From positions 1-57,701 of the forward strand of contig DATDYB010000010.1 of assembly GCA_036517115.1 (NCBI GenBank): a stretch of DNA of 57,701 nt, given 5' to 3'. The position numbers were made by a program, and so were the translations under genes. This document shows, in pieces, positions 1 through 57,701 of this stretch. Source of the DNA: Minisyncoccota bacterium. GTDB lineage: Bacteria; Patescibacteriota; Minisyncoccia; Phycocordibacterales; PALSA-1337. Within the stretch, counting starts at the first letter, position 1. Each line of letters starts with the position of its first letter. A model generated the notes under the pieces. It searched no databases. It saw only the letters and a list, made by a program, of their open reading frames with translations, and had not been told where the DNA came from.

Positions 1-332
1 AGACTCTTTTTTACTTTCAAATATTTTTCGATCCGCTGTCGCTCATACAAATTCAAATGCACAAATTCCTTCATAAATTCATTTTACAGGTGTTCGGATT
101 CAAAGGTATATCTCCAAGTCGCCGGAACGGTCGAGGATACGGTTCCCGCGCACCAGCCTATAGAACCCTTAACGAGGTCTATAACTGGTAACAAGTTTCG
201 CTCATTTCTACTTAAAAATGAGCATTCTATTGGGTTTACAATTTATTTTGTGAATCCATTGAGTAAAAGTTCTCTACAAATAACATTATTCATAGCATCG
301 TGCCCCTTATTGTTGCCAGGCGGCAGGCTGCT

Positions 333-470
333 ATGAATAATCTACAAGACACTTCAGTCAGTGAAATTGTTCTAACAGATCCATACGAAGGAGAGGGAAT
401 CGAGGCGGTCACGGTGAACGGAGCAACTCTCATTTTATTCGAAAGAATGTTCAATTTCTCTCTCAACTGA
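333..470 (+). CDS. hypothetical small protein (45 aa)
   Basis: ATG333..TGA470, below the ORF-track cutoff, read by eye (MNNLQDTSVSEIVLTDPYEGEGIEAVTVNGATLILFERMFNFSLN). The ATG lies inside the 3' arm of a perfect 13-bp hairpin (285-297/329-341). Confidence 0.2.
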   Translation: MNNLQDTSVSEIVLTDPYEGEGIEAVTVNGATLILFERMFNFSLN

Positions 471-494
471 ATCTACAACAGGAGTTCTTTTACA

Positions 495-638
495 ATGAAA
501 CCAGAAACCCAACTCAAGGCGATGAAGTCGGTGCGCAAGCACACGATCTTCGTCGGGAAACCCCACAGTTCGCCGAAAGGTGAACGTGGATACAACCGCA
601 AACGCGAAAAACAAAACTGGAGAAAGGAGACCGTATGA
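495..638 (+). CDS. hypothetical small basic protein (47 aa)
   Basis: ATG495 is preceded by AGGAG (480-484). The stop TGA636-638 overlaps ATG635 of the next ORF (ATGA coupling). Read by eye; below the track cutoff. Confidence 0.3.
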   Translation: MKPETQLKAMKSVRKHTIFVGKPHSSPKGERGYNRKREKQNWRKETV

Positions 639-940
639 AAATCTTCATGGATATCGGAGACACGAAATATGTTCGAGAGGCGATCGAGCAGATCTTCACC
701 ACAACGGGTCAACTCGAGTTCGTGTCCAAGGTTCAGGAGGCCGACGCTATCATCGTGTCGGATCCTGAAAAAGTCGAGGTGTACTTGGAACACACTGATA
801 AGCGCGTGGCCCAGTTACTCTGGTGGAAACAAAGACCTTCGACTGCTCCGCAAGGAGATCGGTTCAAAGTTTTTGACGCCCTCGAGGCCAAAAAACTGCC
901 GGGCCTCATTGAGGCAATCAAATTCCTTAAAGGGGAATAA
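635..940 (+). CDS. hypothetical protein (101 aa)
   Basis: ORF-track entry with GGAGA upstream, translationally coupled to the preceding small ORF. No family recognised. Confidence 0.55.
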   Translation: MKIFMDIGDTKYVREAIEQIFTTTGQLEFVSKVQEADAIIVSDPEKVEVYLEHTDKRVAQLLWWKQRPSTAPQGDRFKVFDALEAKKLPGLIEAIKFLKGE

Positions 941-990
941 CGTGTGCCGTATCACACGCAGTCACAACGGTTGATCATACGGGATCAACC

Positions 991-1050
991 ACTGCTCTCC
1001 GGATGAAGTCCGGACTGACGAGTCCTTACGCAGATTCAGGACGAAAGCAG
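991..1050 (+). ncRNA. type III hammerhead ribozyme (HHR-A)
   Basis: Stem III 5' strand ACUGCU 991-996, cleavage-site C997. Stem I is UCCGGA/UCCGGA (998-1003/1009-1014, loop UGAAG). Core CUGACGA 1015-1021; stem II GUCC/GGAC (1022-1025/1039-1042); GAA 1043-1045; stem III 3' strand AGCAG 1046-1050. All invariant core positions are present. Confidence 0.8.
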
Positions 1051-1107
1051 AGTTTTGGAGGTTTCACCTCCAAAAAACTAGGTTCTTTAAAATTCAAAGT
1101 GTTCATT

Positions 1108-1168
1108 GGTTGATTGGTGCAATAAGGTCGTACGCCTTAGGCGGATTGCTTTATTGCATCAATCAACC
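1108..1168 (+). promoter_or_regulatory. long hairpin in the 5' leader of the receiver-like gene
   Basis: An 18-bp stem GGTTGATTGGTGCAATAA (1108-1125) / TTATTGCATCAATCAACC (1151-1168) with one G-U, and a structured 25-nt apex. It ends 19 nt before ATG1187. Confidence 0.5.
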
Positions 1169-1186
1169 ACAAACCAAAAAGGAAAA

Positions 1187-1816
1187 ATGAACACGAAACT
1201 AAACATCCTCGTCGTCGAAGACAAACCGGAAAACATCGCCGCAGCTAAAAAAATGCTTGCGGATCACAACCTCACCGTTGTCTCAGGGTTCGATGACGCG
1301 CTCACCGCGCTCAAACGAAACGGTTACGCGCGTAGGAAAGTGGAAGCGCCGGAGAAATTCGACGTGGTCCTCACCGACTGCCTGTATCCCAAAGGCGGCA
1401 CTGCTTGTATGGGACCCCGAGGGGAAGCAGTCGTTAACTGCCAAGGCGAAATGCCCTACGGCCCCATGGTGGTGTTTCACGCTATCGAAGCTGGAGTACC
1501 GCACATCGGGCTCATTACCCAAGGCAACCACCATGACGATCCGTTCGTCTTTGCGCTCGACAGCCTCAGAGGCTTCAAGAGTGAGAAGGTGAGTGTCGTC
1601 GTCACCAATGAGTGCGGCGAGTGTCTACACAAGGATACTCTCGAGGTTGTGGAGTACGACCACCCTAACGGCGAAAAGTTCTACGCATTGGAGAAAGAAG
1701 GAAAACTTCTTCGGGTGAAGAACTGGAAAGAGCTTCTCGACCGTACGTTGGGAACCCACGAGGTTACTGAGGACGGGAAGTGGCGCGAAGAACGCCGCGC
1801 ACAAGTCCAGATCTAA
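1187..1816 (+). CDS. receiver (CheY-like) domain protein, atypical, no output domain
   Basis: MNTKLNILVVEDKPEN...FDVVLTDCLYP resembles a REC N-terminus with acidic pocket and phospho-acceptor Asp context; the rest is divergent. ATG1187 with AAAGGA upstream was chosen over the track start 1106, which lies inside the hairpin. Confidence 0.55.
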   Translation: MNTKLNILVVEDKPENIAAAKKMLADHNLTVVSGFDDALTALKRNGYARRKVEAPEKFDVVLTDCLYPKGGTACMGPRGEAVVNCQGEMPYGPMVVFHAIEAGVPHIGLITQGNHHDDPFVFALDSLRGFKSEKVSVVVTNECGECLHKDTLEVVEYDHPNGEKFYALEKEGKLLRVKNWKELLDRTLGTHEVTEDGKWREERRAQVQI

Positions 1817-1855
1817 CTCTGGAGAGGTAGGGCGACTACCATCAATTGTCGCGAC

Positions 1856-1881
1856 CCGCAAACATTCGTTTGCGGTTTTTT
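1856..1881 (+). terminator. rho-independent terminator
   Basis: CCGCAAAC-ATTC-GTTTGCGG followed by TTTTTT. Confidence 0.8.
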
Positions 1882-1961
1882 ATTAGTAAATTCACACCTG
1901 TTAATATCTGTCTTTGTTTTTTTAGTATACTAACCTCATCGTTATTTAATTAATTTAAACC

Positions 1962-2510
1962 ATGGAAGAAAAGAAAGAGGAGAAAAAAGACGACTTTACA
2001 ATTTTTGATGATAACGGAGCACTAGTTAAGTTTCTCTCCGGCATTCTAGATAAAGGGAGTGCTCTTGTTCATCACGCCGACAGCCAAACTAACATTCTGA
2101 TGGGAATCAGTTCTGCTATTTTTATTTTCTCACTTTCAAGTTCACTGCAACGAGGTCATATGGAAATTCCTTTTCTCATCCTCATTCTTTTCAGCGCCTT
2201 TTCGTCATTAGCAGGTCTTTACGCCATTCATCCTCCACGTTTCATGCGAAAGAAGCAACAAGAGGAGAGCGTTATGTATAACAAAAAGATCTCTGATTTT
2301 ACCTCTTCCGACGACTATTTCAAGGTTCTCTGGAGCGTCATGTTAAACCGAACTGAAGTTGTCCGGCAGTACTCGATGGAAATCTATAATTTATATAAAT
2401 ATAACTACGGACCTAAACGAAAACTCTTTAAATTGGCGAGAAATCTTTTAATCGCGGGTCTGGTCTGCAGCCTTCTTTCATTTTTATTTATTACGTCCAA
2501 AACTTTTTAG
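1962..2510 (+). CDS. three-TM membrane protein, possibly DUF5706 / Pycsar-effector-like family
   Basis: Acidic N-terminus, then HHADSQTNILMGISSAIFIF and two further hydrophobic helices. The family assignment is from memory of the motif only. Confidence 0.55.
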   Translation: MEEKKEEKKDDFTIFDDNGALVKFLSGILDKGSALVHHADSQTNILMGISSAIFIFSLSSSLQRGHMEIPFLILILFSAFSSLAGLYAIHPPRFMRKKQQEESVMYNKKISDFTSSDDYFKVLWSVMLNRTEVVRQYSMEIYNLYKYNYGPKRKLFKLARNLLIAGLVCSLLSFLFITSKTF

Positions 2511-2527
2511 TTTATTTCGACAAGCGA

Positions 2528-2741
2528 GGTGAGGAAGCGGAGCTTCCGCAAGACTTTGAGCGTTCCGTCTGCGGAATGCGAGAAGTGTACCGTTCCTGTA
2601 AGGAAATCGCGGACGCTTTCCGATGCGGACATGAAATCCGAGTCGATGTCGAATCAAAAGGTGAGAAGCGAATACTTGGAGCTTCGCAAGACTCTGAGCG
2701 TTCTTTCGGAAGAATGCGAAGAGTGTACTGAACCTGTAAGG
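2528..2741 (+). repeat. tandem pair of ~80-nt structured repeat units (family 2, orientation a)
   Basis: Units 2528-2603 and 2660-2741 share GGTGAG-AAGCG..GGAGCTTC(C)GCAAGACT..hairpin..GTGTAC-N-CCTGTAAGG. They are the reverse complement of the units at 18464-18662. Confidence 0.7.
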
Positions 2742-2804
2742 TTGCATACCCCGCGACCCTGTCGCGGAATTTGGGTCCAGGGCTTGCTTTAGGGTAAATA
2801 CCTT

Positions 2805-3545
2805 TTATAGCTTTCCGTACAGTAACTTAAATATTTTCTTCTGAAAGTCAGCGAATTTTTCGTTTTCAATAACGAAACTTGTCTCAGTATTGAGGTCAAC
2901 AACCGCCACCTTGTGTCCGTAAATGAGCTGGATGATATTCTGATCGAATAAATCAAACTCTGAGGGTATAACTTTTGTCTTTTGGTTAAAATCGGGCTCG
3001 ACGTCCGCTTCTGTAGCTTTACTGCGTATCACATATCGTTCTAGATTTTTATTGTCTCTTTTTTCTCTATAATCTTTCGGTAAATATTTATTGGTTCTAG
3101 CCCGATCTTTCGATGAGGAATACCGGTAAAAAGCATCCCCTTTCTTGAGAGAGTCGACGATGTCTGAATACACCGATGAAATACCATTCCTTCCTTCGAG
3201 GAACTTTATGATGGGCTTATCTTTAGGTGCACGATAGAGATCTTCGAGGTCGGGTAGTGTTTCCTCAATATCTATACTCATTTCGCGCAATAACCCCCTA
3301 ATTTTCTCGGGATGTTCGGCAATATACTGTTTTCTCTTACCTTTTATGGTGATTGTTATAAGTTTGCGTTCTAGCAACAAGCCAAGCGCTTTGTAGACAA
3401 TTGGCCTGAACGTGCCTATATCTTTGGCTATATCGGAGATTGAAAGGGAAGTGCCTCGTTCTAAAAGATGGAGATACACTATTGTTTCAGGGTGGGTGAG
3501 CCCCAACTTCGTAAACAATTCCTTTATTTTATCAATTTTATCCAT
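2805..3545 (-). CDS. TrmB-family (winged-helix) transcriptional regulator
   Basis: The N-terminal wHTH (LGLTHPETIVYLHLLERGTSLSISDIAKDIGTFRPIVYKALGLLLERKLI) is typical of the TrmB family. Confidence 0.8.
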   Translation of the reverse strand: MDKIDKIKELFTKLGLTHPETIVYLHLLERGTSLSISDIAKDIGTFRPIVYKALGLLLERKLITITIKGKRKQYIAEHPEKIRGLLREMSIDIEETLPDLEDLYRAPKDKPIIKFLEGRNGISSVYSDIVDSLKKGDAFYRYSSSKDRARTNKYLPKDYREKRDNKNLERYVIRSKATEADVEPDFNQKTKVIPSEFDLFDQNIIQLIYGHKVAVVDLNTETSFVIENEKFADFQKKIFKLLYGKL

Positions 3546-3708
3546 ATTTGTATTAAATTAATTACACTTTTAGTTACTGAAAATACCCTTTTATAAAGCC
3601 ATAAATTTTATTAGTGCCCTTACTTACGTACATATTGTACTCCATACTATTACAATTTGTCAACTCTTCTGGTAGTCTTATGGGTAGAGGCTCTTCACAA
3701 CAAACAAT

Positions 3709-3717
3709 CCCCCCCCC
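3709..3717. repeat. C9 homopolymer tract
   Basis: Nine consecutive C residues end 16 nt upstream of ATG3734. The tract lies at the junction of two overlapping open frames (3614.. and 3657..). Confidence 0.9.
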
Positions 3718-3733
3718 AACAGAAAGGAAAAGT

Positions 3734-3916
3734 ATGCCAGATCGCGACAATAACAACGAACGCACTAGCGAATCCAGTTACCAGCAGCAACGAGATGCAT
3801 ACGATGACCGCTGGAGGTCATGGTTGCGCGGAAGCAGCACCGGTATGGACATCGACGGGCGGTGTATCAACCCCCGCGACAGCAGTTGCGATAGCAACGA
3901 ACGCGAGGAGTGCTAA
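3734..3916 (+). CDS. small charged Cys-containing protein (60 aa)
   Basis: ATG3734 has a good RBS (AAAGGAAAAGT). The RNY-like codon pattern favours this frame. The longer GTG/TTG-initiated versions in the track are not supported. Confidence 0.4.
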   Translation: MPDRDNNNERTSESSYQQQRDAYDDRWRSWLRGSSTGMDIDGRCINPRDSSCDSNEREEC

Positions 3917-3951
3917 ATGACTTACAGTTTGAGGGTCTGACCAAAACCCTC

Positions 3952-4033
3952 TCTGTCTCGAGATGTGTATCTCGACTGATGATTCCAGTCTTCGCTAAAG
4001 CTACGGCTTGGCAAGGCAAAAGGATGAAACAGA
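3952..4033 (+). ncRNA. type III hammerhead ribozyme (HHR-B) with enlarged stem II
   Basis: Stem III UCUGU 3952-3956 / ACAGA 4029-4033, cleavage-site C3957 (GUC). Stem I is UCGAGAU/AUCUCGA (3958-3964/3969-3975). Core CUGAUGA 3976-3982. Stem II is UUCC...GGAU (3983-3986/4022-4025) with a ~35-nt insert. GAA 4026-4028. Positions 10.1/11.1 form a U-U pair. Confidence 0.7.
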
Positions 4034-4112
4034 AGTTCTATGACACAACAACAAAAAGAAAGGTAATGCTATAAACATCAATTCATTAACTAACCTGTTA
4101 GAAGAAAATGGC

Positions 4113-4622
4113 GTGTCCACCAAAACATGGGGGACTGGAAAAGCGAAAACAATCCACCACCTACTCTCCGAAATTCAAGAGGGTGAAACTGTTCTGGAAG
4201 AGACGGAAAAAGGACTGGTCCGGAAAACCTCATTCCTCACCATCCATGTTTTATACAAGGATGAACGGGGAACGTTCAAACTCTTCGAGGAAAAACAAGT
4301 GTTCACGGACGGTAGAACACGAACACGAGATCAATCATGGAGCGTGGCAGAGAAGATGAAGGCCACCGACGTGAATATCCAGGCAGCCGCATTAAGAGCC
4401 CTTGAAGAAGAGTTAGGAATTATGACAGGAGTGAAATTTTTGGGTGAGATAACAACCACCGACGAACTCCGAGAATCACCATCATATCCCGGACTCACCG
4501 CGCAGTTCAAGATGTTCAACCTTACGGTGCACATCGACTATCATGAGTATCGGCCTGATGGTTACACGGAAGTACAGGAAGATAAATCAACGTACTTCAA
4601 ATGGAAGCATGTGGAACCTTAA
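4113..4622 (+). CDS. NUDIX-family hydrolase-like protein
   Basis: Partial Nudix box ...AALRALEEELGI... in a 169-aa protein. Start is GTG4113. Confidence 0.6.
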   Translation: MSTKTWGTGKAKTIHHLLSEIQEGETVLEETEKGLVRKTSFLTIHVLYKDERGTFKLFEEKQVFTDGRTRTRDQSWSVAEKMKATDVNIQAAALRALEEELGIMTGVKFLGEITTTDELRESPSYPGLTAQFKMFNLTVHIDYHEYRPDGYTEVQEDKSTYFKWKHVEP

Positions 4623-4667
4623 TCTGTTCCCATCGCTAAAAGGTTTGCTCGTTCCCTCAAAACGAGC

Positions 4668-4718
4668 TCTGTATCGAGATGCAGGTCTCGACTGATGATT
4701 CCAAAAGGATGAAACAGA
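4668..4718 (+). ncRNA. type III hammerhead ribozyme (HHR-C), minimal
   Basis: Stem III UCUGU 4668-4672 / ACAGA 4714-4718, cleavage-site A4673 (GUA). Stem I is UCGAGAU/GUCUCGA (4674-4680/4685-4691). Core CUGAUGA 4692-4698. Stem II is UUCC-AAAA-GGAU 4699-4710. GAA 4711-4713. Confidence 0.75.
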
Positions 4719-4781
4719 AATACTTTTTACACAACAAACAAACCCGACATCAAATAGATATCATCCACAACAAAGATTGCT

Positions 4782-5180
4782 ATGAAATACACTGATTACG
4801 ATCTCCGATTATGTGCAGGTGAAGAGTGGCTTCCCTCTAGTGAAGATACGCGTATGAGTTGGCGCAAGGCGATGGAGAAAACGTTACAAGATCCGAACCT
4901 ACGACTACCCCATTACTCTGATTTAATCCACGCTGAAGAAATGGCTCGGAAAAAACCGGAACTTCGTGAAAAATTTGGTGAATTGCAGAAAGGTTGGCCA
5001 TACTGGAGCGCCAACTCTGAAAATCATGATCCAAATTCAATGTATGCCTGCATTGTGACAGAGGATCATCTGCATTATAAATCACATACTCAAAAATACC
5101 TGGGGTACATGGTGAGATTCATTCGACAAACGAATCCAAAGAGCGTGGATAAATCACACAATAACGTAACAGAAGTATAA
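4782..5180 (+). CDS. DUF1566 (Lcl C-terminal)-like protein
   Basis: The pattern ...LRLPHYSDL...YWSANS...MYACIV...GYMVRFIRQ matches the remembered WRLP...YWSS...VR.VR signature. Confidence 0.5.
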   Translation: MKYTDYDLRLCAGEEWLPSSEDTRMSWRKAMEKTLQDPNLRLPHYSDLIHAEEMARKKPELREKFGELQKGWPYWSANSENHDPNSMYACIVTEDHLHYKSHTQKYLGYMVRFIRQTNPKSVDKSHNNVTEV

Positions 5181-5198
5181 GCTCAAAAATTTCAATTA

Positions 5199-5228
5199 CC
5201 TCTACAATAAATTGTAGGGGTTATTTTT
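5199..5228 (+). terminator. rho-independent terminator
   Basis: CCTCTACAAT-AA-ATTGTAGGGG followed by TTATTTTT. Confidence 0.8.
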
Positions 5229-5250
5229 AAGTCCAAAGCATTGGTGCTTT

Positions 5251-5658
5251 TTACAACAATTTCTTTTTTGCCAATTCTTCGGCGAGGAGTTGCGGCGAAA
5301 CGATCTTTACTCCATGAACGATCGTACCCCACAGTTTACCGAAATCTCTTTCATCGCCAGTGAGCAAATGGGTGGCCTGACCTGCGATCGCTCCGCCGAG
5401 GATGGGAATATCTTTCGAAGCGATCGTTATTTCAATAGTGGTGGTAAGCGATGAAACGATCTCACACTTTTTTACCAATGATTCTAAAGAGGGGACCGCT
5501 TTTGAGGCTTTCAAACGGAGGTTCCGATACGCCTCCTCTATCGCATATACATTAGTGAGACAAGTACCTTGATCCAAAAGAACACCTACGAACATCCGCA
5601 TTCTACTATGCGGCAAGGCGGCGCTAAAGAGAATGTTTGCGTCCAGAAATACCCTCAT
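5251..5658 (-). CDS. vapC: PIN-domain toxin (VapC-like)
   Basis: MRVFLDANILFSA... and ...LLTGDERDF carry the PIN acidic residues. It overlaps the upstream antitoxin ORF by 4 nt. Confidence 0.8.
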   Translation of the reverse strand: MRVFLDANILFSAALPHSRMRMFVGVLLDQGTCLTNVYAIEEAYRNLRLKASKAVPSLESLVKKCEIVSSLTTTIEITIASKDIPILGGAIAGQATHLLTGDERDFGKLWGTIVHGVKIVSPQLLAEELAKKKLL

Positions 5659-5888
5659 TTATTTTTTGGAAAATACTTTTTGAGCGAATCTTCGTTGTTT
5701 TTCTTAAATTCATTAAGTCGTTCATCTGTGTACATTTCAATAGGAAACGTGGCCCCACCTCGAAGGAGGATCCCTTCACTGGTTTCTTCCGCCAATACCT
5801 GACCTTCGCCTTGTATACCCAAGCGCTTCCTAAGCTCTTTAGGGAGGGTGAGAGTTCCTCGATCGTTTATATTTATTACTTTTGTCAT
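5655..5888 (-). CDS. vapB: AbrB/MazE/SpoVT-type antitoxin
   Basis: INDRGTLTLPKELRKRLGI is an AbrB-type swapped-hairpin motif. 77 aa, upstream of and overlapping the PIN gene. Confidence 0.8.
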   Translation of the reverse strand: MTKVININDRGTLTLPKELRKRLGIQGEGQVLAEETSEGILLRGGATFPIEMYTDERLNEFKKNNEDSLKKYFPKNK

Positions 5889-5933
5889 ATATTCAGTATT
5901 TCATACTTTCAGTAAAAATGCAACGTGCCTCCT

Positions 5934-6731
5934 CTAAATACTAATATCTATGGAAACAGGGCAATGGTCAGATCCCATCACATCTGCAAGAATTTCCGCT
6001 TTTTTTACTTTATTCTTTAGGGAGTTAGAAACTAATACATAATCTATCCTCCAGCCGACGTTCCGAGCGCGAGCATTGGACCAGTTGGACCACCAGCTGT
6101 AATGACCGTTGCCTTTGGTAAATATTCGAAAGGTATCAATGAAACCGGCATCGATAAAGGCTTGAAAGCCCAAGCGTTCTTCTTCGGTAAAACCTTTCAA
6201 ACCTTCGTTGGCATCCGGTCGAGCCAAGTCATCGGGGGTATGGGCAACGTTAAGATCGCCACAGAAAACAACGGGTTTCTTCTTTTCTAATTCCTTACAA
6301 TAGGCAAGAAAAGCAGGATCCCATTGCTTGTACCGAAGGGGAATACGGCTCAAGTCGTCCTTAGCATTGGGAGTGTAGACCGTCACTACGAAAAATTTTT
6401 CATATTCCGCTGCAATAACCCGACCTTCTGTCAGAGGATCGCCATATTTGTCCGCGCAGAGCCAAAATTTATTAACAATTTTCTCCGGTAAGCCATTTAA
6501 CACAGCCAGAGGCTTTGTCTTTGTAAAAATAGCCGTGCCGGAATAGCCTTTTTTTGTCGCTGAGTTCCAATATTCTTCGTACTGAGGCAAATCCACTTCG
6601 GACTGGTGTTGCTCGGCCTTGGTTTCCTGTAAACATAAAATATCCGGCGAATATTTCTCCACAAAAGGAAGGAAGAGGCCTTTTTTATGCACCGCGCGGA
6701 TGCCGTTTACATTCCAAGAGATGATGTTCAT
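5934..6731 (-). CDS. xth: exodeoxyribonuclease III
   Basis: MNIISWNVNGIRA..., CLQETK, ...GDLNVAH...SDHCPV are EEP/ExoIII motifs. Start moved to the internal Met at 6731. Confidence 0.92.
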   Translation of the reverse strand: MNIISWNVNGIRAVHKKGLFLPFVEKYSPDILCLQETKAEQHQSEVDLPQYEEYWNSATKKGYSGTAIFTKTKPLAVLNGLPEKIVNKFWLCADKYGDPLTEGRVIAAEYEKFFVVTVYTPNAKDDLSRIPLRYKQWDPAFLAYCKELEKKKPVVFCGDLNVAHTPDDLARPDANEGLKGFTEEERLGFQAFIDAGFIDTFRIFTKGNGHYSWWSNWSNARARNVGWRIDYVLVSNSLKNKVKKAEILADVMGSDHCPVSIDISI

Positions 6732-6790
6732 AAAAATAACTATAGCATCCAGTTTGTTTTCATAAAAATTGAGCATATAATGTAAGTATT

Positions 6791-7357
6791 ATGACACTAC
6801 AATACATTTCAGAGCGGGTTAAAAAGAATACTGAGAACGTGACGGGTCTTCACAACGAAATTTGGGGGGACTTTGCGCATATCAAAGGCAACGTTGCTCA
6901 TATTTACGGCGACGTAAGTATGCACAAACTCAAAGGTGATGTCTCGAACATTAAAGGTGATATTACCGGCGTATTTGGAAATGTAAGCAATATCCTCGGC
7001 GATGTATCACATATCCGAGGAGATCTTACTCTTATAAAAGGAAACGTAACGAACATCACCGGCGATTTGACCGGCATACTTGGCGACGTTTCCAATCTAC
7101 GCGGTTCAGTTACTGATATTCGCGGGGATGTGAGTAATATCCGGGGGGATGTAAGTGATTTGATTGGAAATGTTTCTCTTTTAAAGGGTGAGGTGTCTAA
7201 TATTGAGGGAAATGTGACGGATTTACGCGGTGATACAAGCAATATTTCCGGAAATGTCACTAATATCGAAGGTGATGTGAGTAATCTCAAGGGGAATGTG
7301 ACAGGAATTGAAGGTGACGCAAACGGACTCTCTGGAGCAGTAAAAGAAGTAGTGTAG
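6791..7357 (+). CDS. heptapeptide-repeat protein (G-[DN]-V-[ST]-[ND]-[IL]-x, 23 units)
   Basis: 23 consecutive units, 22 of them exactly 7 aa (GDVSNIK GDITGVF GNVSNIL GDVSHIR ...). No signal peptide. The repeats differ strongly at synonymous sites. Confidence 0.75.
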   Translation: MTLQYISERVKKNTENVTGLHNEIWGDFAHIKGNVAHIYGDVSMHKLKGDVSNIKGDITGVFGNVSNILGDVSHIRGDLTLIKGNVTNITGDLTGILGDVSNLRGSVTDIRGDVSNIRGDVSDLIGNVSLLKGEVSNIEGNVTDLRGDTSNISGNVTNIEGDVSNLKGNVTGIEGDANGLSGAVKEVV

Positions 7358-7408
7358 TGGCTATATGGCCTTGCAAAAAATAATCTTTTGTGCTATGCTA
7401 CTGGCACA

Positions 7409-7678
7409 ATGATTTCAAAGACGAAAAAGCAGAAAATAATCAAAGAAATCGGTATTCACGACAAGGATACTGGTTCTTCTGAAGTTCAGATTGGTATTTT
7501 GAGCAAACGTATTGACGAACTCGCTTCTCATTTGAAAAAACATCAAAAAGATAACCATTCTCGACGAGGACTCCTCGGCATGGTTGCAGCGCGACAGGCT
7601 CATTTGAAATATCTTCAAAAAAAGAATCCTAAGCGATACGGCGCTATTACCAAAAAGCTCGAGCTCAAGAAAAAATAA
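7409..7678 (+). CDS. rpsO: 30S ribosomal protein S15
   Basis: ...TGSSEVQIGILSKRIDELASHLKKHQKDNHSRRGLLGMVAARQAHLKYL... is a typical S15 sequence. The internal ATG7409 is used as start. Confidence 0.93.
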   Translation: MISKTKKQKIIKEIGIHDKDTGSSEVQIGILSKRIDELASHLKKHQKDNHSRRGLLGMVAARQAHLKYLQKKNPKRYGAITKKLELKKK

Positions 7679-7869
7679 CTAGGAAAATTAGCCTCACTTG
7701 CAATGCATGATTTTTGCACTACAAAAATCATGTCGCAAGATTTTTCGTAACGTAGTTATGAAAAAATTGCGACCAGCTCGGAGCTCTTGTTTTTTGATAT
7801 ACTAGTTGGAGAGATCATTGTATTTTATTAAGTAATTCATTTTTATAATTTTCGGACGTTTGCGCTTTC

Positions 7870-7904
7870 ATTCGTAGCCATTCGCATATTCGCACGCATT
7901 CGCA
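7870..7904. promoter_or_regulatory. four direct ATTCG(C/T)A repeats upstream of the NYN gene
   Basis: ATTCGTA at 7870, ATTCGCA at 7880, 7888 and 7898, spaced 8-10 nt apart and ending 14 nt before ATG7918. Confidence 0.4.
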
Positions 7905-7917
7905 GATTAGTATTTAT

Positions 7918-8514
7918 ATGTCAGTCATTAAACACAAGGAACAAAGAGTTGGTATTTTTATCGATGCGCAAAATTTGTATCATAGCGCCAAAAATTTATA
8001 TGGCGCACGGGTTAATTTCGGCCAAATCGTTAAAGACGCAGTAGCGGGCAGAGCGCTTATCCGCGCCGTTGCCTACGTCATCACCACCGAATCAGGCGAC
8101 GAAAAAGCCTTTTTCGAAGCACTCGGAAAAATGGGTATTGAGACTAAGACAAAAGATTTACAAATCTTCTCAAGCGGCAGTAAAAAAGCCGACTGGGACG
8201 TCGGTCTCGCCGTAGACGCCATCAAGATGGCTCCGAAGCTCGATACGGTCATCATCGTATCAGGGGACGGCGATTTCATTCCCCTCGTCGAATATCTAAA
8301 AATAAATGAGGGATGTCAGGTAGAGGCTATCGCCTTTGGAAAATCAGCATCAGGCAAGCTCAAAGAAGCGGCCGATGACTTCATCGACCTCGACCACAAC
8401 CCACGTAAATATCTTCTAGGCCATTTTGGTGGAGGGAGAAAACCTCGACACCACGCTTCGGAGCGAAGACAGGCGACTCAAGAAAAAGTTGCTGAGGTTA
8501 CGGAGGTGGAATAG
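7918..8514 (+). CDS. NYN (LabA/DUF88) domain protein
   Basis: RVGIFIDAQNLYHSA...DWDVGLAVDAI...VIIVSGDGDFIPLV are NYN/PIN-like motifs. Confidence 0.85.
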   Translation: MSVIKHKEQRVGIFIDAQNLYHSAKNLYGARVNFGQIVKDAVAGRALIRAVAYVITTESGDEKAFFEALGKMGIETKTKDLQIFSSGSKKADWDVGLAVDAIKMAPKLDTVIIVSGDGDFIPLVEYLKINEGCQVEAIAFGKSASGKLKEAADDFIDLDHNPRKYLLGHFGGGRKPRHHASERRQATQEKVAEVTEVE

Positions 8515-8560
8515 AGAATGTAAAAACTGTCCTACATCCGCAACGCGGATCGGACGAACA

Positions 8561-8590
8561 AAACCACTGGCTCTCGCCAGTGGTTTTGTT
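8561..8590 (+). terminator. rho-independent terminator
   Basis: AAACCACTGGC-TCTC-GCCAGTGGTTT followed by TGTTG. Confidence 0.7.
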
Positions 8591-8610
8591 GTAGTCAGCG
8601 TTTTTTTACA

Positions 8611-8636
8611 AGAAAAAACCACCTGTAAACAGGTGG
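8611..8636 (-). terminator. rho-independent terminator of the convergent gene
   Basis: On the minus strand, CCACCTG-TTTA-CAGGTGG followed by TTTTTTC. Confidence 0.7.
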
Positions 8637-8661
8637 CTGGAATTGGAAAGAGAACTTAGAA

Positions 8662-9063
8662 CTAAGGTTGCTCTCTCCATGCGTGATACGGGATAAAACC
8701 TGGATTACGCTCCATGAGCTTCACCAAGTCGATGCAATCCAGTGCGCGAGGATGATCGTCGACCCTCCCATGCACACATGGCGGTGGCGGTGCGGTAGTC
8801 ATGTGATGGACCCGTTCTTCAAGCAATATCTCTGTTTGCAGCTTCCGGTAAAGCTCTAGAGATTTGCTTGCTCTCCGCTCACGTTCCAACTCTTCGGGAG
8901 AGAGCGGGATGGGTTTGGTGGAATGGGCTCGGAGCGTATTCAGTACGGGGGGCACATACGGGAGGGTCACCCCCGCTTTAACCCTCCGCACGAACGTCGC
9001 GGCTTGTTGTGGGTTATCCCAACAATATGGCGGGAGAACGATGTCGTCGAGTATGAGTGGCAT
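8662..9063 (-). CDS. hypothetical protein (133 aa)
   Basis: Intact ORF with its own terminator. No family recognised. Confidence 0.55.
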   Translation of the reverse strand: MPLILDDIVLPPYCWDNPQQAATFVRRVKAGVTLPYVPPVLNTLRAHSTKPIPLSPEELERERRASKSLELYRKLQTEILLEERVHHMTTAPPPPCVHGRVDDHPRALDCIDLVKLMERNPGFIPYHAWREQP

Positions 9064-9126
9064 AGTATTTCTGTATTTCTACCCTTATTTATACCATATC
9101 TTGTTGTAAAAGTAAACAAGAGGCAA

Positions 9127-9425
9127 GAAAAATAGAGCAGAGGCGAGGCCCTACTCTATACGACCCACATGCGGAGCCAGACCCCCGAGACAGGGAATTC
9201 AGCCTGCGTATTTCTACAGCGACATAGCAGCACCGCTTTATCCAATACGCATTCGAAACGATCTTCCTCGCAAAATCGCAAGCACCTTAGTCTATTTGAC
9301 GGCTACAGCTTCGTACACTACCGTGTACCACACTGCCTTTGCTCCGAGAGAATGTATGGTTGCGGTACCAATCTCAGTATTCCTACCTGCACAATCAGGC
9401 CTCTTTCGAGCTTCATGTGGAGTCT
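9127..9425 (-). ncRNA. candidate ~300-nt structured RNA, possibly a reduced RNase P RNA
   Basis: Minus-strand promoter TTGACT (9460-9455), 17 nt, TACTAT (9437-9432). A 5'/3' closing helix GACUCCACAUG (9424-9414) / CAUGUGGGUC (9171-9162). Intrinsic terminator (9-bp stem 9159-9133, then U-run). Collinear motifs GAAAGAGGCCUG, CGGAGCAAAGGC, CAAAUAG and GUAGAAAUACGCAGGCUGAA recall RNase P CR-I/IV. No credible ORF. Confidence 0.4.
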
Positions 9426-9499
9426 AAATGGATAGTACCCTGTACCGCACAACAAGTCAACAATGCCAAGTCGAACTAGTTTTGTTACACTTCTAGCAA

Positions 9500-11368
9500 A
9501 TGCTAAAAAAAGAATACTCAATTGAGATCGGCGGGAAAATGTTGACAGCGGAATTTAATAACTTAGCGGAACGCGCACACGGATCGGTACTTGTGAAATA
9601 TGGCAACACCACGATCCTCGCTACTGCCGTGATGTCGACAAAGTCCAAGGAAAGTGGAGATTTTTTCCCGCTCACCGTTGACTTCGAGGAAAAATTTTAT
9701 GCAACAGGAAGAATCCTAGGTTCCCGCTTCGTACGAAGGGAGGGGAAGCCGTCCGACGAAGCGGTGCTTTCCGGCCGTATCGTCGACCGAACCATTCGCC
9801 CGCTCTTTGACCAGTGGATCCGACACGAGACGCAAGTCATCATCACCGTGCTCTCAATTGATGAAGAGGATCCTGATGTGCTGGGGGTTATCGGCGCTTC
9901 GCTCGCTCTCGGCGTGTCCAACATTCCCTGGAATGGACCGGTTGGAGCAATCCGTATTGGAAAAATAAAAGGGCAGAATGATTTTATCTTAAATCCCACC
10001 TACGCGTGGCGAGATACTCCCGATCTGGAATTTGAACTCGTAGCCTGCGGTCAACACGGGACTATCAACATGGTTGAACTCGGAGGCAACGAGACGGTTG
10101 AATCGACGGTCAGCAAAGCTCTTGTGCTCGCAGCAGAGGAAATTTCAAAGCTTCAAAAATTCCAGGAGACTATTATTAAGGAGATCGGCGTTCCTAAACG
10201 CTCTATACCACAACAAGTCATATCAAAAGAAGCAACAACACTTTTTGAAAAAGAAATCGCACCAAAAATGGATGAATACGTTTTCACCGGTATTCCAGGC
10301 GACTCAAAGATTTACGAGCTTAAAGATTTGTGGCTTGCGGTGTTCGAAAAAGCTTTGCCGGAAGAACACCGAGCGCTCGCGGAAAACTTTTTTGAAGAAA
10401 AAGTAAACGCTCTTATTCACCACGAAGCGGTTCTCTCGGGCAGACGTCCCGATGGCCGCGGCACCGACGACATCCGTCCGCTCTATGCGCAGGCCGGCGG
10501 CGTTTCCTCAATCCTTCACGGTTCAGGTATTTTCTTCCGTGGACAAACTCACATCCTCTCCGTCCTTACACTTGGTGGACCGCAGGATGTACAGCTTATC
10601 GAAGGAGTGGGGGAGGAAGAAAAGAAACGTTTCATGCACCATTACAACTTTCCTCCCTTTTCAACCGGAGAAACAGGGAGAACAGGGGCGAATCGTCGCA
10701 TGATCGGCCACGGCGCACTGGCAGAAAAAGCGCTTGCCCCTATGATCCCTTCACAGGAAACTTTCCCATACACTATCCGACTTGTTTCGGAGGCGCTGTC
10801 CTCCAACGGATCGACTTCTATGGCCTCCATTTGTGGCGGCACTTTGGCACTTATGGACGGTGGTGTACCGATCAAAAAACCTGTGGCAGGAATTTCTTCC
10901 GGTGTAATGATCGTTGACGAAAAAAATTACAAGGTACTTACCGACATTCAAGGACCAGAAGATCATTTTGGTGATATGGACTTCAAAGTAGCTGGAACAC
11001 GTGACGGTATCACCGCCATCCAAATGGATGTAAAAGTGAAGGGTATCCCTGTTTCGATTCTTACAGAAGCATTTGGGAAAGCGAAGATTGCTCGTCTCGC
11101 CATTCTTGATGTTATCGAATCAGCGATTAAAGAACCACGGAAAAGTCTCTCTTCTCATGCACCAAAAATCATCAGCATGACCGTCAAACAGGATCATATC
11201 GGACTCGTTATCGGACCAGGAGGGAAAACGATTAAAACCATCATTGAAAAAACAGCCGTTCTAGGCATCGACATTAACGACAATGGCATCATCCTCATCA
11301 CCGGCAAGAACGGTAGTGCAGAGAAGGCAGAAGCCATTATCAAGACTATGGTAGGGAACAGAGACTGA
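9500..11368 (+). CDS. pnp: polyribonucleotide nucleotidyltransferase (PNPase), ends after the KH domain
   Basis: Two RNase PH-like domains (GRILGSRF.., RRPDGR, HHYNFPPFSTGE, GHGALAE, NGSTSMA) and a KH domain (IGLVIGPGGKTIKTI). No S1 domain precedes the stop. Confidence 0.93.
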   Translation: MLKKEYSIEIGGKMLTAEFNNLAERAHGSVLVKYGNTTILATAVMSTKSKESGDFFPLTVDFEEKFYATGRILGSRFVRREGKPSDEAVLSGRIVDRTIRPLFDQWIRHETQVIITVLSIDEEDPDVLGVIGASLALGVSNIPWNGPVGAIRIGKIKGQNDFILNPTYAWRDTPDLEFELVACGQHGTINMVELGGNETVESTVSKALVLAAEEISKLQKFQETIIKEIGVPKRSIPQQVISKEATTLFEKEIAPKMDEYVFTGIPGDSKIYELKDLWLAVFEKALPEEHRALAENFFEEKVNALIHHEAVLSGRRPDGRGTDDIRPLYAQAGGVSSILHGSGIFFRGQTHILSVLTLGGPQDVQLIEGVGEEEKKRFMHHYNFPPFSTGETGRTGANRRMIGHGALAEKALAPMIPSQETFPYTIRLVSEALSSNGSTSMASICGGTLALMDGGVPIKKPVAGISSGVMIVDEKNYKVLTDIQGPEDHFGDMDFKVAGTRDGITAIQMDVKVKGIPVSILTEAFGKAKIARLAILDVIESAIKEPRKSLSSHAPKIISMTVKQDHIGLVIGPGGKTIKTIIEKTAVLGIDINDNGIILITGKNGSAEKAEAIIKTMVGNRD

Positions 11369-11410
11369 CAAAAATTGAATAGTTTTCTGGTACAATAGTA
11401 TTAATTGAAA

Positions 11411-11481
11411 ATGACAATTCCGATTGTCATCCCCGCGGATGCGGGGATCCAGAACTGGATTCCCGTTTTCACGGGAATGAC
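11411..11481 (+). repeat. multi-hairpin palindromic (REP-like) element, intergenic copy
   Basis: ATGACAAT-tccg-ATTGTCAT, CCCCGC-ggat-GCGGGG, ATCCAG-aa-CTGGAT, TCCCGT-tttc-ACGGGA, then ATGAC. Homologous to the element inside mutM (56416-56490). Confidence 0.8.
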
Positions 11482-11516
11482 AGCAAACTACCATCTTACA
11501 TTTTTAGTTTTTAAGT

Positions 11517-12830
11517 ATGCCCCCTGAAAAAGAAAATCACCCTCTCATACCCCCCAATCTACCCACAGGTATTCCACCGCTTACCTTTAAAACTCCTGTT
11601 TTCCCCGTTACTCCTCCCGTGCCAATCGCAGGAAAAACACAAACCGCGCCTGTTTTCGTGACGGGTGCGCCAAAAGTTTCTACTGCCATTCCGCAGCACC
11701 AAGAAGTGCCGCCCCCCGCACCGAAGAAAATTATCAATATTCTCGAAAAACCGGAATACGCTCAACAACCGATTACCCCCGTAATCCCAGCACCAACACC
11801 AAAAACAGTCGCCGCTTCCATTCCCGCACCTGTTATTAAAAATCCTGAACCGACCCCGCGTCCTGTTGTGGAATCACTGGTACAGCCACCGACAAAAGTA
11901 CCTGCAGCAGAACCTACACCAGAACCAATAGCACCAAATCCCTTTGTATATTTGCGACCACTCCGAACTTTTGAAGGAGATGTTGCTGACGCTGTAAAGA
12001 ATAAAAATGCGTCGGTAGTGAAAATTGCGGTAGCTGAAAGCGTGAAAAAACAGAAATCCCAAGAAACACTGGAGCCGCCAACTCCTGTGTTCAAAAACCT
12101 TGCTATTTTCCTAATGAGTTTGCTTATGGTGGGGGGTGGAGGATATCTCGTCTACACCTTCTACTACGTACCCAAGACAGTAGCTCCGGCAACAAGAGAA
12201 TTTGCTGTAGAAAGTCTGGTCGTTCCTGATACACAAAAAGAATTTCCGGTAAGTGCCGCCAATGCCGGCACCATAGGACAAGCTATTCTAGATACAAAGA
12301 CTGGAATGAACAAAACGTTACACGCAGTGACAGAACTGTATTTCACACAAACACAAAATAGTGTGAAGTCACTCATCGAAAGCTCTATTTTCGTAAATCT
12401 CTTGAGCCCGAATATCCCCTCTCCTTTTGTACGCAGCCTAAGTCCGCGTTTCATGTTTGGTTTTCATGAATTTAACGGCACACATCCATTTCTTATTCTC
12501 AAAACCACCTTTTATCAAAGCGCCTTTGCCGGCATGCTCAAATGGGAGGAGACTGTAGCAGACGATCTTAACACACTCTTCATCAGGCCTTCGCTTATTG
12601 CCAATACGGAAGCTGGCAAGCCTTCTACCACCGCCGATTTCTTGCGACGATCGAAACCTTTTGTTGATGTGGTGATTAAGAATAAAGACGTTCGCATGCT
12701 GACTGACGAGTATGAACATCCGATACTGCTCTACACCTTTGCCGATAAAGATACCATTATCCTCACCACTAATGAGTTTACGCTTAAGGAGATCCTTGAT
12801 CGAATGACCAATAGGAGGTTTGTACGGTAG
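11517..12830 (+). CDS. Pro-rich membrane-anchored hypothetical protein
   Basis: Pro/Thr/Val-rich N-terminal ~190 aa, one TM (IFLMSLLMVGGGGYLVYTFYYV), then a globular C-terminal domain. Confidence 0.7.
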   Translation: MPPEKENHPLIPPNLPTGIPPLTFKTPVFPVTPPVPIAGKTQTAPVFVTGAPKVSTAIPQHQEVPPPAPKKIINILEKPEYAQQPITPVIPAPTPKTVAASIPAPVIKNPEPTPRPVVESLVQPPTKVPAAEPTPEPIAPNPFVYLRPLRTFEGDVADAVKNKNASVVKIAVAESVKKQKSQETLEPPTPVFKNLAIFLMSLLMVGGGGYLVYTFYYVPKTVAPATREFAVESLVVPDTQKEFPVSAANAGTIGQAILDTKTGMNKTLHAVTELYFTQTQNSVKSLIESSIFVNLLSPNIPSPFVRSLSPRFMFGFHEFNGTHPFLILKTTFYQSAFAGMLKWEETVADDLNTLFIRPSLIANTEAGKPSTTADFLRRSKPFVDVVIKNKDVRMLTDEYEHPILLYTFADKDTIILTTNEFTLKEILDRMTNRRFVR

Positions 12831-12840
12831 AATTTGCTCA

Positions 12841-13019
12841 CCATCGAAAATTTTCAACCCCGAGACGCTTACCTTCACCACTCATACTCACTTTTCTTTA
12901 CGGAAAATGGACAACTCCCTCTGGTCGGTCCTTCGTCAAACCTCAGGACTGAATCCATTTTCCTAAAAAGTTCGGTGAGTGGCAGAAGGTGAGCTATTTA
13001 GGTTGAAAATTTTCGATGG
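12841..13019 (+). repeat. nested-hairpin element copy A (~179 nt)
   Basis: Outer arms CCATCGAAAATTTTCAACC / GGTTGAAAATTTTCGATGG. Conserved CCCGAGACGC, ACTCACTTTTCTTTACGGAAAATGGA...TCCATTTTCCTAAAAAG and CTATTTAGG. Confidence 0.85.
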
Positions 13020-13084
13020 ATTCGCCTGACGAAAAATTAGTTCTTAATTTTGCCTTTTAATCTTCGAATTGTTATCATTGTCTC

Positions 13085-13444
13085 ATGTCAATCGATACCA
13101 CAAAATACAAAACATTACTGGAAGCGGAATTAAAAACAGTAGAAGGAGAGCTCAAGACGGTAGGAAGAAGGAACCCTGCCAATCCCAACGATTGGCAGGC
13201 GACGCCGAACAAGGGAGATATTGACGAAGCGGACGATAATATCACCGCAGATAAGATTGAAAATTTTGAGGGAAACAGCGCCATTTTAAAACAACTAGAG
13301 ACAAGGTACAACGAAGTAAAAGCCGCCCTTGAGCGAATCGTCAGCGGAACCTACGGACCCTGTGAAGTTTGTAAAAGACCTATCGAAGAAAAACGCCTTG
13401 AAGCCAACCCAGCAGCAACGACATGCATAATGGATATGAAATAG
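13085..13444 (+). CDS. DksA/TraR-type zinc-finger protein (degenerate finger)
   Basis: Coiled-coil N-terminus and C-terminal GPCEVCKRPIEEKRLEANPAATTC. The fourth Cys of the C4 finger is absent. Confidence 0.65.
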   Translation: MSIDTTKYKTLLEAELKTVEGELKTVGRRNPANPNDWQATPNKGDIDEADDNITADKIENFEGNSAILKQLETRYNEVKAALERIVSGTYGPCEVCKRPIEEKRLEANPAATTCIMDMK

Positions 13445-13455
13445 TCGCTAACAAG

Positions 13456-13481
13456 ACACCACGCAGGTGTTTTTGTTTTTT
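13456..13481 (+). terminator. weak rho-independent terminator
   Basis: ACACC-ACGCA-GGTGT followed by TTTTTGTTTTTT. Confidence 0.5.
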
Positions 13482-13505
13482 GCTCTGCTGTAATAAGATA
13501 TAGCA

Positions 13506-15068
13506 ATGTCATTCGCCAAAGTCTCAAGTGCACAAACATCGCTTCTCAAAGCACACATCGTAGGTGTTGAAGTTGACCTCTCTAATGGTCTGCATGCTTT
13601 TTCTGTTGTCGGCCTTCCGGACAAAGCAGTTGCAGAATCAAAAGATCGCGTGTCGGCGGCGATCAAAAATACCGGCTTTAAATCGCCGAAAAAAAAGAAT
13701 CAGAAAGTGGTGGTAGCCCTCGCTCCCGCCGATATCAAGAAAGAAGGGCCTAGTTTCGACCTCGCCATTGCTCTCGCCTATCTTCTCGCCGCGAAGGAGA
13801 TATTTTTTAATCCGAAAGGTAAACTTTTCTTAGGAGAACTCTCCCTCGACGGAGAACTGCGCCCTGTGCCCGGAGTCTTGCCGCTTGTCGAGGAAGCGCG
13901 CAAGAGGGGATTTGCAGAAGTGTACGTGCCTACCGAAAATGTCCGCGAAGCGGCGCTCATAGGGAACATCGACGTCTTTGCAGTAAATACACTCAAGGAA
14001 ATCCTCGGCCACCTCAACACCAAAACGATCGACGAGAATAAACATATTCAAAAGGTTATCCTTGAGCCAGTACCTGCAACAGACATCGTCCCAAGTGTGT
14101 ATAGCAGTTCTGTAGACTTCGGTGATATCAAGGGGCAAAACGATGCAAAGCGTGGACTTCTCATTGCTGCCGCGGGCGGACACAACGTCGCACTATATGG
14201 CCCACCTGGCACCGGCAAAACCATGCTCGCCAAAGCGTTCGCGAGTATCTTGCCTCCGCTTTCATTTGACGAAATACTTGAGGTCACCTCCATCCATTCG
14301 GTGGCAGGGCTTCTTAAAGAAGATTTAGTAACCGAGCCTCCTATCCGTAGTCCGCATCACACTTCATCGTATGTGTCGCTCGTGGGCGGTGGCAGTATCC
14401 CAAAACCGGGGGAGATCACTCTGGCGCACCGGGGTGTGCTTTTTCTCGACGAGTTTCCAGAGTTTGATAAGCGGGTGATCGAAACCCTCCGCCAACCGCT
14501 TGAGGATAGGGTGGTGTCCGTCACCCGCGCCCGCGGGTCAGCGAAATTTCCCGCCCATTTCATACTTATTGCTGCTATGAACCCATGCCCGTGTGGCAAT
14601 CACGGTAGCAAAGGAAAAGAATGCATCTGTAGTCCGATCAATATTCAACGTTATGAGCGAAAACTCTCAGGACCCATTGTTGACCGTATTGATATGTGGA
14701 TCGAAGTGCCACCTATTTCCCACGCTCTCTTAAGCGACACAGAGAACGACAAACCTGAAAGCGACGAGATCCGAAAACAGGTAATGAACATTCGCCACAC
14801 CCAAGGTCTACGCTTTAAGAAACACGGCATCGACATTAAAACCAACAGCGAGATACGAGGCAAAGATGTTTTAAACCTCGCCAACCTTACTCCAAAAGCA
14901 AAGGAGGTGTTAAACTTCTCCGCACAAAAGCACGATCTCTCAGCCCGCGCGTATCACAGAGTCGTCCGTCTTGCCCGCACCATTGCAGATATTGAAAAAA
15001 GCGAACCTGTAACAGACGGCCATATTCTCGAAGCTCTGCAGTATCGCCCAAAGAAAAAGGACTTGTAG
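13506..15068 (+). CDS. comM: YifB/ComM family Mg-chelatase-like AAA+ ATPase
   Basis: Lon-protease-like N-domain (VGLPDKAVAESKDRV), Walker A GPPGTGKTMLA, and GVLFLDEFPEF. Confidence 0.92.
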   Translation: MSFAKVSSAQTSLLKAHIVGVEVDLSNGLHAFSVVGLPDKAVAESKDRVSAAIKNTGFKSPKKKNQKVVVALAPADIKKEGPSFDLAIALAYLLAAKEIFFNPKGKLFLGELSLDGELRPVPGVLPLVEEARKRGFAEVYVPTENVREAALIGNIDVFAVNTLKEILGHLNTKTIDENKHIQKVILEPVPATDIVPSVYSSSVDFGDIKGQNDAKRGLLIAAAGGHNVALYGPPGTGKTMLAKAFASILPPLSFDEILEVTSIHSVAGLLKEDLVTEPPIRSPHHTSSYVSLVGGGSIPKPGEITLAHRGVLFLDEFPEFDKRVIETLRQPLEDRVVSVTRARGSAKFPAHFILIAAMNPCPCGNHGSKGKECICSPINIQRYERKLSGPIVDRIDMWIEVPPISHALLSDTENDKPESDEIRKQVMNIRHTQGLRFKKHGIDIKTNSEIRGKDVLNLANLTPKAKEVLNFSAQKHDLSARAYHRVVRLARTIADIEKSEPVTDGHILEALQYRPKKKDL

Positions 15069-15074
15069 TTACAA

Positions 15075-15098
15075 AAAATCGCATTCATTGCGATTTTT
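15075..15098. terminator. bidirectional terminator hairpin between convergent genes
   Basis: AAAATCGCA-TTCAT-TGCGATTTT, flanked by A-run and T-run. Confidence 0.7.
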
Positions 15099-15121
15099 AT
15101 ACTTTATACCTACTACTCTAT

Positions 15122-16150
15122 TTAGAATGGGTTTTTTGCTCCACGAATCTCGAAGTGCACATGTGAGCCGGTTGATTTACCTGTTGAACCCATGAGAGCG
15201 ATGGTTTGACCTTGCTTCACCATCTGTCCCACAGTCACCAAGTTAGCCTTGGTGTGAGCGTAGAGAGTTTGGGTACCATTACCATGAGAAATAACGACAT
15301 AGTTACCGTAGCCAGTATTCCAGCCACCCGTCTTGGCAATAATGACGGTTCCACCTGCAGCGGCGTAAATCGGTGTACCAAGGGAGGCAGCAAGATCCAC
15401 ACCATTGTATCCGTGAATGCCTTGTGACTTATGTCCACCAACGACAGGACGCATGTAATATCCAGAATATGTGGGAAGTCCTTTGCGACCTGGTACGGTA
15501 GGTGTCTTAACTTGTTCGATCTCTCCGTCTGGAATAGTGACATCTTCACCAACAACGAGCACAGCTCCCCGCACAAGTCCGTTGTATTCGATGATCTCTC
15601 CAATGTCAGCTTTATATTTAGCAGCAAGCGACTCAATAGTGTCGCCCTTCTTGATCGTATGACGAACACCTGAAACAGGAAGGATGATGAGGGTTTGTCC
15701 TACCAACAGTCTCTTATCTGACTTCACTTCGTTCGCCCACATGATGGTATTAACGCTCACCCCGAACATTTGAGCAATGCCTCCGAGTGTATCACCTTCG
15801 CGCACTACGTAAATAGAAATGGTATCACTGTGATGATCTTCGATATCCGCAAGAGTCCCTGAGGGACCAGTTTCCGGGAGTAGGGCGCTACCGACAATGG
15901 TAATCTCACCACCTCCTTTTGAAGGATTAGGGTCTGGGTTAACCGCGGCCTGCAATAAAGCCATGGTCTGAGAATTTGGGATATTTTCCTCTATCACCAC
16001 CTTACTTTTCCCAAAGATGTCTGAAACAAAGGAAAAAACCCCAGCGTGAGCTTCAAAAGGAAGGCTCACGACGGTTATTAGCATAAAGAGCTTTATGGTT
16101 AAAAGCCCGAGAAATATTGACCATTTAAATTGCTTTGAATGAGTTTGCAA
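15122..16150 (-). CDS. LysM-domain M23 metallopeptidase
   Basis: N-terminal TM, two LysM repeats (YVVREGDTLGGIAQMF.., HTIKKGDTIESLAAKY..), and M23 motifs (HGYNGVDLAA, GSTGKSTGSHVHFE). Confidence 0.92.
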   Translation of the reverse strand: MQTHSKQFKWSIFLGLLTIKLFMLITVVSLPFEAHAGVFSFVSDIFGKSKVVIEENIPNSQTMALLQAAVNPDPNPSKGGGEITIVGSALLPETGPSGTLADIEDHHSDTISIYVVREGDTLGGIAQMFGVSVNTIMWANEVKSDKRLLVGQTLIILPVSGVRHTIKKGDTIESLAAKYKADIGEIIEYNGLVRGAVLVVGEDVTIPDGEIEQVKTPTVPGRKGLPTYSGYYMRPVVGGHKSQGIHGYNGVDLAASLGTPIYAAAGGTVIIAKTGGWNTGYGNYVVISHGNGTQTLYAHTKANLVTVGQMVKQGQTIALMGSTGKSTGSHVHFEIRGAKNPF

Positions 16151-16431
16151 ATTAGGTGTGAAATTATCAAGCGTTCCGTAAAAAAAGGGCCCAACAGAGC
16201 CATTTTCAAGCTTTCATTTTCTGTATACGCTCTCAATCATAGCCCCCCACCCCTAAAAGTCAACGAAGGTAATCCACAGCTCGTTATTGTAGAGTTACAA
16301 AACCCTTATCCAATCACAGTATTTGACATATTTACAATATTCATTTTGAATACTTTTTCCCCTGGTCCGACAAAATATCCATATTTAAGGCCATTTTTCG
16401 CATATCCACTCGCCCGTGATACTATTCACTG

Positions 16432-18411
16432 GTGAAGCCATACTTAGAAGAACTGAACCTAGAGCAACGAAAAGCAGTACTCCAAACCCAAGGACCAGTA
16501 CTTATCGTCGCTGGAGCCGGGGCAGGGAAGACTAAAACCATCACCCACCGCATCCTTCACCTCATCAAGGAAGGGGTACATCCCAATGAAATTCTTGCCA
16601 TTACCTTCACCAACAAAGCAGCGAAAGAAATGAGAGAGAGGGTGTACGAACTTCTAACAGGAGATAGGGGATTAAATCTTCCAGTGTCTGCGTTCCCTCC
16701 CGCGAGCCACCACCTACAAGCTTCAAGCTTCCCCTTCATGAGCACCTTTCACTCCCTTGGCGTACACATCATCAAGGAAAACGCGGAACATGTGGGCGTC
16801 CCGCGCCATTTCAGTATTTTCGACAAAGCCGACGGCAAGCGAGCAGTTAAGGAGGCGATGGAGCGTGCAGATGTTGATCCCAAACAATTTGATCCGGGAA
16901 AAATCCAGAATGCCATCTCACGACAAAAAGGAAACATGGTTTCAGAAAGCCGCTTTAACGCGGGAGGGGGGAGAGACTATTTTGCGGATATCGTTGGAGA
17001 GGTGTGGACGAGGTACGAAGAAATATTAAAAAAAGAAAAAGCCCTCGACTTCGACGACTTACTTTTGAAAACTGCTGAGCTTCTACAAAGCAATAAAGAA
17101 GTGCGCGAACGATATCAGAAACAGTGGCGATACATTCACATCGACGAATATCAAGACACGAACAAAGTACAGTACATGATCGCCAAGCTCCTTGCAGAAG
17201 AGCATAGAAATATCTGCGTAGTGGGAGACGCCGACCAAATGATCTACAGCTGGCGAGGTGCGGACATCACGAATATTCTTAACTTTGAAAAAGATTATCC
17301 TGAAGCAGTCGTTATCCTGCTTGAAGAAAATTATCGATCAACTCAGACCATCCTCACCGCCGCTAACCGTATTATAGAAAAAAACGTAATGCGCAAAGAG
17401 AAACGTCTTTTCACAAAAAATCCCGAAGGTGAAAAATTGGGCCTGAACATTCTCCATAATGAAACCGAGGAGGCTCGGACGATTACCGAAAAAGCAAAAG
17501 AGCTCATCGAGTCAGGCTCGGAACCTCGTGAGATCGCGGTATTGTACCGCGCCAACTTTCAATCACGTGTACTTGAAGAAGCCTTTATTCTAAAAGAAGT
17601 TCCGTACCAAATTTTAGGCACGCGTTTCTTCGACCGCAAGGAAGTTAAAGACTTACTTTCGTTCCTCCGCGCCGCCCTCAACCCTGAAAGTCTGGGGGAT
17701 CTAAAACGAATCATCAACATCCCCGCTCGAGGCATTGGTAAAGTATCACTGTTAAAAATATTTGCGGGAAAAGAACATGAACTACCGGTGGCTATGCGAG
17801 AAAAAATGATCAAATTTAGGGCCCTACTTGGCCGCATCAGAGAAGTTGCCTTGAAAGAGAAGCCGTCTGTTACCATTAAATTCATCATGAAGGAGAGCGG
17901 CATCGAACCTACCTGGAGGGACGGGTCCGAAGAGGAGCAGGAGCGACTGGAGAACGTGCGTGAGCTCGTTACGCTCGCTTCTAAATACGACATCACGGAA
18001 GGCGAGGAGGGAGTGGAAAAGCTTTTAAGTGACGCGGCTCTTGCCACGGATCAGGATGAGCTTATGAAAGACAAGAACGCAGTCAAACTCATGACAGTGC
18101 ACTCGTCGAAAGGCCTCGAATTCGACCAGGTCTTTATCCCCGGGCTTGAAGCGGATTTGTTTCCTCACAAACGTTTTAACGAAGATGAGATTAACGATAG
18201 CGAAGCTGAGGAAGAGCGGCGGTTGTTTTACGTCGCGCTTACCAGAGCACGAAAAAATGTATTCCTTTCGTATGCCATCGTACGTACCATTTTCGGTGCG
18301 CAGAAGGTCAACGCACCATCAGAATTTTTGAACGAACTTGATAAGGATCTTGTGGAGGGGGAGGAGTATGAGGCACCGAGGGGAGTCAAGGCGATCTTTA
18401 TCGACTTCTAA
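16432..18411 (+). CDS. pcrA: UvrD/PcrA-family ATP-dependent DNA helicase
   Basis: GAGAGKTKT, DEYQDTN, VGDADQMIYSWRGA, LEENYRST, TVHSSKGLEF and YVALTRARK are SF1 motifs. GTG start. Confidence 0.93.
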   Translation: MKPYLEELNLEQRKAVLQTQGPVLIVAGAGAGKTKTITHRILHLIKEGVHPNEILAITFTNKAAKEMRERVYELLTGDRGLNLPVSAFPPASHHLQASSFPFMSTFHSLGVHIIKENAEHVGVPRHFSIFDKADGKRAVKEAMERADVDPKQFDPGKIQNAISRQKGNMVSESRFNAGGGRDYFADIVGEVWTRYEEILKKEKALDFDDLLLKTAELLQSNKEVRERYQKQWRYIHIDEYQDTNKVQYMIAKLLAEEHRNICVVGDADQMIYSWRGADITNILNFEKDYPEAVVILLEENYRSTQTILTAANRIIEKNVMRKEKRLFTKNPEGEKLGLNILHNETEEARTITEKAKELIESGSEPREIAVLYRANFQSRVLEEAFILKEVPYQILGTRFFDRKEVKDLLSFLRAALNPESLGDLKRIINIPARGIGKVSLLKIFAGKEHELPVAMREKMIKFRALLGRIREVALKEKPSVTIKFIMKESGIEPTWRDGSEEEQERLENVRELVTLASKYDITEGEEGVEKLLSDAALATDQDELMKDKNAVKLMTVHSSKGLEFDQVFIPGLEADLFPHKRFNEDEINDSEAEEERRLFYVALTRARKNVFLSYAIVRTIFGAQKVNAPSEFLNELDKDLVEGEEYEAPRGVKAIFIDF

Positions 18412-18463
18412 TATAAAAAATTTAAAATGAACCCATCTACTTTGTTGCCGACTCCGCTTGCTC

Positions 18464-18662
18464 CCTTACAGGGACTGTCCACTCATTGGGATTTCAGAAA
18501 ATCCTCAATGAGTCTTGCGGAAGCTCCAAGCATTCGCTTCCTCACATGCACAGTACTATTCGTACAGTTTGGTCGCAATTCCTTACAGGAACTGTACACC
18601 TTTTGGATACTTCAGAAAGTATCACAAAAGGTCTTGCGGTGCTTCCAGTGGTCACACCTCAC
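18464..18662 (+). repeat. tandem pair of ~82-nt structured repeat units (family 2, orientation b)
   Basis: Units 18464-18545 and 18581-18662: CCTTACAGG-N-ACTGT-N-CAC, a variable hairpin (loop TCAGAAA), then GTCTTGCGG... They are the reverse complement of the units at 2528-2741. Confidence 0.7.
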
Positions 18663-18706
18663 TCGCCGGCGCCTCGTATCTGGATCCATTTAAAAATTTT
18701 TATACT

Positions 18707-19498
18707 ATGAATTTAATTCCAAAAAAGTCGTTAGGGCAAAATTTTCTCACTTCACAAGGTGCTTTGAATATGATTGTCGAGGCGGCCGATCTTCATCCAC
18801 ACAACATTATTCTCGAAGTAGGCCCCGGAAAGGGCGCTCTCACAGAGAAACTCTTGGTTCGGGACGTGAAAGTTATTACTGTAGAAAAAGATGACCGACT
18901 CATTCCTTTTTTAAAAGAACGTTTCTCTGAGGAAATTCGGGAGGAGAAACTTATACTCGTTCACCAAGACATTTTAAACTTCGATCCCGCCTCATACGGA
19001 CTGACAACGGGGAGCTACAAAATTGTCGCTAACATTCCGTACTACATCACCGGAGCGTTTATACGAAGATTTCTGGAAACACCAGCGCAACCCGGCCACA
19101 TGGTGATTTTGGTGCAAAAAGAGGTGGCGCAGCGCATTATCGCAAAGGACGGAAAGGAGAGCCTCTTTTCAATAAGCGTAAAAGCTTTCGGCATGCCTAA
19201 ATATATAGAAACTGTTAAAGCGGGGAGTTTCAGTCCGGCACCAAATGTTGATTCTGCCATTCTTTCTATAAGCCACATTTCTAAGGATTTCTTTAAAAAC
19301 TGCGAAGCGGAGGCTTTTTTTAAGGTGATTCATGCGGGATTTGCCCATAAACGCAAGCAACTAGGGGGTAACCTTACAGCCCTTGCACCCAAAGAAAAAG
19401 TGGCTTCCGTGTTGGAACAGCTTGGAATTTCCCCAAAAACTCGCGCGGAAGACCTTACGCTTGAGCAGTGGAAACAAATAGCTCAACACCTCCACTAA
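18707..19498 (+). CDS. rsmA: 16S rRNA (adenine1518/1519-N6)-dimethyltransferase
   Basis: KKSLGQNFL, EVGPGKGALT and NIPYYIT motifs. ATG18707 is used; the track start 18515 runs through the repeat units. Confidence 0.92.
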   Translation: MNLIPKKSLGQNFLTSQGALNMIVEAADLHPHNIILEVGPGKGALTEKLLVRDVKVITVEKDDRLIPFLKERFSEEIREEKLILVHQDILNFDPASYGLTTGSYKIVANIPYYITGAFIRRFLETPAQPGHMVILVQKEVAQRIIAKDGKESLFSISVKAFGMPKYIETVKAGSFSPAPNVDSAILSISHISKDFFKNCEAEAFFKVIHAGFAHKRKQLGGNLTALAPKEKVASVLEQLGISPKTRAEDLTLEQWKQIAQHLH

Positions 19499-19504
19499 AA
19501 ACTC

Positions 19505-19687
19505 ACTACTTCACAATTTTTCAACCCCGAGACGCCTATCTTCGCAAAGCTACAGTGTTTTTCTTGACGGAAAATGGACAACTCCCTCCGGTCGGCCCTT
19601 CGGAGACTCAGGACTGAATCCATTTTCCTAAAAAACTCCCTGCTTTGCAGAATTTAGGCTATTTAGGTTAAAAAATTGTGAAGTAGT
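19505..19687 (+). repeat. nested-hairpin element copy B
   Basis: Outer arms ACTACTTCACAATTTTTCAACC / GGTTAAAAAATTGTGAAGTAGT. Same conserved core as copy A. Confidence 0.85.
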
Positions 19688-19738
19688 TCGTCCTCCTCGA
19701 CCAAGCGATCCAGGATCCAGTTTGTCGTTGGAGCGAGC

Positions 19739-19912
19739 CCATCAAAAAATTTCCACCTAAACAGTGAGCATTCTGCAAAGTAACGAGCTTTTTAGGAAAA
19801 TTGGGTTGTGTGAGCTTCTCCATTCTGATGGAGGGCGAGTTCCCAATTTTCCGTAAAGAAAAGTGAGTGTACTTTGTGAAGGCGAGCGTTCGGGGGTGGA
19901 AATTTTTGATGG
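19739..19912 (-). repeat. nested-hairpin element copy C (inverted relative to B)
   Basis: The reverse complement reads CCATCAAAAATTTCCACC-CCCGAACGC...ACTCACTTTTCTTTACGGAAAATTGGG...CCCAATTTTCCTAAAAAG...GGTGGAAATTTTTTGATGG. Confidence 0.85.
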
Positions 19913-19994
19913 ACGAGCGCACTTTATCAACAGTTTTTAAACAGCTTATCCTGATATAATTGACATCAGAATTCTGTAAAAATTCCGTAAAATC

Positions 19995-20978
19995 TTGGCT
20001 AGAATCAGCGCAAAAAGAGTTGCCATCATCGCAACCTCAATTATCGTACTTGGAGGTATTTTTATGCTGGCAACATATCAAAAACCTGCCGATAAAGTAC
20101 TTTCCTTCACCCAAACAACTCAAAGTGAGACTGAAAAGGCGTTCAAAACGCTCACAGAGAAAGATGCTGACGGTGATACCCTCAAAGATTGGGAGGAAGC
20201 GCTCTGGAAAACAGACATCAACGACCCTGACACCGACAAGGACGGTGCGCCTGACGGGGAAGAGGTAACTCTCGGGAGAAATCCAACCGTTAAAGGCCCG
20301 AACGATAAGCTCCTCGATCACCCCCTCGGAAGCACCACAATATTTAAAAATGATGTGAGCCTTAGCGCCACCGACCGATTCGCTCGCGACGTATTCACTC
20401 GTTACATGTCCCTTAAACAAGCCGGGGTGCCTGTGGGAACCGACGAGCAGGTCAACATTGCCAATTCGATCGCGGAGGAATACGACAGCTCGATCGAATT
20501 CAAGCGCTACAAAACCACGGATATTAAAATCGGAGTGAGTGATACTGCAGAAACGATCAAACAGTATGGAAATATTTTGGGTCACATCATCACCACCTAT
20601 GCGGTGAGCTCCCGAAACGAGGGAATCATCCTTAAAGATGCTTTAGAAAATGATAACCCTGATACTTTAAAGGAGCTTGATCCCATCATCAAGGGATACG
20701 AACAATATCTCAGTCAATTCCTGCTCGTGCAGGTACCTCCTTCTGCTTTGTCGTTGCACCTGAAACTTCTGAACACCCTGAGTGAGCTCATTGGTACGGT
20801 GAAGGGTATGAAGCTCGTCTTCACCGATTCATTGCAGTCTCTTATCAGTCTCAAGGGTTATCAGGGCATAGCCCTTAATCTCTATAACGATCTCTTGGAT
20901 CTGCAGAAATATTTTCTTAGTAAAAAAATCGACTACGTGATGGGTGAAGCGGGGTATGTGTTTATGCGACAACAATGA
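19995..20978 (+). CDS. membrane-anchored protein with thrombospondin-type-3-like Asp-rich repeats
   Basis: N-terminal TM (VAIIATSIIVLGGIFMLA) and DADGDTLKDWEE..DINDPDTDKDGAPDGEE. TTG start from the track, so the start is uncertain. First gene of the T4SS-like operon. Confidence 0.6.
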   Translation: MARISAKRVAIIATSIIVLGGIFMLATYQKPADKVLSFTQTTQSETEKAFKTLTEKDADGDTLKDWEEALWKTDINDPDTDKDGAPDGEEVTLGRNPTVKGPNDKLLDHPLGSTTIFKNDVSLSATDRFARDVFTRYMSLKQAGVPVGTDEQVNIANSIAEEYDSSIEFKRYKTTDIKIGVSDTAETIKQYGNILGHIITTYAVSSRNEGIILKDALENDNPDTLKELDPIIKGYEQYLSQFLLVQVPPSALSLHLKLLNTLSELIGTVKGMKLVFTDSLQSLISLKGYQGIALNLYNDLLDLQKYFLSKKIDYVMGEAGYVFMRQQ

Positions 20979-22600
20979 AACATTATTACTACAAAAAAGT
21001 AATAGCATTATTTTTGGTACTCTCTTTTATCTTACCTTCAGTCGCAATGTTACGTACTCAAAAAGCTGAGGCAATATTCGGGGTGGGAGATGTCGTCTTC
21101 GACATAACCAACACCTTTCAGAACGCCATGACCGCCGTAAGCACTGCGGCATCAAGCATTTCAGCTTATTTCTTACAATACAAAGAAGGGGTGCTTGATC
21201 CAATAGCTTACTTCATCGCCAAAGCAATCATTCGTCAGCTCACTGCAAGTATTGTGGACTGGATCAACTCAGGTTTTGAAGGCAACCCATCCTTCATTTC
21301 CGACCCAGGCGGTTTCTTTGTCGACCTCGCAGATCAGGAAATCGGGCGCTTTATCGAGGGAAATTCGGATTTGAATTTTCTTTGCCAGCCATTCAGTATC
21401 GACATCCGACTTGCTCTAGCGCTTCGGTATTCACCGTTCAAGCGAAAAATTACCTGTACACTCTCAGGTGCCTTTAAAAATGCGAAAGGGGCAGTGGATG
21501 GATTTACTGGTGGGAATTTCGCACAAGGCGGATGGCAGGGGTGGATCTCACTTACCGAAGAGCCGCAGAATAACTACATCGGAGCATACATTGAGTCTAG
21601 GAATGAGCTCGAGGTGCGCATTGGCAACAAGCAGCTGACGAAAACCAAAGAAGCGTCCTGGAACAACGGCTTCCTTTCTTGGGAAAAGTGCAGTGGCAAA
21701 GATACTCAAGCCGCCCAAGTATTGCGAGATGATATCAAACGCTACAACGACGGTACGAGCCAATACGAACACGAGCTTATCGTTGCTAAAGACGAACTTA
21801 AAAAAGTTGAGAAATCTGGTTGCGAGACACAGACTCCCGGCAAGGTCATCTCGGACGGACTTTCAAACACTCTCGGCAGCCCTTTGCGCCAGCTTGAGCT
21901 CGCCGACGAGTTTAACGAAATCATCAACGCGCTCCTCGTGCAGATGTTGAAACAAGTGCTTGGACCAGGAGATGGACTCCGGGGCACCAGTGGCAAAGGC
22001 GCAGGAGACACGAGCTCAATTCTTTATCGTCTTGAAAACGAGAAGACGGCGGAAGAAACAGCGGCGCTCGAGAAAATAAAGATTGAGGCACTCAAGGGTA
22101 TTGTTAAGTCGATTGATGAGGAAACGAGGTACAAAACTAATCTAGACAACACACTAAACACATTTATTGGATCTAAAACCCTGCTTGAGTCCGTCAAAGC
22201 TTGCTACCAGACGAAACTTACCCGACCAACAACCACCCTCACGGTAAACCAAATTTCATTTGCCAACGGCCGCATCGCTGATACGGATCGGGTCATTGCT
22301 GAAAAAATCACCCCTCGAGCATCACCACTTCTTGGTAGAATCGAAGCGCTGCAAAGCCTCTTGGTCACACTAATAACGATTGAGACCAACGTTAAGACTG
22401 GAACAACCGTAAACGAAGTGGTGGTGGACGGTACCAGCGCTTACGAAAAGTTAATCTCTGAGAAGAAACTCCACACCATTGTTGAAATCGAAACGGCCGG
22501 TGCTGAAAAAGACGACATCGTGAAAGAGATGGATAAACTTAACAATGAGACCAATCTCAAAATGAAGGAATGTCAACTCTTTCCAGCAAACGGCGTATAA
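20975..22600 (+). CDS. large exported hypothetical protein of the T4SS-like operon
   Basis: N-terminal TM/signal (VIALFLVLSFILPSVAML). ATGA overlap with the preceding gene. Confidence 0.7.
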   Translation: MKHYYYKKVIALFLVLSFILPSVAMLRTQKAEAIFGVGDVVFDITNTFQNAMTAVSTAASSISAYFLQYKEGVLDPIAYFIAKAIIRQLTASIVDWINSGFEGNPSFISDPGGFFVDLADQEIGRFIEGNSDLNFLCQPFSIDIRLALALRYSPFKRKITCTLSGAFKNAKGAVDGFTGGNFAQGGWQGWISLTEEPQNNYIGAYIESRNELEVRIGNKQLTKTKEASWNNGFLSWEKCSGKDTQAAQVLRDDIKRYNDGTSQYEHELIVAKDELKKVEKSGCETQTPGKVISDGLSNTLGSPLRQLELADEFNEIINALLVQMLKQVLGPGDGLRGTSGKGAGDTSSILYRLENEKTAEETAALEKIKIEALKGIVKSIDEETRYKTNLDNTLNTFIGSKTLLESVKACYQTKLTRPTTTLTVNQISFANGRIADTDRVIAEKITPRASPLLGRIEALQSLLVTLITIETNVKTGTTVNEVVVDGTSAYEKLISEKKLHTIVEIETAGAEKDDIVKEMDKLNNETNLKMKECQLFPANGV

Positions 22601-22602
22601 CC

Positions 22603-24531
22603 ATGAAAAAAATCATCCCTGGCATTATCATAGTGATCCTCCTCCTTACACTCTCGTACGGATGCTTTGGTACGCACGCGGCTGATGCACAAGTTATCGG
22701 CTGGTTCGAGAACAAAGCTATTGAGGGCATCGGCACCTGGGCGGGTAACACCGTACTTGGACTTATGAGCAAGGCGATATTCCTTACCGGCATGCTCCTG
22801 AACGCCTCGATCGCCCAGACGATGAATATCTCCGGGCTGGTCGCCAGCATCCCGTCGATCGAGCTCGCATGGAGAACCATACGCGACGTGGCCAGCATGT
22901 TCTTCATCTTCATTCTTCTCTACGCCGCCATCTGTAATATCCTCGACGTGGGCCACATCAAAAAGAACATTTTACCGGCCATCATCATCGCAGGACTTCT
23001 GATGAACTTCAGCATGTTCTTCACCAAAGTCATTATCGACGCTTCCAATGTTGTATCACTTGGATTCTACAAAGCGATTATCGCACCAGGCATTGAGGCT
23101 GCGAACAATAATAAAGACACATCGACGATCAAGGGAAGTATCACCGCCCTAAGCCTTATGGACGGCGGCCTTTCCCAGATCTTTATGCAGGCGCTCCGGA
23201 TTCAAACCGTGTTTGATCCGAAAACAGGAGAAGGCGGGGCCGACCTCGGAGGCGATCAATACAACAAGCTCACCCCGAAAAACGTTATCGCGAGCACGGT
23301 GATGGGCTCGATCGTGATGCTCATGGCTGCCTTTGTCTTCCTGGCCGCAGCATGCATGTTCGTCGTACGCACAGTGGTGCTCGTCCTCCTTATCACCCTT
23401 TCACCGCTCGCGTTTCTCGGCAACGTCCTGCCGCAAACAGGGGGCTTTTCGAGCAAATGGTGGAGCACGCTTACCGACCAAGCTATCTTCGCGCCCGCCT
23501 ATCTCATGCTCACCTACATAGCCATGAAAGTGGTGACCGACCCGGCGTTTAACAGAGCGATTAATGGCAACAGCGCTGACGCCACCTTTGCCAACGCATT
23601 CATGGGCGCCGGTCATGTAGGCGTCATCCTCAATTACGCCATTGTTATCGCCCTCCTCTTTGCCACTACCATTATTTCAAAACAATTTTCAGGGGATGCT
23701 GGCAAGTACGGTCTCAAAGCAGCTGAAATGGCGAAGGGCTGGACGACCAATAAACTTAAGGCTGCGGGAGCGGGAGCGTGGAAAAACACAGGTGGTCAAA
23801 TTGCTAGTAGAGTAGCGTCGAGCGAATGGTTAAAAGATAGAGCAGCTCTCAACCCTATTCTTGGAGGCGCTGCGTTGAAGGCAATGCGTGGGGTTGCAGG
23901 AGGCTATGATGAGCGTGTAAAAGATAAAGCAAAGAAACAAGAACAATTTGCTCAATCTCTCGGATATGATCGACCTCGTGTTCAAGCAATGGAGGCTCAA
24001 CTCAGAACAATGCGACAAAATCAGGCAGCCCATCGGGCTGCAGGCAACACGGCGTTGGCAAATATTATGAATGCCCCAATAGCTACCCTGGAAAGGCAGA
24101 TGGAATCAACAAAGAGGGTGCGCCAAGATACATACGCTCAAGGAATTACTCCGTACCAAACAACAACATTATGGTCAAGCGTTGGTAGAGGTAACCAAAT
24201 TGCATCTGCAAAAATTGAGATTGAATCAGTTAAAGATCAGTTGAGAATGGAAACCGCCGATCTTAACGACGCCCGAAGCAGAGTGCAGAATGGAAACAAC
24301 ACCATTCGCTCAACTAACGACGCGATAACAAAACTTCAAAATATTATAAGTACCCAAGGTGGAGGTGCGACAGCTGTCCAGGCTACCACATTAACGAACC
24401 TTCAAACACGGTTAGCACAAGAACAAACCAGGTTAAATACGGCTCAGGCTGACGAAGTTACACACCTCACCAATGTTAATAATTATCAACAACGAGTAAC
24501 ACAGTTGGAGAACACGGCTCATCCATATTAA
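22603..24531 (+). CDS. polytopic membrane protein, VirB6/TrbL-like, with Q/N/T-rich coiled-coil tail
   Basis: At least seven hydrophobic helices followed by a ~200-aa low-complexity C-terminus. Its position next to PrgI/VirB4 genes supports the call. ATG22603 follows the upstream stop by 2 nt. Confidence 0.6.
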   Translation: MKKIIPGIIIVILLLTLSYGCFGTHAADAQVIGWFENKAIEGIGTWAGNTVLGLMSKAIFLTGMLLNASIAQTMNISGLVASIPSIELAWRTIRDVASMFFIFILLYAAICNILDVGHIKKNILPAIIIAGLLMNFSMFFTKVIIDASNVVSLGFYKAIIAPGIEAANNNKDTSTIKGSITALSLMDGGLSQIFMQALRIQTVFDPKTGEGGADLGGDQYNKLTPKNVIASTVMGSIVMLMAAFVFLAAACMFVVRTVVLVLLITLSPLAFLGNVLPQTGGFSSKWWSTLTDQAIFAPAYLMLTYIAMKVVTDPAFNRAINGNSADATFANAFMGAGHVGVILNYAIVIALLFATTIISKQFSGDAGKYGLKAAEMAKGWTTNKLKAAGAGAWKNTGGQIASRVASSEWLKDRAALNPILGGAALKAMRGVAGGYDERVKDKAKKQEQFAQSLGYDRPRVQAMEAQLRTMRQNQAAHRAAGNTALANIMNAPIATLERQMESTKRVRQDTYAQGITPYQTTTLWSSVGRGNQIASAKIEIESVKDQLRMETADLNDARSRVQNGNNTIRSTNDAITKLQNIISTQGGGATAVQATTLTNLQTRLAQEQTRLNTAQADEVTHLTNVNNYQQRVTQLENTAHPY

Positions 24532-24538
24532 TACTTAT

Positions 24539-25243
24539 ATGAATCCTGACCAAAAAACCCTGGAAGAAAAATTTAAAAAGAGTCCTTTTGACACTCAAAA
24601 AGTGCTCACCTCATTAGAGGTGGCGAATAAAGTAGCGAAGATTGGAGAAGATAATGGACTAATGCTGGATAAACAATCGGATTTATTTGATGAGATTTCA
24701 TTTGTTTTACTCGGCTTAACTCACCCCAATGAGTTCATTCCACACCTAAGAAAACGACTGGGTGTTTCAGACGATGTGGTGAATAAAATTGCTGACGAAA
24801 TCAATGAACAAGTCTTCAAAGAAATCCGTGAATCGCTCAAGAAAATTCACGATAATCCTTCCTCTCTCGAGTCACATCAAGAAGCGACACCCCAAAGCAG
24901 GGAAGAGATACTGAGTGACATTGAGAATCCTGTTCCTTCGAGTGAACATAGCCGGGAAGAAACCACAAATCCACTACCGCAAGAAAATGTGCCGGTGCAA
25001 CCAACTACTCCAATGAAGGGTCCTAGAATTGAAAAACTCATTCCTGTTACCAAGGTATTCGAAGAGGACAAACCAACAACGAGCGTCCCAACCGAAACAA
25101 CCCCAGCTCCGGCAGAATTAAGTATTGCCGATGCGAAACTGAACAACCCGGTCGGCGCGCCGCGGGTGGTTGAGATACGAAAAATCCAAAACAAAGAAGA
25201 AAAGAGAGAATACAAAGCAGATCCTTATCGAGAGTCTGTGTAA
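24539..25243 (+). CDS. hypothetical protein with Pro/Thr-rich C-terminal half
   Basis: Intact ORF inside the operon. No family recognised. Confidence 0.6.
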   Translation: MNPDQKTLEEKFKKSPFDTQKVLTSLEVANKVAKIGEDNGLMLDKQSDLFDEISFVLLGLTHPNEFIPHLRKRLGVSDDVVNKIADEINEQVFKEIRESLKKIHDNPSSLESHQEATPQSREEILSDIENPVPSSEHSREETTNPLPQENVPVQPTTPMKGPRIEKLIPVTKVFEEDKPTTSVPTETTPAPAELSIADAKLNNPVGAPRVVEIRKIQNKEEKREYKADPYRESV

Positions 25244-25267
25244 CAGAGTGATATACTTTTAGAAATC

Positions 25268-25702
25268 ATGAAATTCCAGGTACCACAATTTATCGAGGTT
25301 GAAGACAAGATCTTTGGACCGCTGACCCTGAAGCAGTTCATTTACCTGGCTGGTGCAGCGGGATTCTCTTTTATCATCTATAAAATCGCACCATTCTTTA
25401 TTGGGGTAGTGCTTGTTGTGCCCATCCTGCTCTTCGGGGTAGCGCTTGCCTTTTACAAAATAAACAACAAGCCGTTTATTTTCGTAGTTGAGGCTGCCGT
25501 CAAATATTTCTTCAGTGCTAAATTGTACATTTGGAGAAAAGAGAACCGCCAAATTACACCCACTACGGGAGCGGAAGGGGAGAAAGAGTCGATGCTCTAC
25601 TTACCGAAACTCTCTAATAGTAAGCTCCGTGACCTTACCTGGAGCCTGGATATTAAAGAGGGCGTGAATCCTGGCACGGCAGAAATGAAAAATCGAGTAT
25701 AA
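25268..25702 (+). CDS. PrgI-family (VirB3-like) small membrane protein
   Basis: MKFQVPQFIEVEDKIFGPLTLKQFIYL followed by two TM helices, the signature N-terminus of PrgI-family proteins. Confidence 0.75.
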   Translation: MKFQVPQFIEVEDKIFGPLTLKQFIYLAGAAGFSFIIYKIAPFFIGVVLVVPILLFGVALAFYKINNKPFIFVVEAAVKYFFSAKLYIWRKENRQITPTTGAEGEKESMLYLPKLSNSKLRDLTWSLDIKEGVNPGTAEMKNRV

Positions 25703-25710
25703 TTACAATC

Positions 25711-26358
25711 ATGGCGATCACACCTACCAACAAAACTACTCAGGACTTTGTTCCCATAAAAGAAATCCGCGACGGCGTGGTTATTCTTAAAGACGGATCG
25801 ATGCGCTCGATCATTTTGGCATCATCACTCAACTTTGCCCTTAAGTCGCAAGATGAACAAACGTCAATCATTCTCCAGTTCCAGAATTTTCTTAACTCTC
25901 TCGATTTCAGCGTACAAATCTTCATCCAATCAAAAAAGCTCGATATTCGGCCATACATAGCCATTCTCGAAGACCGCTATAAGGAACAAGTAGGGGAGCT
26001 CATGAAAATCCAGACCCGGGAATACATCGAATTCATCAAGACCTTCACTGAAAACTCCAATATCATGTCAAAGAGTTTCTTTGTGGTTATACCTTTCACC
26101 CCTTCAGTGATCCAGGGTAAAGGAGACTTAGTAGGGAAAGTGTTTGGGAAGAAAACCGACAAAAAGAAAGAAGCTGAAGTGAAAATAGAAGACTTCGAGG
26201 AAAACAAAAGCCAACTAGAGCAGCGTATGTCGGTAGTTGAGCAGGGACTGGTGCGTTGCGGTATCAGAGTGGCGCAGCTTGGAACAGAAGAGATTGTGGA
26301 GTTATTCTATAAAATCTTCAATCCGGGAGATTTGGAGAAACCGATGCAGGTTAATTAA
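25711..26358 (+). CDS. VirB4 N-terminal-domain-like protein (no ATPase domain)
   Basis: TTQDFVPIKEIRDGVVILKDGSMRSIILASSLNFALKSQDEQ... resembles the N-domain of Gram-positive-type VirB4/TraE proteins. 215 aa. Confidence 0.5.
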   Translation: MAITPTNKTTQDFVPIKEIRDGVVILKDGSMRSIILASSLNFALKSQDEQTSIILQFQNFLNSLDFSVQIFIQSKKLDIRPYIAILEDRYKEQVGELMKIQTREYIEFIKTFTENSNIMSKSFFVVIPFTPSVIQGKGDLVGKVFGKKTDKKKEAEVKIEDFEENKSQLEQRMSVVEQGLVRCGIRVAQLGTEEIVELFYKIFNPGDLEKPMQVN

Positions 26359-26365
26359 TTATCAT

Positions 26366-28174
26366 ATGAGTATTTTTGGAAAATTATTTGGCAAAGGCGA
26401 AAAGCAGCCCGAAATAACCTCAATTTTGCCACAGGAGATTTATGAAGCGGGTATTCTTGAGCTCAAAGATGTTATCGCACCTTCTGCATTAAAAGTATCA
26501 CCACGGGAGCTCAACTTGGGAGAGAAGATCGCCCGAACCTTTTTTGTCATTTCATATCCACGCTATCTGTCAGAGAGCTGGTTCGCACCCATCATCAACC
26601 TCGACAAGGTATTTAATATTTCTATCTTCGTCCACCCTGTCGAGACGGCGAAAATACTCCGTCATTTTCAAAAAAAGGTGGCCGAGGTACAAAGCCAGAT
26701 CAACATCAGGGAGGAGAAGGGCCTGGTGCGGGACCCTATGCTTGATACTGCCTACCAAGACCTCGAAAGCTTGCGCGACAATCTCATGCAAGCCCAGGAA
26801 AAAATCTTCGATGTGGGAGTATACATCACTATTTATGGCGATAACGACAGCGAGCTTGATAAAATCGAGTCTGAAATTAAATCCATCCTTGAATCAAAAT
26901 TAGTGTACCTAAAGCCGGCCCTGTTTCAACAGGAGCAAGGCTATCGTAGCGCGCTACCTATTGCTTCCGATGAACTGGGGGTGCACTCAAAGCTTAATTC
27001 ATCACCACTATCAAGCCTTTTTCCGTTCGTATCGTTTGACCTTACCTCGGACAAAGGAATTCTCTACGGCATCAACCGGCACAATTCAAGTCTCGTACTC
27101 TTTGACCGATTTTTGCTCGAAAACTACAATTCAGTGACGTTTGCTAAAGCTGGATCAGGAAAATCATACGCCACCAAGCTCGAAATTCTCCGCACGCTCA
27201 TGTTCGATACAGAAGTGATCGTTATCGACCCGGAACGTGAGTATGAGTACATGGCTGAAGCAACAGGAGGCAAGTATTTCAATATTTCCCTTAACTCTGA
27301 ACACCACATCAACCCCTTCGACCTCCCAACTCCACGGGAAGGTGAGTCTGGCTCGGATATTCTCCGATCAAACATCATTAACCTCGTGGGTCTTTTCCGC
27401 ATCATGCTCGGAGGGCTCACCCAGGAAGAAGACGCGATCATCGACCGTGCTATTACCGAAACATACGCACTCAAAGACATCACTCCCGATTCCGATTTCA
27501 CCACCGCCGAGCCACCGCTCATGTCCGACTTTGAGCTGGTGCTTGCCGGCATGGAAGGAGGGGAGTCACTTGTACAGCGTCTTACTAAATACACTAAAGG
27601 AACATGGGCTGGGTTCATTAACCGACCTACCAATGTAGACATCAACAAAAAGTTCGTGGTATTTTCGCTTCGAGATATGGAAGATGAGCTGAAACCAGTC
27701 GCTATGTACATCGTCACCCACTACATATGGAACGCAATCCGAAAAAACCTAAAGAAACGACTTCTTGTTATCGATGAGGCGTGGTGGATGATGAAGTCTG
27801 AAGACACCGCTTCATTCCTCTTAGGGTTGGCGAAACGAGGCCGAAAATATTATTTGGGACTGGCGACCATTACCCAGGACGTTGACGATTTCCTTAAATC
27901 TCCTTACGGATTGCCGATTATCACCAACTCATCGATCCAGGTGCTTCTTAAACAATCCCCGTCGTCAATCGACATTATTCAAAAAACCTTCAACCTCACC
28001 GATGAAGAAAAATATCTGCTCCTTGAGTCAGACATCGGAGAGGGAATATTCTTCGTGGGCATGAAGCACGTGGCCATCAAAATCATTGCTTCATACACCG
28101 AAGATCAGATTATTACCACCAATCCATCTCAAATTTTGGAAATTAAGAAAGCCAAGCAGGAACTTGCAGGCTAA
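26366..28174 (+). CDS. virB4: VirB4/TraC-family T4SS ATPase
   Basis: Own N-domain (ILELKDVIAPSALKVSPRELNLGEKIARTFFVISYPRYL), Walker A AKAGSGKSYATK, Walker B LLVIDEAWWMM, and ITQDVDDF. ATG26366. Confidence 0.88.
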   Translation: MSIFGKLFGKGEKQPEITSILPQEIYEAGILELKDVIAPSALKVSPRELNLGEKIARTFFVISYPRYLSESWFAPIINLDKVFNISIFVHPVETAKILRHFQKKVAEVQSQINIREEKGLVRDPMLDTAYQDLESLRDNLMQAQEKIFDVGVYITIYGDNDSELDKIESEIKSILESKLVYLKPALFQQEQGYRSALPIASDELGVHSKLNSSPLSSLFPFVSFDLTSDKGILYGINRHNSSLVLFDRFLLENYNSVTFAKAGSGKSYATKLEILRTLMFDTEVIVIDPEREYEYMAEATGGKYFNISLNSEHHINPFDLPTPREGESGSDILRSNIINLVGLFRIMLGGLTQEEDAIIDRAITETYALKDITPDSDFTTAEPPLMSDFELVLAGMEGGESLVQRLTKYTKGTWAGFINRPTNVDINKKFVVFSLRDMEDELKPVAMYIVTHYIWNAIRKNLKKRLLVIDEAWWMMKSEDTASFLLGLAKRGRKYYLGLATITQDVDDFLKSPYGLPIITNSSIQVLLKQSPSSIDIIQKTFNLTDEEKYLLLESDIGEGIFFVGMKHVAIKIIASYTEDQIITTNPSQILEIKKAKQELAG

Positions 28175-28180
28175 ATTATT

Positions 28181-28591
28181 ATGAAAATGGGCAAAACGGA
28201 ATGGCACTTTCTTATCGGTGCGGCGGTCACGGTGGACCTCATGCAAGCTATGCTTGATTTCTTCGGCATTGGCCTCGTCATTAATCGTTTTATTGATATT
28301 GTTGTAGGCATGGCGTTACCCTTCTACCTTTCCATCCGCGGAGTAAAAATGACCGGTAGGCGTGTCGGAAGCATCATCGGCGCCTTTATTCTAGAGGAAA
28401 TACCTGGCATCGATGCATTACCTTTGTGGACAGCCGACGTACTATATATATACGCCACAGTTAGAGCGGAAGAAAAGGGAGAAGAAGTCAAAAAAGCAAC
28501 TTTAGACAAAATCAAATCGATCAAAAAACCGAATTTTGATCACAAAAGAGAGGATAACACCCTCAATCTTAGAGAGTCGGAAGTGGAGTAG
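28181..28591 (+). CDS. small three-TM membrane protein
   Basis: Hydrophobic helices and operon context. Confidence 0.6.
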   Translation: MKMGKTEWHFLIGAAVTVDLMQAMLDFFGIGLVINRFIDIVVGMALPFYLSIRGVKMTGRRVGSIIGAFILEEIPGIDALPLWTADVLYIYATVRAEEKGEEVKKATLDKIKSIKKPNFDHKREDNTLNLRESEVE

Positions 28592-28595
28592 TAAA

Positions 28596-28706
28596 AGCGC
28601 TCCGCAATCGGGCAAAAAAGAGACCGGATAATTTTTCTGGTGAAAAATTTCCTAGGACTCCGCGCCGCCGCGCTACGTAGTCTCTTTTTTGCCCGATTGC
28701 TGCGCT
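28596..28706. repeat. long hairpin (27-29-bp imperfect arms) enclosing a motif shared with the tRNA-Lys locus
   Basis: Arms AGCGCTCCGCAATCGGGCAAAAAAGAGAC (28596-28624) / GTCTCTTTTTTGCCCGATTGCTGCGCT (28680-28706). The loop motif GGATAATTTTTCTGGTGAAAAATTTCC..CCGCGCCGCCGCGCT recurs at 52529-52580. Confidence 0.75.
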
Positions 28707-28803
28707 CTACGACTGAGCTGCTGCAGGGGTTCGAGAAAAGTTTGTTGCTTCGCGCGCTTTATTAACACTTTCTCCACAGCATAGTGTGGTAAAATAGCCA
28801 TTA

Positions 28804-29829
28804 ATGCTAACACTATTCTTTAAATCTACAACGATAGTGTTCCTCTTTGCGGCAATGATTGGGATTGCCCATGCACAGTTTCAAATCCCCAACTCTGCCG
28901 CCGATGTGGCAATCTCCATAAGTCCCTCAAGCCCACGACCTAACCAAGAAGTTACTATTTCTTTACATTCAAGCGCGATTGACCTCAATAACGCCACAAT
29001 ATCTTGGTATCTTAGCGGCAAGCTTTTAAAGCAGGGAATTGGACAGAAAACCACAACGGTTACCACTTCTTCGACTGGGGGTGCCGCTCTTGTTGAAGCA
29101 GTGATGCGCACCAAAGAAGGCGTCACCGTACGCAAACAAATTTCCATCAAGCCAGCTGAAGTGGACCTGATATGGGAAGCGAACACCTACACACCGCCTT
29201 TGTACCGAGGCAAGGCCCTCTTCACCCCGCAAGCAAGTGTACACATTGTCGCTATTCCTCATCTCACCAACCAAAGCGGACAGAAAATCGATCCTGCCAC
29301 CCTTACATATACCTGGAAGCAGGACTCTAGAATCTTGGGCACGGAATCGGGTCGAGGCAAAAGTAGTCTATCTGTCCGAGGCACTATGCTACTCAAACCT
29401 TTAGTGGTGAGTGTAGAGGTAACGAGCCCCGACAGCACTCTTTCTGCTGCGGATAGTATTGAGCTCGATGCCTTGAATCCTACAGTCTCTGTCTACACCG
29501 ACAATCCTTTGTACGGAATCTTGTATAATAGAGCACTCCGGGACACCTTCAGGCTTGAAGGCAACGAGTCGAGACTCATTGCCGTTCCGTTTAATTTTTC
29601 TGGAAAAAGTCGAAACGCTTCCAACCTTTCCTATAACTGGAGCGTGAACGGGGAAGATGCTTCGTACGATCCAGCAGACCCGAGCACCATCACTCTTCGT
29701 CACGAAGGAGAGGGGAGTGGAAACTCCATCGTTTCTGTCTCCGTTGGAAACACGCGAGAGATTATGCAGAAAACATCGGGCCGATTCGAAGTATTCTTTG
29801 GAGGTATGACGAAAACTCCATCTTTTTAA
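28804..29829 (+). CDS. secreted hypothetical protein
   Basis: Signal peptide (TIVFLFAAMIGIAHAQ) and a beta-rich sequence. Confidence 0.65.
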   Translation: MLTLFFKSTTIVFLFAAMIGIAHAQFQIPNSAADVAISISPSSPRPNQEVTISLHSSAIDLNNATISWYLSGKLLKQGIGQKTTTVTTSSTGGAALVEAVMRTKEGVTVRKQISIKPAEVDLIWEANTYTPPLYRGKALFTPQASVHIVAIPHLTNQSGQKIDPATLTYTWKQDSRILGTESGRGKSSLSVRGTMLLKPLVVSVEVTSPDSTLSAADSIELDALNPTVSVYTDNPLYGILYNRALRDTFRLEGNESRLIAVPFNFSGKSRNASNLSYNWSVNGEDASYDPADPSTITLRHEGEGSGNSIVSVSVGNTREIMQKTSGRFEVFFGGMTKTPSF

Positions 29830-29833
29830 TTAT

Positions 29834-30934
29834 ATGAAGTATACTCCACACATTATTATCGCTACCATCCTTTCCTTTGTTGCACGGTACGCTAACGCTC
29901 AAGAAGCTCCTTTTATTGGAAGAGGTCTTGATTCTGGAGCGTACAACTTACTCACACCCTTACCGGGCCTCGGCCCGAAAGTGACGGAACTGTCCGACTA
30001 TCTCCAGGCAATGTTCAACATTGGCCTCGGCTTGGCCGCAGTCTTCGCTGTGGTCATGATCGTGTATGGCGGCTTTGAATATATCTGGTCCGCCACCCCT
30101 TTTGGTAAGAGTACTGGAAAACAGAAAATCCAAGAGGCGCTCATCGGCCTCGCTATGGCCTTTGGAGCAGTACTCATTCTTCAGACCATTGACCCGAACT
30201 TAACAAAATTTAGTTTGAAAATTGACCCACTCCGAGTCAACATCAAGCCAGCAGCAACAAGAAACGACCAGATCGACCAGCTATATATTAGGCTCGGACA
30301 AGAAGCAAAAGTAGAGCGACAAGCATATGATGAGTTTGTAAAGCAGGCAAACGCAAAAAAAGCTGAGGCCGAGCAGCTACGAACGACCGGACAAACTCCA
30401 GAAGAGCGGGCAGCAAATGAAGAAAGAGCGAAACAGATCGACAGAGAGGTTGTTGCCATTGAAAAAGCCGCTCGAGAAAAATACATAAAGAGCTTATACG
30501 AGACTAACATCAAAAGTAGTTACCAAGTTGCCATCAACGAAAACACCCCCGAAGGATCGGCTAGAGCAAGAGATAATATGCTTAGACAATACCGCATTCT
30601 GACTGATGAGTTAAGGGCGACCAACGCCGATCCTGAATTGATACAAAATCTTCAACTGGAAACAAATTTTAGGATCTACGCTCTAGATACCAAGATTGAA
30701 GCGGATAAAATTGGATCTATCGGCACCGCTTTCCTTAACTCAACAGGTGGTACTTTTAGAGGGGAGATCGCTAAACTGAAAGAGATTGATAAAAAAGTGG
30801 ACACTCGATACGCGTCAGCAAAAGTTAGAAACCCTGAGTCTGCTGAACAGATTAAAAACGACACCAAAGGCATCATTCAAGCTAATATTAACCTTATAAA
30901 AACACGGTGTGGTAAATTCTGTGAAAACGAATGA
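29834..30934 (+). CDS. T4SS-pilin-like (VirB2/TrbC-like) domain fused to a long coiled-coil
   Basis: Signal, then NLLTPLPGL...YLQAMFNIGLGLAAVFAVVMIVYGGFEYIWS...ALIGLAMAFGAVLILQTI (two-TM pilin-like module), then ~230 aa of charged helical sequence. Confidence 0.55.
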   Translation: MKYTPHIIIATILSFVARYANAQEAPFIGRGLDSGAYNLLTPLPGLGPKVTELSDYLQAMFNIGLGLAAVFAVVMIVYGGFEYIWSATPFGKSTGKQKIQEALIGLAMAFGAVLILQTIDPNLTKFSLKIDPLRVNIKPAATRNDQIDQLYIRLGQEAKVERQAYDEFVKQANAKKAEAEQLRTTGQTPEERAANEERAKQIDREVVAIEKAAREKYIKSLYETNIKSSYQVAINENTPEGSARARDNMLRQYRILTDELRATNADPELIQNLQLETNFRIYALDTKIEADKIGSIGTAFLNSTGGTFRGEIAKLKEIDKKVDTRYASAKVRNPESAEQIKNDTKGIIQANINLIKTRCGKFCENE

Positions 30935-32190
30935 TTATGCAAAAACGTTCTTTTATCATCACAATAATAGTACTAATAATCGTTGTGGGTGGTATTGCCG
31001 GCTTCTTTTATCTGTATATCAACAAAGGTGTTCCTGAAGCTGGTACAGGCGCGAACGCCACTGACCGTAATTTATTTCCTTTCGGCACCGGTGTAGCAAA
31101 GCCTTCACAAAACGGAACCATCACCGCCACATCGTCCGGTGTGACTGTTGCGACAACCAACATTGCCTTTTCATCATCACTCCGCCAGCTAAGCCTCGTG
31201 CCGGTGGCTGGGGCGACAGCATTTTTAACTGGAAGTACAACCATCATCCGCTACATGGAGCGCGGCACCGGCCATATCTATGAACAAGAAGGTGAATCAC
31301 TAACTCAGACCAGAATCTCCAACAAAACGATTCCAAAGGTATACAACACCTTCTGGGGTAATAACGGCAACAGCATGATACTCCGATTTGTTGATGGTGA
31401 TATTATAAAAACATACGCTGCAGAGCTCTCAACACCTAAGACAGGCATCGTTGACCCCAAAGCTAAAGAAGTAAGCGGATCCTTTCTTATACAAAATATT
31501 AAAGATGTAGCACTCTCACCTCTAAAAGGCCGGATGTTGTATTTCACCACTGACGGCAGTGAAAGTGTGGGAGTAGTTGCTCCGCTCACTGGCAGGGGAC
31601 CTGCGACGGTGTTTACTTCTCCATTTAGGGAATGGCAGATCGATTGGCCAAAAGAGAACTTCATCACACTCACCACCAAACCTTCTGGCCTCTACCAAGG
31701 CGTTGCCTATACTCTTAACCCTGACACAAAAACGCTGACTAAGCTTATTGATCGTATTTTTGGACTCACGATTAAAGCAAATTCCACTGGAACCATGTTC
31801 TTGTATTCGAACTCTGATCGCCAAAGAGAGAGTCTAAGTCTGAATCTCTTCCGGTTGGGGAGCGGCGAGCAGAGCGAGCTTTTAATCAGAACTCTCCCTG
31901 AAAAATGTGTATGGTCGGTAAAGGAGGCTACTGTTGTGTACTGCGCCGCTCCTTCAGCTGTTTCTCCAGCCCTCTACCCAGACGCCTGGTATCAAGGAAA
32001 TGTCGCATTCTCTGACCACATCTGGAAGTTCGACACGACGACAGAAACATTAAGCAGAATGGCGGATTTACAGACTCTGACTAACCTAGACATTGACGCC
32101 ACTGATCTCACCCTCTCTCCAAAGGAAGACTATCTTCTATTTACCAATAAAAATGATCTGACGTTGTGGATGTTGAAACTTACTAAATAG
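30931..32190 (+). CDS. membrane-anchored hypothetical protein (beta-propeller-like)
   Basis: N-terminal TM and ATGA overlap with the upstream gene. Last gene of the operon. Confidence 0.65.
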   Translation: MIMQKRSFIITIIVLIIVVGGIAGFFYLYINKGVPEAGTGANATDRNLFPFGTGVAKPSQNGTITATSSGVTVATTNIAFSSSLRQLSLVPVAGATAFLTGSTTIIRYMERGTGHIYEQEGESLTQTRISNKTIPKVYNTFWGNNGNSMILRFVDGDIIKTYAAELSTPKTGIVDPKAKEVSGSFLIQNIKDVALSPLKGRMLYFTTDGSESVGVVAPLTGRGPATVFTSPFREWQIDWPKENFITLTTKPSGLYQGVAYTLNPDTKTLTKLIDRIFGLTIKANSTGTMFLYSNSDRQRESLSLNLFRLGSGEQSELLIRTLPEKCVWSVKEATVVYCAAPSAVSPALYPDAWYQGNVAFSDHIWKFDTTTETLSRMADLQTLTNLDIDATDLTLSPKEDYLLFTNKNDLTLWMLKLTK

Positions 32191-32908
32191 TTTTGTTGTT
32201 TTTAAGAGTTTTTCTTATATATAGTTCCTGACCGATGGCAAAAAGGTTGCTCACCGTCCAATATAGGGCGATTACTGAAGAGATTCCATATGAGATGAAG
32301 AATACTACTACGGGCAACATATACCGCATTTGGAGACTCATGGTGCGAGCGAGATCGTCTTTGAATGTAGGGTTCTCGGTTTTCTTGGGAACGATAGGCA
32401 TTGAATACCTGATTTGAAAATACTGAGTGGCCCCAGCAAGCAATGAAAGAATGATGCTCTTTTTTGCGATATCAACGAGGCCGATAAATTTCATATTTAT
32501 GAAATCTGGTATCGCTACAAATGAGTACAGGAGTTCTCCGTGCACGGAAGGCAACCCCCCGTTATAAAAAATAGAATAAAGAGCGAAAATGATCGGCAAC
32601 TGAATGAGAATAAGGAAAAAACCAGAGAATGGGTTGATACCTTTTTCCTTATAGAGAGCCATAATGGCCCGAGCTTGCTCTTGTTTGTCAGTATACTTTT
32701 GTTTAACCGCATTGAGTTCCGGCTCGATACGCTTCATCTCAAGCTGGGTCTTAACTGACCGGTAGGAGAGAGGAAAGAGGATAAGTTTAACAAGGATGGT
32801 AAAAATAATAACCGCCACCCCTGCATCAGCCCAGGGAATGACATCCATTAAAAAGATGAGGCCATTATAGAGCGGATCGTAAATTAACGTATGGTACATA
32901 GAGATCAT
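32183..32908 (-). CDS. yidC: YidC/Oxa1-family membrane insertase (short form)
   Basis: ...ILVKLILFPLS..SVKTQLEMKRIEPELNAVKQKY.D.QE..RAIMALYKEKGINPFSG... conserved YidC core. Confidence 0.9.
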   Translation of the reverse strand: MISMYHTLIYDPLYNGLIFLMDVIPWADAGVAVIIFTILVKLILFPLSYRSVKTQLEMKRIEPELNAVKQKYTDKQEQARAIMALYKEKGINPFSGFFLILIQLPIIFALYSIFYNGGLPSVHGELLYSFVAIPDFINMKFIGLVDIAKKSIILSLLAGATQYFQIRYSMPIVPKKTENPTFKDDLARTMSLQMRYMLPVVVFFISYGISSVIALYWTVSNLFAIGQELYIRKTLKNNKTI

Positions 32909-32923
32909 TGTATCGGGAGAATA

Positions 32924-33259
32924 CTACGAAAGCAATCGGGCTTTTTTAAACAACACTTCTAATTCGTGAGTGAGCGCAGTGAAAGACAGTGCTTCCACAC
33001 CTTTCTTGAGAGTGAGGGCAACATAGGGCGACTGGATAAGGCGGGGAGAGAGGTCACGGAGCACATGGGACACTCTTCGTTTTAGAACATTACGGACCAC
33101 CGCTTTTAAAGAAACTTTCTTGGGTACTACCACCGCAAACCGGAGGGACTTCTGCCCTGAGAGGACTTTCATTGAAAATAAAGGGGATTCAACCCTCAAG
33201 CCCGTCTGAAGGACTTTTTTTAAATTAGGAGTACCTATTCTTTGTTGTTTAGACAACAT
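32924..33259 (-). CDS. rnpA: ribonuclease P protein component
   Basis: Basic ~110-aa protein (FAVVVPKKVSLKAVVRNVLKRRV) in the canonical rpmH-rnpA-yidC order. The internal Met at 33259 avoids the rpmH terminator hairpin. Confidence 0.85.
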   Translation of the reverse strand: MLSKQQRIGTPNLKKVLQTGLRVESPLFSMKVLSGQKSLRFAVVVPKKVSLKAVVRNVLKRRVSHVLRDLSPRLIQSPYVALTLKKGVEALSFTALTHELEVLFKKARLLS

Positions 33260-33265
33260 ATAATG

Positions 33266-33290
33266 CGAAAACCCCCTCACAGAGAGGGGA
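33266..33290 (-). terminator. hairpin/attenuator between rpmH and rnpA
   Basis: On the minus strand, CCCCTC-TCTGT-GAGGGG followed by GTTTTCG. Confidence 0.6.
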
Positions 33291-33294
33291 TTTA

Positions 33295-33429
33295 TTATAC
33301 CGTCAGTCGCTTTCGGCCTTTTTGTCGTCGGCGTGCAACTGTTTTCTTGCCTCCGGCGCTACGCTTTCGTTTAAGGAAACCGTGCGTTCGAGATCGTTTT
33401 CTTTTTTTAGGTTTGTAGGTGAAGCTCAT
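33295..33429 (-). CDS. rpmH: 50S ribosomal protein L34
   Basis: Translated by eye as MSFTYKPKKRKRSRTHGFLKRKRSAGGKKTVARRRQKGRKRLTV (44 aa), below the track cutoff. Confidence 0.93.
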   Translation of the reverse strand: MSFTYKPKKRKRSRTHGFLKRKRSAGGKKTVARRRQKGRKRLTV

Positions 33430-33437
33430 GGTTGGTA

Positions 33438-33466
33438 AGTGTAAAGTTAAAAGTGAAAAATGTAAA
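33438..33466 (-). promoter_or_regulatory. conserved promoter cassette (TTTACA-17-TACACT) abutting the rpmH ATG
   Basis: The -35 is at 33466-33461 and the -10 at 33443-33438, with 8 nt to the ATG. The spacer sequence is shared with the cassettes at 49326 and 56782. Confidence 0.55.
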
Positions 33467-33635
33467 GTTAAAAAAATATTTCTGTGTTATAGGTTTCCAG
33501 TGCAGGTTTTAAGTTTTCCACAGGCTGTTCACACATTATAAACATATTCGTATGTTTTACACAAGTTCTATAAAATTTTAATCGGTATATACTATAAATT
33601 AATTACTCTCTTTAATTTTAACTAATACGTTTCAC

Positions 33636-34988
33636 ATGACTGATTACAATAAACTGTGGGAAAACATTCTTGCGGAAATAGAACTCACCGTTTCAAAAGC
33701 GAACTTCAGTACATGGTTTAAAGACACCTATATCCTCCGAGAAGAAGAGGGGACAGTGTACCTTGGTGTACCCAACGCATTTGCCAAGGACTGGCTACAG
33801 AGCAAGTATCATAACGCTATTTTAAAATCTTTAAGGACCCTTTCTGAACATATTCGAGCGCTCGAATACACCATATGCAAGGATGATGGCCGTCGAAGGG
33901 ACACCGAACACAACAGAAGCCAGATTCCTTCAATGAACAGGGAGCTGCCTTTGAGTGATTACTATATAAATAAGGAGGACAATCTCAATCCAAAATACAC
34001 TTTCGATTCATTCATCGTCGGCGGATTCAACGAGCTCGCACATGCCGCCGCACAAGCGGTGGTCAAAAAGCCGGGAGGTATCTATAATCCGTTTTTTATC
34101 TACGGCCACACCGGCCACGGGAAAACACACCTTATCCAAGCAATCGGCAATCAAATAAAAACCCTTCACCCCGGCAAAAAGGTCTACTATATGCCCTCAG
34201 AAAAGTTCGCAGTAGACTTCATCAACTCTGTACAGACCCAGAAAGTCAATCAATTTAAGGAGAAATACAGAAAATATGACTGTTTAATTATGGACGACAT
34301 ACAATTTTTCTCAAATACAGAGAAAACACAGGAAGAACTCTTCCATTTGTTCAATAATTTCTACGATAGTAATAAACAAATCGTATTTTCATCCGATAAA
34401 CACCCTAATTACATTCCTAACCTAGAAGAACGTCTGAAATCCCGCTTTGGTGCTGGTATGATCGTTGATATCCCTGCTCCAGACCAGGAGTCCCGAGGAC
34501 AAATTATCAAAGCAAAGGCGGAACAGAACAATTTTACACTCTCTCAGGAGACAGTGGATTACCTAGCTTCATCAGTAGATAGTAATATTCGTGAACTTGA
34601 AGGGGTGATAAATTCGATCATTTGCCAATCCCAACTCAAGGGCAAGGAACTCTCCGTCCTAGAGATCAAAAATCTCATTAAAAATAGTGTAAAACCTAAA
34701 AAATCAGTGTCAGTTAAAGATGTTATTAAAACCATCGCTAATTTCTACAATATCGAAGAAGATAGTATCTACGACAAAACAAGAAGAAAGGAGGTAGTGA
34801 AGCCACGGCAATTGATCATGTATATTCTTCGGGAAGACTTCAATATCTCGTATCCATCTATTGGTGATAAATTAGGAGGGAGAGACCACACCACCGTCAT
34901 ACACTCATGCGGTAAAATTAAAGATGAGCTTCGAGTCAACAACGTTCTTGTTCAAGAACTGTCACAAATCCGTGGAATGATTTGTTAA
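33636..34988 (+). CDS. dnaA: chromosomal replication initiator DnaA
   Basis: LNPKYTFDSFIVG, Walker A GHTGHGKTHL, IMDDIQF, and C-terminal DNA-binding domain (..RQLIMYILRE...SYPSIGDKLGGRDHTTVIHS). Confidence 0.96.
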   Translation: MTDYNKLWENILAEIELTVSKANFSTWFKDTYILREEEGTVYLGVPNAFAKDWLQSKYHNAILKSLRTLSEHIRALEYTICKDDGRRRDTEHNRSQIPSMNRELPLSDYYINKEDNLNPKYTFDSFIVGGFNELAHAAAQAVVKKPGGIYNPFFIYGHTGHGKTHLIQAIGNQIKTLHPGKKVYYMPSEKFAVDFINSVQTQKVNQFKEKYRKYDCLIMDDIQFFSNTEKTQEELFHLFNNFYDSNKQIVFSSDKHPNYIPNLEERLKSRFGAGMIVDIPAPDQESRGQIIKAKAEQNNFTLSQETVDYLASSVDSNIRELEGVINSIICQSQLKGKELSVLEIKNLIKNSVKPKKSVSVKDVIKTIANFYNIEEDSIYDKTRRKEVVKPRQLIMYILREDFNISYPSIGDKLGGRDHTTVIHSCGKIKDELRVNNVLVQELSQIRGMIC

Positions 34989-35222
34989 TCACCTGTTGAT
35001 AAGTATGTACACATCGTGTTGTTAAATGGGTAAAAAATGTATACAAATTACCGATCAATATGATATTCTGAAATTACTCAATCACATATTCGTTATTACC
35101 CACACAATCACGCATAAAAATAAAGCTATACTACGTTACAGCATAAAGGTATTATTAAGTTATCAACATATCCACAGCCCTAATAGTAGTAATAGATTTA
35201 TATTATAAATTAATTAACAGAT
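34989..35222. other. candidate oriC segment (DnaA-box cluster)
   Basis: Near-consensus TTATCCACA boxes: TGTTGATAA 34994-35002 (rc TTATCAACA), TTACCCACA 35096-35104, TTATCAACA 35160-35168, ATATCCACA 35168-35176. AT-rich surroundings. One more box, TTTTCCACA, lies at 33514-33522 upstream of dnaA. Confidence 0.65.
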
Positions 35223-36323
35223 ATGAAAGCAGAATGCATAACAACGAAATTTCAGAATGCTATATCAAAAGCAGAAAGAGTGACTGGAAAGAATCTAACA
35301 TTACCGATTCTTGGATATGTGTTAATTGAAGCGAAAAGTAACACTATTACTTTCAAATCAACAAATCTTGATATTGGGGTTGAAATAACTATTCCTGCAA
35401 AAGTTGAAATACCGGGTACTATAGCAGTTCCAGGAAGTATCTTAAATAATTTCATTAGTAATTTATCTGATGAGAAAAATATAAAATTAGAGATTGTTGA
35501 TGGAAATCTTTCAGTCTCCTCACAATTCAGTGCTACAGTCATAAAATCTATCCCTCACGATGATTTCCCTATTATTCCGAAAGTTGATAAAGATAAAACG
35601 TTTTCGATCCATGCTCTCGATTTTATCAAGGGACTTCGATCGGTATGGTACAGTTCAGCAACTTCTTCGATGAAACCAGAATTATCGAGCGTGTATATCT
35701 ATCCTGATGATGAAGGTATGGTGTTTGTTGCTACTGATTCGTTCCGTCTTGCGGAAAAAAGAGTAAAGGTAAAAAAAGCCCCGGTTTTTAATCATATTCT
35801 CATACCTTTTAAGAATATTCCTGAAATTATAAAAGTGTTGGAAGATGTAGAAGGGGAGATTGAAGTTAGTTTAGGGAAAACTCAATTATCCTTGATTTCT
35901 AATGGGGTATATTTAGTTTCAAGAATTATTGATGGAATGTTTCCCGATTATAAGCAAATTATTCCAAAAGAATCTAAAACAGAAGTTATTACTTTGAAAC
36001 AAGACCTTATTAATTCACTTAAAATTTCAAACATCTTCTCTGATAAATTTCATCAGATCAATATTAAAGCCGATCCTAAAGAAAGAGTTTTTGAACTTAA
36101 GACTAAAAATAACGAAGTAGGGGAGAATGTTAATCGCCTACAGGCAGCATTGAATGGCGAAAGTGTGGATATAAATTTTAACTACAAGTATATTATCGAT
36201 TGTTTTCAATCAATTGATGCAGATAGTGTTTCACTCAACTTTAATGGTCTAAACCGGCCAATGATCATTCGTGGGGTTACTGATAAGACCTTTATGTATC
36301 TAGTGATGCCGATGAATCGGTAA
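35223..36323 (+). CDS. dnaN: DNA polymerase III beta sliding clamp
   Basis: 366 aa immediately after dnaA. Clamp-like three-domain repeat pattern with C-terminal ...MPMNR. Confidence 0.92.
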   Translation: MKAECITTKFQNAISKAERVTGKNLTLPILGYVLIEAKSNTITFKSTNLDIGVEITIPAKVEIPGTIAVPGSILNNFISNLSDEKNIKLEIVDGNLSVSSQFSATVIKSIPHDDFPIIPKVDKDKTFSIHALDFIKGLRSVWYSSATSSMKPELSSVYIYPDDEGMVFVATDSFRLAEKRVKVKKAPVFNHILIPFKNIPEIIKVLEDVEGEIEVSLGKTQLSLISNGVYLVSRIIDGMFPDYKQIIPKESKTEVITLKQDLINSLKISNIFSDKFHQINIKADPKERVFELKTKNNEVGENVNRLQAALNGESVDINFNYKYIIDCFQSIDADSVSLNFNGLNRPMIIRGVTDKTFMYLVMPMNR

Positions 36324-36326
36324 TGT

Positions 36327-36578
36327 ATGTTTAATATCAGTTCGTATCTTGAGAAATTTAAGTCGATAGGGATGCAGGATGTACTGCTTAAGGAAAAGAC
36401 CACTATACTCATTAAAGAACGTTTCGGAATCACGCTTGCTAAGAAAGATATTGCGTATAAAAACGGCATAATGACTTTAAAAGTTCCTCCTATCCTTAAA
36501 ACTGAAATCTTTATGAAAAAACAAGAGTTTTTGAAACTCTTGTCATCTCCCGATAGTATTCTTACCGATATTCGGTAA
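36327..36578 (+). CDS. DUF721 (DciA-like) small protein
   Basis: The pattern ...ILIKERFGITLAKKDIAYKNGIMTLKVPPILKTEIFMKKQEFLKLL fits DUF721, and the position after dnaN is typical. Confidence 0.45.
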   Translation: MFNISSYLEKFKSIGMQDVLLKEKTTILIKERFGITLAKKDIAYKNGIMTLKVPPILKTEIFMKKQEFLKLLSSPDSILTDIR

Positions 36579-36585
36579 TACTATT

Positions 36586-39078
36586 CTATTCTAATTTAAG
36601 TCGAACCGTCCCTTCTGTTATTTTCTGTGCTGTATCAGTTACAATCGCCCGTAACTTATTATCTTCATTTATTTTCTCATAAGGTCTTGGGGTGAACGAA
36701 AAGGTGTTTCCGGTAGACGAGCCCACAAACTTCTCGTTGAGATATATATCCATTTTAGAAAGTGGATCAACACCCGAATAGTTGATAGTTACTATCAATT
36801 TTTCGTTTCTGTTGTATCGAACATTTGGGTTAGGGGAAATGAAACTGATTCTGGAGGTGTTTGCAGTGGTATTAATAGCGCTCGCCTCTACAGGGACTAC
36901 CGCGGCCCCCTCATCAGGTATGCTAGCGTTTAGAGCCCAATTGCGTACACTCCACTCCCAGAGAGGGAATTGAGGGTCATTAGCAGGGTTCGATGGAGCT
37001 TCTCCTTGTGGGTCATCTTTATCTACCCAATAAAGAATTGAATGAACACCACGTACGACTCGTTCCTCTCTAAATTCTGGTGGTGTGTTCTCAGTCGCCT
37101 GTGCTCCTGTAAGTTTATCCACGATATATGTTGTACCTCCCGTCCAAACTCCCCGAAGAATCGGTTTGATAGCAGGGTCGACAGGTTCAGGGTCGGAAAA
37201 GCGCTCTTCTGGAAGATTTTTTAATACTTCAGTGATGAAGGTGTTCCATGTTGGCGCAACCACTAGTCCCGCCACTTTCTTCTCGATAGAGGAGTTGTCG
37301 TTGTTGCCGGCCCATGCGCCCACTACAATCTGAGGTGTGTAGCCAAGTATCCAAGTGTCCCGATAGTCGTTAGTGGTTCCTGTTTTTGCTGCTACTTGTC
37401 GTCCAGGAACATTTAATTTTGAGTTTACGCCGAATACAGGCGCCCGTGCGGCATTGTCAGAGAGAATGCTCGAAATAATTCGAGCAGTGTTTTCTGGTAA
37501 GATTCTTTTAGGATTACTTTCATATTGTTCGATGATATTTCCTTTGTTGTCTTCGATTTTAAGAATAGGTGTTGAGGGGTTGCGGATACCGTCGTTGGCG
37601 AATACGCCGTAGGCACTCGTCATTTCAAGTAGTGAAACGTCGGCACCCCCAAGCACTAGAGAAAGCCCATATCTGCTCGCATCACCTAAGCTCTCTACCC
37701 CCATATCTTTAGCGGTGTTGAGCGACTCCTGGACACCGGTAAGATACAAAAGTTTAACTGCGGGAATGTTGATTGACTGTGCAAGAGCGTTACGAAGTGT
37801 CATTGGTCCTCTTGTTTTGTCGTCGTAGTTTCCTGGTGAGTAGCAGCCGTCTTCACTGGTCATGTTTTCTGCTCCACAACTCGGAACGAATTGCGTTTTG
37901 AGGTCAAAGAGAACTGTATCTTGAGTGTATCCTTTATTAAAGGCGGTGGCATACACAAACGGCTTAAATGATGAGCCTGGTTGTCGGAAAGCGGTGGCGA
38001 CATTGAAGTTACCTTCAATACTCTTATCAAAATAATCACGGGAACCAACCATAACAAGAACCTGGCCAGTTTTAGGGTCGATGGCGGTTAACGCGGCGTT
38101 GGTGGCGTGATTCTCAACTGCGTTACGGAGCGCATCTTTCTTTACTATTTCCTCCGCTTTTTGCTGTAAAGCATAATCGAGAGTGGTGGTGACTTTAAGC
38201 CCCCCTTCTTCTACCATAGACTCGCCATACTTTTCCATAAGGTAGTCTCGGACATAGAATACGAAATGAGGCGCGCGGATGCCTTTATCATCCGCAACTT
38301 GGAAACTGATCTCCTCGCCTTGTGCCTTTGTGAATTCACTATCGGTAATGAATTCATTTTCCAACATTTTTTTAAGTACAAGATTGTGGCGATCAGTCAG
38401 CTCTTTTTTATGTTTGCCGTAGGGTGAGTAGTAGGTAGGTGCCCGGAGCATTGCGGCAAGGTACGCAGACTCAGCCAAGCTAATGTCTTTAGCACTTTTA
38501 CCAAAATAGGAACGAGAGGCCTCTTCGATGCCGTACACACTGCCGCCAAAAGGCATTTCGTTGAGGTAGAGCGAAAGAATCTGTTCTTTTGAGAGAGAAC
38601 GTTCAAGTTTAAGAGCAAGTACCCACTCCTTGAGTTTACGGGTAAGAGTTTTATCACCAGTGAGAATGGTGTTCTTTACTACCTGCTGCGTGATGGTAGA
38701 GCCGCCTTGTGAATACTCACCAGCTTTTAGGTTTGCAATAACAGCACGAAGAATTGCCTTGGGTTTGATGCCAAGATGGTCGTAAAATTCAGGGTCTTCT
38801 ATGGCGACTGTTGCGTTTTTTGCGTTACGAGAGATATCTTCAAATGGGACAACGGTGCGCTTGGTATTTTCATGGATATCATAGAGAAGGATGCCATTTC
38901 GGTCTAAAATTTTAGTTGACTGAAGCACTCTACGTTTATCAAATGAGCCTAGATCAGGGATTTTGAGGGTGGAGAGCCACACAATGAAGAGGCCGGAGAA
39001 GGCGATTCCGAGGGCGATACATAGGACAATAATGTTCTGAAGTGCCCTGTTGCGGGCGAGAAACCGATGCTTTTTCAT
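36586..39078 (-). CDS. bifunctional penicillin-binding protein 1A (glycosyltransferase/transpeptidase)
   Basis: EDPEFYDHLGI, GGSTITQQVVKN and RKLKEW (GT51 domain). SSFKPFVY, SIN and KTGTTND (transpeptidase domain). Confidence 0.94.
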   Translation of the reverse strand: MKKHRFLARNRALQNIIVLCIALGIAFSGLFIVWLSTLKIPDLGSFDKRRVLQSTKILDRNGILLYDIHENTKRTVVPFEDISRNAKNATVAIEDPEFYDHLGIKPKAILRAVIANLKAGEYSQGGSTITQQVVKNTILTGDKTLTRKLKEWVLALKLERSLSKEQILSLYLNEMPFGGSVYGIEEASRSYFGKSAKDISLAESAYLAAMLRAPTYYSPYGKHKKELTDRHNLVLKKMLENEFITDSEFTKAQGEEISFQVADDKGIRAPHFVFYVRDYLMEKYGESMVEEGGLKVTTTLDYALQQKAEEIVKKDALRNAVENHATNAALTAIDPKTGQVLVMVGSRDYFDKSIEGNFNVATAFRQPGSSFKPFVYATAFNKGYTQDTVLFDLKTQFVPSCGAENMTSEDGCYSPGNYDDKTRGPMTLRNALAQSINIPAVKLLYLTGVQESLNTAKDMGVESLGDASRYGLSLVLGGADVSLLEMTSAYGVFANDGIRNPSTPILKIEDNKGNIIEQYESNPKRILPENTARIISSILSDNAARAPVFGVNSKLNVPGRQVAAKTGTTNDYRDTWILGYTPQIVVGAWAGNNDNSSIEKKVAGLVVAPTWNTFITEVLKNLPEERFSDPEPVDPAIKPILRGVWTGGTTYIVDKLTGAQATENTPPEFREERVVRGVHSILYWVDKDDPQGEAPSNPANDPQFPLWEWSVRNWALNASIPDEGAAVVPVEASAINTTANTSRISFISPNPNVRYNRNEKLIVTINYSGVDPLSKMDIYLNEKFVGSSTGNTFSFTPRPYEKINEDNKLRAIVTDTAQKITEGTVRLKLE

Positions 39079-39109
39079 GTGAGTTTATAGTAGCATAAAA
39101 AAACACTCA

Positions 39110-39285
39110 CACAACACCAAAATTCTTTCCCGAACGCCGTCATTCACAGTACATACTCACTTTTCTTTACGGAAAATTTGGAACTCGCCCTCCATCCGAA
39201 TGTAGAAGCTCACACAACCCAATTTTCCTAAAAAGTTCGTTGTACTGGAGAATAACAGCTATTTATAAAGAATTTTGGTGTTGTG
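39110..39285 (+). repeat. nested-hairpin element copy D
   Basis: Outer arms CACAACACCAAAATTCTTT / AAAGAATTTTGGTGTTGTG. Core closest to copy C. Lies between divergent PBP1A and tyrS. Confidence 0.85.
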
Positions 39286-39329
39286 TTCACTTTCACCTTT
39301 GAGAATTTTTATGTTACATTTAGGGCATT

Positions 39330-40541
39330 ATGTCATGGTTTAAAAGCCAAAAAATAGATACAAGTCCGGAAAAAATTGATGAGCTCCTCACTCGTGGCGT
39401 GACAGAGGTTATTGAGCACGATCATTTACGTCAGCAATTATTGTTGGGTAAGCAGCTTCGGGTGAAACTTGGTATTGACCCGACCAGTCCTAATATTCAC
39501 ATAGGGCGGGCGGTACAGCTTTGGAAACTGCGGGCATTTCAGGAACTCGGTCACCATGTAGTTCTCATTATTGGCGACTTTACAGGAATAATTGGCGATA
39601 CTTCCGATAAGGAATCAGAGCGGCCGATGCTAACCGAGGAACAGATTGCAGAAAATCAAAAAACGTACTTCGAGCAGGCATTTAAAATTTTAGACAAATC
39701 AAAAACTGAAACCGCCTACAACTCCACCTGGCTCGGGAAATTAGGATTTGCCGAGATTGGAAAATTAGCAAATGTGTTCGGTCTACATGAGTTTGAGGCG
39801 AGAGAAAATATTGCCATACGTCTCAAAGCGGGGAGACGTGTGTCTCTACGCGAACTGATGTATCCTCTAATGCAAGGCTACGACAGCATCGTGGTCAAGG
39901 CGGATGTAGAGCTTGGTGGGACCGACCAGCGTTTCAACCTGCTCGCAGGGCGCACTATGCAGCCGGTGTATGGCCAGAAACCGCAAGATATTGTCATGAC
40001 TGTACTTATGGAAGGTACTGATGGCCGTAAAATGTCATCTTCGTGGGGGAACGTTATCAATATTCACGATGAACCTAATGATATGTTCGGTAAAGTGATG
40101 TCGGTGCGGGATGATCTTATTGTGAAATATTTTTTGTTAGCAACTCGGTTAGACCAAAAAGAAATTCAAAAAATCGAAAAAGAATTAAAGACCACTAATC
40201 CACGCGACATAAAAATTCGATTGGCACGAGAAATTGTGACGCTCTATCATGGAAAGGAAGCGGCCGAGCGGTCAGCAGCAAATTTTGAGAACACCTTTAA
40301 AAAAGGTGGAGTACCAGAAGATATTAAAGAAATTGCTGTGCCAAAAGATACTCCACTGGTTGATGTTCTGCTTCAGACTGGTCTGGTAGAATCGAAATCT
40401 GATTTTAGACGCTTGGTGGGAGAAGGGGCGGTGACGGTTCATGGAACGGAGGTTAAAATTACCGACCCGAATATTAAAATAACCGAAGCAGTCACCATAA
40501 AAATAGGTAAGAGGAGATTTATTAAAATCACTGTGAACTAA
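39330..40541 (+). CDS. tyrS: tyrosine--tRNA ligase
   Basis: HIGH-type motif (SPNIHIGRAV), KMSSS motif, and a C-terminal S4-like domain. Confidence 0.94.
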   Translation: MSWFKSQKIDTSPEKIDELLTRGVTEVIEHDHLRQQLLLGKQLRVKLGIDPTSPNIHIGRAVQLWKLRAFQELGHHVVLIIGDFTGIIGDTSDKESERPMLTEEQIAENQKTYFEQAFKILDKSKTETAYNSTWLGKLGFAEIGKLANVFGLHEFEARENIAIRLKAGRRVSLRELMYPLMQGYDSIVVKADVELGGTDQRFNLLAGRTMQPVYGQKPQDIVMTVLMEGTDGRKMSSSWGNVINIHDEPNDMFGKVMSVRDDLIVKYFLLATRLDQKEIQKIEKELKTTNPRDIKIRLAREIVTLYHGKEAAERSAANFENTFKKGGVPEDIKEIAVPKDTPLVDVLLQTGLVESKSDFRRLVGEGAVTVHGTEVKITDPNIKITEAVTIKIGKRRFIKITVN

Positions 40542-40546
40542 CAAAA

Positions 40547-40590
40547 AACCCGCTTGGCCGACCGGAAGGTTTGGGCAAGCGGGTTTTTTG
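40547..40590. terminator. bidirectional terminator
   Basis: AACCCGCTTG...CAAGCGGGTT flanked by A6 and T6. Sits between convergent tyrS and the acidic small ORF. Confidence 0.8.
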
Positions 40591-40824
40591 TTAGTTCCAT
40601 CCTTCTGCTTCAAACATTTCGGTCTCGTCATCATCAAGCGATTCATCGATTGTATCTGGAGTAACCACTTCTTCCTCTTCGATTTCTCCTTCATCTACTC
40701 GCATAAAGGGTATTAAACCCTTTGTTTCGTCTTCACTCGGACGCTGTGTGAAATCAGAATTTCCCACGCGCTCCTCGCTAGCCGAAATAAAATTCCCTCT
40801 TTTTGTGTTCATGATTTCATCCAA
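40591..40824 (-). CDS. small highly acidic hypothetical protein
   Basis: 77-aa ORF with a D/E-rich C-terminus and a terminator immediately downstream. Confidence 0.45.
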   Translation of the reverse strand: MDEIMNTKRGNFISASEERVGNSDFTQRPSEDETKGLIPFMRVDEGEIEEEEVVTPDTIDESLDDDETEMFEAEGWN

Positions 40825-40935
40825 AATATTTGATAATTCATTTAAAAACTTCCTCGGTGAACTCCATCTTTCATAGTTGTAGCAAATCTAAAATTTTTTG
40901 CAAACATTCCTATTCTTTTGTTGTGGAAAAGTCGC

Positions 40936-41436
40936 TCATAACAACAATTTCTTTTCTTGTTGGTGATGGAAATTTGAGGCTAGACAGGTGATACCGCAGG
41001 CGATAGCGTCGTATTCATCATCGAACTCAATTTCTTTATTGATCTTGATCAGTTTCGGGATCATCGCCATCATTTGTTGTTTATCACTTTTGCCGTAGCT
41101 CGTAACCGCTATTTTTATTTGAAGTGGTGTGTATTCAAAAATTTTCAAATTGTGCGAGGCGGCCGTATAGAGGATGACCCCTCGCGCTTCCGCCACACGC
41201 ATAGCGGTTTTTTGGTTGTTGGTGAAGAAAAGAGTTTCGATTGAAAGAGAGTCGGGCTCAAATTCGTGAATAACTTCAATGAGTCGATTGCCGATATTAC
41301 GGAGTCTCTCAGGGTGGGGGAGTTTGGCTGAAGTCCGAAAGCATTCGGAGTGAACCAGCACATCCTTTTTGTTTTGTTTCTCTACTATAGCGATACCAAG
41401 TCGTTCATATCCAGGGTCAATTGCGAGTACTCTCAT
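40936..41436 (-). CDS. ruvC: crossover junction endodeoxyribonuclease RuvC
   Basis: MRVLAIDPGYERLGIAIVE..., ...SIETLFF.., ...DEYDAIACGI are the catalytic acidic motifs. Confidence 0.93.
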   Translation of the reverse strand: MRVLAIDPGYERLGIAIVEKQNKKDVLVHSECFRTSAKLPHPERLRNIGNRLIEVIHEFEPDSLSIETLFFTNNQKTAMRVAEARGVILYTAASHNLKIFEYTPLQIKIAVTSYGKSDKQQMMAMIPKLIKINKEIEFDDEYDAIACGITCLASNFHHQQEKKLLL

Positions 41437-41438
41437 GA

Positions 41439-41966
41439 CTATTCTGCATTAGTGAAGACTTCTTGCACCTCATCGTTATCCTCAAGGTCTCCAATGAGGG
41501 CTTCGAGTTTTGATCCATCTTCCGCATTTAAAGGAATCGTCGTTTGCGGCTGCCATCCCTCACGGGTTTTTTGGAATGCCCACGCGGCGCTTCCAATACC
41601 CGCCAACTCACATCCATGTTTCGCGAGAATAGCTTTTACTTCTTGAGCCGCTTTGTTGCGATTGTCAGTCAATGCTTCGATGATAATCGCAGCTCCTCCC
41701 GGTCCATATGATTCATATGTTACCGCATCCATAACAGCGCTGGTGTCGGTTGCACGTTTGATTGCTCGGTCGATAGTGTCGTTAGGCATGTTATTCTCTC
41801 GAGCTTTTTCAACCGCTGCTCGAAGACCAGGTGCGGTGAGATCACCGTTTGCTTTCTTGGCCTCAACGGCAATCATGCGCCCCATCTTGGTGAAAATCTT
41901 ACTCTTCTGCGCATCCGTTTTCGCCTTAATATGCTTTATTTTTGAATATTTATTATGTCCGGACAT
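41439..41966 (-). CDS. yebC: YebC/PmpR-family protein, short form
   Basis: MSGHNKYSKIKHIKAKTDAQKSKIFTK..YESYGPGGAAIIIEALTDNRNK..DEVQEVFTNAE. About 60 aa of the usual middle domain are missing. Confidence 0.85.
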   Translation of the reverse strand: MSGHNKYSKIKHIKAKTDAQKSKIFTKMGRMIAVEAKKANGDLTAPGLRAAVEKARENNMPNDTIDRAIKRATDTSAVMDAVTYESYGPGGAAIIIEALTDNRNKAAQEVKAILAKHGCELAGIGSAAWAFQKTREGWQPQTTIPLNAEDGSKLEALIGDLEDNDEVQEVFTNAE

Positions 41967-41998
41967 ATAAGGAAGTTTAAAATTAAAAGTGTAAAGTT

Positions 41999-43021
41999 TT
42001 ACAAAAGTTTTTCTTGTAGATTTGCCGGTACTGAAATACCGAGGTGGGTATAGCCATGATGCGTGACGACGCGACCACGGGACGTGCGCTCGATGAAGCC
42101 TACTTGGAGAAGGTAGGGTTCATTGAACTCTTCGATGGTGCCTTCTTCCTCAGAGAGGGATGCGGCAAGGGTGTTCAAGCCTACTGGGCCGCCGCTGAAC
42201 TTTTTAATCACCGTTTCAAGAATATTACGATCAGAGAGCGTCAGACCTTTATGATCAACACCGAGAAGAGAAAGTGCCTCGTGTACGATCGTTTCCGTTA
42301 GTTGGGTTTTTTTAACTTGCGCGAAGTCGCGACAGCGCTTTAAAAAATAGTTGGCAGTGCGGGGGGTAAAGCGACTTCGTTTGGCGATTTCAGTTGCAGC
42401 CGCTTCGTCAATCGTTACACCGAGGATCGCGGCGGAACGTTTGATAATCTCTCGGATTTCGTTTTCTGTATAGAACTGGAGTCTGAAAATGCCACCTGAA
42501 AATCGGGATTGTAGCGGAGAGGAAAGGAGGGAAATCCTCGTTGTTGCGGCAATCAGAGTGAATGCCGGCAATTCAAGCTGAATCGTTCTTGCTGACGGAC
42601 CTTTTCCGATGATGATATCGAGTGAGCCTGACTCCATGGCAGGGTAGAGTACTTCTTCGATGGTTTTGTTGAGACGATGGATCTCATCAATAAAAAGAAT
42701 ATCTCCAGGGGAAAGGTTGGTGAGGATCGAAGCAAGATCACCCACCTTTTCAATGGCCGGTCCTGAAGTGATTTTGATTTGGGCACCTGTCTCTTTGGCG
42801 ATGAGGTGGGCGAGGGTGGTTTTACCTAGACCTGGTGGACCGTAGAAAAGAATATGTTCAGGGGGATGGTTGCGTTCCTTCGCGGCTGTCAGAAGAATGT
42901 GAAGATTATTTTTTATTCCCTCCTGGCCGATATAATCGTTCCATTTGGATGGACGCAGTGTGTAATCAAGGTATTTTTCCTCATTTTGCGCGGTCTCTTT
43001 TTTTACTACACCTGATTCCAT
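41999..43021 (-). CDS. ruvB: Holliday junction branch migration helicase RuvB
   Basis: LRPSKWNDYIGQE, GPPGLGKTTLA, FIDEIHRL, and a winged-helix C-terminus. Confidence 0.95.
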   Translation of the reverse strand: MESGVVKKETAQNEEKYLDYTLRPSKWNDYIGQEGIKNNLHILLTAAKERNHPPEHILFYGPPGLGKTTLAHLIAKETGAQIKITSGPAIEKVGDLASILTNLSPGDILFIDEIHRLNKTIEEVLYPAMESGSLDIIIGKGPSARTIQLELPAFTLIAATTRISLLSSPLQSRFSGGIFRLQFYTENEIREIIKRSAAILGVTIDEAAATEIAKRSRFTPRTANYFLKRCRDFAQVKKTQLTETIVHEALSLLGVDHKGLTLSDRNILETVIKKFSGGPVGLNTLAASLSEEEGTIEEFNEPYLLQVGFIERTSRGRVVTHHGYTHLGISVPANLQEKLL

Positions 43022-43100
43022 TGTTCTTCATTATACCGGATTGGTAAGAAATTGCTGATCTACTGTCATATATTAAAACTGCGCGTTAATAGCGCAAGGG

Positions 43101-43129
43101 TTGACACTAAATACCTTTCGTGCTACACT
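43101..43129 (+). promoter_or_regulatory. sigma70-like promoter TTGACA-17-TACACT
   Basis: TTGACA 43101-43106, 17-nt spacer, TACACT 43124-43129. No ORF downstream. Confidence 0.6.
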
Positions 43130-43136
43130 CCTTTTA

Positions 43137-43325
43137 CGTTCATTGATTCGTTTCCAGCCTATAAATCTCTAAGCAATTGGTCCTCTTACGAGGTCTACTG
43201 ACATTTCCCATAGGACGCCCTGGTTTGAAGCTTCGGCTTCATTACTGTGGCTATCCTCCGAGACCTGTTTAACTTTTAATTCCGTATTGAAAGTATTGCT
43301 TAGAGATTTATGGGTTGGTTTTTTT
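43137..43325 (+). ncRNA. candidate ~190-nt ncRNA (6S-like architecture)
   Basis: Own promoter. A 24-bp closing helix CCAGCCTATAAATCTCTAAGCAAT (43154-43177) / ATTGCTTAGAGATTTATGGGTTGG (43295-43318) followed by T7. Apical UGAAGC-UUCG-GCUUCA hairpin and a poorly paired middle. No ORF. Confidence 0.4.
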
Positions 43326-43390
43326 ATACTTCTTTAAATATAGTACTCTTCAAAAAAAAGAAAGCAAAAGAAAACCACACCACGACATCT

Positions 43391-45064
43391 TTATACTTCG
43401 TTTTCAAGATCAATTACTCGGCCTAGCTCAGGGAGGGACGTCACTCCATTCAGTACTTTTATAATCCCATCTTGGCGCATGGTGTAGATACCCTGCGGTA
43501 TCGCGGCCTTAGCAAGCTCACGATCACTTGGGTTCATTTCGATAACTTCCTCAACAGCCTTATCTTTAAGAATCGCTTCGTAAATACCAATTCTACCTTT
43601 ATAGCCGGTGTGGTTACACGCATCGCACCCAGCAGCTTCCCATAATTGTATTGAGGTAGGCACTTCAGATCGATCATGGATTGTTCCTAAAATAGACGCT
43701 ACCTTCTGTTGCTCTTCCGGGGTGGGGGACTTCTCTTTTTTACATGCAGCACAGAGCTTTCGTACTAGTCGCTGCGCGAGGGTGATGTTGATGGCGGAAG
43801 TGATAATTTTCGAATTAACCCCAAGGTCAATAAGTCGAGGAAACGCACCTGCAGCGGAGTTGGTGTGTAGTGTGGAGAATACGAGATGCCCAGTAAGCGA
43901 AGAGTTAATGGCGATACCAGCAGTCTCGCTGTCGCGGATTTCACCCACCATGATGACATCAGGGTCCTGCCTGAGCGCGCTCCGTAGTCCTTCAAGGAAG
44001 GTATATCCTTTTTCATTTGTTTGTGTTTGAACAATGCCAGGTAAATGGTATTCGATAGGGTCTTCGATGGTGATAATTTTAATATCAGGACTGTGAATCT
44101 TTTTTAAAAAGGCGTAGAGGGTGGTTGTTTTACCCGAGCCGGTTGGACCAGTGGTGAGGATCATGCCGTTTGGTTTTCGGATTTCATGTTCAAGAATTCC
44201 AAGCAATTTCTTTTGAATACCAAGCTCCTCCATAGGAACAGCAATTGCTTTTGGGTTAAGGATTCGAAGGACGATTGATTCGTTGTAAGCACCCGGTAGG
44301 ATGGATGTTCGGATTTCAATATCAGCGGCCTCTATTTTCACACTAAAGCGCCCATCTTGCGCATCTTTTTTAATATTAAGTTTTAGACCGGATAAGAGTT
44401 TGATACGGGAAAGAAGCAGAAGATAGGTTTCGATATCAAAGGTGATGACATCAATGAGTACGCCGTCCAGACGATAGCGTAGTCGGACGTATGATTCTTC
44501 AGGTTCGATGTGTACATCAGAAGCGTCAGTTGCGAGTGCGCCCGCCACCACAATTTCAAGAATTCTCGAAATTCTCGCGGATTTTTTGAGCGCGAGCACT
44601 TCTTTAATGAGGACTATAACATCTGGAAGAGCGCGGACTTTTTTAATTACCTCAACAATCTCTTGGTTTGAAATCTCGAGCGACCCGGCTTTGGTCTCAA
44701 ATGTATACGAAAGTTCTTTGTACCCCTTCTGTGCACGCTCGAGACTTGTGGTTGAGGCAAGGTAGAGGGTGGGAGTATAACCCTTAGACTCAAGATTTTT
44801 TACAATAACCTTAACCTGCTCATCCTCAGGATTTCGGACCGCGATTTTAAGTTTTCGGTCTACAAGGTCAAAGGCTGCAATTTTATTATCTCTGGAGGTT
44901 TGTTCATCAATGAGACGGAGGGCGTCGCCGTCGATAGAGGTGTTTGAAAGATCGATATATTCCAAGCCAAATTTTTGGGAAAGTGCTTGCATCACCTCTT
45001 CCTCTTCTTTCCTGAGTAATTCGGCCACCTTTTGCTTTTGTTTATCTTCGTCGAAGCTGATCAT
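43391..45064 (-). CDS. pilB: GspE/PilB-family type II/IV secretion ATPase
   Basis: N-terminal T2SSE_N-like domain, Walker A GPTGSGKTTT, Asp box, Walker B VIMVGEIRD, His box, and a tetracysteine cluster (CAACKK...CDAC). Confidence 0.93.
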   Translation of the reverse strand: MISFDEDKQKQKVAELLRKEEEEVMQALSQKFGLEYIDLSNTSIDGDALRLIDEQTSRDNKIAAFDLVDRKLKIAVRNPEDEQVKVIVKNLESKGYTPTLYLASTTSLERAQKGYKELSYTFETKAGSLEISNQEIVEVIKKVRALPDVIVLIKEVLALKKSARISRILEIVVAGALATDASDVHIEPEESYVRLRYRLDGVLIDVITFDIETYLLLLSRIKLLSGLKLNIKKDAQDGRFSVKIEAADIEIRTSILPGAYNESIVLRILNPKAIAVPMEELGIQKKLLGILEHEIRKPNGMILTTGPTGSGKTTTLYAFLKKIHSPDIKIITIEDPIEYHLPGIVQTQTNEKGYTFLEGLRSALRQDPDVIMVGEIRDSETAGIAINSSLTGHLVFSTLHTNSAAGAFPRLIDLGVNSKIITSAINITLAQRLVRKLCAACKKEKSPTPEEQQKVASILGTIHDRSEVPTSIQLWEAAGCDACNHTGYKGRIGIYEAILKDKAVEEVIEMNPSDRELAKAAIPQGIYTMRQDGIIKVLNGVTSLPELGRVIDLENEV

Positions 45065-45147
45065 AAAAAAGTATTATATATAACGTATAAAGTATACGGG
45101 ATAAAGGGGAAAGGATAAAGCGTTGGGGGGATAGATAAGAATGTGCA

Positions 45148-45176
45148 TTGACTTTATATAGTGTATATGCTATAAT
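45148..45176 (+). promoter_or_regulatory. sigma70-like promoter TTGACT-17-TATAAT
   Basis: TTGACT 45148-45153, 17-nt spacer, TATAAT 45171-45176. Upstream of the 45234 gene. Confidence 0.65.
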
Positions 45177-45233
45177 GCATGCCAGTATAGAACACAACAA
45201 TTCAACCACAGAACTATAGAAAGAAAGTTTGTA

Positions 45234-45701
45234 ATGAAAAAGTTATTTGCAATTCTGTTTTTCCTCTTCATCCTGTTCGCGCTCTCAGGGCTCGCTCAAA
45301 GTCCGGTGTATTGGGATTCGACACCCTATGGAACGCCGACGTACCAAAAGACCGAGTCGTATTCAAAATACGAGATGCAGGTTAAACCGCCGCTCACTAA
45401 TCTTCAACGTCACTTCGGCGTCGGGGCAAGTAGTATCCAGACGGGGTACAAACGGGAGTATCTCAACATTGAAACCGGGGGATACTCCAAGACCGTGTCG
45501 AAGAGCAAGGACACCTACGCTTACGAGCAGTGGAATTCCCAAAAGGGAAAACCAGAGCTTGTGGTGGTGAAAACTGAATCGGGATATAAGAATGAGGAAA
45601 AGCGTCCCGCGCTAAACCCTCAGCCAATCCCTCAAACGGTCGGTTCGGTGAAGGTCACCACCTGGACAACGAAATCACCCCTTTCGTGGTTTAAAAAATG
45701 A
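45234..45701 (+). CDS. small secreted hypothetical protein
   Basis: Signal peptide MKKLFAILFFLFILFALSGLAQS. Promoter and terminator flank the gene. Confidence 0.7.
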   Translation: MKKLFAILFFLFILFALSGLAQSPVYWDSTPYGTPTYQKTESYSKYEMQVKPPLTNLQRHFGVGASSIQTGYKREYLNIETGGYSKTVSKSKDTYAYEQWNSQKGKPELVVVKTESGYKNEEKRPALNPQPIPQTVGSVKVTTWTTKSPLSWFKK

Positions 45702-45730
45702 TTTGATGAGCCCCTTTTCGGGCAACATGG

Positions 45731-45766
45731 CGGCAAGACATTGGAATGTCTTGCCGCTTTTTCTTT
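45731..45766 (+). terminator. rho-independent terminator
   Basis: CGGCAAGACAT-TGGA-ATGTCTTGCCG followed by CTTTTTCTTTTT. Confidence 0.8.
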
Positions 45767-45786
45767 TTATATAAACAAGGTACTCT

Positions 45787-46224
45787 ATGGCTATGGAAAA
45801 AATCGTCAAAAGTATTCCAGAGCTTGAGGCGTTTGCTCAAAGTTTTATAAATTCTTTCGTTCCTCGCAAAGAGGGGGCGACATTAGTTTGTTTGAAAGGG
45901 GACTTGGGTGCCGGCAAAACCGCTTTCACTAAGGCGGCAGGAAAGGCACTCGGAGTTATGGAACATATCACCAGCCCCACTTTTGTATTGATGAAAAGAT
46001 TCATGATTCATGAATCAGGATTCAGGAATTTGATCCATATTGACGCATATAGATTAGAAAAAGGAGAACAACTAAAAAAACTTGGGTGGGAACAACTACT
46101 ATCTGATCCAGGAAACCTCATTCTGCTTGAGTGGCCTGAAAGAGTGTTCGACATCCTTCCTCCCGACGCACTAACGCTCAATTTTGAATTCATCGACGAA
46201 CAAACCCGAAAAATTTATTACTAA
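45787..46224 (+). CDS. tsaE: tRNA t6A37 biosynthesis ATPase TsaE
   Basis: GDLGAGKTAFTK P-loop, ITSPTFVLM, and HIDAYRL. Confidence 0.88.
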   Translation: MAMEKIVKSIPELEAFAQSFINSFVPRKEGATLVCLKGDLGAGKTAFTKAAGKALGVMEHITSPTFVLMKRFMIHESGFRNLIHIDAYRLEKGEQLKKLGWEQLLSDPGNLILLEWPERVFDILPPDALTLNFEFIDEQTRKIYY

Positions 46225-46310
46225 AGTATTCTAATTTGTGTGTCATGTAACTTTGACTTTGTTGAGCTGGATTGATACTGTCTGTGTAGAACAATATCAA
46301 GGATCCTGAA

Positions 46311-46703
46311 ATGAATACTGATACTAGTAATAAGCTTGAAGACTTGGATAATCACGAGTTCAAAGAATTCTATTGTGAGAGCATCCACTTACAAGACTGC
46401 TTATCCGCAACCTTCTGTTTTTTTAAAAGGGAGGATGAAATGTTTGGAGAAGGTTTTACTTTGCGGGAAATTTTGAACGAATTCTCTCGCCGTTACCCTG
46501 ATAAGCTTCTTATTGAAGTACAAGAAGTTGAAGTTCAAACCGATCCACGTATCAATGTGTATAATATCGCTTTGACTCGACAAGGAGGGAGTTGGCAGGA
46601 AACATTCGGTTCTCCTGATCTTGCGAACAAATTCCTACGCGGAGTGACGGCAGGAGCAAGTCTCTTTGCCAACACTCTACTTTCAGTCCCACATGTTGGG
46701 TAA
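46311..46703 (+). CDS. hypothetical protein (130 aa)
   Basis: Intact ORF followed by a terminator at 46713-46740. Confidence 0.55.
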   Translation: MNTDTSNKLEDLDNHEFKEFYCESIHLQDCLSATFCFFKREDEMFGEGFTLREILNEFSRRYPDKLLIEVQEVEVQTDPRINVYNIALTRQGGSWQETFGSPDLANKFLRGVTAGASLFANTLLSVPHVG

Positions 46704-46712
46704 TCCAACTAC

Positions 46713-46740
46713 AGCCGACCATGATAGTCGGCTTTTTTCT
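46713..46740 (+). terminator. rho-independent terminator
   Basis: AGCCGAC-CATGATA-GTCGGCT followed by TTTTTC. Confidence 0.8.
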
Positions 46741-46767
46741 TTTACACAGAGTGCTAGAATTACCCCA

Positions 46768-49191
46768 ATGGCTAAAAAAGACGTAAAACTGAAACGACTC
46801 GTGCTCCTCGACGTGCACGCTATCTTGCATCGCGCCTACCACGCCTTGCCCGACTTTGCGTCGAGTAAAGGCGAGCCGACCGGCGCTCTCTATGGCCTTT
46901 GCACCATGCTTATTAAAATTATCCAAGAACTTAAGCCCAACTACATCGCGGCCTGTTTTGACCTGCCGGGAAAAACATACCGCCATGAAGTGTACGACGC
47001 CTACAAAGCAGGGAGGGCCAAGACCGACGATGCTCTGGTGGCTCAGATCATCCGTTCCCGTGACGTTTTTAAAGCATTCAATATTCCCGGCTACGAGAAG
47101 GAAGGTTTTGAAGCGGACGATATGCTGGGCACCATTGTAGAGCAAGTAAAAAGGAAAAATGAAAAAGTAAAAGATGGAGAAGGAGAACTCCAGATCGTTA
47201 TCGCCTCGGGGGATATGGATACACTTCAGCTTGTTGATGGTAAAAAGGTAATGGTATACACCCTCAAAAAGGGTATTAACGACACCATTCTCTACGACGA
47301 AGAAGGAGTGATGGCACGCTTTGGATTTGTACCTAAGCTTCTACCTGACTACAAGGGTCTACGTGGAGATCCTTCCGATAACATCATCGGTATCAAAGGT
47401 ATCGGCGACAAAACAGCATCACTCTTGATCCAGAACTTCGGCTCTATTGAAGATATCTACAAAAAACTCAAAAAAGACGAGGAAAGTTTTGAAAAAGCTG
47501 GGGTGAAAGAACGCATCGTCGGTCTTTTAAAAGATAACGAGGAAGAAGCACGATTTTCAAAAATGCTCGCCGAAATTCGTCGTGACGCACCCATTGAATT
47601 CTCGTTGCCGGATAAGGAGTGGCGAGACGGTCTGGAAATTGACCCTATCATGAATCTTTTTAGCGAGCTTGATTTCCGTACTCTCGGGGCAAGGGTTCGG
47701 GATGCTTTCCATTTTCAACCGTCACTCCTTGCTGGTACAGAGGCCTCGACGGAACAAGGTGACAATATGGCAGACCAGACCATCGACCCGAAAGAGCTGA
47801 AGGAGACCTCACTTGCTCTTTGGGTGTTGAACTCAAACATCGCTCATCCGGGTATTGATGAAATTTTACAATTCGCGCAGACAAAGGATTTTAAAAAAGC
47901 ACGGGAAACTATTCTCTCCGAAGTGGAAAAGCAAGGGTTGAAGAAAGTGCTCGTGGATATCGAGCTGCCGCTTATCCCCGTCGTCGAGAGGATGCAGGAA
48001 GTAGGCGTAAAAATAGACAAGGACTATCTCAAGAAGCTTTCTCTCGACTATCACAAAGAGCTCTCAAAATTCGAGGCAGAGATTTGGAAGATGGCAGGGG
48101 AGGAGTTCAATATCAATTCACCGAAACAGCTCGGCACCATCCTGTTCGATAAAATGGGGCTGACCGCAAAGAATTTGAAAAAAACAGAAGGAGGTGCTCG
48201 GTCAACTCGGGAATCAGAGCTCTTGAAAATGACCGACAGTCACCCGATTATTAAGAAAATTCTCGAGCACCGAGAACTTCAAAAATTGCTTTCAACCTAC
48301 ATTGACACTATTCCCGAGCTTCTAGATAAAAATAACCGTCTGCACACCACACTGCTTCAGGCCGGTTCGACTACTGGAAGGATGTCCTCGAACAACCCTA
48401 ACCTCCAAAACATTCCAATCAAAACAGAGCTTGGTAGAAATATCAGAAAAGCATTCATTGCGGAAGAAGGATGGACACTGCTCGCGCTCGACTACTCACA
48501 GATCGAGCTCCGTATCGCTGCGTTTCTTTCAGAGGACAAGCGGATGATCGAAATTTTCAGGAAGGGGGAAGATATCCACACCTCCGTTGCCGCATATGTT
48601 TTTAAAGTTCCGTCTGAAAAAGTGGATAGGGAAATGCGACGAAAAGCGAAGGTCATTAACTTCGGTATCATTTACGGTATGGGTATCAATTCGCTCCGAG
48701 CGAATTTGGGAACCACACGGGCGGAGGCGCAGCATTTCTACGATGAATATTTCTCGAATTTTAAGACACTGGCGGAATATCTTGAAAAGGTTCGTAGCAC
48801 TACGGCTAAAACCGGCTACACCGAAACATTTTTCGGTCGTAGACGTTTCTTTGAGGGTATTAATTCGAGGATTCCATACATCAGGGCCGCCGCTGAACGC
48901 ATGGCTATTAACGCGCCCATACAAGGGACCGGTGCCGACATCATCAAGCTCGCCATGGTGAGTGTTTTCCGCTATCTGGAAGAAAAGAAGCTTGATAAAA
49001 AAGTGCGACCGCTTCTCCAGGTACACGATGAATTGCTATACGAAGTGAAGAAAGATGCGGTGAAGGATATTGCTCAAGAGATTAAAAAAAACATGGAGGA
49101 GGTCATTGATTCGAAAAAAACATATGGCGTAGTGTGTATAGCAGAAGCGAAGGCGGGTCCAAACTGGGACGAGATGGAAAAACTTGCGTGA
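46768..49191 (+). CDS. polA: DNA polymerase I
   Basis: 5'-nuclease domain (LLDVHAILHRAYHAL, GFEADD), motif A (LLALDYSQIELR), motif B (RRKAKVINFGIIYG), motif C (QVHDEL). The central domain lacks obvious 3'-5' exonuclease acidic motifs. ATG46768 lies after the upstream terminator. Confidence 0.94.
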   Translation: MAKKDVKLKRLVLLDVHAILHRAYHALPDFASSKGEPTGALYGLCTMLIKIIQELKPNYIAACFDLPGKTYRHEVYDAYKAGRAKTDDALVAQIIRSRDVFKAFNIPGYEKEGFEADDMLGTIVEQVKRKNEKVKDGEGELQIVIASGDMDTLQLVDGKKVMVYTLKKGINDTILYDEEGVMARFGFVPKLLPDYKGLRGDPSDNIIGIKGIGDKTASLLIQNFGSIEDIYKKLKKDEESFEKAGVKERIVGLLKDNEEEARFSKMLAEIRRDAPIEFSLPDKEWRDGLEIDPIMNLFSELDFRTLGARVRDAFHFQPSLLAGTEASTEQGDNMADQTIDPKELKETSLALWVLNSNIAHPGIDEILQFAQTKDFKKARETILSEVEKQGLKKVLVDIELPLIPVVERMQEVGVKIDKDYLKKLSLDYHKELSKFEAEIWKMAGEEFNINSPKQLGTILFDKMGLTAKNLKKTEGGARSTRESELLKMTDSHPIIKKILEHRELQKLLSTYIDTIPELLDKNNRLHTTLLQAGSTTGRMSSNNPNLQNIPIKTELGRNIRKAFIAEEGWTLLALDYSQIELRIAAFLSEDKRMIEIFRKGEDIHTSVAAYVFKVPSEKVDREMRRKAKVINFGIIYGMGINSLRANLGTTRAEAQHFYDEYFSNFKTLAEYLEKVRSTTAKTGYTETFFGRRRFFEGINSRIPYIRAAAERMAINAPIQGTGADIIKLAMVSVFRYLEEKKLDKKVRPLLQVHDELLYEVKKDAVKDIAQEIKKNMEEVIDSKKTYGVVCIAEAKAGPNWDEMEKLA

Positions 49192-49278
49192 CAGTTGATT
49201 TTGTATATAATAACTGAACGTTCACAAGTGAGCACTTGAATCGTTGTGGACGTCACGCTGACCATCCTTAGTGGTGGT

Positions 49279-49308
49279 ACCCGGCTCCTGTTGAGCCGGG
49301 TTTTTTTG
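49279..49308 (+). terminator. rho-independent terminator
   Basis: ACCCGGCTC-CTGTT-GAGCCGGGT followed by TTTTTT. Confidence 0.85.
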
Positions 49309-49325
49309 TTGTCTTTTTCTGTCGC

Positions 49326-49354
49326 TTTACACTTTTCACTTTAAACTTTACACT
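49326..49354 (+). promoter_or_regulatory. conserved promoter cassette (TTTACA-17-TACACT) abutting the holA ATG
   Basis: The -35 is at 49326-49331, the spacer CTTTTCACTTTAAACTT, and the -10 at 49349-49354, with 7 nt to ATG49362. Confidence 0.55.
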
Positions 49355-49361
49355 CTTAAGT

Positions 49362-50081
49362 ATGTTCTACTTTCTCCACGGTTCTGACACTGACAAAGCA
49401 ATTGCCAAAGCAGATGACATGGTCGCGGCGTTATTGAAGAAAAAGCCCGACGCAGCTTTTTTTAAAATGACCGACGAAAATTGGAGTGAAGCCGCGCTTG
49501 CTGAATATATGGGCGGGCAAGGACTTTTTTCACAAAAATATATCGTGCTCTTAAGCGGCGTTTTCGGCAATAAAGAATATAAAGAAGTGTTGGTTAAAAA
49601 ACTTAAGGAATTAAAAGAATCTGAAAACATATTCATAATGCGCGAGGGGGTGGTAGACAAGACATCACTCACCAAAATCGAGAAACAGGCGGAAAAAGTT
49701 CAGCAGTTCGAATTAAAGGAAGAGTCAGCTAAAGAGGTGAAGTTTAACGTTTTTTCACTCACTGATGCCCTGGGTCGTCGAGATCGGAAAAGTCTGTGGA
49801 CGTTATTTCTGAAAGCACAAAAGGCGGGAGTGGAAGCAGAAAATATTCATGGCACATTATTCTGGCAAGTGAAAAGTCTGATTGTGGCGAGAGAAACAAA
49901 AGACGCCAAACAAGCGGGTATGCATCCTTTCGCTTTCTCCAAAGCCCAAGGTTTTTCAAAAAATTTTAAAAAAGAGGAGCTTTTAAAACTTTCAGGTGAT
50001 CTCGTCTCCATATACCACGAAGCACATCGAGGAATGTATGATTTAAATATCGCACTTGAGCGGTTCGTGCTCACCATCTAA
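49362..50081 (+). CDS. holA: DNA polymerase III delta subunit-like (short)
   Basis: The N-terminal pattern YFLHGSD...LFSQKYIVLL is typical of HolA. 239 aa, shorter than usual. Confidence 0.5.
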   Translation: MFYFLHGSDTDKAIAKADDMVAALLKKKPDAAFFKMTDENWSEAALAEYMGGQGLFSQKYIVLLSGVFGNKEYKEVLVKKLKELKESENIFIMREGVVDKTSLTKIEKQAEKVQQFELKEESAKEVKFNVFSLTDALGRRDRKSLWTLFLKAQKAGVEAENIHGTLFWQVKSLIVARETKDAKQAGMHPFAFSKAQGFSKNFKKEELLKLSGDLVSIYHEAHRGMYDLNIALERFVLTI

Positions 50082-50090
50082 TTAATAATT

Positions 50091-50117
50091 AAAAAAGCAG
50101 ACCAGTGATGGTCTGCT
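50091..50117. terminator. terminator hairpin between convergent holA and pyrC
   Basis: A6 then AGCAGACC-AGTGAT-GGTCTGCT. The U-run is on the minus strand. Confidence 0.7.
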
Positions 50118-50126
50118 ACGTTATAG

Positions 50127-51245
50127 CTACTCAATACGCATCGCTGTCCACGCCGGACGCGACCTATAGGGGAAGGGAGTGACGCTGCCGGAATCAAACT
50201 CGATTCTTTCAAGCGGCTCTTGTTCTTTTCTCGTGAGGCGGATCACGCCGTGAGGTACTGTAATACGATAGAATTGTGGGATCACTTCGCACAAGAATTG
50301 TCGAGCAATCCTCCGCCCCTCGGCTGTTGCGATCATTCCTCTACGGTCAAACATTTCTATGTATTGTTCAATACTACTGTTGGCGGTGTACGCTCCTGGT
50401 TTTCCGCAAGGTATGAACTTAAAGCGATCATCGTGAAGCGCCGCGTCAGTGCCGGCTCCAAAGAGTCCTTCACCACCCACCATAGCGTCTTCCACTGCTT
50501 GCCGATGGATTTCTCTTTTGAGAATCGGTTTGCACCACGCCTCAGGGTGAAAACCGCCCTTGAAAAGCGCATTGCGATTCGCTTTTGCATGCTGGATAGT
50601 GACCGTTCCACGTGCGTTCTTGCGATTGGCGCGAACTAAGTCGCAAAGTTCTTTGGTGGAAATATGTTCGGCTACCCATTTAAGGTCAGGGAATTCTCTG
50701 ATGATTTTGTGTTGATAGCGATCGATGAAGATAACTTCTCGGTCAAATTCATCAACGTTCTCGTCCGGCACCTCCATGTGTTCAAGTAACGGCACCCCTA
50801 AGGTCTGCAATACATCAAATGCAGGATAGACATTTCGAATGTGGACCACAGCATTGTGAGAGTTGGTGGTTCCTCCCTCTTTCTTCTCCGTAGTGAGCAT
50901 GAGTTTAGCTGCGCCGAAAACTCCTTCGAGAATTCCTTGTGCCAAATCTTTGGGGTCAGTACGGTCAGTAAGATAGCAGGTGATAACAGGGAGGAATTGC
51001 CAGTTTGTTCCGTTCCTCTCGTTGAAAAGTTTTACTCTTCTTTCGATTTCTGATTTATACCAACGTCCTCGAGCAGTGGTGGTGACTGGTTCGAGAAGAT
51101 TGGTCATTCCTGTTGCGCCACAGAATCGACGAATGGTATGTTCAAGGATCAAATCCATCTGACTGCCAGGTTCTCTGAAGTGAAGATGTCCATCGTAGGA
51201 GGATGTAACATCCATTTCGTCAGGGTTTATCGTTTCCGTATCCAT
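50127..51245 (-). CDS. pyrC: dihydroorotase (E. coli-type homodimeric class)
   Basis: By eye it is collinear with E. coli PyrC: DGHLHFRE (DWHLHLRD), MTNLLEPVTT (MPNLAPPVTT), ITCYLTD..DP.DL..G..EGVF.AAKL, HISTK, KPILKRE.HRQA. Confidence 0.88.
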   Translation of the reverse strand: MDTETINPDEMDVTSSYDGHLHFREPGSQMDLILEHTIRRFCGATGMTNLLEPVTTTARGRWYKSEIERRVKLFNERNGTNWQFLPVITCYLTDRTDPKDLAQGILEGVFGAAKLMLTTEKKEGGTTNSHNAVVHIRNVYPAFDVLQTLGVPLLEHMEVPDENVDEFDREVIFIDRYQHKIIREFPDLKWVAEHISTKELCDLVRANRKNARGTVTIQHAKANRNALFKGGFHPEAWCKPILKREIHRQAVEDAMVGGEGLFGAGTDAALHDDRFKFIPCGKPGAYTANSSIEQYIEMFDRRGMIATAEGRRIARQFLCEVIPQFYRITVPHGVIRLTRKEQEPLERIEFDSGSVTPFPYRSRPAWTAMRIE

Positions 51246-51311
51246 TAGTTAATTTCCTTTTGTTGAAGTTCTGTTCTCGGGCCATCCTAACGAATTTAAA
51301 GAAAAGGTGCA

Positions 51312-51341
51312 AGAAAAAGCGCTTACCGTGAGGTAAGCGCT
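51312..51341 (-). terminator. rho-independent terminator after the pyrD-like gene
   Basis: On the minus strand, AGCGCTTACC-TCAC-GGTAAGCGCT followed by TTTTCTT. Confidence 0.8.
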
Positions 51342-51348
51342 GAAACAA

Positions 51349-52362
51349 CTATTTTTGAGCCCAATGTTGCTCCGAAGGGACAAGTGTGCGGATCCTTCCT
51401 AGTAATTCACCTTGGGAAGGATACCACTTATTGACCATATGGATCGTCCTTTTAACTTCGCTCGGAGCGAGCATGGCCATTGAAGCCAGATATACAGCGT
51501 CGGCTCCTGCTTCGAACACACTCACAGCATTTTCGAAGTTAAGGATGCCCCCACCGCCGAGAATAGGCTTAGTTACACCAGCGGCTCTAGTTTTCTTGAT
51601 CCAATCGATGAGTCGCGGTAACAAAGGTTTCCCTGAGACTCCGCCTTTTTTACCTTTACCAAGGCGTTTTTCGACCGGGGATTCGAGTGTTCCGAAATAG
51701 AGCATCTTTTCCTCGTCGGTAAGGTCATCCCATTTGATGGTGTTGAGGGCGCATAGCGCAGCGCAGGCCTCGTGACTTGTGATTGACGTTGCTCTCGTGG
51801 CAGAGCAGTCTGGTCCAACTTTGACCATGGTGGGTCTCTCCAATTCCTGTAAAACCGAAAGGATTCGAAAGATCAGGTTGGTATCGTCAGCATGAGTCGC
51901 GTTGGGGCAGGAGTCATTCCATTGAATGACGTAATCCGCCAAAAACTTTTCTTTCTTAAGAAGCATTACGGCTTGTTTTGCTTCGGCGAGCACCTGCTCG
52001 GGGTCACTTGCCGTGGATGCCAAAGAAATTGAGAATGGCTCTGTGCGTGATTGCCACTTGCCTTGCTTAAGATAGAAGGGAAGACCGAAGTTCGAGAGGC
52101 CAACGGCATTCAAGGCTGCACCTGTATTCCTGCGTACTTCAATGCATTTCGGTATCCATTCCTTGGGCGTGGTTCCATCTTCCTTGAGAGGCATGTTGCC
52201 TTCTATTGCCGGCACCGTCACTGTTTTTGCAACAAAGACGGAGTGGTCGAAGTTAAGGCCAATCAGCCTGCCAAGTTTGTGGTACCACCAACCGTTGCCG
52301 AAAATATTGGTAGCGCCGGACCCTTGCCAAGCATTAGGGAATCGAATTCCTCCAAGTATCAT
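51349..52362 (-). CDS. dihydroorotate dehydrogenase-like TIM-barrel flavoenzyme (class-1-like SCPN motif), divergent
   Basis: NAVGLSNFG, WNDSCPNA, GGVSGKPL, and ILGGGGI...AGADAVYL are DHODH/DHPD-family motifs. Confidence 0.65.
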   Translation of the reverse strand: MILGGIRFPNAWQGSGATNIFGNGWWYHKLGRLIGLNFDHSVFVAKTVTVPAIEGNMPLKEDGTTPKEWIPKCIEVRRNTGAALNAVGLSNFGLPFYLKQGKWQSRTEPFSISLASTASDPEQVLAEAKQAVMLLKKEKFLADYVIQWNDSCPNATHADDTNLIFRILSVLQELERPTMVKVGPDCSATRATSITSHEACAALCALNTIKWDDLTDEEKMLYFGTLESPVEKRLGKGKKGGVSGKPLLPRLIDWIKKTRAAGVTKPILGGGGILNFENAVSVFEAGADAVYLASMAMLAPSEVKRTIHMVNKWYPSQGELLGRIRTLVPSEQHWAQK

Positions 52363-52450
52363 ATATTTCCTTTTTGTTGAAGTTCTTATTGTCTGCCCGT
52401 ATTTTTAGCACAGAGGGAAGGAAAGGGCAATAAAGGGACTTTTCGGTGTG

Positions 52451-52471
52451 GGTTGTGTGCCAGTAGGAATC
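52451..52471. repeat. partial direct copy of the tRNA-Lys 3' end
   Basis: GGTTGTGTGCCAGTAGGAATC versus GGTTGTGCGCCCAGTAGGAATC at 52607-52628 (1 mismatch, 1 indel). Confidence 0.75.
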
Positions 52472-52611
52472 TCGGCTTACAGCCACAGTACACCTTTCGT
52501 ATCGTGCTCATGTTTGGGATTGTGGTCAGGAATAATTTTTTGTCAAAAATTTCCCCGACCCGGCCTCGCGCCGCCGCGCTCCGGCTCGCACAACCTTCCT
52601 GTTGTCGGTTG

Positions 52612-52684
52612 TGCGCCCAGTAGGAATCGAACCTACGACCTTCTCCTTAAAAGGGAGCCGCTCTACCGACTGAGCTATGGGCGC
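52612..52684 (-). tRNA. tRNA-Lys (anticodon UUU)
   Basis: Folded by eye. Acceptor GCGCCCA/UGGGCGC, D-arm GCUC-AGUCGGUA-GAGC, anticodon loop CUUUUAA, T-arm GUAGG-UUCGAUU-CCUAC, discriminator A. CCA is not encoded. Confidence 0.93.
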
Positions 52685-52731
52685 ATTTGTAACTTACAGA
52701 ATATATCAGAAAATCACTAAAAGTCTAGATT

Positions 52732-53082
52732 TTACAGTGGCAAATCGAAAGCGAAGGCACCGGCGCCCGAGAGAAGGAGGGAGAGGGATAGTACAAAGAG
52801 AATAAGGTAATAGTTAACACCATCTGTTAAGAATGATCGGTGTTTGACCTTTTCGAAAAGTTCGTATCCAAAGACGAGTACCAGCACTAACGCGGCCACC
52901 TGTGTGTATAGTCCAAGGATAAGGAGGATGCCGCCCACTATATGAAGATAGCCTACAATATCTTTTCGGGAATGCTTAACCTTTTTCTTCCCAATAGTAA
53001 TGGTAACAATGCCGAGTATAAGGCGGATAAGAAAGGGTGCCATAAGGCCGAACGCTAAAAAGTCAGGGAAGGGGTTTAACAT
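52732..53082 (-). CDS. DoxX-like small membrane protein
   Basis: Four hydrophobic helices in 116 aa, ending ...SGAGAFAFD as in DoxX. Confidence 0.55.
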   Translation of the reverse strand: MLNPFPDFLAFGLMAPFLIRLILGIVTITIGKKKVKHSRKDIVGYLHIVGGILLILGLYTQVAALVLVLVFGYELFEKVKHRSFLTDGVNYYLILFVLSLSLLLSGAGAFAFDLPL

Positions 53083-53110
53083 ATGCTATAGAATAGCATA
53101 AAGTGATAGA

Positions 53111-53596
53111 ATGCGGGAAATGAACAAGAAAACTGTGTTTGTACTGTTACACAACATCCGCAGCGTGCACAACGTCGGTTCGATGTTTAGAACAGCTGAT
53201 GCTTTGGGTGTGTCAAAGATATTTCTCTCGGGCTTTACTCCAGCACCGGTAGACCGATTCGGTAACCCACGTAAAGATTTTATTAAAGTTTCGTTGGGTG
53301 CGGAAAAAACTGTGCCGTGGGAATATCATAAAACTCCAAACGCAATCATTGAGCGTTTTAAGAAAGAAAGGATACAGATTATCGCTGTTGAGCAAGACGC
53401 TCGATCGATCGATTATCGAACAGTGTCGTTCAAATCCCCGGCAGCATTTTTAGTGGGAAATGAGGTGAGAGGACTTTCAAAAAATCTTCTTAATAAGGCT
53501 GATGTGATTGCGGAAATTCCAATGAGTGGCAGAAAAGAGTCACTTAATGTATCTGTATCGTTTGCGGTTGCTGTGTTTAGGATCCTTGATCGATAG
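53111..53596 (+). CDS. SpoU/TrmH-family RNA 2'-O-methyltransferase
   Basis: NVGSMFRTADALGV, LVGNEVRGLS, and IPMSGRKESLNVSVSFAVAVF are SPOUT motifs. Confidence 0.88.
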   Translation: MREMNKKTVFVLLHNIRSVHNVGSMFRTADALGVSKIFLSGFTPAPVDRFGNPRKDFIKVSLGAEKTVPWEYHKTPNAIIERFKKERIQIIAVEQDARSIDYRTVSFKSPAAFLVGNEVRGLSKNLLNKADVIAEIPMSGRKESLNVSVSFAVAVFRILDR

Positions 53597-54283
53597 CATG
53601 CTAGCAAACCAACCGCGTATTCTTTCTATAACATAGAGCCCCACCACAACCCCGGTGATATCAAGGCACATGCCAACCCGCGAGAGGAAACCTTTGAGAA
53701 GTCCGTACTTCCTTTCTTTGATCGTCTGTGACCAGCCTTCTATGACGCAGGATGACGCCTGATAGCCATTCCTTTTTGCAAAATAATTGAGGGCGATTTC
53801 TATCTCAAATCTAGATTTGTAGTATTCTGGAACGGAGTACCATACTTCTTTCCGCATCACGCGCTGACCACTTAAGACTGGTCCGACTCTCGTAAAAAAT
53901 TTTATGATCGCAGACTTTCGCTCCATCAATCCCGCGTGCATATCGTATGTGTTTAATAACACTGGTGCCACAATCTTTTCTACGATCTCTGGAGACATTC
54001 CTGTAATATCAGCGTCGATGAATAACACAAGGTCGTTTCGCGCACTACCCACTCCTTTATTCATGGCATATCCTTTGCCTCTATTTTCGGGAAGAGTGAT
54101 GACCTTTGCTCCCGCGAGCCCAGCGAGTTTTCCTGTATTGTCCGTCGAGCCGTCATCAACGACGATGATTTCATCGACATAAGGACTCTGCTTAATTGCT
54201 TCTACCAGACCCTGTATAGTCGAAGACTCGTTTTTGGCGGGAATGATTACTGAAATTTTTTTGCGATTATTTTCTTCAACCAT
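53540..54283 (-). CDS. family 2 glycosyltransferase
   Basis: ISVIIPAKNE, VVDDGSTDNT and FIDADI motifs with a C-terminal TM. The 3' end overlaps the convergent trmH-like gene by 57 nt. Confidence 0.88.
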   Translation of the reverse strand: MVEENNRKKISVIIPAKNESSTIQGLVEAIKQSPYVDEIIVVDDGSTDNTGKLAGLAGAKVITLPENRGKGYAMNKGVGSARNDLVLFIDADITGMSPEIVEKIVAPVLLNTYDMHAGLMERKSAIIKFFTRVGPVLSGQRVMRKEVWYSVPEYYKSRFEIEIALNYFAKRNGYQASSCVIEGWSQTIKERKYGLLKGFLSRVGMCLDITGVVVGLYVIERIRGWFASMLSIKDPKHSNRKRYRYIK

Positions 54284-54813
54284 AGTCGAACAAAGATAAT
54301 GATAATAGCAAACACTAAAAAAATAATCGGTACTCGGTATGCGAGCGTCTCGAATGTATCGAGTGTCTCATGGACAGCAAGGCCGATGGTGAAAAGTAGC
54401 ACTATGTACCCTATGGTTCCAAGCACGTTTGCCGCGACATACGCTCGCCACGAGAAGCGGTGCATACCTGAAAGAATTTGGACGGCGGTGCGCGTGCCGT
54501 ACACAAACTTTGAGTAGAACACTACTTTAAAACTATGTTTCTCGAAAAATGAACGCATAGAAACCAGTATGGAGTCTTTCCGTTCAATAAAACCACTCAC
54601 AAAAGTATTTTTAGGGAGCATCCATCCGAGGCCGTACCACAGCATGTCTGAAAAAAGAGTGGCGCTCGTGGCCACGAGCGCTGTCAGAGCTACCGACATT
54701 TCACCTCGTAGTGTTAGAAATATCGCGGTGACAAGTACGACGTCGCCGCCTACGGTCATGCCGATGAATAACGAGATATATTTATGCGCAACGATCCATG
54801 TGAATATCCCCAT
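54247..54813 (-). CDS. DedA/VTT-domain membrane protein
   Basis: Polytopic membrane protein; ..LFSDMLWYGLGW.. is DedA-like. Overlaps the downstream GT2 start by 37 nt. Confidence 0.6.
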   Translation of the reverse strand: MGIFTWIVAHKYISLFIGMTVGGDVVLVTAIFLTLRGEMSVALTALVATSATLFSDMLWYGLGWMLPKNTFVSGFIERKDSILVSMRSFFEKHSFKVVFYSKFVYGTRTAVQILSGMHRFSWRAYVAANVLGTIGYIVLLFTIGLAVHETLDTFETLAYRVPIIFLVFAIIIIFVRLWLKKIIAKKFQ

Positions 54814-54864
54814 GATTTCATAGTATCGTCATGCTCTACATTTAGCAATTGAATCCGACTCAGT

Positions 54865-55710
54865 TTAATATTTGATTGCGTCGATGATGTTACCGTTCGT
54901 GTCGAGAAGTTTAATGATCTCTTTGCTGTCGTTCCATAGCTCGCGGTCGGCTCCCAGGTATATTCTCCATTCGGGAGAGAAGAAGTCAGGGTCAAAATGG
55001 TGGACATTGACACAACCATTGTAGGTTAGGACGTTTAAAAGATTAGTACGACACTCTCGCGAAAGATTGGTGGGTAAGGAGACTGGCACAGCACAGGCGG
55101 ATAGGGAACGTACGTAGGTGCTGCACGCAGCGTCCAGACGCGCTCCGCTTCGGCTCAGAGTTTCTTGGGGTGAGGGGCACGCTTGAGGGAGGGAGGGGGT
55201 GAAAAGCTGAAGGGAGCCTAAGTATGCCGAGCATTTATTAACTTTGAAAGAAATACCGATAGGTGACCGACCGGAAACAACGATCGCTTCTTCGTTTGGC
55301 GCTATAACGATATTTTCGAGCGGGGACACCTCTCCTGCGTAAGGCAATAGCGCCCCTTGTCCGATTTTTGTAGTGAGGACATTTCTTCCACTACCTAATG
55401 AGAGCCCGGTGAGGGTGAGCATTGTTGTATTGGTCGATGCTGCTTTGATGGAAATATGTTCACGTTGCTGTTCATTGTCGCGCGCTCCTTCAATCCTTGT
55501 TAAAAACAACATGTTTTTGTAGGGGGAATTTTTGGCGCCAAAAGATACTCCACCCTTCAGCTCTTCGCGGGGAGTAAAGGGGATTCCGCTGTCATGAGCG
55601 AACCTCTTCGCTCCTCCCGCCCATGCCCACAAAAGAGCAAGACCAAGAATGATCATGAAAAATTTTGTAGGAGTGAGTTCAAAACCCGCAGGTTTTTCGA
55701 TGTCAGCCAT
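54865..55710 (-). CDS. membrane-anchored Cys-containing hypothetical protein (possible lamin-tail-like beta domain)
   Basis: N-terminal TM (FFMIILGLALLWAWAGG), a beta-rich middle, and 8 Cys in the C-terminal half. Confidence 0.6.
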   Translation of the reverse strand: MADIEKPAGFELTPTKFFMIILGLALLWAWAGGAKRFAHDSGIPFTPREELKGGVSFGAKNSPYKNMLFLTRIEGARDNEQQREHISIKAASTNTTMLTLTGLSLGSGRNVLTTKIGQGALLPYAGEVSPLENIVIAPNEEAIVVSGRSPIGISFKVNKCSAYLGSLQLFTPSLPQACPSPQETLSRSGARLDAACSTYVRSLSACAVPVSLPTNLSRECRTNLLNVLTYNGCVNVHHFDPDFFSPEWRIYLGADRELWNDSKEIIKLLDTNGNIIDAIKY

Positions 55711-55800
55711 ACGCTATAGTATAGCAATAATTAATAACCAAGATACAAGCTCCAAACAACAACGAAGCTTCTTTGGTTATTGTTTCTTGATTATTGGTTA

Positions 55801-56775
55801 TTACTTCTGGTGCGTATCACAAAAATGTGCGCTACGACCACCCACGATCATCCTGCGAATAGTACCCATACAGCCTTTTTTCTCGCAGTGCTTTCCTGTT
55901 TTACGATACGCGTGGTGTTTCGTCTGAAATTTTCCGGGCTCTCCATAAGGGTTGCGGTAGTCGGACATTGAATCTCCTTGAAAATCAATGCCTTTTTTAA
56001 GTACGGTTTTTGCGGCAACAAAAAGCTTCTTCATTTCAATCTCTTTGATGTTACGTACAGGACGCAACGGGTGAATTCCCGCGATCCAAAGTGCTTCATC
56101 GGAATAAATATTACCGATACCGGCAATGAGGGACTGATCCATAAGTACTTGTTTGATTTTCCCATTCAGTCTTTTCTTTAATTGAAAATTGAAAACTGTA
56201 AATTGAAAATTCTTCTCCAGAGGTTCCGGCCCCAAGTGTGCGAGATCAGTGCTCAAGGAGAGGGTATCGGTGGGGAGGTAACACACCTTCGCAAACTTCC
56301 GCATGTCTGAGAACGCCAAATGTTTACCGTTTGATAGGGTAAACACCAATCTAATAAATCGGTTGAACGGATCCTTCAGTGGCCCATCTTCAATCGCTTC
56401 CCATTCTTCTCTTCTGTCATTTCCATGAAAACGGAAATCCAGTCTGTCTGCTCTGGATCCCCGCCGCGGGGATGACGGGGCATTTGCTCTTCCATATTTC
56501 CCATAGAGCAAATGTCCCGTCATTTTCATGTGAATAAGGACAGTGATATTGCCGGAGAGATTCACAAGCACGTTCTTTCCACGCCTCGTCACGTCTTTGA
56601 TCTTCTTTCCAGTTACCACTTTTTTAAATTCCCCAAAGTATTTGAGATTCTTGATATTACTTTTACCATTATGAAAAACACTGTTGTACCCGGACCACAC
56701 ATCACGAATAACAAGTCCTTTGATGAGCTTGTCTAATATCGTCGCTGTTGTGTGTACTTCAGGGAGTTCGGGCAT
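55801..56775 (-). CDS. mutM: formamidopyrimidine-DNA glycosylase with in-frame palindromic-element insertion
   Basis: MPELPEV N-terminus, RRGKNVL, H2TH region (MDQSLIAGIGNIYSDEALW), and a C-terminal zinc finger (CEKKGC...HFCDTHQ). The extra segment RANAPSSPRRGSRADRLDFRFHGND is encoded by 56416-56490. Confidence 0.9.
   Translation of the reverse strand: MPELPEVHTTATILDKLIKGLVIRDVWSGYNSVFHNGKSNIKNLKYFGEFKKVVTGKKIKDVTRRGKNVLVNLSGNITVLIHMKMTGHLLYGKYGRANAPSSPRRGSRADRLDFRFHGNDRREEWEAIEDGPLKDPFNRFIRLVFTLSNGKHLAFSDMRKFAKVCYLPTDTLSLSTDLAHLGPEPLEKNFQFTVFNFQLKKRLNGKIKQVLMDQSLIAGIGNIYSDEALWIAGIHPLRPVRNIKEIEMKKLFVAAKTVLKKGIDFQGDSMSDYRNPYGEPGKFQTKHHAYRKTGKHCEKKGCMGTIRRMIVGGRSAHFCDTHQK
56416..56523 (-). 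repeat. multi-hairpin palindromic element inside mutM plus flank-derived 19-bp hairpin
   Basis: Core GTCAT..TTCCATGAAAACGGAA-ATCCAG..CTGGAT-CCCCGCCGCGGGG-ATGAC (56416-56476). Arms ATGACGGGGCATTTGCTCT (56472-56490) / AGAGCAAATGTCCCGTCAT (56505-56523) match 18 of 19. The latter arm encodes the conserved MTGHLL. Confidence 0.8.
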
Positions 56776-56781
56776 GAGGAA

Positions 56782-56810
56782 AGCGTAAAGCTAAAAGCGA
56801 AAAATGTAAA
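56782..56810 (-). promoter_or_regulatory. conserved promoter cassette (TTTACA-17-TACGCT) abutting the mutM ATG
   Basis: The -35 is at 56810-56805 and the -10 at 56787-56782, with 6 nt to the ATG at 56775. Confidence 0.5.
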
Positions 56811-56825
56811 ATAGCAAAAATATTT

Positions 56826-57209
56826 TCACATTCCTACACTATTTCTTTCAAGCCATGATGCTGTTTCTTCGATCGAGACTTTTTTCGTTGCAATTTTTAA
56901 TACAAAATCAACCATCTCTCGGTTAGAGACTTTGAGTGAGTACCCGTTTAAGTATAAAAAACGTGCAGCCGAAGCAATGCCGGTGCGTTTGTTTCCGTCC
57001 ACGAAGACATGGTAATTGACGATTGCTTCAAATAAAATCGCCGCTTTTAGGAATAGTCCTTTGTATAAATCTTTACCTGCAAAACTAGACTGTGATTTGA
57101 GTGCGGCGGATTTCAGTAATCCAATATCTCTAATACCGTGAGTACCCGTAGTCGCGTCAATAATTCGAGCGTGGATTATGAGAATATCTTTTGGGTCGAG
57201 ATACTTCAT
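56826..57209 (-). CDS. doc: Doc (death-on-curing) Fic-family toxin
   Basis: The Fic motif HVFVDGNKRTG in a 127-aa protein, paired with an upstream antitoxin. Confidence 0.9.
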   Translation of the reverse strand: MKYLDPKDILIIHARIIDATTGTHGIRDIGLLKSAALKSQSSFAGKDLYKGLFLKAAILFEAIVNYHVFVDGNKRTGIASAARFLYLNGYSLKVSNREMVDFVLKIATKKVSIEETASWLERNSVGM

Positions 57210-57218
57210 CTTAATTTA

Positions 57219-57461
57219 TTATTTATCCGCGAGTTCTTCAAGGGCAGGGCGGTATTCGTTAATGAATTTGTCAGTCCAACCGAGGAGTTCTTTGTCTACA
57301 ACGGTTGACTCAGACTTCTTTATTTTCTTGATGATCTTTATCTCAAAAGGAGAAGAAATTGTTTCTATTTCATCTTCCATCCCAATCATCGCGATCTCAC
57401 GGTCTTTTTTTGTGAGCGTTACTCCCACAGAAGATCCTATTTTTATGAGTTTTTGAGCCAT
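57219..57461 (-). CDS. AbrB/SpoVT-type antitoxin (Phd-equivalent)
   Basis: KIGSSVGVTLTKK is an AbrB-type motif. 80 aa, ending 9 nt upstream of doc. Confidence 0.8.
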   Translation of the reverse strand: MAQKLIKIGSSVGVTLTKKDREIAMIGMEDEIETISSPFEIKIIKKIKKSESTVVDKELLGWTDKFINEYRPALEELADK

Positions 57462-57514
57462 ATTTTTGTTATTTATTATAATACTATTATAATGTTTTAA
57501 AGGTTTCGCACAAC

Positions 57515-57544
57515 TTGACTTTTATATATAAACCATGGTATAAT
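57515..57544 (+). promoter_or_regulatory. strong sigma70-like promoter with extended -10
   Basis: TTGACT 57515-57520, 18-nt spacer ending TGG, TATAAT 57539-57544. Confidence 0.65.
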
Positions 57545-57550
57545 AGTAAC

Positions 57551-57648
57551 CAGTAAAGTACCCTACACGGAGCCCCGAATCCGAACACCTGAGTTAAACT
57601 AATAATTTCTTTTTCATCATACCACGCACCCGTGGTTTGTTTTGTTTC
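57551..57648 (+). ncRNA. candidate ~95-nt sRNA or terminated leader
   Basis: The promoter above, then an intrinsic terminator ACCACG-CACC-CGTGGT (57621-57636) followed by TTGTTTTGTTT. It contains ACCAGT..GAATCCGAACACCTG, which is shared in inverted orientation with 90-205. Confidence 0.3.
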
Positions 57649-57701
57649 TGGAGCTCACGTGCGAATGCCTCACGAGGAGTTTTGAAGCGGAGACACTCCA
57701 T

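Follow-up and report, generated by a model that had tools for sequence, protein, structure and literature searches.

Does this bacterial chromosome carry genuine hammerhead ribozymes between the genes of its small operons and, if so, what would they do to the transcripts that contain them? In a first-pass annotation, the window (the whole stretch of 57,701 nucleotides analyzed here) had been read as holding three type III hammerheads on one strand, each in a spacer between co-directional genes of a CPR-like genome. A motif descriptor, a covariance model and related loci bore out the three ribozymes, and the nearest homologues, named Patescibacteria or Portnoybacteria, agree with the proposed host. 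Their cores, the covariation of their stems and their recurrence at matching junctions in other genomes confirm, on sequence grounds, that these are three genuine type III hammerheads on the + strand.

Hammerhead motifs in the gene spacers

The descriptor located HHR-A at 992-1050 (+), with a G10.1-C11.1 pair, HHR-B at 3952-4033 (+), with U10.1-U11.1 and a 35-nt insertion in loop II (3987-4021), and HHR-C at 4668-4718 (+), also with U10.1-U11.1. All three have a complete type III core, comprising CUGANGA, GAA, A15.1-U16.1 and an H17 that is not G. HHR-A is built from stem III (CUGCU/AGCAG), C997, stem I (998-1014), CUGACGA (1015-1021) and stem II (1022-1042). The corresponding parts are UCUGU/ACAGA, C3957, 3958-3975, CUGAUGA (3976-3982) and UUCC...GGAU in HHR-B, and UCUGU/ACAGA, A4673, 4674-4691, CUGAUGA (4692-4698) and UUCC-AAAA-GGAU in HHR-C. 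These alignments place the putative cleavage sites at 997/998, 3957/3958 and 4673/4674, precisely where they had been predicted. Against three descriptor matches in the window, 300 dinucleotide-shuffled versions of it averaged 0.01.

A search of 6 kb with the Rfam model RF00008 gave a mixed result: it matched HHR-C (33.6 bits, E 2e-4) and HHR-A (31.8 bits, E 7e-4), but both fell under the gathering score of 48.5, and HHR-B was missed because of its 35-nt insertion. Our own covariance model, R1, scored HHR-C at 71.6 bits, this copy being in the training set, HHR-A, which lies outside that set, at 40.0 bits (E 7.6e-10), and HHR-B at 28.5 bits (E 3e-6). No fourth R1 match was found in the 57.7-kb window, where the remaining hits were no better than E 0.5. 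HHR-A in its hammerhead fold comes to within 0.4 kcal/mol of the MFE. The MFE structure of 3928-4036 is the upstream hairpin plus the HHR-B hammerhead fold (-32.8 kcal/mol), and that of HHR-C likewise combines hairpin and hammerhead; the loop II insertion could retard the folding of HHR-B. Natural hammerheads that open stem II with a U10.1-U11.1 mispair are known, and this mispair supports more cleavage than any other (Perreault et al. 2011, PMC3088659). It occupies the metal-binding base pair, where, according to mutational work cited there, it gives less activity than G-C (PMC3088659).

More than 150 distinct copies of this ribozyme subclass were found in Patescibacteria genomes and in viral or marine contigs, with Saccharibacteria and Paceibacterota MAGs as the main hosts. 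The copies usually carry a hairpin flush against stem III, and clusters of two to four ribozymes on one strand of an operon are common. All CPR copies were missed at the Rfam threshold.

Two transcription units and their relatives

The window's cluster comprises two transcription units, each closed by a canonical intrinsic terminator. Unit 1 runs from a 101-aa gene of unassigned function (635..940, +), upstream of HHR-A and without a Pfam or PHROG match, to a REC-like (receiver-domain-like) gene downstream of it (1187..1816, +), and ends at 1856..1875 (+) in an 8-bp stem followed by TTTTTTATTA. Homologues of the REC-like gene, whose Pfam Response_reg match (E 0.001) is below cutoff, come from Patescibacteria and are named response regulator or CheY-like. 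Unit 2 comprises a small Cys-containing ORF of 60 aa (3734..3916, +), a Nudix-like gene between HHR-B and HHR-C (4071..4622, +) and, as the final cistron, an Lcl_C/DUF1566-like gene (4782..5180, +); its terminator lies at 5198..5221 (+). The start of the Nudix-like gene is uncertain, the first canonical start being GTG at 4113 while homologues align from about 4071. The genes that had been labeled Nudix and DUF1566-like are present, but their Pfam matches (E 0.0011 and, for Lcl_C, 8.6e-4) are weak and below cutoff. The A/C-rich leaders described after HHR-B and HHR-C were found, as were the listed neighbors: a TrmB-family regulator divergent from unit 2 (2805..3545, -; Pfam TrmB E 2.7e-7), a C9 tract (3709-3717), a Pycsar-effector-like membrane protein (PycTM-like; PADLOC E 1.3e-7) and a PIN and MazE/AbrB-type pair.

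We searched for the module in related metagenomic loci (L-numbered), whose proteins are 51-80% identical to those of the window, and all three ribozymes recurred at the corresponding gene junctions. In L193, L195 and L198 (58-80% identity), HHR-A separates the 101-aa and REC-like genes, and homologues of the 101-aa gene (62-76% identity) occupy the same position. The junction is shared with L193/L194, L195/L196 and L198/L199, and stems I and II covary. In L185 and, at 51% protein identity, in L006-L009, the Nudix-like gene is enclosed by HHR-B and HHR-C; in L006 the syntenic HHR-B copy lacks the insertion and a syntenic HHR-C copy is present. By tblastn, the Nudix-like gene is 51-55% identical to hammerhead-flanked genes in L006, L023, L173 and L185, and the TrmB regulator is 65% identical to the equally placed TrmB of L006. 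These two genes are kept among relatives, whereas the ribozyme-adjacent genes differ: neither the small Cys ORF nor the Lcl_C/DUF1566-like gene is homologous to the L006 gene in its position (86 and 175 aa, respectively).

The anticipated conservation of core and stems was found at these homologous loci, with compensatory changes in stems I and II and in the hairpin. Among 48 distinct 51-nt copies, 94.7% of cells were paired compared with 72.9% in shuffles, and changes on both sides occurred in 13 of 16 pairs, with slid controls at 33-52%. Intact cores and covarying stems across loci of 51-80% identity indicate purifying selection on the RNA. Homologous loci without ribozymes also exist, both for the REC-like gene (L197) and for the Nudix-like gene (L001-L005); since these loci manage without it, the module is dispensable.

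The same selection argues against the idea that the ribozymes are relics of mobile or phage DNA, brought in with horizontally transferred cassettes and either persisting although they do nothing for the host or serving mainly as recombination points for cassette shuffling, an origin that we consider unlikely. It would account for the turnover of ribozyme-adjacent genes next to a retained TrmB and Nudix-like gene, for a possible decayed copy at 195-285, and for the 39 IMG/VR viral contigs and the cultured Pseudomonas phages that carry the subclass. However, none of the cluster proteins has a PHROG match, the window shows neither an integrase nor a phage structural gene close by, and the REC-like locus sits with PNPase and ComM in a chromosomal neighborhood conserved between the window and L197. 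The description of the region as accessory or mobile-derived is weakly upheld: adjacent gene content does vary, but the missing PHROG matches and integrase speak against it.

Hairpins and boxes around the ribozymes

Each ribozyme is preceded by a short hairpin. Hairpin A (969-990, +) has 8 bp and a 6-nt loop, hairpin B (3931-3951, +) has 6 bp (GAGGGU/ACCCUC), and hairpin C (4647-4667, +) has 7 bp (GCUCGUU/AACGAGC) and a 7-nt loop. The claim that they directly abut the ribozymes holds for B and C, which are flush against stem III, but A ends 1 nt before it, and B ends at 3951 rather than 3950. The arms of hairpin A show compensatory changes between the window (GGUUGAUC/GAUCAACC), L195 (GGUUGAUU/AAUCAACC) and L198 (GGUCGAUU/AAUCGACC). 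Hairpin B is found likewise in L006, L023, L173 and L185, and the stem of hairpin C is fully compensated relative to that of B. Across 155 distinct copies of the subclass, 51% had a stem of 7 bp or more ending no more than 4 nt from stem III, versus 4% of shuffles. Where the stem had 5 bp or more (104 copies), the distance to stem III was 0 in 83. None of the pre-ribozyme hairpins has a U-tract, and terminator prediction did not call hairpin A. In line with the proposed hairpin-plus-ribozyme module, the upstream hairpin belongs to the module and is conserved with it; it is not a terminator, the real terminators starting at 1856 and 5198.

Spacer A holds additional elements. A hairpin immediately 3' of the 101-aa gene stop codon (CGUGUG-CCGUAU-CACACG; 941..958, +) is kept in L195 (CACAUG/CAUGUG) and L198, where its arms carry compensatory changes. 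HHR-A is followed by an extra hairpin (1053..1075, +), seen only in the window and L193, by a copy, GTTCTTTAA (1082..1090, +), of the conserved downstream box GWTCTTTRA, and by a long hairpin with 31-nt arms in the REC-like gene leader (inverted repeat I1; 1107..1169, +), conserved in L193, L195 and L198. The 141-nt segment containing all three (1050-1190) folds at -52.1 kcal/mol (z -7.1). A box-like GTTCTATGA with one mismatch lies 1 nt past HHR-B (4035..4043, +).

Such elements raise the question of whether the ribozymes are conditional, that is, regulators rather than constitutive processing sites, with the pre-ribozyme hairpin, the box and the spacer-A leader hairpin switching the hammerhead or the ribosome-binding site through alternative pairings or a bound protein. 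In about 33 distinct CPR copies, the box keeps both its sequence and its fixed spacing of 1-4 nt from the ribozyme; it also complements AAAGGA-type Shine-Dalgarno sequences. Spacer A is conserved across all 247 nt, with four hairpins plus the ribozyme, and GGUUGAU from the 5' arm of its pre-ribozyme hairpin is seen again in the long leader hairpin. However, a search for a pairing partner of the box returned none above permuted controls, the box is degenerate after HHR-C and missing from viral and marine-metagenome copies, and the hammerhead fold of HHR-B and HHR-C is already the MFE. We regard a conditional switch as improbable.

Proposed operon processing and its precedents

The anatomy suggests that the hairpin and hammerhead module probably splits CPR operon mRNA into separate cistron mRNAs. 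Between one cistron and the next come a short hairpin lacking a U-tract, a flush type III hammerhead and a leader, an order that makes plausible the proposed operon processing, with a protective 3' hairpin upstream and a 5'-OH RNA downstream. The hammerheads would fold during transcription of the operon and cut 3' of H17 at the three sites. The upstream RNA would end in the hairpin and UCUGUH with a 2',3'-cyclic phosphate, and 3' exonucleases and tailing enzymes would act poorly on such a 6-nt tail, which has no 3'-OH. The RNA downstream would begin with a 5'-OH and carry the folded ribozyme stems I and II, then an A/C-rich leader free of structure and the ribosome-binding site, and stability and translation of the separate mRNAs would no longer be mutually dependent. 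We infer cleavage of the HHR-A, -B and -C RNAs, end protection by the hairpin and an effect on expression, the protective role being argued from anatomy. A further possible role of the flush hairpin is to stack on the short, 5-bp stem III and to keep the upstream coding sequence from drawing the ribozyme into misfolded structures. Promoters inside the spacers are possible; a consensus promoter scan is uninformative for this phylum.

Cleavage might instead serve excision, with the ribozyme pair freeing an RNA of the Nudix-like gene that an RtcB-type ligase circularizes or joins to another RNA. Cleavage by hammerheads would by its mechanism give the 5'-OH and 2',3'-cyclic phosphate ends, the window, L006 and L185 all keep a ribozyme on each side of the gene, and the possibility was raised by Perreault et al. 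2011 (PMC3088659); yet these authors sought spliced or circular products and found none, and many modules are single, which makes this very unlikely. Finally, chance resemblance has practically no standing: the Rfam scores do fall short of the gathering threshold, but a descriptor expectation of 0.01 per window, R1 E-values reaching about 1e-9 for a copy on which the model was not trained and syntenic conservation with compensatory changes stand against it, and we rejected it because the comparative data already rule it out.

Separation of cistrons by an intercistronic cut has parallels. In phage T7, early genes are divided by RNase III sites, at which the cut leaves a 3' hairpin that stabilizes the upstream mRNA. 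The outcome proposed here is similar, by analogy and not homology: in T7 a host protein enzyme cuts a long duplex, whereas here the RNA would cut itself, leaving 2',3'-cyclic phosphate and 5'-OH ends. RiboJ, a synthetic insulator engineered from plant satellite RNA, places a hammerhead and a hairpin before the RBS and likewise frees the 5' end of a cistron from whatever sequence precedes it, giving context-independent translation. Its hairpin is downstream of the ribozyme, in contrast to the upstream hairpin here, which would be retained on the upstream fragment. For bacterial twister ribozymes, a different class, proposed targets are the 3' UTRs of mRNAs or polycistronic transcripts, also with processing suggested and its purpose undefined (PMC6765202).

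The closest precedent removes the novelty that the first-pass annotation saw in hammerhead operon processing, since the idea and in vitro tests were published in 2011 (PMC3088659). The kind is already known because that paper described gene-flanking clusters and tested processing of polycistronic mRNA in vitro. Several hammerheads flank individual genes in prophage regions of Agrobacterium tumefaciens, Azorhizobium caulinodans and Clostridium scindens, and they were proposed to cut long transcripts down to mRNAs the length of a single gene or an operon; native polycistronic fragments of about 2 kb were cleaved in vitro, the A. tumefaciens one also in E. coli (Perreault et al. 2011, PMC3088659). 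Those clusters and the window share a single strand, co-directional genes and flanked genes that vary between instances. However, the earlier clusters have prophage or integrase contexts and mixed hammerhead types, whereas those of the window are all type III, with flush hairpins, in Patescibacteria chromosomal operons in which no phage genes were detected. A term search of the PMC3088659 main text found no mention of a flush upstream hairpin. The phage PaP3 hammerhead was tested in that work and is listed there among active core variants.

The U-U subclass is also carried by Pseudomonas phage DL54, of the genus Bruynoghevirus. From the shared genus, we take DL54 to be PaP3-like. Its stem II is UUCC-AAAA-GGAU with the U-U mispair beside the core, as in HHR-C, and it shares with the subclass the loop I UGUGUG, a 5-bp stem III and an intergenic position directly before a gene start. 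DL54 differs in having a single ribozyme, a stem III that overlaps the start codon and a larger upstream structure, whereas CPR copies combine a short hairpin flush against stem III with the GWTCTTTRA box. The range of CPR hosts, the inclusion of a flush hairpin in the module and the conserved box that follows CPR copies appear to be previously undescribed.

Three hammerhead ribozymes in two transcription units

The 57.7-kb window is a segment of bacterial chromosome that encodes DnaA, PolA, PNPase, a class A PBP, ComM and a type II/IV secretion ATPase, together with one tRNA. The nearest homologues of local proteins are labelled Patescibacteria (the candidate phyla radiation, or CPR) or Portnoybacteria; the description of this genome as CPR-like in the first-pass annotation is therefore reasonable and was borne out. 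Within the first 5.3 kb, we identified two transcription units on the + strand, each ending in a canonical intrinsic terminator recovered by a terminator scan (1856-1875 and 5198-5221, both +). In unit 1, small ORFs and a 101-aa gene (635-940) are followed, after a 247-nt spacer, by a receiver-domain-like (REC-like) gene (1187-1816). Unit 2, divergent from a TrmB-family regulator on the - strand (2805-3545), begins with a 60-aa ORF (3734-3916), continues with a Nudix-like gene (~4071-4622) and ends with an Lcl_C/DUF1566-like gene (4782-5180). The spacers between cistrons contain no terminator-like site, canonical terminators being found only at 1856 and 5198; a promoter consensus scan leaves room for internal promoters.

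We searched the window with a descriptor, a sequence and structure pattern for type III hammerheads that requires CUGANGA, a closed stem II, GAAA, a closed stem I, a non-G H17 (the nucleotide 5' of the predicted cut) and a stem III. Exactly three full type III hammerheads were found, at 992-1050 (A), 3952-4033 (B) and 4668-4718 (C), and dinucleotide-shuffled windows gave 0.01 matches per window. All three lie on one strand, A separating the 101-aa and REC-like genes and B and C flanking the Nudix-like gene; relatives carry 2-4 per operon. The core positions C3 U4 G5 A6 N7 G8 A9 and G12 A13 A14, the A15.1-U16.1 pair and the non-G H17 are complete in A, B and C, which read CUGACGA or CUGAUGA and GAA, close stem III with A-U, and have C, C and A, respectively, as H17. 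Stem I has 6-7 bp, stem II 3-5 bp and stem III 5 bp; stems I and II are closed by loops and stem III is open. When only the hairpin and ribozyme were folded, the hammerhead was the MFE structure for B and C and lay within 0.4 kcal/mol of it for A. The cleavage sites assigned in the first-pass annotation, 997/998, 3957/3958 and 4673/4674, are right as predicted positions.

The 10.1-11.1 pair is G-C in A and U-U in B and C, and so is not Watson-Crick in the latter two; both read U10.1 opposite U11.1, with UUCC-NAAA-GGAU, and U-U is also present in 39 of 48 aligned relatives. Perreault et al. (2011; PMC3088659) report that a U-U mispair at this position allows more cleavage than any other mispair, and that the phage PaP3 hammerhead was tested as an active core variant. 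U-U being a published natural variant, the non-Watson-Crick pair does not exclude B and C from the hammerheads. Among 48 copies, U13 and G14 of loop I are invariant and the adenines of loop II invariant or nearly so; the loops differ in A, and B retains AAAA as an internal loop. These invariant positions are compatible with a putative loop-loop tertiary contact.

A scan with the Rfam type III model, proposed earlier as a check, succeeded in part. In a 6-kb search, Hammerhead_3 (RF00008) matched C (33.6 bits, E 2e-4) and A (31.8 bits, E 7e-4) and missed B, whose loop II has a 35-nt insertion, and both matches fall under the gathering score of 48.5 bits. Across 18 related loci, no hammerhead reached that score, canonical G-C copies included, and Rfam at the gathering threshold returned tRNAs only. 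The RF00008 threshold is too strict for this hammerhead subclass, and standard annotation misses these hammerheads, none of which reaches the gathering threshold. From 48 distinct relatives we also derived a covariance model, R1, which was run unfiltered over the whole window and found only A, B and C: C, which is within the training set, scored 71.6 bits (E 8.7e-20), A, which is outside it, 40.0 bits (E 7.6e-10), and B 28.5 bits (E 3e-6), its 3' half being misaligned because of the insertion.

Two further sites deserve mention. A fourth descriptor match on the - strand (36846-36954) was rejected as chance, as it lies inside the PBP gene, has only 3 bp in stem III, is weak in stem II and is unseen by R1. 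Separately, 195-285 holds a possible decayed fourth module: the loop of a hairpin at 200-223, UCUACUUAAA, is that of the pre-ribozyme hairpin in the related locus L017, GTTCTCTAC stands at 270-278, and the stretch between them, to which R1 is blind, can be aligned to a hammerhead whose core is mutated and whose stem II is deleted.

Conservation of the ribozymes and their flanking elements

Conservation of core and stems in homologous loci, which the first-pass annotation had proposed to look for, was found in syntenic copies at the related loci L006-L009, L185, L193, L195 and L198. The metagenomic contigs L006-L009 carry Nudix-like homologues (51% identity) in a layout of divergent TrmB gene, small ORF, Nudix-like gene and another gene, with a hairpin and hammerhead unit in both spacers flanking the Nudix-like gene and compensatory changes in stem I. 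L185 has its Nudix-like gene (53%) between two hammerheads, in an operon that contains four. REC-like homologues in L193, L195 and L198 (80, 65 and 58% identity) are separated from a 101-105-aa gene by a hammerhead with the CUGCU/AGCAG stem III of A, and these copies show covariation in stem I, in stem II and in the pre-ribozyme hairpin. Hammerheads are absent near the more distant Nudix-like homologues of L001-L005 (38-40% identity) and the REC-like homologue of L197 (61%).

Pairs were counted in 48 distinct 51-nt copies. Standard pairs fill 94.7% of pair cells, versus 72.9% in shuffled and 33-52% in slid controls, a percentage inflated because the sequence collection required part of each stem. 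This requirement does not affect the slid controls or the double changes, and both sides have changed in 13 of the 16 pairs. The observation of three hammerheads was accurate, with descriptor, R1, synteny and covariation in agreement. Judged from sequence, A, B and C are real ribozyme motifs; they are members of a kind already known, found in a host lineage for which they are undescribed and accompanied by two conserved accessory elements.

The first of these elements is a hairpin at 969-990 (A), 3931-3951 (B) and 4647-4667 (C); the first-pass coordinates were right for A and C and off by one for B. In 51% of the 155 distinct copies with enough upstream sequence, a perfect stem of 7 bp or more ends no further than 4 nt from stem III, versus 4% after shuffling, and where the stem has at least 5 bp (n=104) the distance to stem III is 0 in 83. 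The stems vary with compensation, for example GAGGGU/ACCCUC in B and GCUCGUU/AACGAGC in C, and the same holds for the stems at junction A, GGUUGAUC/GAUCAACC, GGUUGAUU/AAUCAACC and GGUCGAUU/AAUCGACC. The hairpin is thus part of the module. A reading of the three hairpins as intrinsic terminators was rejected, as A-CUGCUC or UCUGUH follows them with no U-tract and the terminator scan calls none. The hairpin is predicted to remain on the 5' cleavage product, followed there by a tail of just 6 nt with a cyclic phosphate at its end. We infer that the hairpin protects this product, or else aids the 5-bp stem III by stacking. The left flank of the hairpin is often RGTTY, like the start of the second element.

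This second element is a box, GWTCTTTRA, located 1-4 nt 3' of the ribozyme in ~33 distinct CPR copies (L006, L010, L017, L195 and L198 among them) and not seen after viral and marine-metagenome copies. In the window, it is intact after A (1082-1090), where an inserted hairpin displaces it; the form after B (4035-4043) has one mismatch, and that after C is degenerate. A reading of the box as a general 5'-UTR signal of this genome was rejected, the window holding 4 matches versus 4.0 expected. A search for a pairing partner gave no clear signal with the left flank, where the duplex energy of -2.3 kcal/mol (-2.1 shuffled, -1.7 permuted) is slightly better than the permuted control and equalled by the composition control, and no clear signal with the hairpin loop (+0.2 vs -0.1 in the control). 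By eye, pairing with loop II and the 3' strand of stem II, or with the Shine-Dalgarno sequence, can be drawn in many copies, not all. The flanking RGTTY (left) and RGTTC (right) were also considered as a target-site duplication; they are alike across loci rather than locus-specific, which is unlike a classic duplication.

The whole 247-nt spacer before the REC-like gene (941-1186) is conserved in L193, L195 and L198, and the 141-nt segment 1050-1190 has a fold z of -7.1. The spacer also contains a hairpin straight after the stop codon (941-958) with compensatory changes, the inserted hairpin (1053-1075), found in the window and L193 only, and a hairpin with 31-nt arms (1107-1169), long enough for an RNase III-type substrate.

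Distribution, gene context and candidate role

The U-U subclass was sought in three collections with the pattern CTGANGATTCC-N(4-34)-GGATGAAACAGA, which leaves stem I, the 5' strand of stem III and the hairpin unspecified. With one genome per species, we retrieved 25 loci. Of these, ~19 are complete hammerheads, almost all of them from MAGs of Saccharibacteria, Paceibacterota or unclassified Patescibacteria; the rest are chance matches inside genes. IMG/VR viral contigs gave 39 loci and metagenomes at least 119, with many TARA or 'marine metagenome' records among the matches listed; the parts outside the pattern are present in almost all matches listed. Over all retrieved loci there are at least 164 distinct hammerheads, frequently in clusters of two to four on one strand, and canonical G10.1-C11.1 copies share clusters with U-U copies in L027, L030, L195 and L198. 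Pseudomonas phage DL54 (Bruynoghevirus), which we take to be PaP3-like by its shared genus, carries UCGGGAUGUGUGUCCCGG-CUGAUGA-UUCCAAAAGGAU-GAA, which belongs to the subclass of B and C and stands immediately ahead of a gene start.

Some individual loci stand out. L027 (Saccharibacteria) has three hammerheads within 800 nt (- strand, 7693-6889), the first two ~90 nt apart, and the four of the single L185 operon span 6260-4008 on the - strand. About nine U-U core matches, including L075, L081, L139, L160, L170, L104, L132 and L140, lack a stem I hairpin in the stretch from UCUGU to CUGANGA; in L160 and L170, a strand complementary to the pre-core bases sits, by eye, 3' of ACAGA. These matches may be a different RNA, of permuted or unknown topology.

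A prophage or defence island was rejected as the setting of the window cluster: PHROG profiles matched none of eight cluster proteins to any phage family, and PADLOC gave one match only, an orphan PycTM-like membrane protein. A prophage or integrase context is typical of the clusters of Perreault et al., without strictly defining them, whereas the window has no PHROG match and carries chromosomal housekeeping genes. Which genes adjoin the ribozymes varies from locus to locus. The window and L006 have kept the TrmB (65%) and Nudix-like (51%) genes in common, their first and third genes being unrelated, and the gene that follows the Nudix-like gene across the hammerhead is a different one in each of the window, L006/L173, L023 and L185. 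Pfam gave one receiver-domain match among ten ribozyme-flanked proteins of other loci, the rest having no match. In 15 distinct CPR loci, the ribozyme operon has a TrmB-family gene upstream, either divergent from it or co-directional. These genomes are densely populated with TrmB paralogues, and in a control from the TrmB side, with loci chosen regardless of ribozymes, hammerheads occurred in one of five homologue loci, the closest (L201, 75% identity); we therefore regard the link as suggestive only.

Perreault et al. (PMC3088659) describe the expected cleavage of ~2-kb native fragments from three bacteria and cleavage of A. tumefaciens constructs in vivo in E. coli. Polycistronic processing by clustered hammerheads has already been proposed in print, and so the ribozyme-based operon processing whose novelty the first-pass annotation had implied is the standard hypothesis (PMC3088659, PMC6765202); a 2019 review restates the idea and notes that more work is needed to define the purpose of bacterial hammerheads (PMC6765202). 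Operon processing is an accepted hypothesis, and a candidate role, for A, B and C. Our finding leaves the known mechanism and this general idea unchanged and would not surprise a ribozyme specialist; it is useful for annotation and offers a handle on the role of bacterial hammerheads.

What seems to be undescribed is the Patescibacteria host lineage, the flush hairpin and the GWTCTTTRA box. Searchable literature, which misses most subscription journals, yielded no discussion of hammerheads in Patescibacteria or the candidate phyla radiation, co-mentions concerning unrelated subjects, and a term search of the main text of PMC3088659 found no mention of a flush hairpin. The U-U subclass is common in CPR chromosomes at conserved gene junctions, under purifying selection and away from obvious prophages, and the 5' hairpin and 3' box hint at the fate of both predicted cleavage products. 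A further reading, which we advance tentatively and consider rather improbable, is that hairpin, hammerhead and box form a lineage-wide Patescibacteria cassette for mRNA maturation, one that would set both ends of individually stabilised cistrons in operons often headed by TrmB, its copies serving as seams for gene-cassette exchange. If true, the maturation-cassette reading would assign bacterial hammerheads a definite function in the cell, in a phylum now open to genetics. According to PMC10633639, some Saccharibacteria are now cultivable and genetically tractable, which makes the processing and stabilisation model testable in a native host.

Other features of the window and related loci

Between TrmB and the first well-supported gene, few or no genes are called over 1-2 kb in L198 (1529-3548), L195 (1649-2722) and L193 (2178-4444). 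These stretches contain or abut hammerheads in L198 and L195, none was found inside that of L193, and Rfam at the gathering threshold returned nothing in the three; very small genes or non-coding RNA may be located there.

In unit 2, the first canonical start of the Nudix-like gene is GTG 4113, and its homologues (189-196 aa) align from ~4071. From 4044 to 4112 the reading frame offers no ATG, GTG or TTG. At 4066 there is an ATG (ATG CTA TAA) preceded by a good Shine-Dalgarno sequence and shifted by one base from that frame. This points to a frameshift or an error of assembly, to a non-canonical start, or to reinitiation. A nine-C run in the 5' leader (3709-3717), 17 nt before the small ORF start, is a candidate slippage-prone tract. 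The PycTM-like gene (1962-2510; PADLOC E 1.3e-7) forms its own unit after the 1856 terminator, with no adjacent cyclase gene. The 294-nt gap between it and the convergent TrmB gene has no convincing ORF and contains a 57-nt direct repeat (2547-2603 and 2685-2741, 81% identical), which may be a small RNA or repeat element. Finally, a 188-aa ORF at 6791-7357 is composed nearly entirely of short repeats of the G(D/N)V(S/T)N(I/L) type.

Follow-up and report, generated by a model that had tools for sequence, protein, structure and literature searches.

A type III hammerhead ribozyme and a BoxA-like box at a conserved gene junction in Patescibacteria

We found a type III hammerhead, HHR-A, at positions 992-1050 of the + strand in a Minisyncoccota (Patescibacteria, Candidatus Taylorbacteria-like) chromosome, flanked by a gene for a 101-aa protein (635-940) and a receiver-like gene (1187-1816). 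Positions refer to the window, the whole 57.7-kb stretch of DNA that was analyzed (57,701 nt). The assignment draws on the sequence itself, on Rfam RF00008, on a family covariance model (R1) and on covariation among orthologues. Taken together, these data leave very little doubt that HHR-A is a genuine hammerhead maintained by selection, and it very probably cleaves. HHR-A itself is a canonical type III hammerhead in a known clustered, gene-flanking arrangement. The novelty, as yet unproven, lies in the composite cassette to which it belongs and in the coupling of a ribozyme to a BoxA-like box.

Sequence, fold and scores of HHR-A

Stem III of HHR-A is open and pairs CUGCU (992-996) with AGCAG (1046-1050) over 5 bp, A15.1 (1046) being paired with U16.1 (996). 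Stem I is a hairpin (998-1014) of 6 bp, in which UCCGGA (998-1003) and UCCGGA (1009-1014) close the loop UGAAG. The stem II hairpin (1022-1042) pairs GUCCU (1022-1026) with AGGAC (1038-1042) over 5 bp and contains the G10.1-C11.1 pair. The core consists of CUGACGA (1015-1021) and G12-A13-A14 (1043-1045), and C17 is position 997, with the predicted cleavage site between 997 and 998. Every core element of RF00008 (C3-U4-G5-A6-N7-G8-A9, G12-A13-A14, A15.1-U16.1 and a non-G17) is present in HHR-A, and its topology is also that of RF00008, with stems I and II loop-closed and stem III open. An earlier sequence-only reading of this DNA had called the element a canonical type III hammerhead, a call now supported by sequence, topology and comparative evidence. 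The core, the GAA, the G10.1-C11.1 pair, the closed 6-bp UCCGGA stem I and C17 at 997 were all found by direct reading where it had placed them. Its stem III, ACUGCU/AGCAG, is indeed open and CUGCU/AGCAG does pair, but A991 is unpaired and the stem is 5 bp long because A991 faces A1051. The statement that no ORF covers the region holds for conserved genes but not for mechanical, unconserved ORFs, two of which overlap it (669-974 in another frame, and 1003-1113).

A covariance-model scan had been proposed as a check of the element. Rfam RF00008 (Hammerhead_3) matched 990-1052 with 31.8 bits (E=2.5e-5 when a 221-nt stretch is searched and 0.0066 when both strands of the whole window are), which falls below the gathering score of 48.5 bits, largely because of the enlarged loop 2 (11-13 nt). 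Direct HHR-A orthologues reach only 28-36 bits in Rfam, and one paralogous family copy (L005 1191-1244) 47.4 bits. Model R1, which was built from 16 related hammerheads with HHR-A left out, gave HHR-A 50.9 bits (E about 4e-14). Run without filters, R1 found only three members in the 57.7 kb, at 991-1051, 3951-4034 and 4667-4719. Three sites in the window, all of them + strand, fit a strict descriptor that asked for YUGANGA, GAA, a non-G17, a stem I hairpin with 4 bp or more, and stems II and III with 3 bp or more each. Dinucleotide-preserving shuffling (200 rounds) gave 0.185 such sites on average and in no round as many as three.

The hammerhead fold of HHR-A has a computed energy of -18.8 kcal/mol vs. 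-19.2 kcal/mol for the MFE structure. In the alternative fold, which is 0.4 kcal/mol more stable, the 5' strand of stem I pairs with the enlarged loop 2. Fast cleavage by hammerheads at low Mg2+ calls for a tertiary contact between loops I and II. Across the family the loops are kept in type, with UGNGUA in loop 1 and GAAA or AAAA in loop 2, and HHR-A has complementary letters in UGAA (1004-1007) and UUCA (1035-1038). The sub-gathering Rfam score, the enlarged loop 2 and the competing fold could be read as signs of an inactive motif, arisen by chance or decayed. Such a reading is hardly credible in view of the shuffle controls, the E-value of the family model, and the conservation of core and stems, with covariation, in nine lineages.

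Conservation at the orthologous junction

Contigs of relatives were gathered via exact-protein contig look-ups. In every lineage in which the receiver gene follows a gene of ∼101-105 aa, a type III hammerhead is found in that intergenic region; these nine lineages (the window, L012, L005, L014, L015, L019, L022, L024, and L082) form the HHR-A orthologue set. Stem pairs were counted by explicit parsing, as MAFFT alignments were out of register for orthologues with stem II insertions. All 135 of the 135 stem cells (15 pairs in nine copies) were paired, with no stem mismatch, and full compensatory changes occurred at 5 of the 15 pairs. In stem III, pair 4 changes from C-G to U-A. In stem I, pair 3 changes from C-G to G-C or U-A, and pair 4 from G-C to A-U; in stem II, the changes are U-A to C-G at pair 2 and C-G to G-C at pair 4. 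C17 is invariant in the nine copies, and the core varies solely at the free position N7 (C or U).

When RNAalifold was applied to the whole intergenic alignment of eight orthologous regions, the three hammerhead stems were predicted independently, together with three conserved hairpins, H0 (941-958), H1 (969-990) and H3 (1108-1168). Compensatory changes were present in 19 of the 58 predicted pairs. Family-wide, double changes were seen in 14 of 16 pairs among 24 distinct sequences, and 94.8% of cells were paired, a percentage that is inflated since family members came from structure-aware searches. The HHR-A orthologue set is without that bias because it was defined by synteny. The family covariation score was reached by none of 500 shuffles, and slid controls scored far lower. 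HHR-A is kept at one orthologous junction across proteins that are 57-83% identical, with compensatory changes, a pattern that points to purifying selection in place.

A different arrangement was seen in L018, L081 and L006. There the receiver gene lies beside a divergent TrmB gene and has its own promoter; the hammerhead is absent, and the BoxA-like box described below is kept in the 5'UTR. That the ribozyme is missing from these three is in keeping with a function confined to junctions that are co-transcribed. A protein-guided metagenome scan returned five loci: the close relatives L007 and L008 begin at the gene and carry no upstream DNA, and the remaining three are only ∼30% identical.

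Every one of the 29 family hits, from the window and its relatives alike, is on the coding strand. Near-identical copies occur within and between genomes, the hammerhead at L005 155 being identical to those at L005 2919 and L015 3722, and the gene content between cassettes varies among relatives. Both observations would suit a selfish or mobile repeat, or a system in which flanked segments are excised and ligated into circular RNAs, with no role in operon expression; circularization was raised for clustered hammerheads by Perreault et al. (PMC3088659). We consider this very improbable for HHR-A, which is held at one junction with compensatory changes, in an island without phage or mobile-element proteins. 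When viral contigs were scanned for a hammerhead with a box, 56 pattern matches came up, about the number expected by chance, two of them weak model matches, and circles or spliced products were undetected in the earlier study (PMC3088659).

Flanking hairpins, the BoxA-like box and related cassettes

The upstream cistron (635-940, + strand, from the ORF list) encodes a conserved 101-aa protein whose eight orthologues show 57-76% identity; it has no Pfam or PHROG match. Its stop codon lies 1 nt before hairpin H0 (CGUGUG-CCGUAU-CACACG, 941-958, + strand), in which 5 of 6 pairs show compensatory changes across the eight orthologous intergenic regions. The 8-bp hairpin H1 (969-990, + strand) directly abuts stem III. 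This is the hairpin GGUUGAUC-AUACGG-GAUCAACC that the sequence-only reading had described on the 5' side of the ribozyme. H1 is present in 9 of 9 orthologues and shows covariation among them (GGUUGAUC, GGUCGAUU, and GCAUCGAUU). An equivalent hairpin of 6-10 bp abuts the 5' side of stem III in nearly every family hammerhead.

Between the ribozyme and the box there is an extra hairpin, UUUUGGAGG-UUUCA-CCUCCAAAA (1053-1077, + strand), which in the orthologous intergenic alignment is an insertion confined to the window and the L012 lineage. We rejected it as a + strand terminator: the stem is followed by AAAAAAC and not by a U-tract, and the hairpin is missing from most orthologues. The terminator scan lists it solely on the - strand. 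This lineage-specific insertion, the conservation of the flanking hairpin, the BoxA-like box and the third hammerhead of the window had been missed in the sequence-only reading. Further downstream, the long conserved hairpin H3 (about 24 bp, 1108-1168, + strand) occupies the 5' leader of the receiver-like gene and was predicted by RNAalifold with multiple compensatory pairs. A pairing between the 5' half of H1 and the 3' half of H3 (both GGUUGAU/AUCAACC) was considered and rejected, as a compensatory change in H1 of L019 is unmirrored in H3.

The downstream cistron (1187-1816, + strand) encodes a receiver-domain-like protein of 209 aa with a weak Pfam Response_reg match. We found 22 homologues, all in CPR-type assemblies; the protein is unchanged on 11 metagenome contigs, and its nearest named relative is from a Candidatus Taylorbacteria MAG (63% identity). 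An intrinsic-terminator-like hairpin followed by a T-run (1856-1883, + strand), found in the terminator scan, ends the transcription unit. The same scan gave no terminator between the 101-aa and receiver-like genes, and no independent receiver-gene promoter was detected between the ribozyme and the gene.

Elsewhere, the window has the content of an ordinary chromosome, with genes for DnaA, PolA, PBP1A, TyrRS, RuvC, UvrD, PNPase (9500-11368) and S15 and a T4SS-like cluster. The 57.7 kb hold no nusB gene and no rRNA. A phage or defense-island origin of the island was rejected: comparison of its proteins with PHROGs and PADLOC gave no phage, mobile-element or defense match except for a PycTM-like protein (1962-2510). 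Integron attC-like sites were rejected as well. The box does not fit GTTRRRY, which we take to be the attC pattern, and no integron integrase was seen nearby; integrase-family genes occur near the island only in L012 and L018 and have general phage-integrase domains.

The BoxA-like box GUUCUUUAAAA (1082-1092, + strand) is a perfect match to a published BoxA consensus. At these positions GTTCTTTAAAA is the sole perfect match to GYTCTTTAANA on both strands of the 57.7 kb, with the qualification that this consensus is gamma-proteobacterial and may not be that of the host. The cassette box has the consensus G(U/C)UCUUU(G/A)A(A/U) and is even closer to the Gram-positive rrn BoxA, which we take to be UGUUCUUUGAAAA. 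In the hammerhead cassettes it comes within 0-5 nt of the 3' side of the ribozyme; at HHR-A it lies about 30 nt beyond the ribozyme, past the 1053-1077 insertion. The consensus GYTCTTTAANA is used for gamma-proteobacteria (PMC5725501), the rrn BoxA form given beside it is UGCUCUUUAACAA (PMC5725501, PMC2724277), and the E. coli rrn boxA is UGCUCUUUA(ACAA) (PMC2724277). A match to GYTCTTTAANA with two or fewer mismatches is present within 24 nt downstream of 19 of 27 hammerheads, 2 of 2 twisters and 25 of 30 copies of a long-hairpin element (LH, see below), compared with 2.2% of random 24-nt windows. Positions 1-7 of the box are nearly invariant in the family, and the box at 1082-1092 is invariant across the HHR-A orthologues. 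In relatives without the ribozyme it is also found in the 5'UTR, and in L018 and L006 it lies there downstream of an extended -10. The box as a sigma-70 promoter was rejected, since no promoter was predicted there and no consistent -10/-35 was seen across copies. The box matches BoxA by sequence; its coupling to a ribozyme is the new and unproven part, and our literature search found no natural ribozyme-boxA link.

If the ribozyme cuts and the box is not a Nus site, the cassette could act as a natural insulator in which cleavage strips away variable upstream RNA, and the conserved U-rich leader could be a ribosome-loading or translation-enhancer element or a site for an island regulator. Several boxes precede a start codon by just 3-25 nt, and the intervening letters hold no Shine-Dalgarno sequence (483-494 before the ATG at 495; L024 2363; L005 1914), and UUCUUU could conceivably pair with AAGGAA-type ribosome-binding sites. 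The island always adjoins a TrmB-like regulator gene, and in L015, L016, L022 and L023 it also holds a small HTH gene. However, the agreement of the invariant G(U/C)UCUUU, and of the (A/G)A(A) after it, with the BoxA consensus exceeds chance, and a translation element would not usually stand at distances as varied as 3 to >100 nt from the start codon. We judge this explanation unlikely.

Cassettes of the same type recur elsewhere. The window has two further hammerheads, at 3952-4033 and 4668-4718, on the same strand as HHR-A and within one 5-kb island of small genes. The second cassette (3931-4044, + strand) consists of a hairpin (3931-3951), the hammerhead 3952-4033 and a degenerate box AGUUCUAUGAC. 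This hammerhead has C17 at 3957, U.U at 10.1/11.1 and a 35-nt insert in stem II; it is one of the descriptor sites and scores 58.2 bits with R1. The third cassette (4647-4718, + strand) consists of a hairpin (4647-4667) and the hammerhead HHR-B (4668-4718), which has A17 at 4673 and U.U at 10.1/11.1 and scores 33.6 bits with Rfam and 66.2 bits with R1. The boxes at 3952-4033 and HHR-B are weaker than that at HHR-A; together with the U.U at 10.1/11.1, this weighs against the processing model proposed below. Relatives carry three to four hammerheads per locus; in the window the three lie within 1-5 kb on the + strand, among + strand genes.

LH is a long hairpin with the conserved base CACUUUAUUGG...CCAYAGAGU and is itself preceded by a hairpin. 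The single LH cassette of the window (197-275, + strand) precedes a trio of small ORFs and consists of hairpin Pa (200-223), the long hairpin (about 224-268) and, at 269-275, the letters GUUCUCU that open a degenerate box, AGTTCTCTACA, which continues to 279. Covariance model R2 scored it at 51.1 bits (E about 1e-8). Relatives hold 31 + strand copies of LH, and covariation was seen. Rfam searches at lax thresholds gave no identity for the LH hairpin or for motif X.

Hammerhead, twister and LH occupy equivalent places. Just upstream of the orthologous ∼101-105-aa gene, the module is twister-P1 in L012, a hammerhead in L024, and LH in L005, L015 and L082, and a box follows each of them. L012 has two twister-P1 motifs by Rfam (59.3 bits, E about 1e-10 to 1e-12, and 37.2 bits). 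Both are followed by a box, and the stronger one (5303-5381) has an abutting hairpin before it. The order of hairpin, cleavage or structured module, and BoxA-like box recurs before most small genes of the island. The presence of twister-P1 and hammerhead in equivalent positions suggests that the activity matters and not the fold.

Proposed intercistronic processing and comparison with known systems

We favor, with some reservation, a reading from sequence in which HHR-A cuts the operon mRNA between cistrons, a hairpin protects the upstream end and BoxA brings antitermination factors back to the polymerase. RNA polymerase would transcribe the small ORFs, then the 101-aa gene and then the receiver-like gene. 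We infer that HHR-A self-cleaves in vivo: it would fold and cut the nascent RNA after C997 co-transcriptionally, separating the two cistrons. The 3' end of the upstream mRNA would then consist of H0, H1, a tail of six nucleotides and a 2',3'-cyclic phosphate; with H1 as the 3'-terminal hairpin, this end may be protected. The downstream mRNA would begin with a 5'-OH on the compact ribozyme fold, with the BoxA-like box about 30 nt on. There BoxA may re-recruit NusB/S10 and other Nus factors, giving a termination-resistant polymerase through H3 into the receiver gene. Re-recruitment is proposed because, once the RNA is cut, a BoxA further upstream would no longer be tethered to the polymerase. 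A similar role is ascribed to the spacer BoxA of rRNA operons after RNase III has released pre-16S.

Cleavage could also have the opposite effect and down-regulate or uncouple the receiver gene. The 5'-OH end might lead to RNase J-type decay of the receiver mRNA, or BoxA and Nus factors might repress translation, and the ribozyme would then be an attenuator of read-through. In Firmicutes, a 5'-OH end can trigger decay by RNase J1, for which glmS is the precedent, and by analogy cleavage might destabilize the downstream cistron rather than insulate it. The near-isoenergetic alternative fold of HHR-A could make cleavage conditional. A BoxA near a start codon can repress instead of antiterminate, as in suhB (PMC5725501), and this counts against the explanation that we prefer. 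Against down-regulation, constitutive destruction of the sole transcript would be odd for a gene with no independent promoter detected, and the ribozyme is kept where the gene depends on read-through and is absent where it has its own promoter. Down-regulation is in our view improbable.

A broader reading of the sequences is a 'cut-and-reload' operon-maturation cassette in which ribozymes are one interchangeable part. A hairpin would guard the upstream mRNA, and the cistrons would be separated by a hammerhead, a twister or LH, which would make LH a new element that is processed or cleaves itself. BoxA, directly behind this module, would bring NusB/S10 back and keep the polymerase resistant to termination. 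We offer this as a tentative proposal, less likely to be right than wrong.

Several known systems resemble parts of this arrangement. RiboJ-type synthetic insulators use a hammerhead and a hairpin to strip variable upstream RNA and leave a standard leader for the downstream gene; HHR-A, in contrast, is natural, and its downstream leader is a BoxA-like box and not a designed hairpin. The type III hammerheads of viroids and satellites (RF00008 seed) share the core, the three-stem topology with open stem III, and C17, whereas HHR-A is DNA-encoded in a bacterial operon, has no rolling-circle context and has an enlarged loop 2. The box G(U/C)UCUUUAA resembles that of rrn and lambda nut sites (boxB hairpin, boxA, boxC; NusB/S10), and the order of hairpin then BoxA is as in rrn leaders. 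Like the BoxA of the rrn 16S-23S spacer, the cassette box recurs after an RNA processing site, here a putative one. Unlike rrn and lambda nut sites, the putative boxes belong to operons of protein-coding genes, where nearly every small gene has one ahead of it, and they are coupled directly to ribozymes.

In vitro cutting of polycistronic RNA has been shown for clustered, gene-flanking hammerheads (PMC3088659). The clusters of Perreault et al. (2011) likewise have several coding-strand hammerheads between genes or short blocks of one unit, and processing of polycistronic RNA was their proposed role (PMC3088659). The present locus differs in being on a CPR (Patescibacteria) chromosome, in an island without phage proteins where all copies are type III, with an abutting 5' hairpin, a 3' BoxA-like box and one copy fixed at an orthologous junction in at least nine lineages. 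Twister and hammerhead ribozymes share bacterial gene neighborhoods (Roth et al., 2014, as reviewed in PMC6765202); here, by contrast, they substitute for each other at one orthologous junction, together with a third, non-Rfam hairpin and a common BoxA-like flank. Our literature search found no earlier report of hammerheads from CPR, Patescibacteria or Parcubacteria.

The role of many bacterial hammerhead and twister ribozymes is an open question (PMC6765202). This locus is an unusually clean natural experiment, with a ribozyme fixed at one junction and lost where the downstream gene has its own promoter, and the neighboring junction adds a swap of hammerhead, twister and hairpin by genome, with hairpin and BoxA-like flanks. 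If the BoxA link is true, there would be a mechanistic connection between cleavage by ribozymes and antitermination by Nus factors. If cut-and-reload is true, it would supply the missing rationale for hammerhead and twister gene neighborhoods.

LH, a conserved RNA element of the cassettes

The cassettes of the window and of the orthologous loci of relatives (contigs designated L005 to L082) consist of a hairpin, a module and a 3' BoxA-like box. The most frequent cassette type in the island of small genes carries the long-hairpin module LH, found at 197-275 (+) in the window and, for example, at L005:3852-3927, L015:5390-5465 and L022:2456-2531. LH is composed of a variable hairpin (Pa), the long hairpin and the BoxA-like box, in this order. 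The base of the long hairpin is conserved in sequence (CACUUUAUUGG...CCAYAGAGU) and its distal part covaries. Ahead of orthologous genes, LH substitutes for a hammerhead or twister. No match to LH was found in Rfam. We concluded that LH is a conserved, previously undescribed RNA element; it may act as an analogue of the rrn-type boxB, as a site for RNase III or as a processing element of a new kind.

Within window 1027-1088 (+), the enlarged loop 2 (UACGCAGAUUCA) of HHR-A, the type III hammerhead upstream of the receiver-like gene, is similar to GCAGAUUUCC..., which forms the 5' half of Pa in LH cassettes. The LH model aligns weakly (16 bits, E about 0.5) over the 3' half of HHR-A and the inserted hairpin. 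This likeness may reflect a recombinant origin or coincidence.

Further hammerhead and twister-P1 motifs

A third window hammerhead lies at 3952-4033 (+); it is missed by Rfam due to a 35-nt insertion in stem II. This hammerhead and HHR-B (4668-4718), which bracket a NUDIX-like gene (4113-4622), both have a U.U mismatch at 10.1/11.1 and therefore may cleave more slowly.

In L012, the nearest relative having upstream DNA, two twister-P1 motifs scored 59.3 bits (5303-5381, +) and 37.2 bits (4701-4811, +) vs. a gathering score of 67.2. Both are followed by the 3' box, and the stronger one, preceded by a 5' hairpin, is located immediately upstream of the orthologue of the window 101-aa gene. At the equivalent position the window has no twister; instead, it carries a conserved, very basic 47-aa ORF (MKPETQLKAMKSVRKHTIFVGKPHSSPKGERGYNRKREKQNWRKETV; 495-638, +), also present in L014, L019 and L022. 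The ORF shares an ATGA overlap with the 101-aa gene and has no Shine-Dalgarno sequence; a box-like AGUUCUUUUACA is found directly 5' of its AUG.

Motifs X and Y in relatives

Motif X (UUGUUGUCACC-UUUCUAAAAG-CGUGAG, then a hairpin with loop UGYAG) occurs repeatedly upstream of cassettes on the + strand (L005:24-60 and 1750-1795, L012:4115-4160, L014:3743, L015:3592 and 4434, L022:2879, L024:1176 and 5564, L082:530). Its hairpin stem covaries (CGCA/UGCG, CACA/UGUG, CGUG/CACG). Motif X has no Rfam entry and was not found in the window. Motif Y (...CCCGUAAU..hairpin..GCGCYU-N4-AGCGGAAACUGUU, then an abutting hairpin) stands 5' of one hammerhead subclass (L005:60-150 and 2590-2680, L014:2300-2368, L015:3650-3721, L022:3740-3808, L024:1680-1739). 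The copy at L005 about 2640 retains the box and lacks the ribozyme, a pattern that would fit deletion of the latter.

Protein genes of the window and a weak riboswitch match in L019

Downstream of the receiver gene, a 182-aa membrane protein (1962-2510, +) is hit by the PADLOC models for PycTM, a Pycsar effector (E=1e-7); almost every relative has a different gene at this position. Separately, a weak AdoCbl riboswitch match (L019:7918-8084, +; 36.7 bits vs. a gathering score of 50) was detected immediately upstream of the 182-aa gene (8117-8665) in L019. The cluster at about 20000-28600 (+) encodes a PrgI-family protein (25268-25702, +) and a TraG/VirB4-like ATPase (26237-28174, +) alongside large proteins that lack a Pfam match, and as a whole resembles a type IV secretion or conjugation-like system, here in a CPR genome.

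Follow-up and report, generated by a model that had tools for sequence, protein, structure and literature searches.

A putative type III hammerhead with a lineage-specific stem II insertion at a gene junction of a Patescibacteria-type chromosome

The locus HHR-B (positions 3951-4034, + strand, of the window, by which we mean the whole 57,701-nucleotide stretch of DNA analysed) was initially annotated as a hammerhead ribozyme with an extra structured insert in stem II. It raises the question of whether such an interrupted element belongs to the hammerhead family at all and, if it does, whether it would still cleave and what the cleavage would do for the genes on either side. Here we describe the anatomy of HHR-B, its relatives and the insertion itself, and weigh the explanations that have been considered for them. 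HHR-B almost certainly belongs to the hammerhead family and carries an insertion in stem II that is specific to its lineage. The best explanation of the locus as a whole, to which we give a probability of about 0.6, is that the insert is tolerated and that HHR-B self-cleaves a polycistronic RNA into units.

Gene context and anatomy of HHR-B

HHR-B is found between the first two genes of a three-gene unit on the + strand. The first gene, ORF60 (60 aa, 3734-3916, + strand), starts at ATG 3734 after the Shine-Dalgarno-like GAAAGGAA, ends with a stop at 3914-3916 and has no Pfam or PHROG match. The second is a NUDIX-like gene (4113-4622, + strand; Pfam PF00293, a weak match with E 0.0011), whose homologues (P0002-P0023) share 32-57% identity. 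Its frame is open and conserved, and a conserved N-terminal peptide runs in frame upstream to about 4065; the true start of the gene may be AUA 4071 instead of GUG 4113. At the position where translation of its orthologues begins, the gene has no ATG in frame, and the locus could therefore be in decay. ORF132 (4782-5180, + strand) is co-directional with both, and the unit is ended by a terminator-like hairpin and U tract (5198-5221, + strand), while no terminator-like sites were found between ORF60, the NUDIX-like gene and ORF132. Two sister sites are recognized by the same hammerhead descriptor, namely HHR-A (992-1050) and HHR-C (4667-4719, descriptor 4668-4718, + strand), the latter placed after the NUDIX-like gene with its predicted cut after A4673.

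The window encodes dnaA, dnaN, polA, a class A PBP, rpsO-pnp, a type IV pilus ATPase and VirB4/TraG-like genes, and its best DNA matches are Saccharibacteria MAG contigs at 64-74% identity. It is a bacterial chromosome, and looks like that of a Saccharibacteria-type Patescibacteria genome. The neighbourhood of HHR-B contains a TrmB-like regulator, the NUDIX-like gene, a PIN/MazE pair, rpsO and pnp, with no phage genes. A prophage origin of the region was considered and rejected, since positions 3000-6000 of the window have no similarity match in the phage database and the neighbouring genes have negligible PHROGs matches.

The topology of HHR-B is that of a type III hammerhead, with stems I and II closed by loops (the stem II domain occupies 3983-4025) and stem III open. 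All of the following elements are on the + strand. The hairpin reported ahead of the ribozyme (GAGGGU 3931-3936, loop CUGACCAAA 3937-3945, ACCCUC 3946-3951) is confirmed by sequence and fold, and adjoins stem III through a 0-nt linker. The 5' strand of stem III (UCUGU, 3952-3956) is followed by C17, which corresponds to C3957; this part is supported by the sequence, by alignment to the family covariance model R2 (described below) and by family covariation of the helix. The GUC cleavage site predicts scission between 3957 and 3958. Stem I, supported by sequence and fold, consists of 7 bp (UCGAGAU 3958-3964, AUCUCGA 3969-3975) closed by loop GUGU (3965-3968), and this loop I, U-GUGU-A, matches the family consensus. 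The core strand C3-A9 (CUGAUGA, 3976-3982) falls in invariant columns of alignment A1 (also below). The 5' strand of stem II, read from the sequence, comprises U10.1 at 3983 and UCC at 3984-3986, and is separated by a 35-nt loop II region (3987-4021, made up of A3987, a hairpin at 3988-4017 and AAAA at 4018-4021) from the 3' strand, GGA at 4022-4024 and U11.1 at 4025. The second core strand (G12 A13 A14, GAA, 4026-4028) and the 3' strand of the 5-bp stem III (ACAGA, 4029-4033) complete the structure; sequence and R2 alignment support the 3' strands of stems II and III as well as the core strand between them, which again falls in invariant columns of A1, with family covariation in addition for stem III. 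The A15.1-U16.1 pair is formed by A4029 with U3956, and position 17 holds a non-G base, C3957.

All 11 invariant core bases, three stems and a consensus loop I are intact in the sequence. The GUC triplet with its cut after C3957, the core CUGAUGA...GAA, and the opening of stem II with a U-U at 10.1/11.1 followed by UCC/GGA were all given correctly in the initial annotation. Its statement that stems I and III are the same in HHR-B and HHR-C needs one amendment, in that the 3' strand of stem I in HHR-C is GUCUCGA, not AUCUCGA.

The minimum free energy structure of the isolated 84-nt HHR-B RNA is the canonical three-helix hammerhead, with the insert as a hairpin (-24.4 kcal/mol). Pair probabilities in stem I of this isolated RNA are 0.8-1.0. 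The predicted helix probabilities (stem III 0.07-0.29, stem I 0.90-0.94, stem II 0.60-0.65) are within the spread of insert-free relatives, stem II being at the low end and somewhat below most of them.

The hammerhead descriptor gives three sites in the window (HHR-A, HHR-B and HHR-C) and none in 300 dinucleotide-preserving shuffles. At the gathering score, Rfam annotates only a tRNA in the window. With a relaxed threshold, Rfam RF00008 (Hammerhead_3) gives HHR-C 33.6 bits and HHR-A 31.8 bits, compared with a gathering score of 48.5, while HHR-B has no match to RF00008 even at E<=10, because of its insertion and U.U pair. Two family covariance models were used in addition. R1 was built from the fixed-length members of alignment A1 and scores HHR-C at 69.5 bits, HHR-A at 37.0 bits and HHR-B at 31.3 bits, the next best match having 10.5 bits; the 3' half of HHR-B is misaligned, which we infer to be due to the length limit and insertion penalty of the model. 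R2 has 40 members, and its seed includes HHR-A and three members with a longer loop II. Covariance-model scoring had been proposed as a check on HHR-B, and with HHR-B outside the seed R2 aligns its full length (3951-4034) at 62.5 bits (E about 2e-15). The same model gives HHR-C 70.3 bits and the seed member HHR-A 45.6 bits, and nothing else in the window at E<=1. Without the insert, the sequence of HHR-B would depart from that of a relative scoring 76.6 bits (L105:5230-5282) at only 4 of 53 positions. The hammerhead identity originally proposed is upheld by the core, the three helices, the H17 site and the R2 match, together with an insert-free hammerhead at the orthologous position.

The subfamily and the orthologous loci

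Judged from its sequence, HHR-B belongs to a type III subfamily of phages and Patescibacteria whose hallmarks are U10.1.U11.1, UCC/GGA as stem II, and the loop sequences UGNGUR (loop I) and NAAA (loop II). In IMG/VR, 83 loci contain the exact stem II frame CTGATGATTCC-N-GGATGAAAC; among GTDB species-representative genomes, 36 loci contain the UUCC/GGAU frame when the loop is required to end in AAA. The loop is 4-5 nt long in nearly all of these matches, and stems I and III covary in most of them. The 36 GTDB records are labelled as Patescibacteria lineages (22, including 13 Saccharibacteria), as unclassified (7) or otherwise (7), and the fetched loci also contain many copies with other stem II sequences. 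The subfamily is large, occurring in phage contigs and especially in Patescibacteria genomes; the literature searched contained no paper linking hammerheads to Patescibacteria.

Alignment A1, consisting of 102 distinct 53-nt members, provides the covariation evidence. Standard pairs make up 93.9% of its paired cells, compared with 71.0% in shuffled alignments, a percentage that is inflated by the choice of members with a stem-requiring descriptor, whereas pair-type diversity is not. Changes on both sides occur in 14 of 16 pairs (10.5 when shuffled), and the covariation score is 0.694 (0.216 when shuffled), every slid-partner control being far lower. The A15.1-U16.1 pair is U-A in all 102 relatives. 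Loop I (U14 G15 N G17 U18 R19) and loop II (NAAA) are near-invariant, including in 36 copies that lie outside the search-pattern selection, which indicates a conserved loop-loop tertiary contact. Such a contact is the general rule for fast natural hammerheads (PMC3088659). Loop II is exactly 4 nt long in about 90% of family copies. These observations suggest that the subfamily has a size-constrained contact between loop I and loop II, which the insert in HHR-B may disturb.

The pair at 10.1/11.1, usually G-C, is not a Watson-Crick pair in HHR-B, where U3983 faces U4025. Among the 102 members of A1, this position is G-C in 28, A-U in 1 and a non-pair (nearly always U.U) in 73, and orthologues switch to A-U or G-C. 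An active natural hammerhead variant with U10.1-U11.1 is described by Perreault et al. 2011 (PMC3088659). The earlier suggestion that the U-U in HHR-B is tolerated agrees with both the published variant and the 73 of 102 non-Watson-Crick members. The U.U pair is not new, and is not disqualifying for hammerhead identity.

The subfamily also has a characteristic placement. Of the family copies, 77/115 lie between co-directional ORFs, with median spacings of 35 nt to the preceding stop and 26 nt to the following start; in HHR-B, the ORF60 stop is exactly 35 nt ahead of stem III, equal to the family median. A hairpin that abuts stem III (<= -8 kcal/mol, ending within 3 nt) is present in 62% of family copies and in 8% of control segments (Mann-Whitney p about 1e-16). 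In relatives, pairing between the 5' flank and the hairpin loop gives an in-register partner-permutation p of about 0.002, while the shuffled-loop test is not significant, and an upstream pseudoknot in these relatives is suggestive only. A UCUUU leader motif often follows the family cassette.

Orthologous loci have a hammerhead at the same position. In L128-L131, the gene order is TrmB-like gene, small ORF, hammerhead, NUDIX-like gene, hammerhead and ORF; between L128 and the window, the TrmB-like gene is 65% identical and the NUDIX-like gene 52% identical. In L134-L136, a NUDIX-like homologue has a hammerhead on each side, and these short contigs end before the TrmB-like gene. Another locus, L099, is syntenic with the window at the DNA level. 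At the junction equivalent to that of HHR-B, these loci share the hairpin and the hammerhead, with loop II being simply GAAA, and both junctions in L128 and L134-L136 contain insert-free hammerheads. Stem II of the orthologues is UUCC/GGAU or AUCC/GGAU, the latter with A-U at 10.1/11.1, and GUCG/CGAC is found at the second junction. By sequence and position, HHR-B is the orthologue of an ordinary hammerhead.

The insertion in loop II

In place of the 4 nt found in relatives, loop II of HHR-B has 35 nt, giving a net insertion of about 31 nt. An extra structured insert is present in the stem II domain as first described, lying inside loop II, and is about 31 rather than about 35 nt in net length. 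Its fold, GUCUU-C-GCUAA-A-GC(UACG)GC-UUGGC-AAGGC, is a hairpin of 12 bp with two single-base bulges and a UNCG-type UACG tetraloop. The AGC-UAAA-GCU element reported within it is absent; the actual sequence is CGCUAAAGCU, in which only GC/GC could pair. The insert hairpin has a folding energy of -13.1 kcal/mol, compared with -7.2 +/- 2.1 for shuffles (z -2.9). The insertion point is between the first base of loop II and the conserved AAA. The two elements presumed to make the contact are retained in HHR-B, where loop I has the consensus sequence and the AAA still adjoins the 3' strand of stem II; the geometry of a tetraloop, however, is lost in the interrupted loop II (A, a 30-nt hairpin, AAAA).

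HHR-B, with its insert, is 100% identical in six independent assemblies from different samples (contigs carrying an identical NUDIX-like protein), in a sequence-variant comparison that leaves out P0024, the sole variant cluster member. The insert is thus real sequence, not an assembly artefact. Several of the contigs break inside HHR-B, which is expected because of the repeat common to HHR-B and HHR-C.

Other insertions in the family are few. A second copy of the insert was found neither in the window nor in the fetched loci, and the insert has no Rfam match at E<=10. The viral contigs (IMG/VR) contain no copy with an insert in the exact UUCC...AAAGGAU frame, and all 103 hits of at least 42 bits in 777 kb of viral loci span 50-56 nt. 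The only insert-bearing match in the JGI metagenomes, L120, has a 25-nt hairpin in loop II with the AAAA kept (R1 44.7 bits). In a single phage lineage (L002/L073), A9 and stem II are separated by an insertion of about 40 nt. HHR-A and L116:1858-1921 have loops II of 11-14 nt, yet their loop I differs too. A search for canonical GUCC/GGAC hammerheads with long loops, useful only as an upper range, gave other hammerhead architectures with 7-23 nt between the strands of stem II. Two candidates were set aside. The upstream flank of L088, the single insert-frame match in GTDB representative genomes, is without stem I, and the match is taken for chance; a 16-nt identity to the insert in L110 belongs to a hairpin directly after a tRNA gene and is probably also due to chance. 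The insert shows no conservation or covariation, and no relative with the same insert was found in the viral, GTDB and metagenome searches. By these comparisons the insertion is rare, with no sign of selection on the insert itself, and it is also lineage-specific, since the ribozyme at this position in orthologous loci has an ordinary loop of 4 nt.

In our reading the insert is an expansion that the ribozyme tolerates, perhaps at the cost of slower cleavage, and on balance we favour the view that HHR-B still cleaves usefully in the cell. The main alternative, possible though doubtful, is that HHR-B is instead a crippled or very slow relic, in which the insert broke the contact between loops I and II, useful cleavage at cellular Mg2+ was lost and the sequence has still to decay. 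The constancy of the 4-nt loop II, of its AAA and of loop I implies a functional contact that an insert could break, and copies with any insert are very rare, being limited to HHR-B, L120 and L002/L073 out of roughly 190 hits, with this particular insert seen in one population only. The NUDIX-like gene, moreover, has lost the in-frame ATG of its orthologues. However, its frame remains open and conserved, and the core bases, stems, consensus loop I and the AAA beside stem II have all been kept in HHR-B. The insert is itself a clean, stable and self-contained hairpin with a UNCG-type cap, not random sequence.

Processing of a polycistronic RNA and comparison with known systems

From the arrangement of genes and structures at this locus, we infer cleavage, an operon and a protective role of the flanking structures, as follows. 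ORF60, the NUDIX-like gene and ORF132 would be transcribed as a single RNA, and HHR-B would cleave itself after C3957 once stem III forms. The upstream product would carry a 2',3'-cyclic phosphate end just past the hairpin at 3931-3951, which would shield it from 3' exonucleases. The downstream product would begin with a 5'-OH at 3958, followed by the folded ribozyme body as a leader structure and then by the NUDIX-like gene. The same cleavage by HHR-C would occur at the next gene junction, and each cleavage product would thereby be given its own stability. The insert would fold on itself, so that stem II continues beyond an internal loop of 1x4. Cleavage of polycistronic RNAs in vitro has been described for clustered hammerheads that flank genes (PMC3088659), and mRNA processing is the proposed role of bacterial hammerheads (PMC6765202). 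Co-transcriptional self-cleavage into gene-length units, as already proposed for such clusters in bacteria and phages, is the best-supported reading of the locus.

A different use of the same cleavages would be the excision of the NUDIX-like mRNA by HHR-B and HHR-C as a pair. The excised unit, with 5'-OH and 2',3'-cyclic phosphate ends, would then be circularized by ligation or processed in some other way by an RNA repair ligase. Two same-strand hammerheads do flank one gene, here and in the orthologues, and the possibility has been raised for clustered hammerheads by Perreault et al. (PMC3088659), although circular or spliced products were not detected in the same work. None of the genes identified in the window is a ligase gene. 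Most family copies, furthermore, are at single junctions beside an SD with a start codon, an arrangement consistent with plain mRNA processing. We consider excision very unlikely.

Stem II is a known position where appended domains control activity in engineered allosteric hammerheads, and the location of the insert matches theirs. The insert might accordingly be proposed as a natural sensor, through which a protein or small molecule switches cleavage and tunes expression of the NUDIX-like hydrolase; its two bulges and the internal loop could be recognition sites. Perreault et al. (PMC3088659) have speculated that large hammerhead loops are usable for control. We consider a sensor highly improbable, as the insert is a simple hairpin with little potential for a ligand pocket, lacks conservation, covariation or recurrence anywhere searched as well as any Rfam match, and is replaced by a plain tetraloop at the orthologous junctions. 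The last alternative, that HHR-B is a chance resemblance or a repeat element without catalytic RNA meaning, draws on the Rfam results (no match for HHR-B, and HHR-A and HHR-C below the gathering score) but is already refuted by the model scores (62.5 bits with R2) and the strong stem covariation across more than 100 relatives, to which the empty shuffles and the conserved position between orthologous genes may be added.

The locus has implications beyond its own genes. Rfam annotation at the gathering score misses all three hammerheads in the window, and HHR-B is a natural test case for the stem II expansion tolerated by a compact hammerhead subfamily. The recurrent cassette, in which a hairpin (sometimes with a possible pseudoknot) at stem III precedes a U.U type III hammerhead between co-directional genes, is repeated many times in Patescibacteria chromosomes and phage contigs, and may matter more than HHR-B alone. 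The many Patescibacteria copies have conserved flanking elements and all escape the thresholds of Rfam. If the copies cleave, they would constitute a protein-independent system of mRNA punctuation in minimal-genome bacteria.

Among known systems, HHR-B resembles the type III hammerhead of RF00008 in its CUGANGA...GAAA core, A15.1-U16.1 pair, non-G17, capped stems I and II, open stem III and predicted cut 3' of position 17, and differs from it in having U.U rather than G-C at 10.1/11.1 and a 31-nt loop II hairpin. Engineered stem II aptazymes likewise have a structured domain attached to this stem, and in RiboJ-type insulators a hammerhead just ahead of the SD and start codon gives a defined mRNA 5' end with the ribozyme body retained. 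In contrast to both, HHR-B is natural, and its flanking hairpin is on the 5' side, with a proposed protective role, rather than being an insulating 3' hairpin.

The U10.1-U11.1 and weak-stem-II variants of Perreault et al. 2011 (PMC3088659) likewise have a very short stem II beginning with U.U. The main text of that paper describes them without a stem II insertion, an abutting upstream hairpin or enrichment in Patescibacteria. In the prophage hammerhead clusters of the same paper (PMC3088659, Fig. 3), same-strand copies also punctuate a polycistronic unit, and processing into gene-length mRNAs was proposed; HHR-B differs from the clusters shown there in being in a bacterial chromosomal neighbourhood without phage genes, and its related loci share chromosomal synteny. 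A precedent for an interrupted ribozyme is the discontinuous mammalian Clec2 hammerhead, in which the halves of the core are split by a large insertion and cleavage still occurs. As described in PMC6765202 and PMC3088659, the Clec2 hammerhead differs from HHR-B in belonging to another subfamily, in its eukaryotic 3' UTR location and in an insertion of hundreds of nt. Set beside these systems, the insertion in HHR-B is an uncommon structural expansion in an ordinary member of a widespread hammerhead family.

Loop and core variation among the hammerheads

The third hammerhead of the window, HHR-A (991-1051, type III, predicted cut 3' of C997), has a canonical G10.1-C11.1 pair, the core strand CUGACGA, a GAAG loop I, and a loop II of 11-13 nt with UUC at its 3' end. 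This UUC could pair with the GAA of loop I, a loop-loop feature also present in a relative (L116:1858-1921). A hairpin (969-990) precedes HHR-A; on its 3' side come a long hairpin (about 1056-1076) and GGUUCUUUAAA, in that order. In HHR-C (within 4647-4719, predicted cut 3' of A4673), loop I is UGCAGG, which differs at two nearly invariant positions from the UGNGUR consensus of the family. HHR-C may therefore be the copy whose tertiary contact is weaker, despite its having the best model score.

Among the 102 family members aligned in A1, the base at position 17 (the cleavage site) correlates with the 10.1/11.1 pair: A17, C17 and U17 accompany U.U in 53, 10 and 9 members respectively, while G-C occurs with C17 in 18 and A17 in 10, counts biased by the search pattern and by relatedness of the members. 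We regard this correlation as only a lead.

A phage member of the family, at L002:6136-6230 (-) and L073:2753-2847 (+), carries about 40 nt, comprising two hairpins, between core A9 and stem II (27.8 bits with R2, the insertion-tolerant covariance model), and its close relative (L027:10826-10881) lacks the insertion. The sole further loop II insertion found, in L120:5856-5985, is a 25-nt hairpin with AAAA retained. Directly 3' of the L120 hammerhead lies a strong intrinsic terminator-like hairpin with a U tract, and this ribozyme is thus located in a 3' UTR and not in an intergenic region.

Sequence elements flanking the ribozymes

In Saccharibacteria-type copies, the loop of the upstream hairpin begins with bases complementary to the 3-6 nt directly 5' of this hairpin (loci L085, L093, L096, L101, L102, L105, L115, L117, L118 and L135, and window 3925-3951; p about 0.002, in-register partner-permutation test). 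The flank/loop pairs covary (AGAG/CUCU, AAGU/ACUU, GGUU/AACC), and an A-rich stretch comes next. This pattern suggests an H-type pseudoknot adjoining stem III in these copies; in HHR-B, the complementarity is limited to CAG/CUG.

Within the initial 18 nt 3' of the ribozyme, a UCUUU core occurs in 23 of the 56 Patescibacteria-type copies, compared to a background of 3.8%, with a consensus of about GUUCUUUGAA (L085, L091, L096, L099-L102, L107, L110, L116, L118 and others; window stretches 4034-4043 and 1081-1091). This element is complementary to AAAGGA, formed by loop II and the stem II 3' strand, and also to the SD-like AAAGGAG. HHR-B has GUUCUAUGA at this place.

Neighbouring genes and assembly ends

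The called GTG (4113) of the NUDIX-like gene is preceded, in frame, by sequence encoding the N-terminal peptide (...LLEGKGVST...) that its orthologues conserve. The sole ATG of this stretch (4044-4115), at 4066, is out of frame, and an in-frame AUA (4071) lies 7 nt downstream of GAAAGG; the start codon of the gene is thus either non-canonical or damaged. Upstream, a nine-C run (3709-3717), which could be a slippage-prone tract, directly precedes the SD-like sequence of the small ORF60, 17 nt ahead of its ATG. Convergent to the putative hammerhead operon lies a probable toxin-antitoxin pair (5251-5888, -), which combines a PIN-domain protein with a small MazE-like one.

Four independent assemblies matching the window (L122, L123, L125 and L126) end inside HHR-B, at 3953, 3953, 3957 and 3985 respectively, presumably because the 5' half of HHR-B recurs in HHR-C. 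Ribozyme repeats of this kind may fragment Patescibacteria assemblies.

Follow-up and report, generated by a model that had tools for sequence, protein, structure and literature searches.

A complete type III hammerhead motif, HHR-C, occupies positions 4668-4718 on the plus strand of a 57,701-nt stretch of DNA from Minisyncoccota bacterium (GCA_036517115.1 DATDYB010000010.1:1-57701), all of which was analysed and is referred to here as the window. Comparative sequence analysis confirmed it as an evolutionarily conserved self-cleaving motif, with predicted cleavage, located between two genes of an operon. HHR-C is probably a functional cis-acting ribozyme that cuts the operon mRNA between cistrons and, by analogy with what has been proposed for clustered prokaryotic hammerheads, its role is most likely intercistronic mRNA processing. 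The operon, the parts of HHR-C and two related elements upstream, HHR-A and HHR-B, are as follows, with the evidence for each feature in brackets:

969-990, plus strand: hairpin upstream of HHR-A (upstream-fold survey)
992-1050, plus strand: HHR-A, with core CUGACGA, G-C at 10.1/11.1 and a predicted cut after C997 (RF00008, 31.8 bits; our descriptor; family model R1, 26.1 bits)
2805-3545, minus strand: TrmB-family regulator, divergent from the operon (Pfam TrmB, E = 2.7e-7)
3735-3916, plus strand: first of the operon's three ORFs, small (60 aa), lying upstream of HHR-B (ORF call)
3931-3951, plus strand: hairpin upstream of HHR-B, GAGGGU...ACCCUC (sequence, fold)
3952-4033, plus strand: HHR-B, a type III hammerhead with a predicted cut after C3957 and a 35-nt extension within stem II (descriptor, R1)
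4113-4622, plus strand: gene for a Nudix-fold protein, bracketed by HHR-B and HHR-C (Pfam, AF2 model, Foldseek)
4647-4667, plus strand: upstream hairpin of 7 bp, GCUCGUU (4647-4653), loop CCCUCAA, AACGAGC (4661-4667) (sequence, MFE fold)
4668-4718, plus strand: HHR-C, complete type III hammerhead, 51 nt (RF00008, our descriptor, R1, fold)
4668-4672, plus strand: 5' strand of stem III, UCUGU, pairing with ACAGA at 4714-4718; U4672 is position 16.1 (sequence, fold)
4673, plus strand: N17, A4673 of the GUA triplet; predicted scissile bond A4673/U4674 (hammerhead numbering)
4674-4691, plus strand: stem-loop I, UCGAGAU-GCAG-GUCUCGA, seven pairs, six of them Watson-Crick and one U·G (sequence)
4692-4698, plus strand: catalytic core C3-A9, CUGAUGA (sequence)
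4699-4710, plus strand: stem-loop II, UUCC-AAAA-GGAU, with U·U at 10.1/11.1, then 3 bp (UCC/GGA) and loop AAAA (sequence)
4711-4718, plus strand: core G12, A13 and A14 (4711-4713) and the 3' strand of stem III, A15.1-CAGA (4714-4718) (sequence, RF00008)
4782-5180, plus strand: third ORF (132 aa), the cistron that follows HHR-C (ORF call)
5198-5221: terminator-like hairpin ending the operon (terminator scan)

All 11 conserved core nucleotides are intact in HHR-C, together with the A15.1-U16.1 pair (A4714 with U4672), an A at N17 and the three stems, in which our descriptor counts seven (I), three (II) and five (III) pairs. Stems I and II are capped by loops and the 5-bp stem III is open, which defines the type III topology, and the upstream hairpin abuts stem III with a spacer of 0 nt. 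The minimum free energy (MFE) and centroid structures computed with ViennaRNA for 4640-4725 are exactly this hairpin followed by the three-way junction. The preliminary description of this locus had proposed a minimal 51-nt hammerhead with a GUA triplet, cut after A4673 and preceded by the hairpin GCUCGUU/AACGAGC; every coordinate was checked and stands, covariation across the family described below supports the motif, and sequence and MFE fold agree on the 7-bp hairpin. Two of its details need amending. An A-to-G change in stem I relative to HHR-B, which converts U-A to U·G, does keep the pairing, but it is one-sided and not a compensatory double change; and stem II, although its sequence was given correctly, has a U·U mismatch as its outermost 'pair' and only three Watson-Crick pairs.

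The Rfam model RF00008 (Hammerhead_3) aligns end to end with 4666-4720 at 33.6 bits, with an E-value of 3.6e-5 in a 1-kb search and 0.002 across the whole window on both strands. This lies below the gathering score of 48.5 bits, an operational cut-off that almost no copy of the subfamily reaches, even where 10.1/11.1 is a canonical G-C pair; at this threshold, Rfam recovers only 1 of approximately 30 subfamily copies at nine loci. Across the window, a search at the gathering threshold returned a tRNA alone and no hammerhead, hammerheads surfaced only in E-value mode, and twister, pistol, hatchet and HDV-like ribozymes gave no Rfam matches. We also used our own type III descriptor, in which the core and U16.1 are required, N17 may be any nucleotide but G, and the helices have minimum lengths of 4 bp (stem I) and 3 bp (stems II and III). 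It matched the 57.7 kb exactly three times, always on the plus strand (992-1050, 3952-4033 and 4668-4718), as against five matches in total in 30 shuffled windows; on sequence grounds, a complete HHR-C motif is unlikely to have arisen by chance.

Relatives of HHR-C were sought by scanning public collections for the pattern CUGAUGAUUCC-N(4-34)-GGAUGAAAC, which is blind to stems I and III. The scan returned 83 IMG/VR phage contig stretches and 100 genome contig stretches carrying 185 matches. A loop of exactly 4 nt was present in 109 of the 185, where chance would spread the matches over 31 gap lengths, and 94 of these 109 passed the full type III descriptor. Genome matches with the architecture of HHR-C came mostly from Patescibacteria metagenome-assembled genomes (Saccharibacteria, Paceibacterota, Woesebacteria, Taylorbacteria and Parcubacteria), and the family as a whole comprises more than 150 hammerheads of near-identical architecture in IMG/VR phage contigs and Patescibacteria genomes. 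We built a covariance model, R1, from an alignment of 66 distinct 54-nt members that included HHR-C. In the window, R1 scored 73.2 bits for HHR-C, itself part of the seed, 60.3 bits for HHR-B, which is not, and 26.1 bits for HHR-A, and it found nothing else; in the fetched loci, it matched 119 phage copies (83 IMG/VR loci) and 71 genome copies.

The alignment carries a strong record of RNA pairing. Across the 66 members, 98.6% of paired cells could pair, double changes occupied 199 cells (47 when shuffled) and the covariation score was 0.619 compared with 0.198 for shuffled alignments, with every slid control collapsing. Covariation involved six of the seven pairs of stem I and three of the five of stem III. 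U·G and G·U pairs were frequent on the sense strand only, which places the constraint on a sense-strand RNA and not on DNA, and in the wider family N17 was A in 84 members, C in 37 and U in 13, and never G. The surroundings of family members are likewise regular: 78% of neighbouring ORFs lie on the strand of the ribozyme, the preceding stop codon and the following ORF are at median distances of 36 nt and 39 nt, and same-strand clusters are common (five hammerheads in L018, six to seven in L178 and four each in L013 and L079). A conserved G[A/U/C]UCUUU motif follows stem III by 1-5 nt in 55% of genome-derived copies, against a background of 1.4%; in its strict form it is absent from HHR-C itself. 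The related string GWTCTTTRA was considered as a general signal of the window genome and discarded, with four matches where 4.0 are expected; its enrichment is confined to sites behind hammerheads in Patescibacteria loci other than the window.

One departure of HHR-C from the canonical hammerhead lies in stem II, where the 10.1/11.1 pair is U4699·U4710 and not Watson-Crick. HHR-B has the same U·U, and the curation by Perreault et al. (2011; PMC3088659) rejected candidates mispaired at this position. Because our search pattern had fixed the mismatch, we read 10.1/11.1 in 42 neighbouring family members that the pattern had not selected: 34 had G-C, six U·U, one A·A and one C-G. Among U·U copies, the inner pairs of stem II covary (UUCG/CGAU, UACC/GGUU and UUGC/GCAU). 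We therefore treated U·U at this position as a recurrent, maintained and tolerated variant of the family, not as a defining failure.

The protein encoded between HHR-B and HHR-C has a small family of homologs, and we compared the contigs that encode them. In operons of the closer homologs, the gene order is a TrmB-like regulator on the opposite strand, a small ORF, a hammerhead, the Nudix-like gene, a hammerhead and a third ORF. Identity of the Nudix-like protein to that of the window is 52% for L196-L199 (the same as L209/L210 and genome contig L127), 50% for L203-L205, 54% for L208, 51% for L214 and 56% for L145, the last with the downstream ribozyme only. A hammerhead directly follows the Nudix-like gene in five orthologous operons of other organisms (L196/L127, L204, L208, L214 and L145). 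At this site, stem I reads UCGAGA/UCUCGA in the window and UCGCGA/UCGCGG, CCGAGG/CCUCGG, UCGCGA/UCGCGA, CUCCGA/UCGGAG and CCGAGA/UCUCGG in the orthologs. Listed with the window first, core position 7 reads U, A, U, G, U and U; the bases at N17 are A, C, C, A, C and U, never G; and the remaining core nucleotides are invariant across all six. Stem II of L204, GUCG-GAUA-CGAC, restores G-C at 10.1/11.1 and swaps C-G for G-C inside, and orthologs in general show U·U, A-U or G-C at 10.1/11.1. An invariant core, a free N7 and compensatory stems are, at the level of sequence, the signature of a ribozyme under purifying selection. The claim that HHR-B and HHR-C bracket the Nudix-like cistron was upheld in the same comparison, with the ORF at 4113-4622 lying inside the pair and orthologous operons carrying hammerheads at the same two positions. 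The two window copies are paralogs that share stem I, the core and the base of stem II.

The hammerheads are nonetheless not fixed companions of the gene. They are absent from the operons of several equally close homologs (L200, L201/L202, L206 and L211-L213), so the element is dispensable, and none was found at approximately 70 more distant Nudix-like loci (<49% identity). These ribozyme-less loci indicate that the element goes with the operon lineage as an accessory and does not follow the protein family. The cistrons enclosed by hammerheads have been reshuffled, with synteny confined to the TrmB and Nudix-like genes: the third ORF has a 38% homolog in L178, likewise between hammerheads, and a homolog of the gene that follows HHR-A lies behind the fourth hammerhead of L208. 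The same Nudix-like protein is encoded by 14 contigs from several samples, and the six contig places that were read agree with the window except for four differences at the tip of one contig. Ends of contigs at the hammerheads (L002, L003 and L005) were considered as evidence of RNA cleavage and rejected: starts fall at 3953 or 3957 and not at 3958, and the end of L005 is at 4714 and not at 4673. They are best explained as assemblies broken by repeats.

The hairpin in front of HHR-C is, on comparative evidence, part of the element and conserved by structure. Among 125 distinct family members, the mean folding energy of 34-nt flanks was -10.5 kcal/mol upstream and -1.9 kcal/mol downstream, compared with -4.4 kcal/mol for shuffled upstream flanks. 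An abutting hairpin of -5 kcal/mol or better was present in 105 of 127 members, and in 94 of those 105 the last paired base lay 4-8 nt from the cleavage site (median 6, the distance also seen in HHR-C). The hairpin stem is GAGGGUU/AACCCUC in orthologs and GCUCGUU/AACGAGC in the window, amounting to three double compensatory changes; five of the seven pairs covary in an alignment of 11 sequences, and a hairpin accompanies all three hammerheads of the window. Two other readings of this region were discarded. Against an intrinsic terminator, 4647-4667 has no U-tract and does not appear in the output of the terminator scan, and what is conserved is where it stands with respect to stem III. Pairing of an upstream GGUUY with the AACC of the hairpin loop into a pseudoknot works for some copies from Patescibacteria (L173, L141, L208 and L214) but not for those of the window.

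The gene labelled Nudix in the preliminary description encodes a divergent protein that scores 19.4 bits against Pfam NUDIX, under the cut-off of 21.1. Its profile matches MutT/Nudix chains, and an AlphaFold (AF2) model built with 23 homologs has a pLDDT of 93.8. Each of the top 50 Foldseek matches of this model in the PDB has a Nudix fold, and most are hydrolases (among them RppH, Ap4A hydrolases and ADP-ribose diphosphatases), with TM-scores mostly of 0.35-0.5. The label for 4113-4622 is therefore acceptable on the strength of the structural model, although weak by sequence. The start region of the gene is disturbed in the window copy. PHROGs and NCBIfam gave no matches for the Nudix-like gene or the first and third ORFs, and the small ORF at 3735-3916 had no family matches.

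The large genes of the window are chromosomal (PNPase, ComM-like, UvrD, a TraG/VirB4-like ATPase, PBP1A, PilB and PolA), and the local 9 kb is a low-GC region of small accessory genes including PIN, NYN and PycTM-like genes and the TrmB regulator. Megablast of positions 1-12000 against phage records gave no match, so the window is not a known phage. PADLOC matched only the PycTM-like ORF (1962-2510) and the NYN protein, and on this basis the operon cannot be assigned to a known defence system. Elsewhere, TrmB homologs adjoin hammerhead-punctuated operons in at least ten Patescibacteria loci. It is from the syntenic and related loci that the window is assigned, provisionally, to Patescibacteria.

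For clustered hammerheads that flank single prophage genes, the proposed role is to cut long transcripts down to mRNAs of gene length (PMC3088659; see also PMC6155905 and PMC6765202), and we interpret HHR-C in the same way. Transcription divergent from the TrmB-family regulator would yield an mRNA of three genes: the small ORF, the Nudix-like gene and the third ORF. Once transcribed, the 51-nt motif would fold into a three-way junction and cut its own backbone after A4673, and HHR-B would cut after C3957. The two predicted cleavage sites are 716 nt apart and enclose the ORF at 4113-4622, so that the Nudix-like cistron would be released as an RNA of approximately 716 nt. The upstream product would end in the 7-bp hairpin and a tail of only 6 nt bearing a 2',3'-cyclic phosphate; a single-stranded 3' end this short gives 3' exonucleases (PNPase, RNase II and RNase R) no room to load. 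The downstream product would begin with a 5'-OH flush in the stem I hairpin. Type III topology and the upstream hairpin together would thus cap the ends of both products, and the stability and translation of adjacent cistrons would probably become uncoupled. There is, on the other hand, a bacterial case in which such an end has the opposite fate, the 5'-OH product of the glmS ribozyme being degraded and not stabilised in Bacillus. Cleavage in vivo, release of the discrete RNA of approximately 716 nt and any effect on RNA stability and expression are what we infer from these sequences.

More worrying than the U·U mismatch in this particular copy is its loop 1. The hexamer UGCAGG is unique among 111 members, in which the consensus is UGUGUR (UGUGUA, UGUGUG or UGAGUG); loop position 5 is U in 102 of the 111 and G in HHR-C alone, and the five orthologs keep GUGU. 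The loops of HHR-C (6 and 4 nt) have the sizes used for loop-loop contacts. Type III hammerheads cleave fast at cellular Mg2+ only when their loops make such contacts, through a reverse Hoogsteen pair and a U:A:U triple, and altered loop sequences can diminish cleavage by orders of magnitude (PMC6155905). The atypical loop may therefore slow HHR-C. Carried further, a contact lost through the change from GUGU to GCAG, on top of the U·U mismatch, could have left HHR-C crippled or very slow in an otherwise functional family, with most transcripts uncut, and the disturbed start of the Nudix-like gene might then hint at relaxed selection on the cassette. We regard this as unlikely. The core, A15.1-U16.1, N17 and all three stems are intact; loop 1 also deviates in other members (UGUGCA, UGUACG, UGUGAA and UAGUUG); and HHR-C retains both loop 2 (AAAA, where the family has RAAA) and the first two nucleotides of loop 1 (UG). 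The near-identical sequence in contigs from several samples also speaks against decay.

Other explanations grant cleavage or conservation and differ on the outcome. Cleavage could tune or lower expression of a neighbouring cistron without producing stable monocistronic RNAs, for example through 5'-OH-dependent decay of the 3' product or a rate set by ribosome traffic or by alternative pairing of the flanks. Ribozyme-triggered decay has a bacterial precedent in glmS (PMC6765202), the median distance of about 36 nt from the stop codon could let terminating ribosomes influence folding, and for the G[A/U/C]UCUUU motif the loop 2/stem II strand and the Shine-Dalgarno region are possible pairing partners. 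HHR-C lacks the strict form of that motif, though, the ribozyme is minimal with no evident ligand-binding or switch domain, and conserved terminal hairpins on both products argue for protection over decay; a destabilising device is accordingly improbable here. It is more doubtful still that the conserved unit is a repeat or cassette boundary acting at the DNA level, with recombination sites that shuffle small genes, or that the 716-nt segment is a circular or mobile RNA of retrozyme-like or viroid-like kind. Cistrons are indeed reshuffled (as with the homologs in L178 and L208), metagenome contigs break at hammerhead modules, and the type III hammerhead is characteristic of circular RNAs (bioRxiv 10.1101/2024.05.16.594327). 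Yet a DNA site would have no need of conservation by RNA rules (sense-strand G·U, an invariant core, a free N7 and an N17 that is never G), and shuffling may be a mere by-product of repeated RNA elements. The element is moreover co-oriented with its genes, and Perreault et al. sought spliced or circular products of clustered hammerheads and found none (PMC3088659).

The kind of element to which HHR-C belongs, and its clustered arrangement around small ORFs, are already known. It shares with the type III hammerheads of RF00008 the core CUGANGA...GAAA, a junction with closed stems I and II and open stem III, the A15.1-U16.1 pair and an NUH triplet, and differs in its sub-threshold score, U·U at 10.1/11.1, a stem II of 3 bp plus the mismatch, and being DNA-encoded within a bacterial operon and not part of a circular RNA replicon. 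As in the clustered hammerheads of prokaryotes and prophages (PMC3088659; de la Pena et al. 2017, PMC6155905), same-strand copies bracket single genes or short blocks, the flanked genes encode small, poorly conserved proteins, processing of polycistronic transcripts is the proposed role and the phage link is strong. Those surveys stress types II and I in bacteria and phages, whereas the HHR-C family is type III, often has U·U, carries a conserved hairpin abutting stem III and is abundant in Patescibacteria chromosomes beside a TrmB-family regulator. Retrozymes and viroid-like circular RNAs have the same topology, similar stem and loop sizes and two direct copies flanking a segment of 600-1000 nt; the segment between HHR-B and HHR-C is instead a protein-coding cistron of a chromosomal operon, the window has no LTR-like repeats beyond the ribozyme module, and nothing points to circles or RNA replication.

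A further parallel is synthetic. RiboJ-type insulators place a type III hammerhead and an adjacent hairpin ahead of a coding sequence; once they have cut, the mRNA starts at a defined and structured 5' end whatever sequence lies upstream. In these engineered parts the hairpin follows the ribozyme; the hairpin of HHR-C, a natural element, precedes it and would stay with the upstream fragment. In the literature that we searched, no paper links hammerheads to Patescibacteria, CPR or Saccharibacteria, and the abundance of this type III subfamily in Patescibacteria, its frequent U·U, the abutting hairpin, the TrmB association and the Patescibacteria-specific GWUCUUU motif directly behind the ribozyme appear to be undescribed there. 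Standard Rfam annotation misses the subfamily, so its members probably go unannotated in the majority of Patescibacteria and phage genomes.

Hammerheads have been known in bacterial and phage operons since 2010-2011, and their biological role in prokaryotes is still called an open question (PMC6155905 and PMC6765202). As a single copy, HHR-C is ordinary: one more hammerhead, and possibly a slow one. What the locus adds is a clean comparative case: in several organisms, one conserved gene is flanked by hammerheads at the same two intergenic sites, their helices covary in textbook fashion, and a conserved hairpin is so placed that the 3' end created by cleavage would be shielded from exonucleases. 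Tentatively, and as a proposal that goes well beyond this copy, the unit could be a three-part intercistronic punctuation module, consisting of the abutting hairpin, a minimal, U·U-tolerant type III hammerhead and, in Patescibacteria, a GWUCUUU/A-C-rich leader. By capping both products with hairpins, it would generate independently stable, reshufflable single-gene mRNAs in Patescibacteria and phages, in host genomes often from operons under a divergent TrmB-family regulator. Such a module would give prokaryotic hammerheads a defined function. If the processing model is true, these elements would also represent compact natural insulator parts, through which very small genomes and phages could set the expression of adjacent small genes independently, with no additional promoters or terminators.

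Cistrons bounded by hammerhead ribozymes change places among operons. A homolog of the gene (1187-1816) that follows HHR-A, the first of the three type III hammerheads in the window, was found after the fourth hammerhead of a related locus (L208, 3091-3432), and a homolog (38%) of ORF3 (4782-5180), the last cistron of the operon carrying HHR-B and HHR-C, sits between two hammerheads in another (L178, 5086-5430). Neither ORF1 (3735-3916), the first cistron of that operon, nor ORF3 was conserved in syntenic operons. Features discussed here are as follows.

992-1050, + strand: HHR-A, with core CUGACGA and a G-C pair at 10.1/11.1, the stem II pair next to the core
1082-1090, 4035-4043 and 4721-4729: sites compared for the post-ribozyme motif
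2805-3545, - strand: TrmB-family regulator

For the sequence downstream of stem III, the loci covered were L091-L190, L196, L204, L208 and L214, together with the window. Of 53 genome-derived hammerheads, mostly from Patescibacteria, 29 carry a G[A/T/C]TCTTT motif 1-5 nt 3' of stem III, against a background frequency of 1.4% in 52-nt windows; the motif follows stem III in none of 81 phage hammerhead copies. Within the window, the strict motif occurs only at HHR-A, where it is placed 3' of an additional hairpin. Hairpins are found on either side of this ribozyme (969-990 upstream and 1053-1075 downstream; region 969-1075), and the 116-nt stretch containing all three elements has a folding z-score of -4.6. 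Because upstream hairpin loops end in AAAA, a contact between loop and downstream tail, spanning stem III, is conceivable. Phage copies from IMG/VR (L008-L090) have in common an upstream hairpin of another kind, often GUGUCUUCAAAGACAC, and an AACUUAAW-like sequence a little 3' of stem III; the flanks are thus lineage-specific, while the ribozyme itself is shared across lineages.

Independent metagenome assemblies of the locus begin or end within HHR-B and HHR-C (3953-3957 and 4714; L002, L003, L005 and L006), and one contig covers exactly 3957-4714. The positions of these ends differ from those of ribozyme cleavage, and the assemblies were apparently broken by the repeated ribozyme modules.

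The Nudix-like ORF between these ribozymes lacks ~17 N-terminal residues of its homologs (region 4066-4137). In-frame codons 4068-4112 still align to homologs (…SLTNLLEENG) and include no ATG, GTG or TTG, and ATG 4066, in the +1 frame, reads M-L-stop. The ORF has either a frameshifted start region with a restart at GTG 4113 or a non-canonical start.

Among neighboring genes, an ORF at 1962-2510 has hits to PADLOC models of the Pycsar transmembrane effector PycTM, the best at E 1.3e-7, and a weak hit to Pfam PycTM; no recognizable cyclase lies beside this ORF. A low-GC, accessory stretch preceding rpsO and pnp encodes PIN-domain, Exo_endo_phos nuclease/phosphatase and NYN-domain proteins (5251-5888 (-), 5934-6776 (-) and 7918-8514 (+)); the PIN-domain gene and a small partner ORF upstream of it are likely a toxin-antitoxin pair.

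The intergenic region that separates the operon from the TrmB-like gene contains a run of nine Cs (3709-3717), possibly a slippage-prone tract, just 5' of the ORF1 ribosome-binding site. A TrmB-family regulator stands divergently beside hammerhead-punctuated operons in at least 10 Patescibacteria loci (L145, L178, L179, L130, L139, L171, L121, L126, L108 and L180), and this arrangement suggests a recurrent regulated cassette operon.
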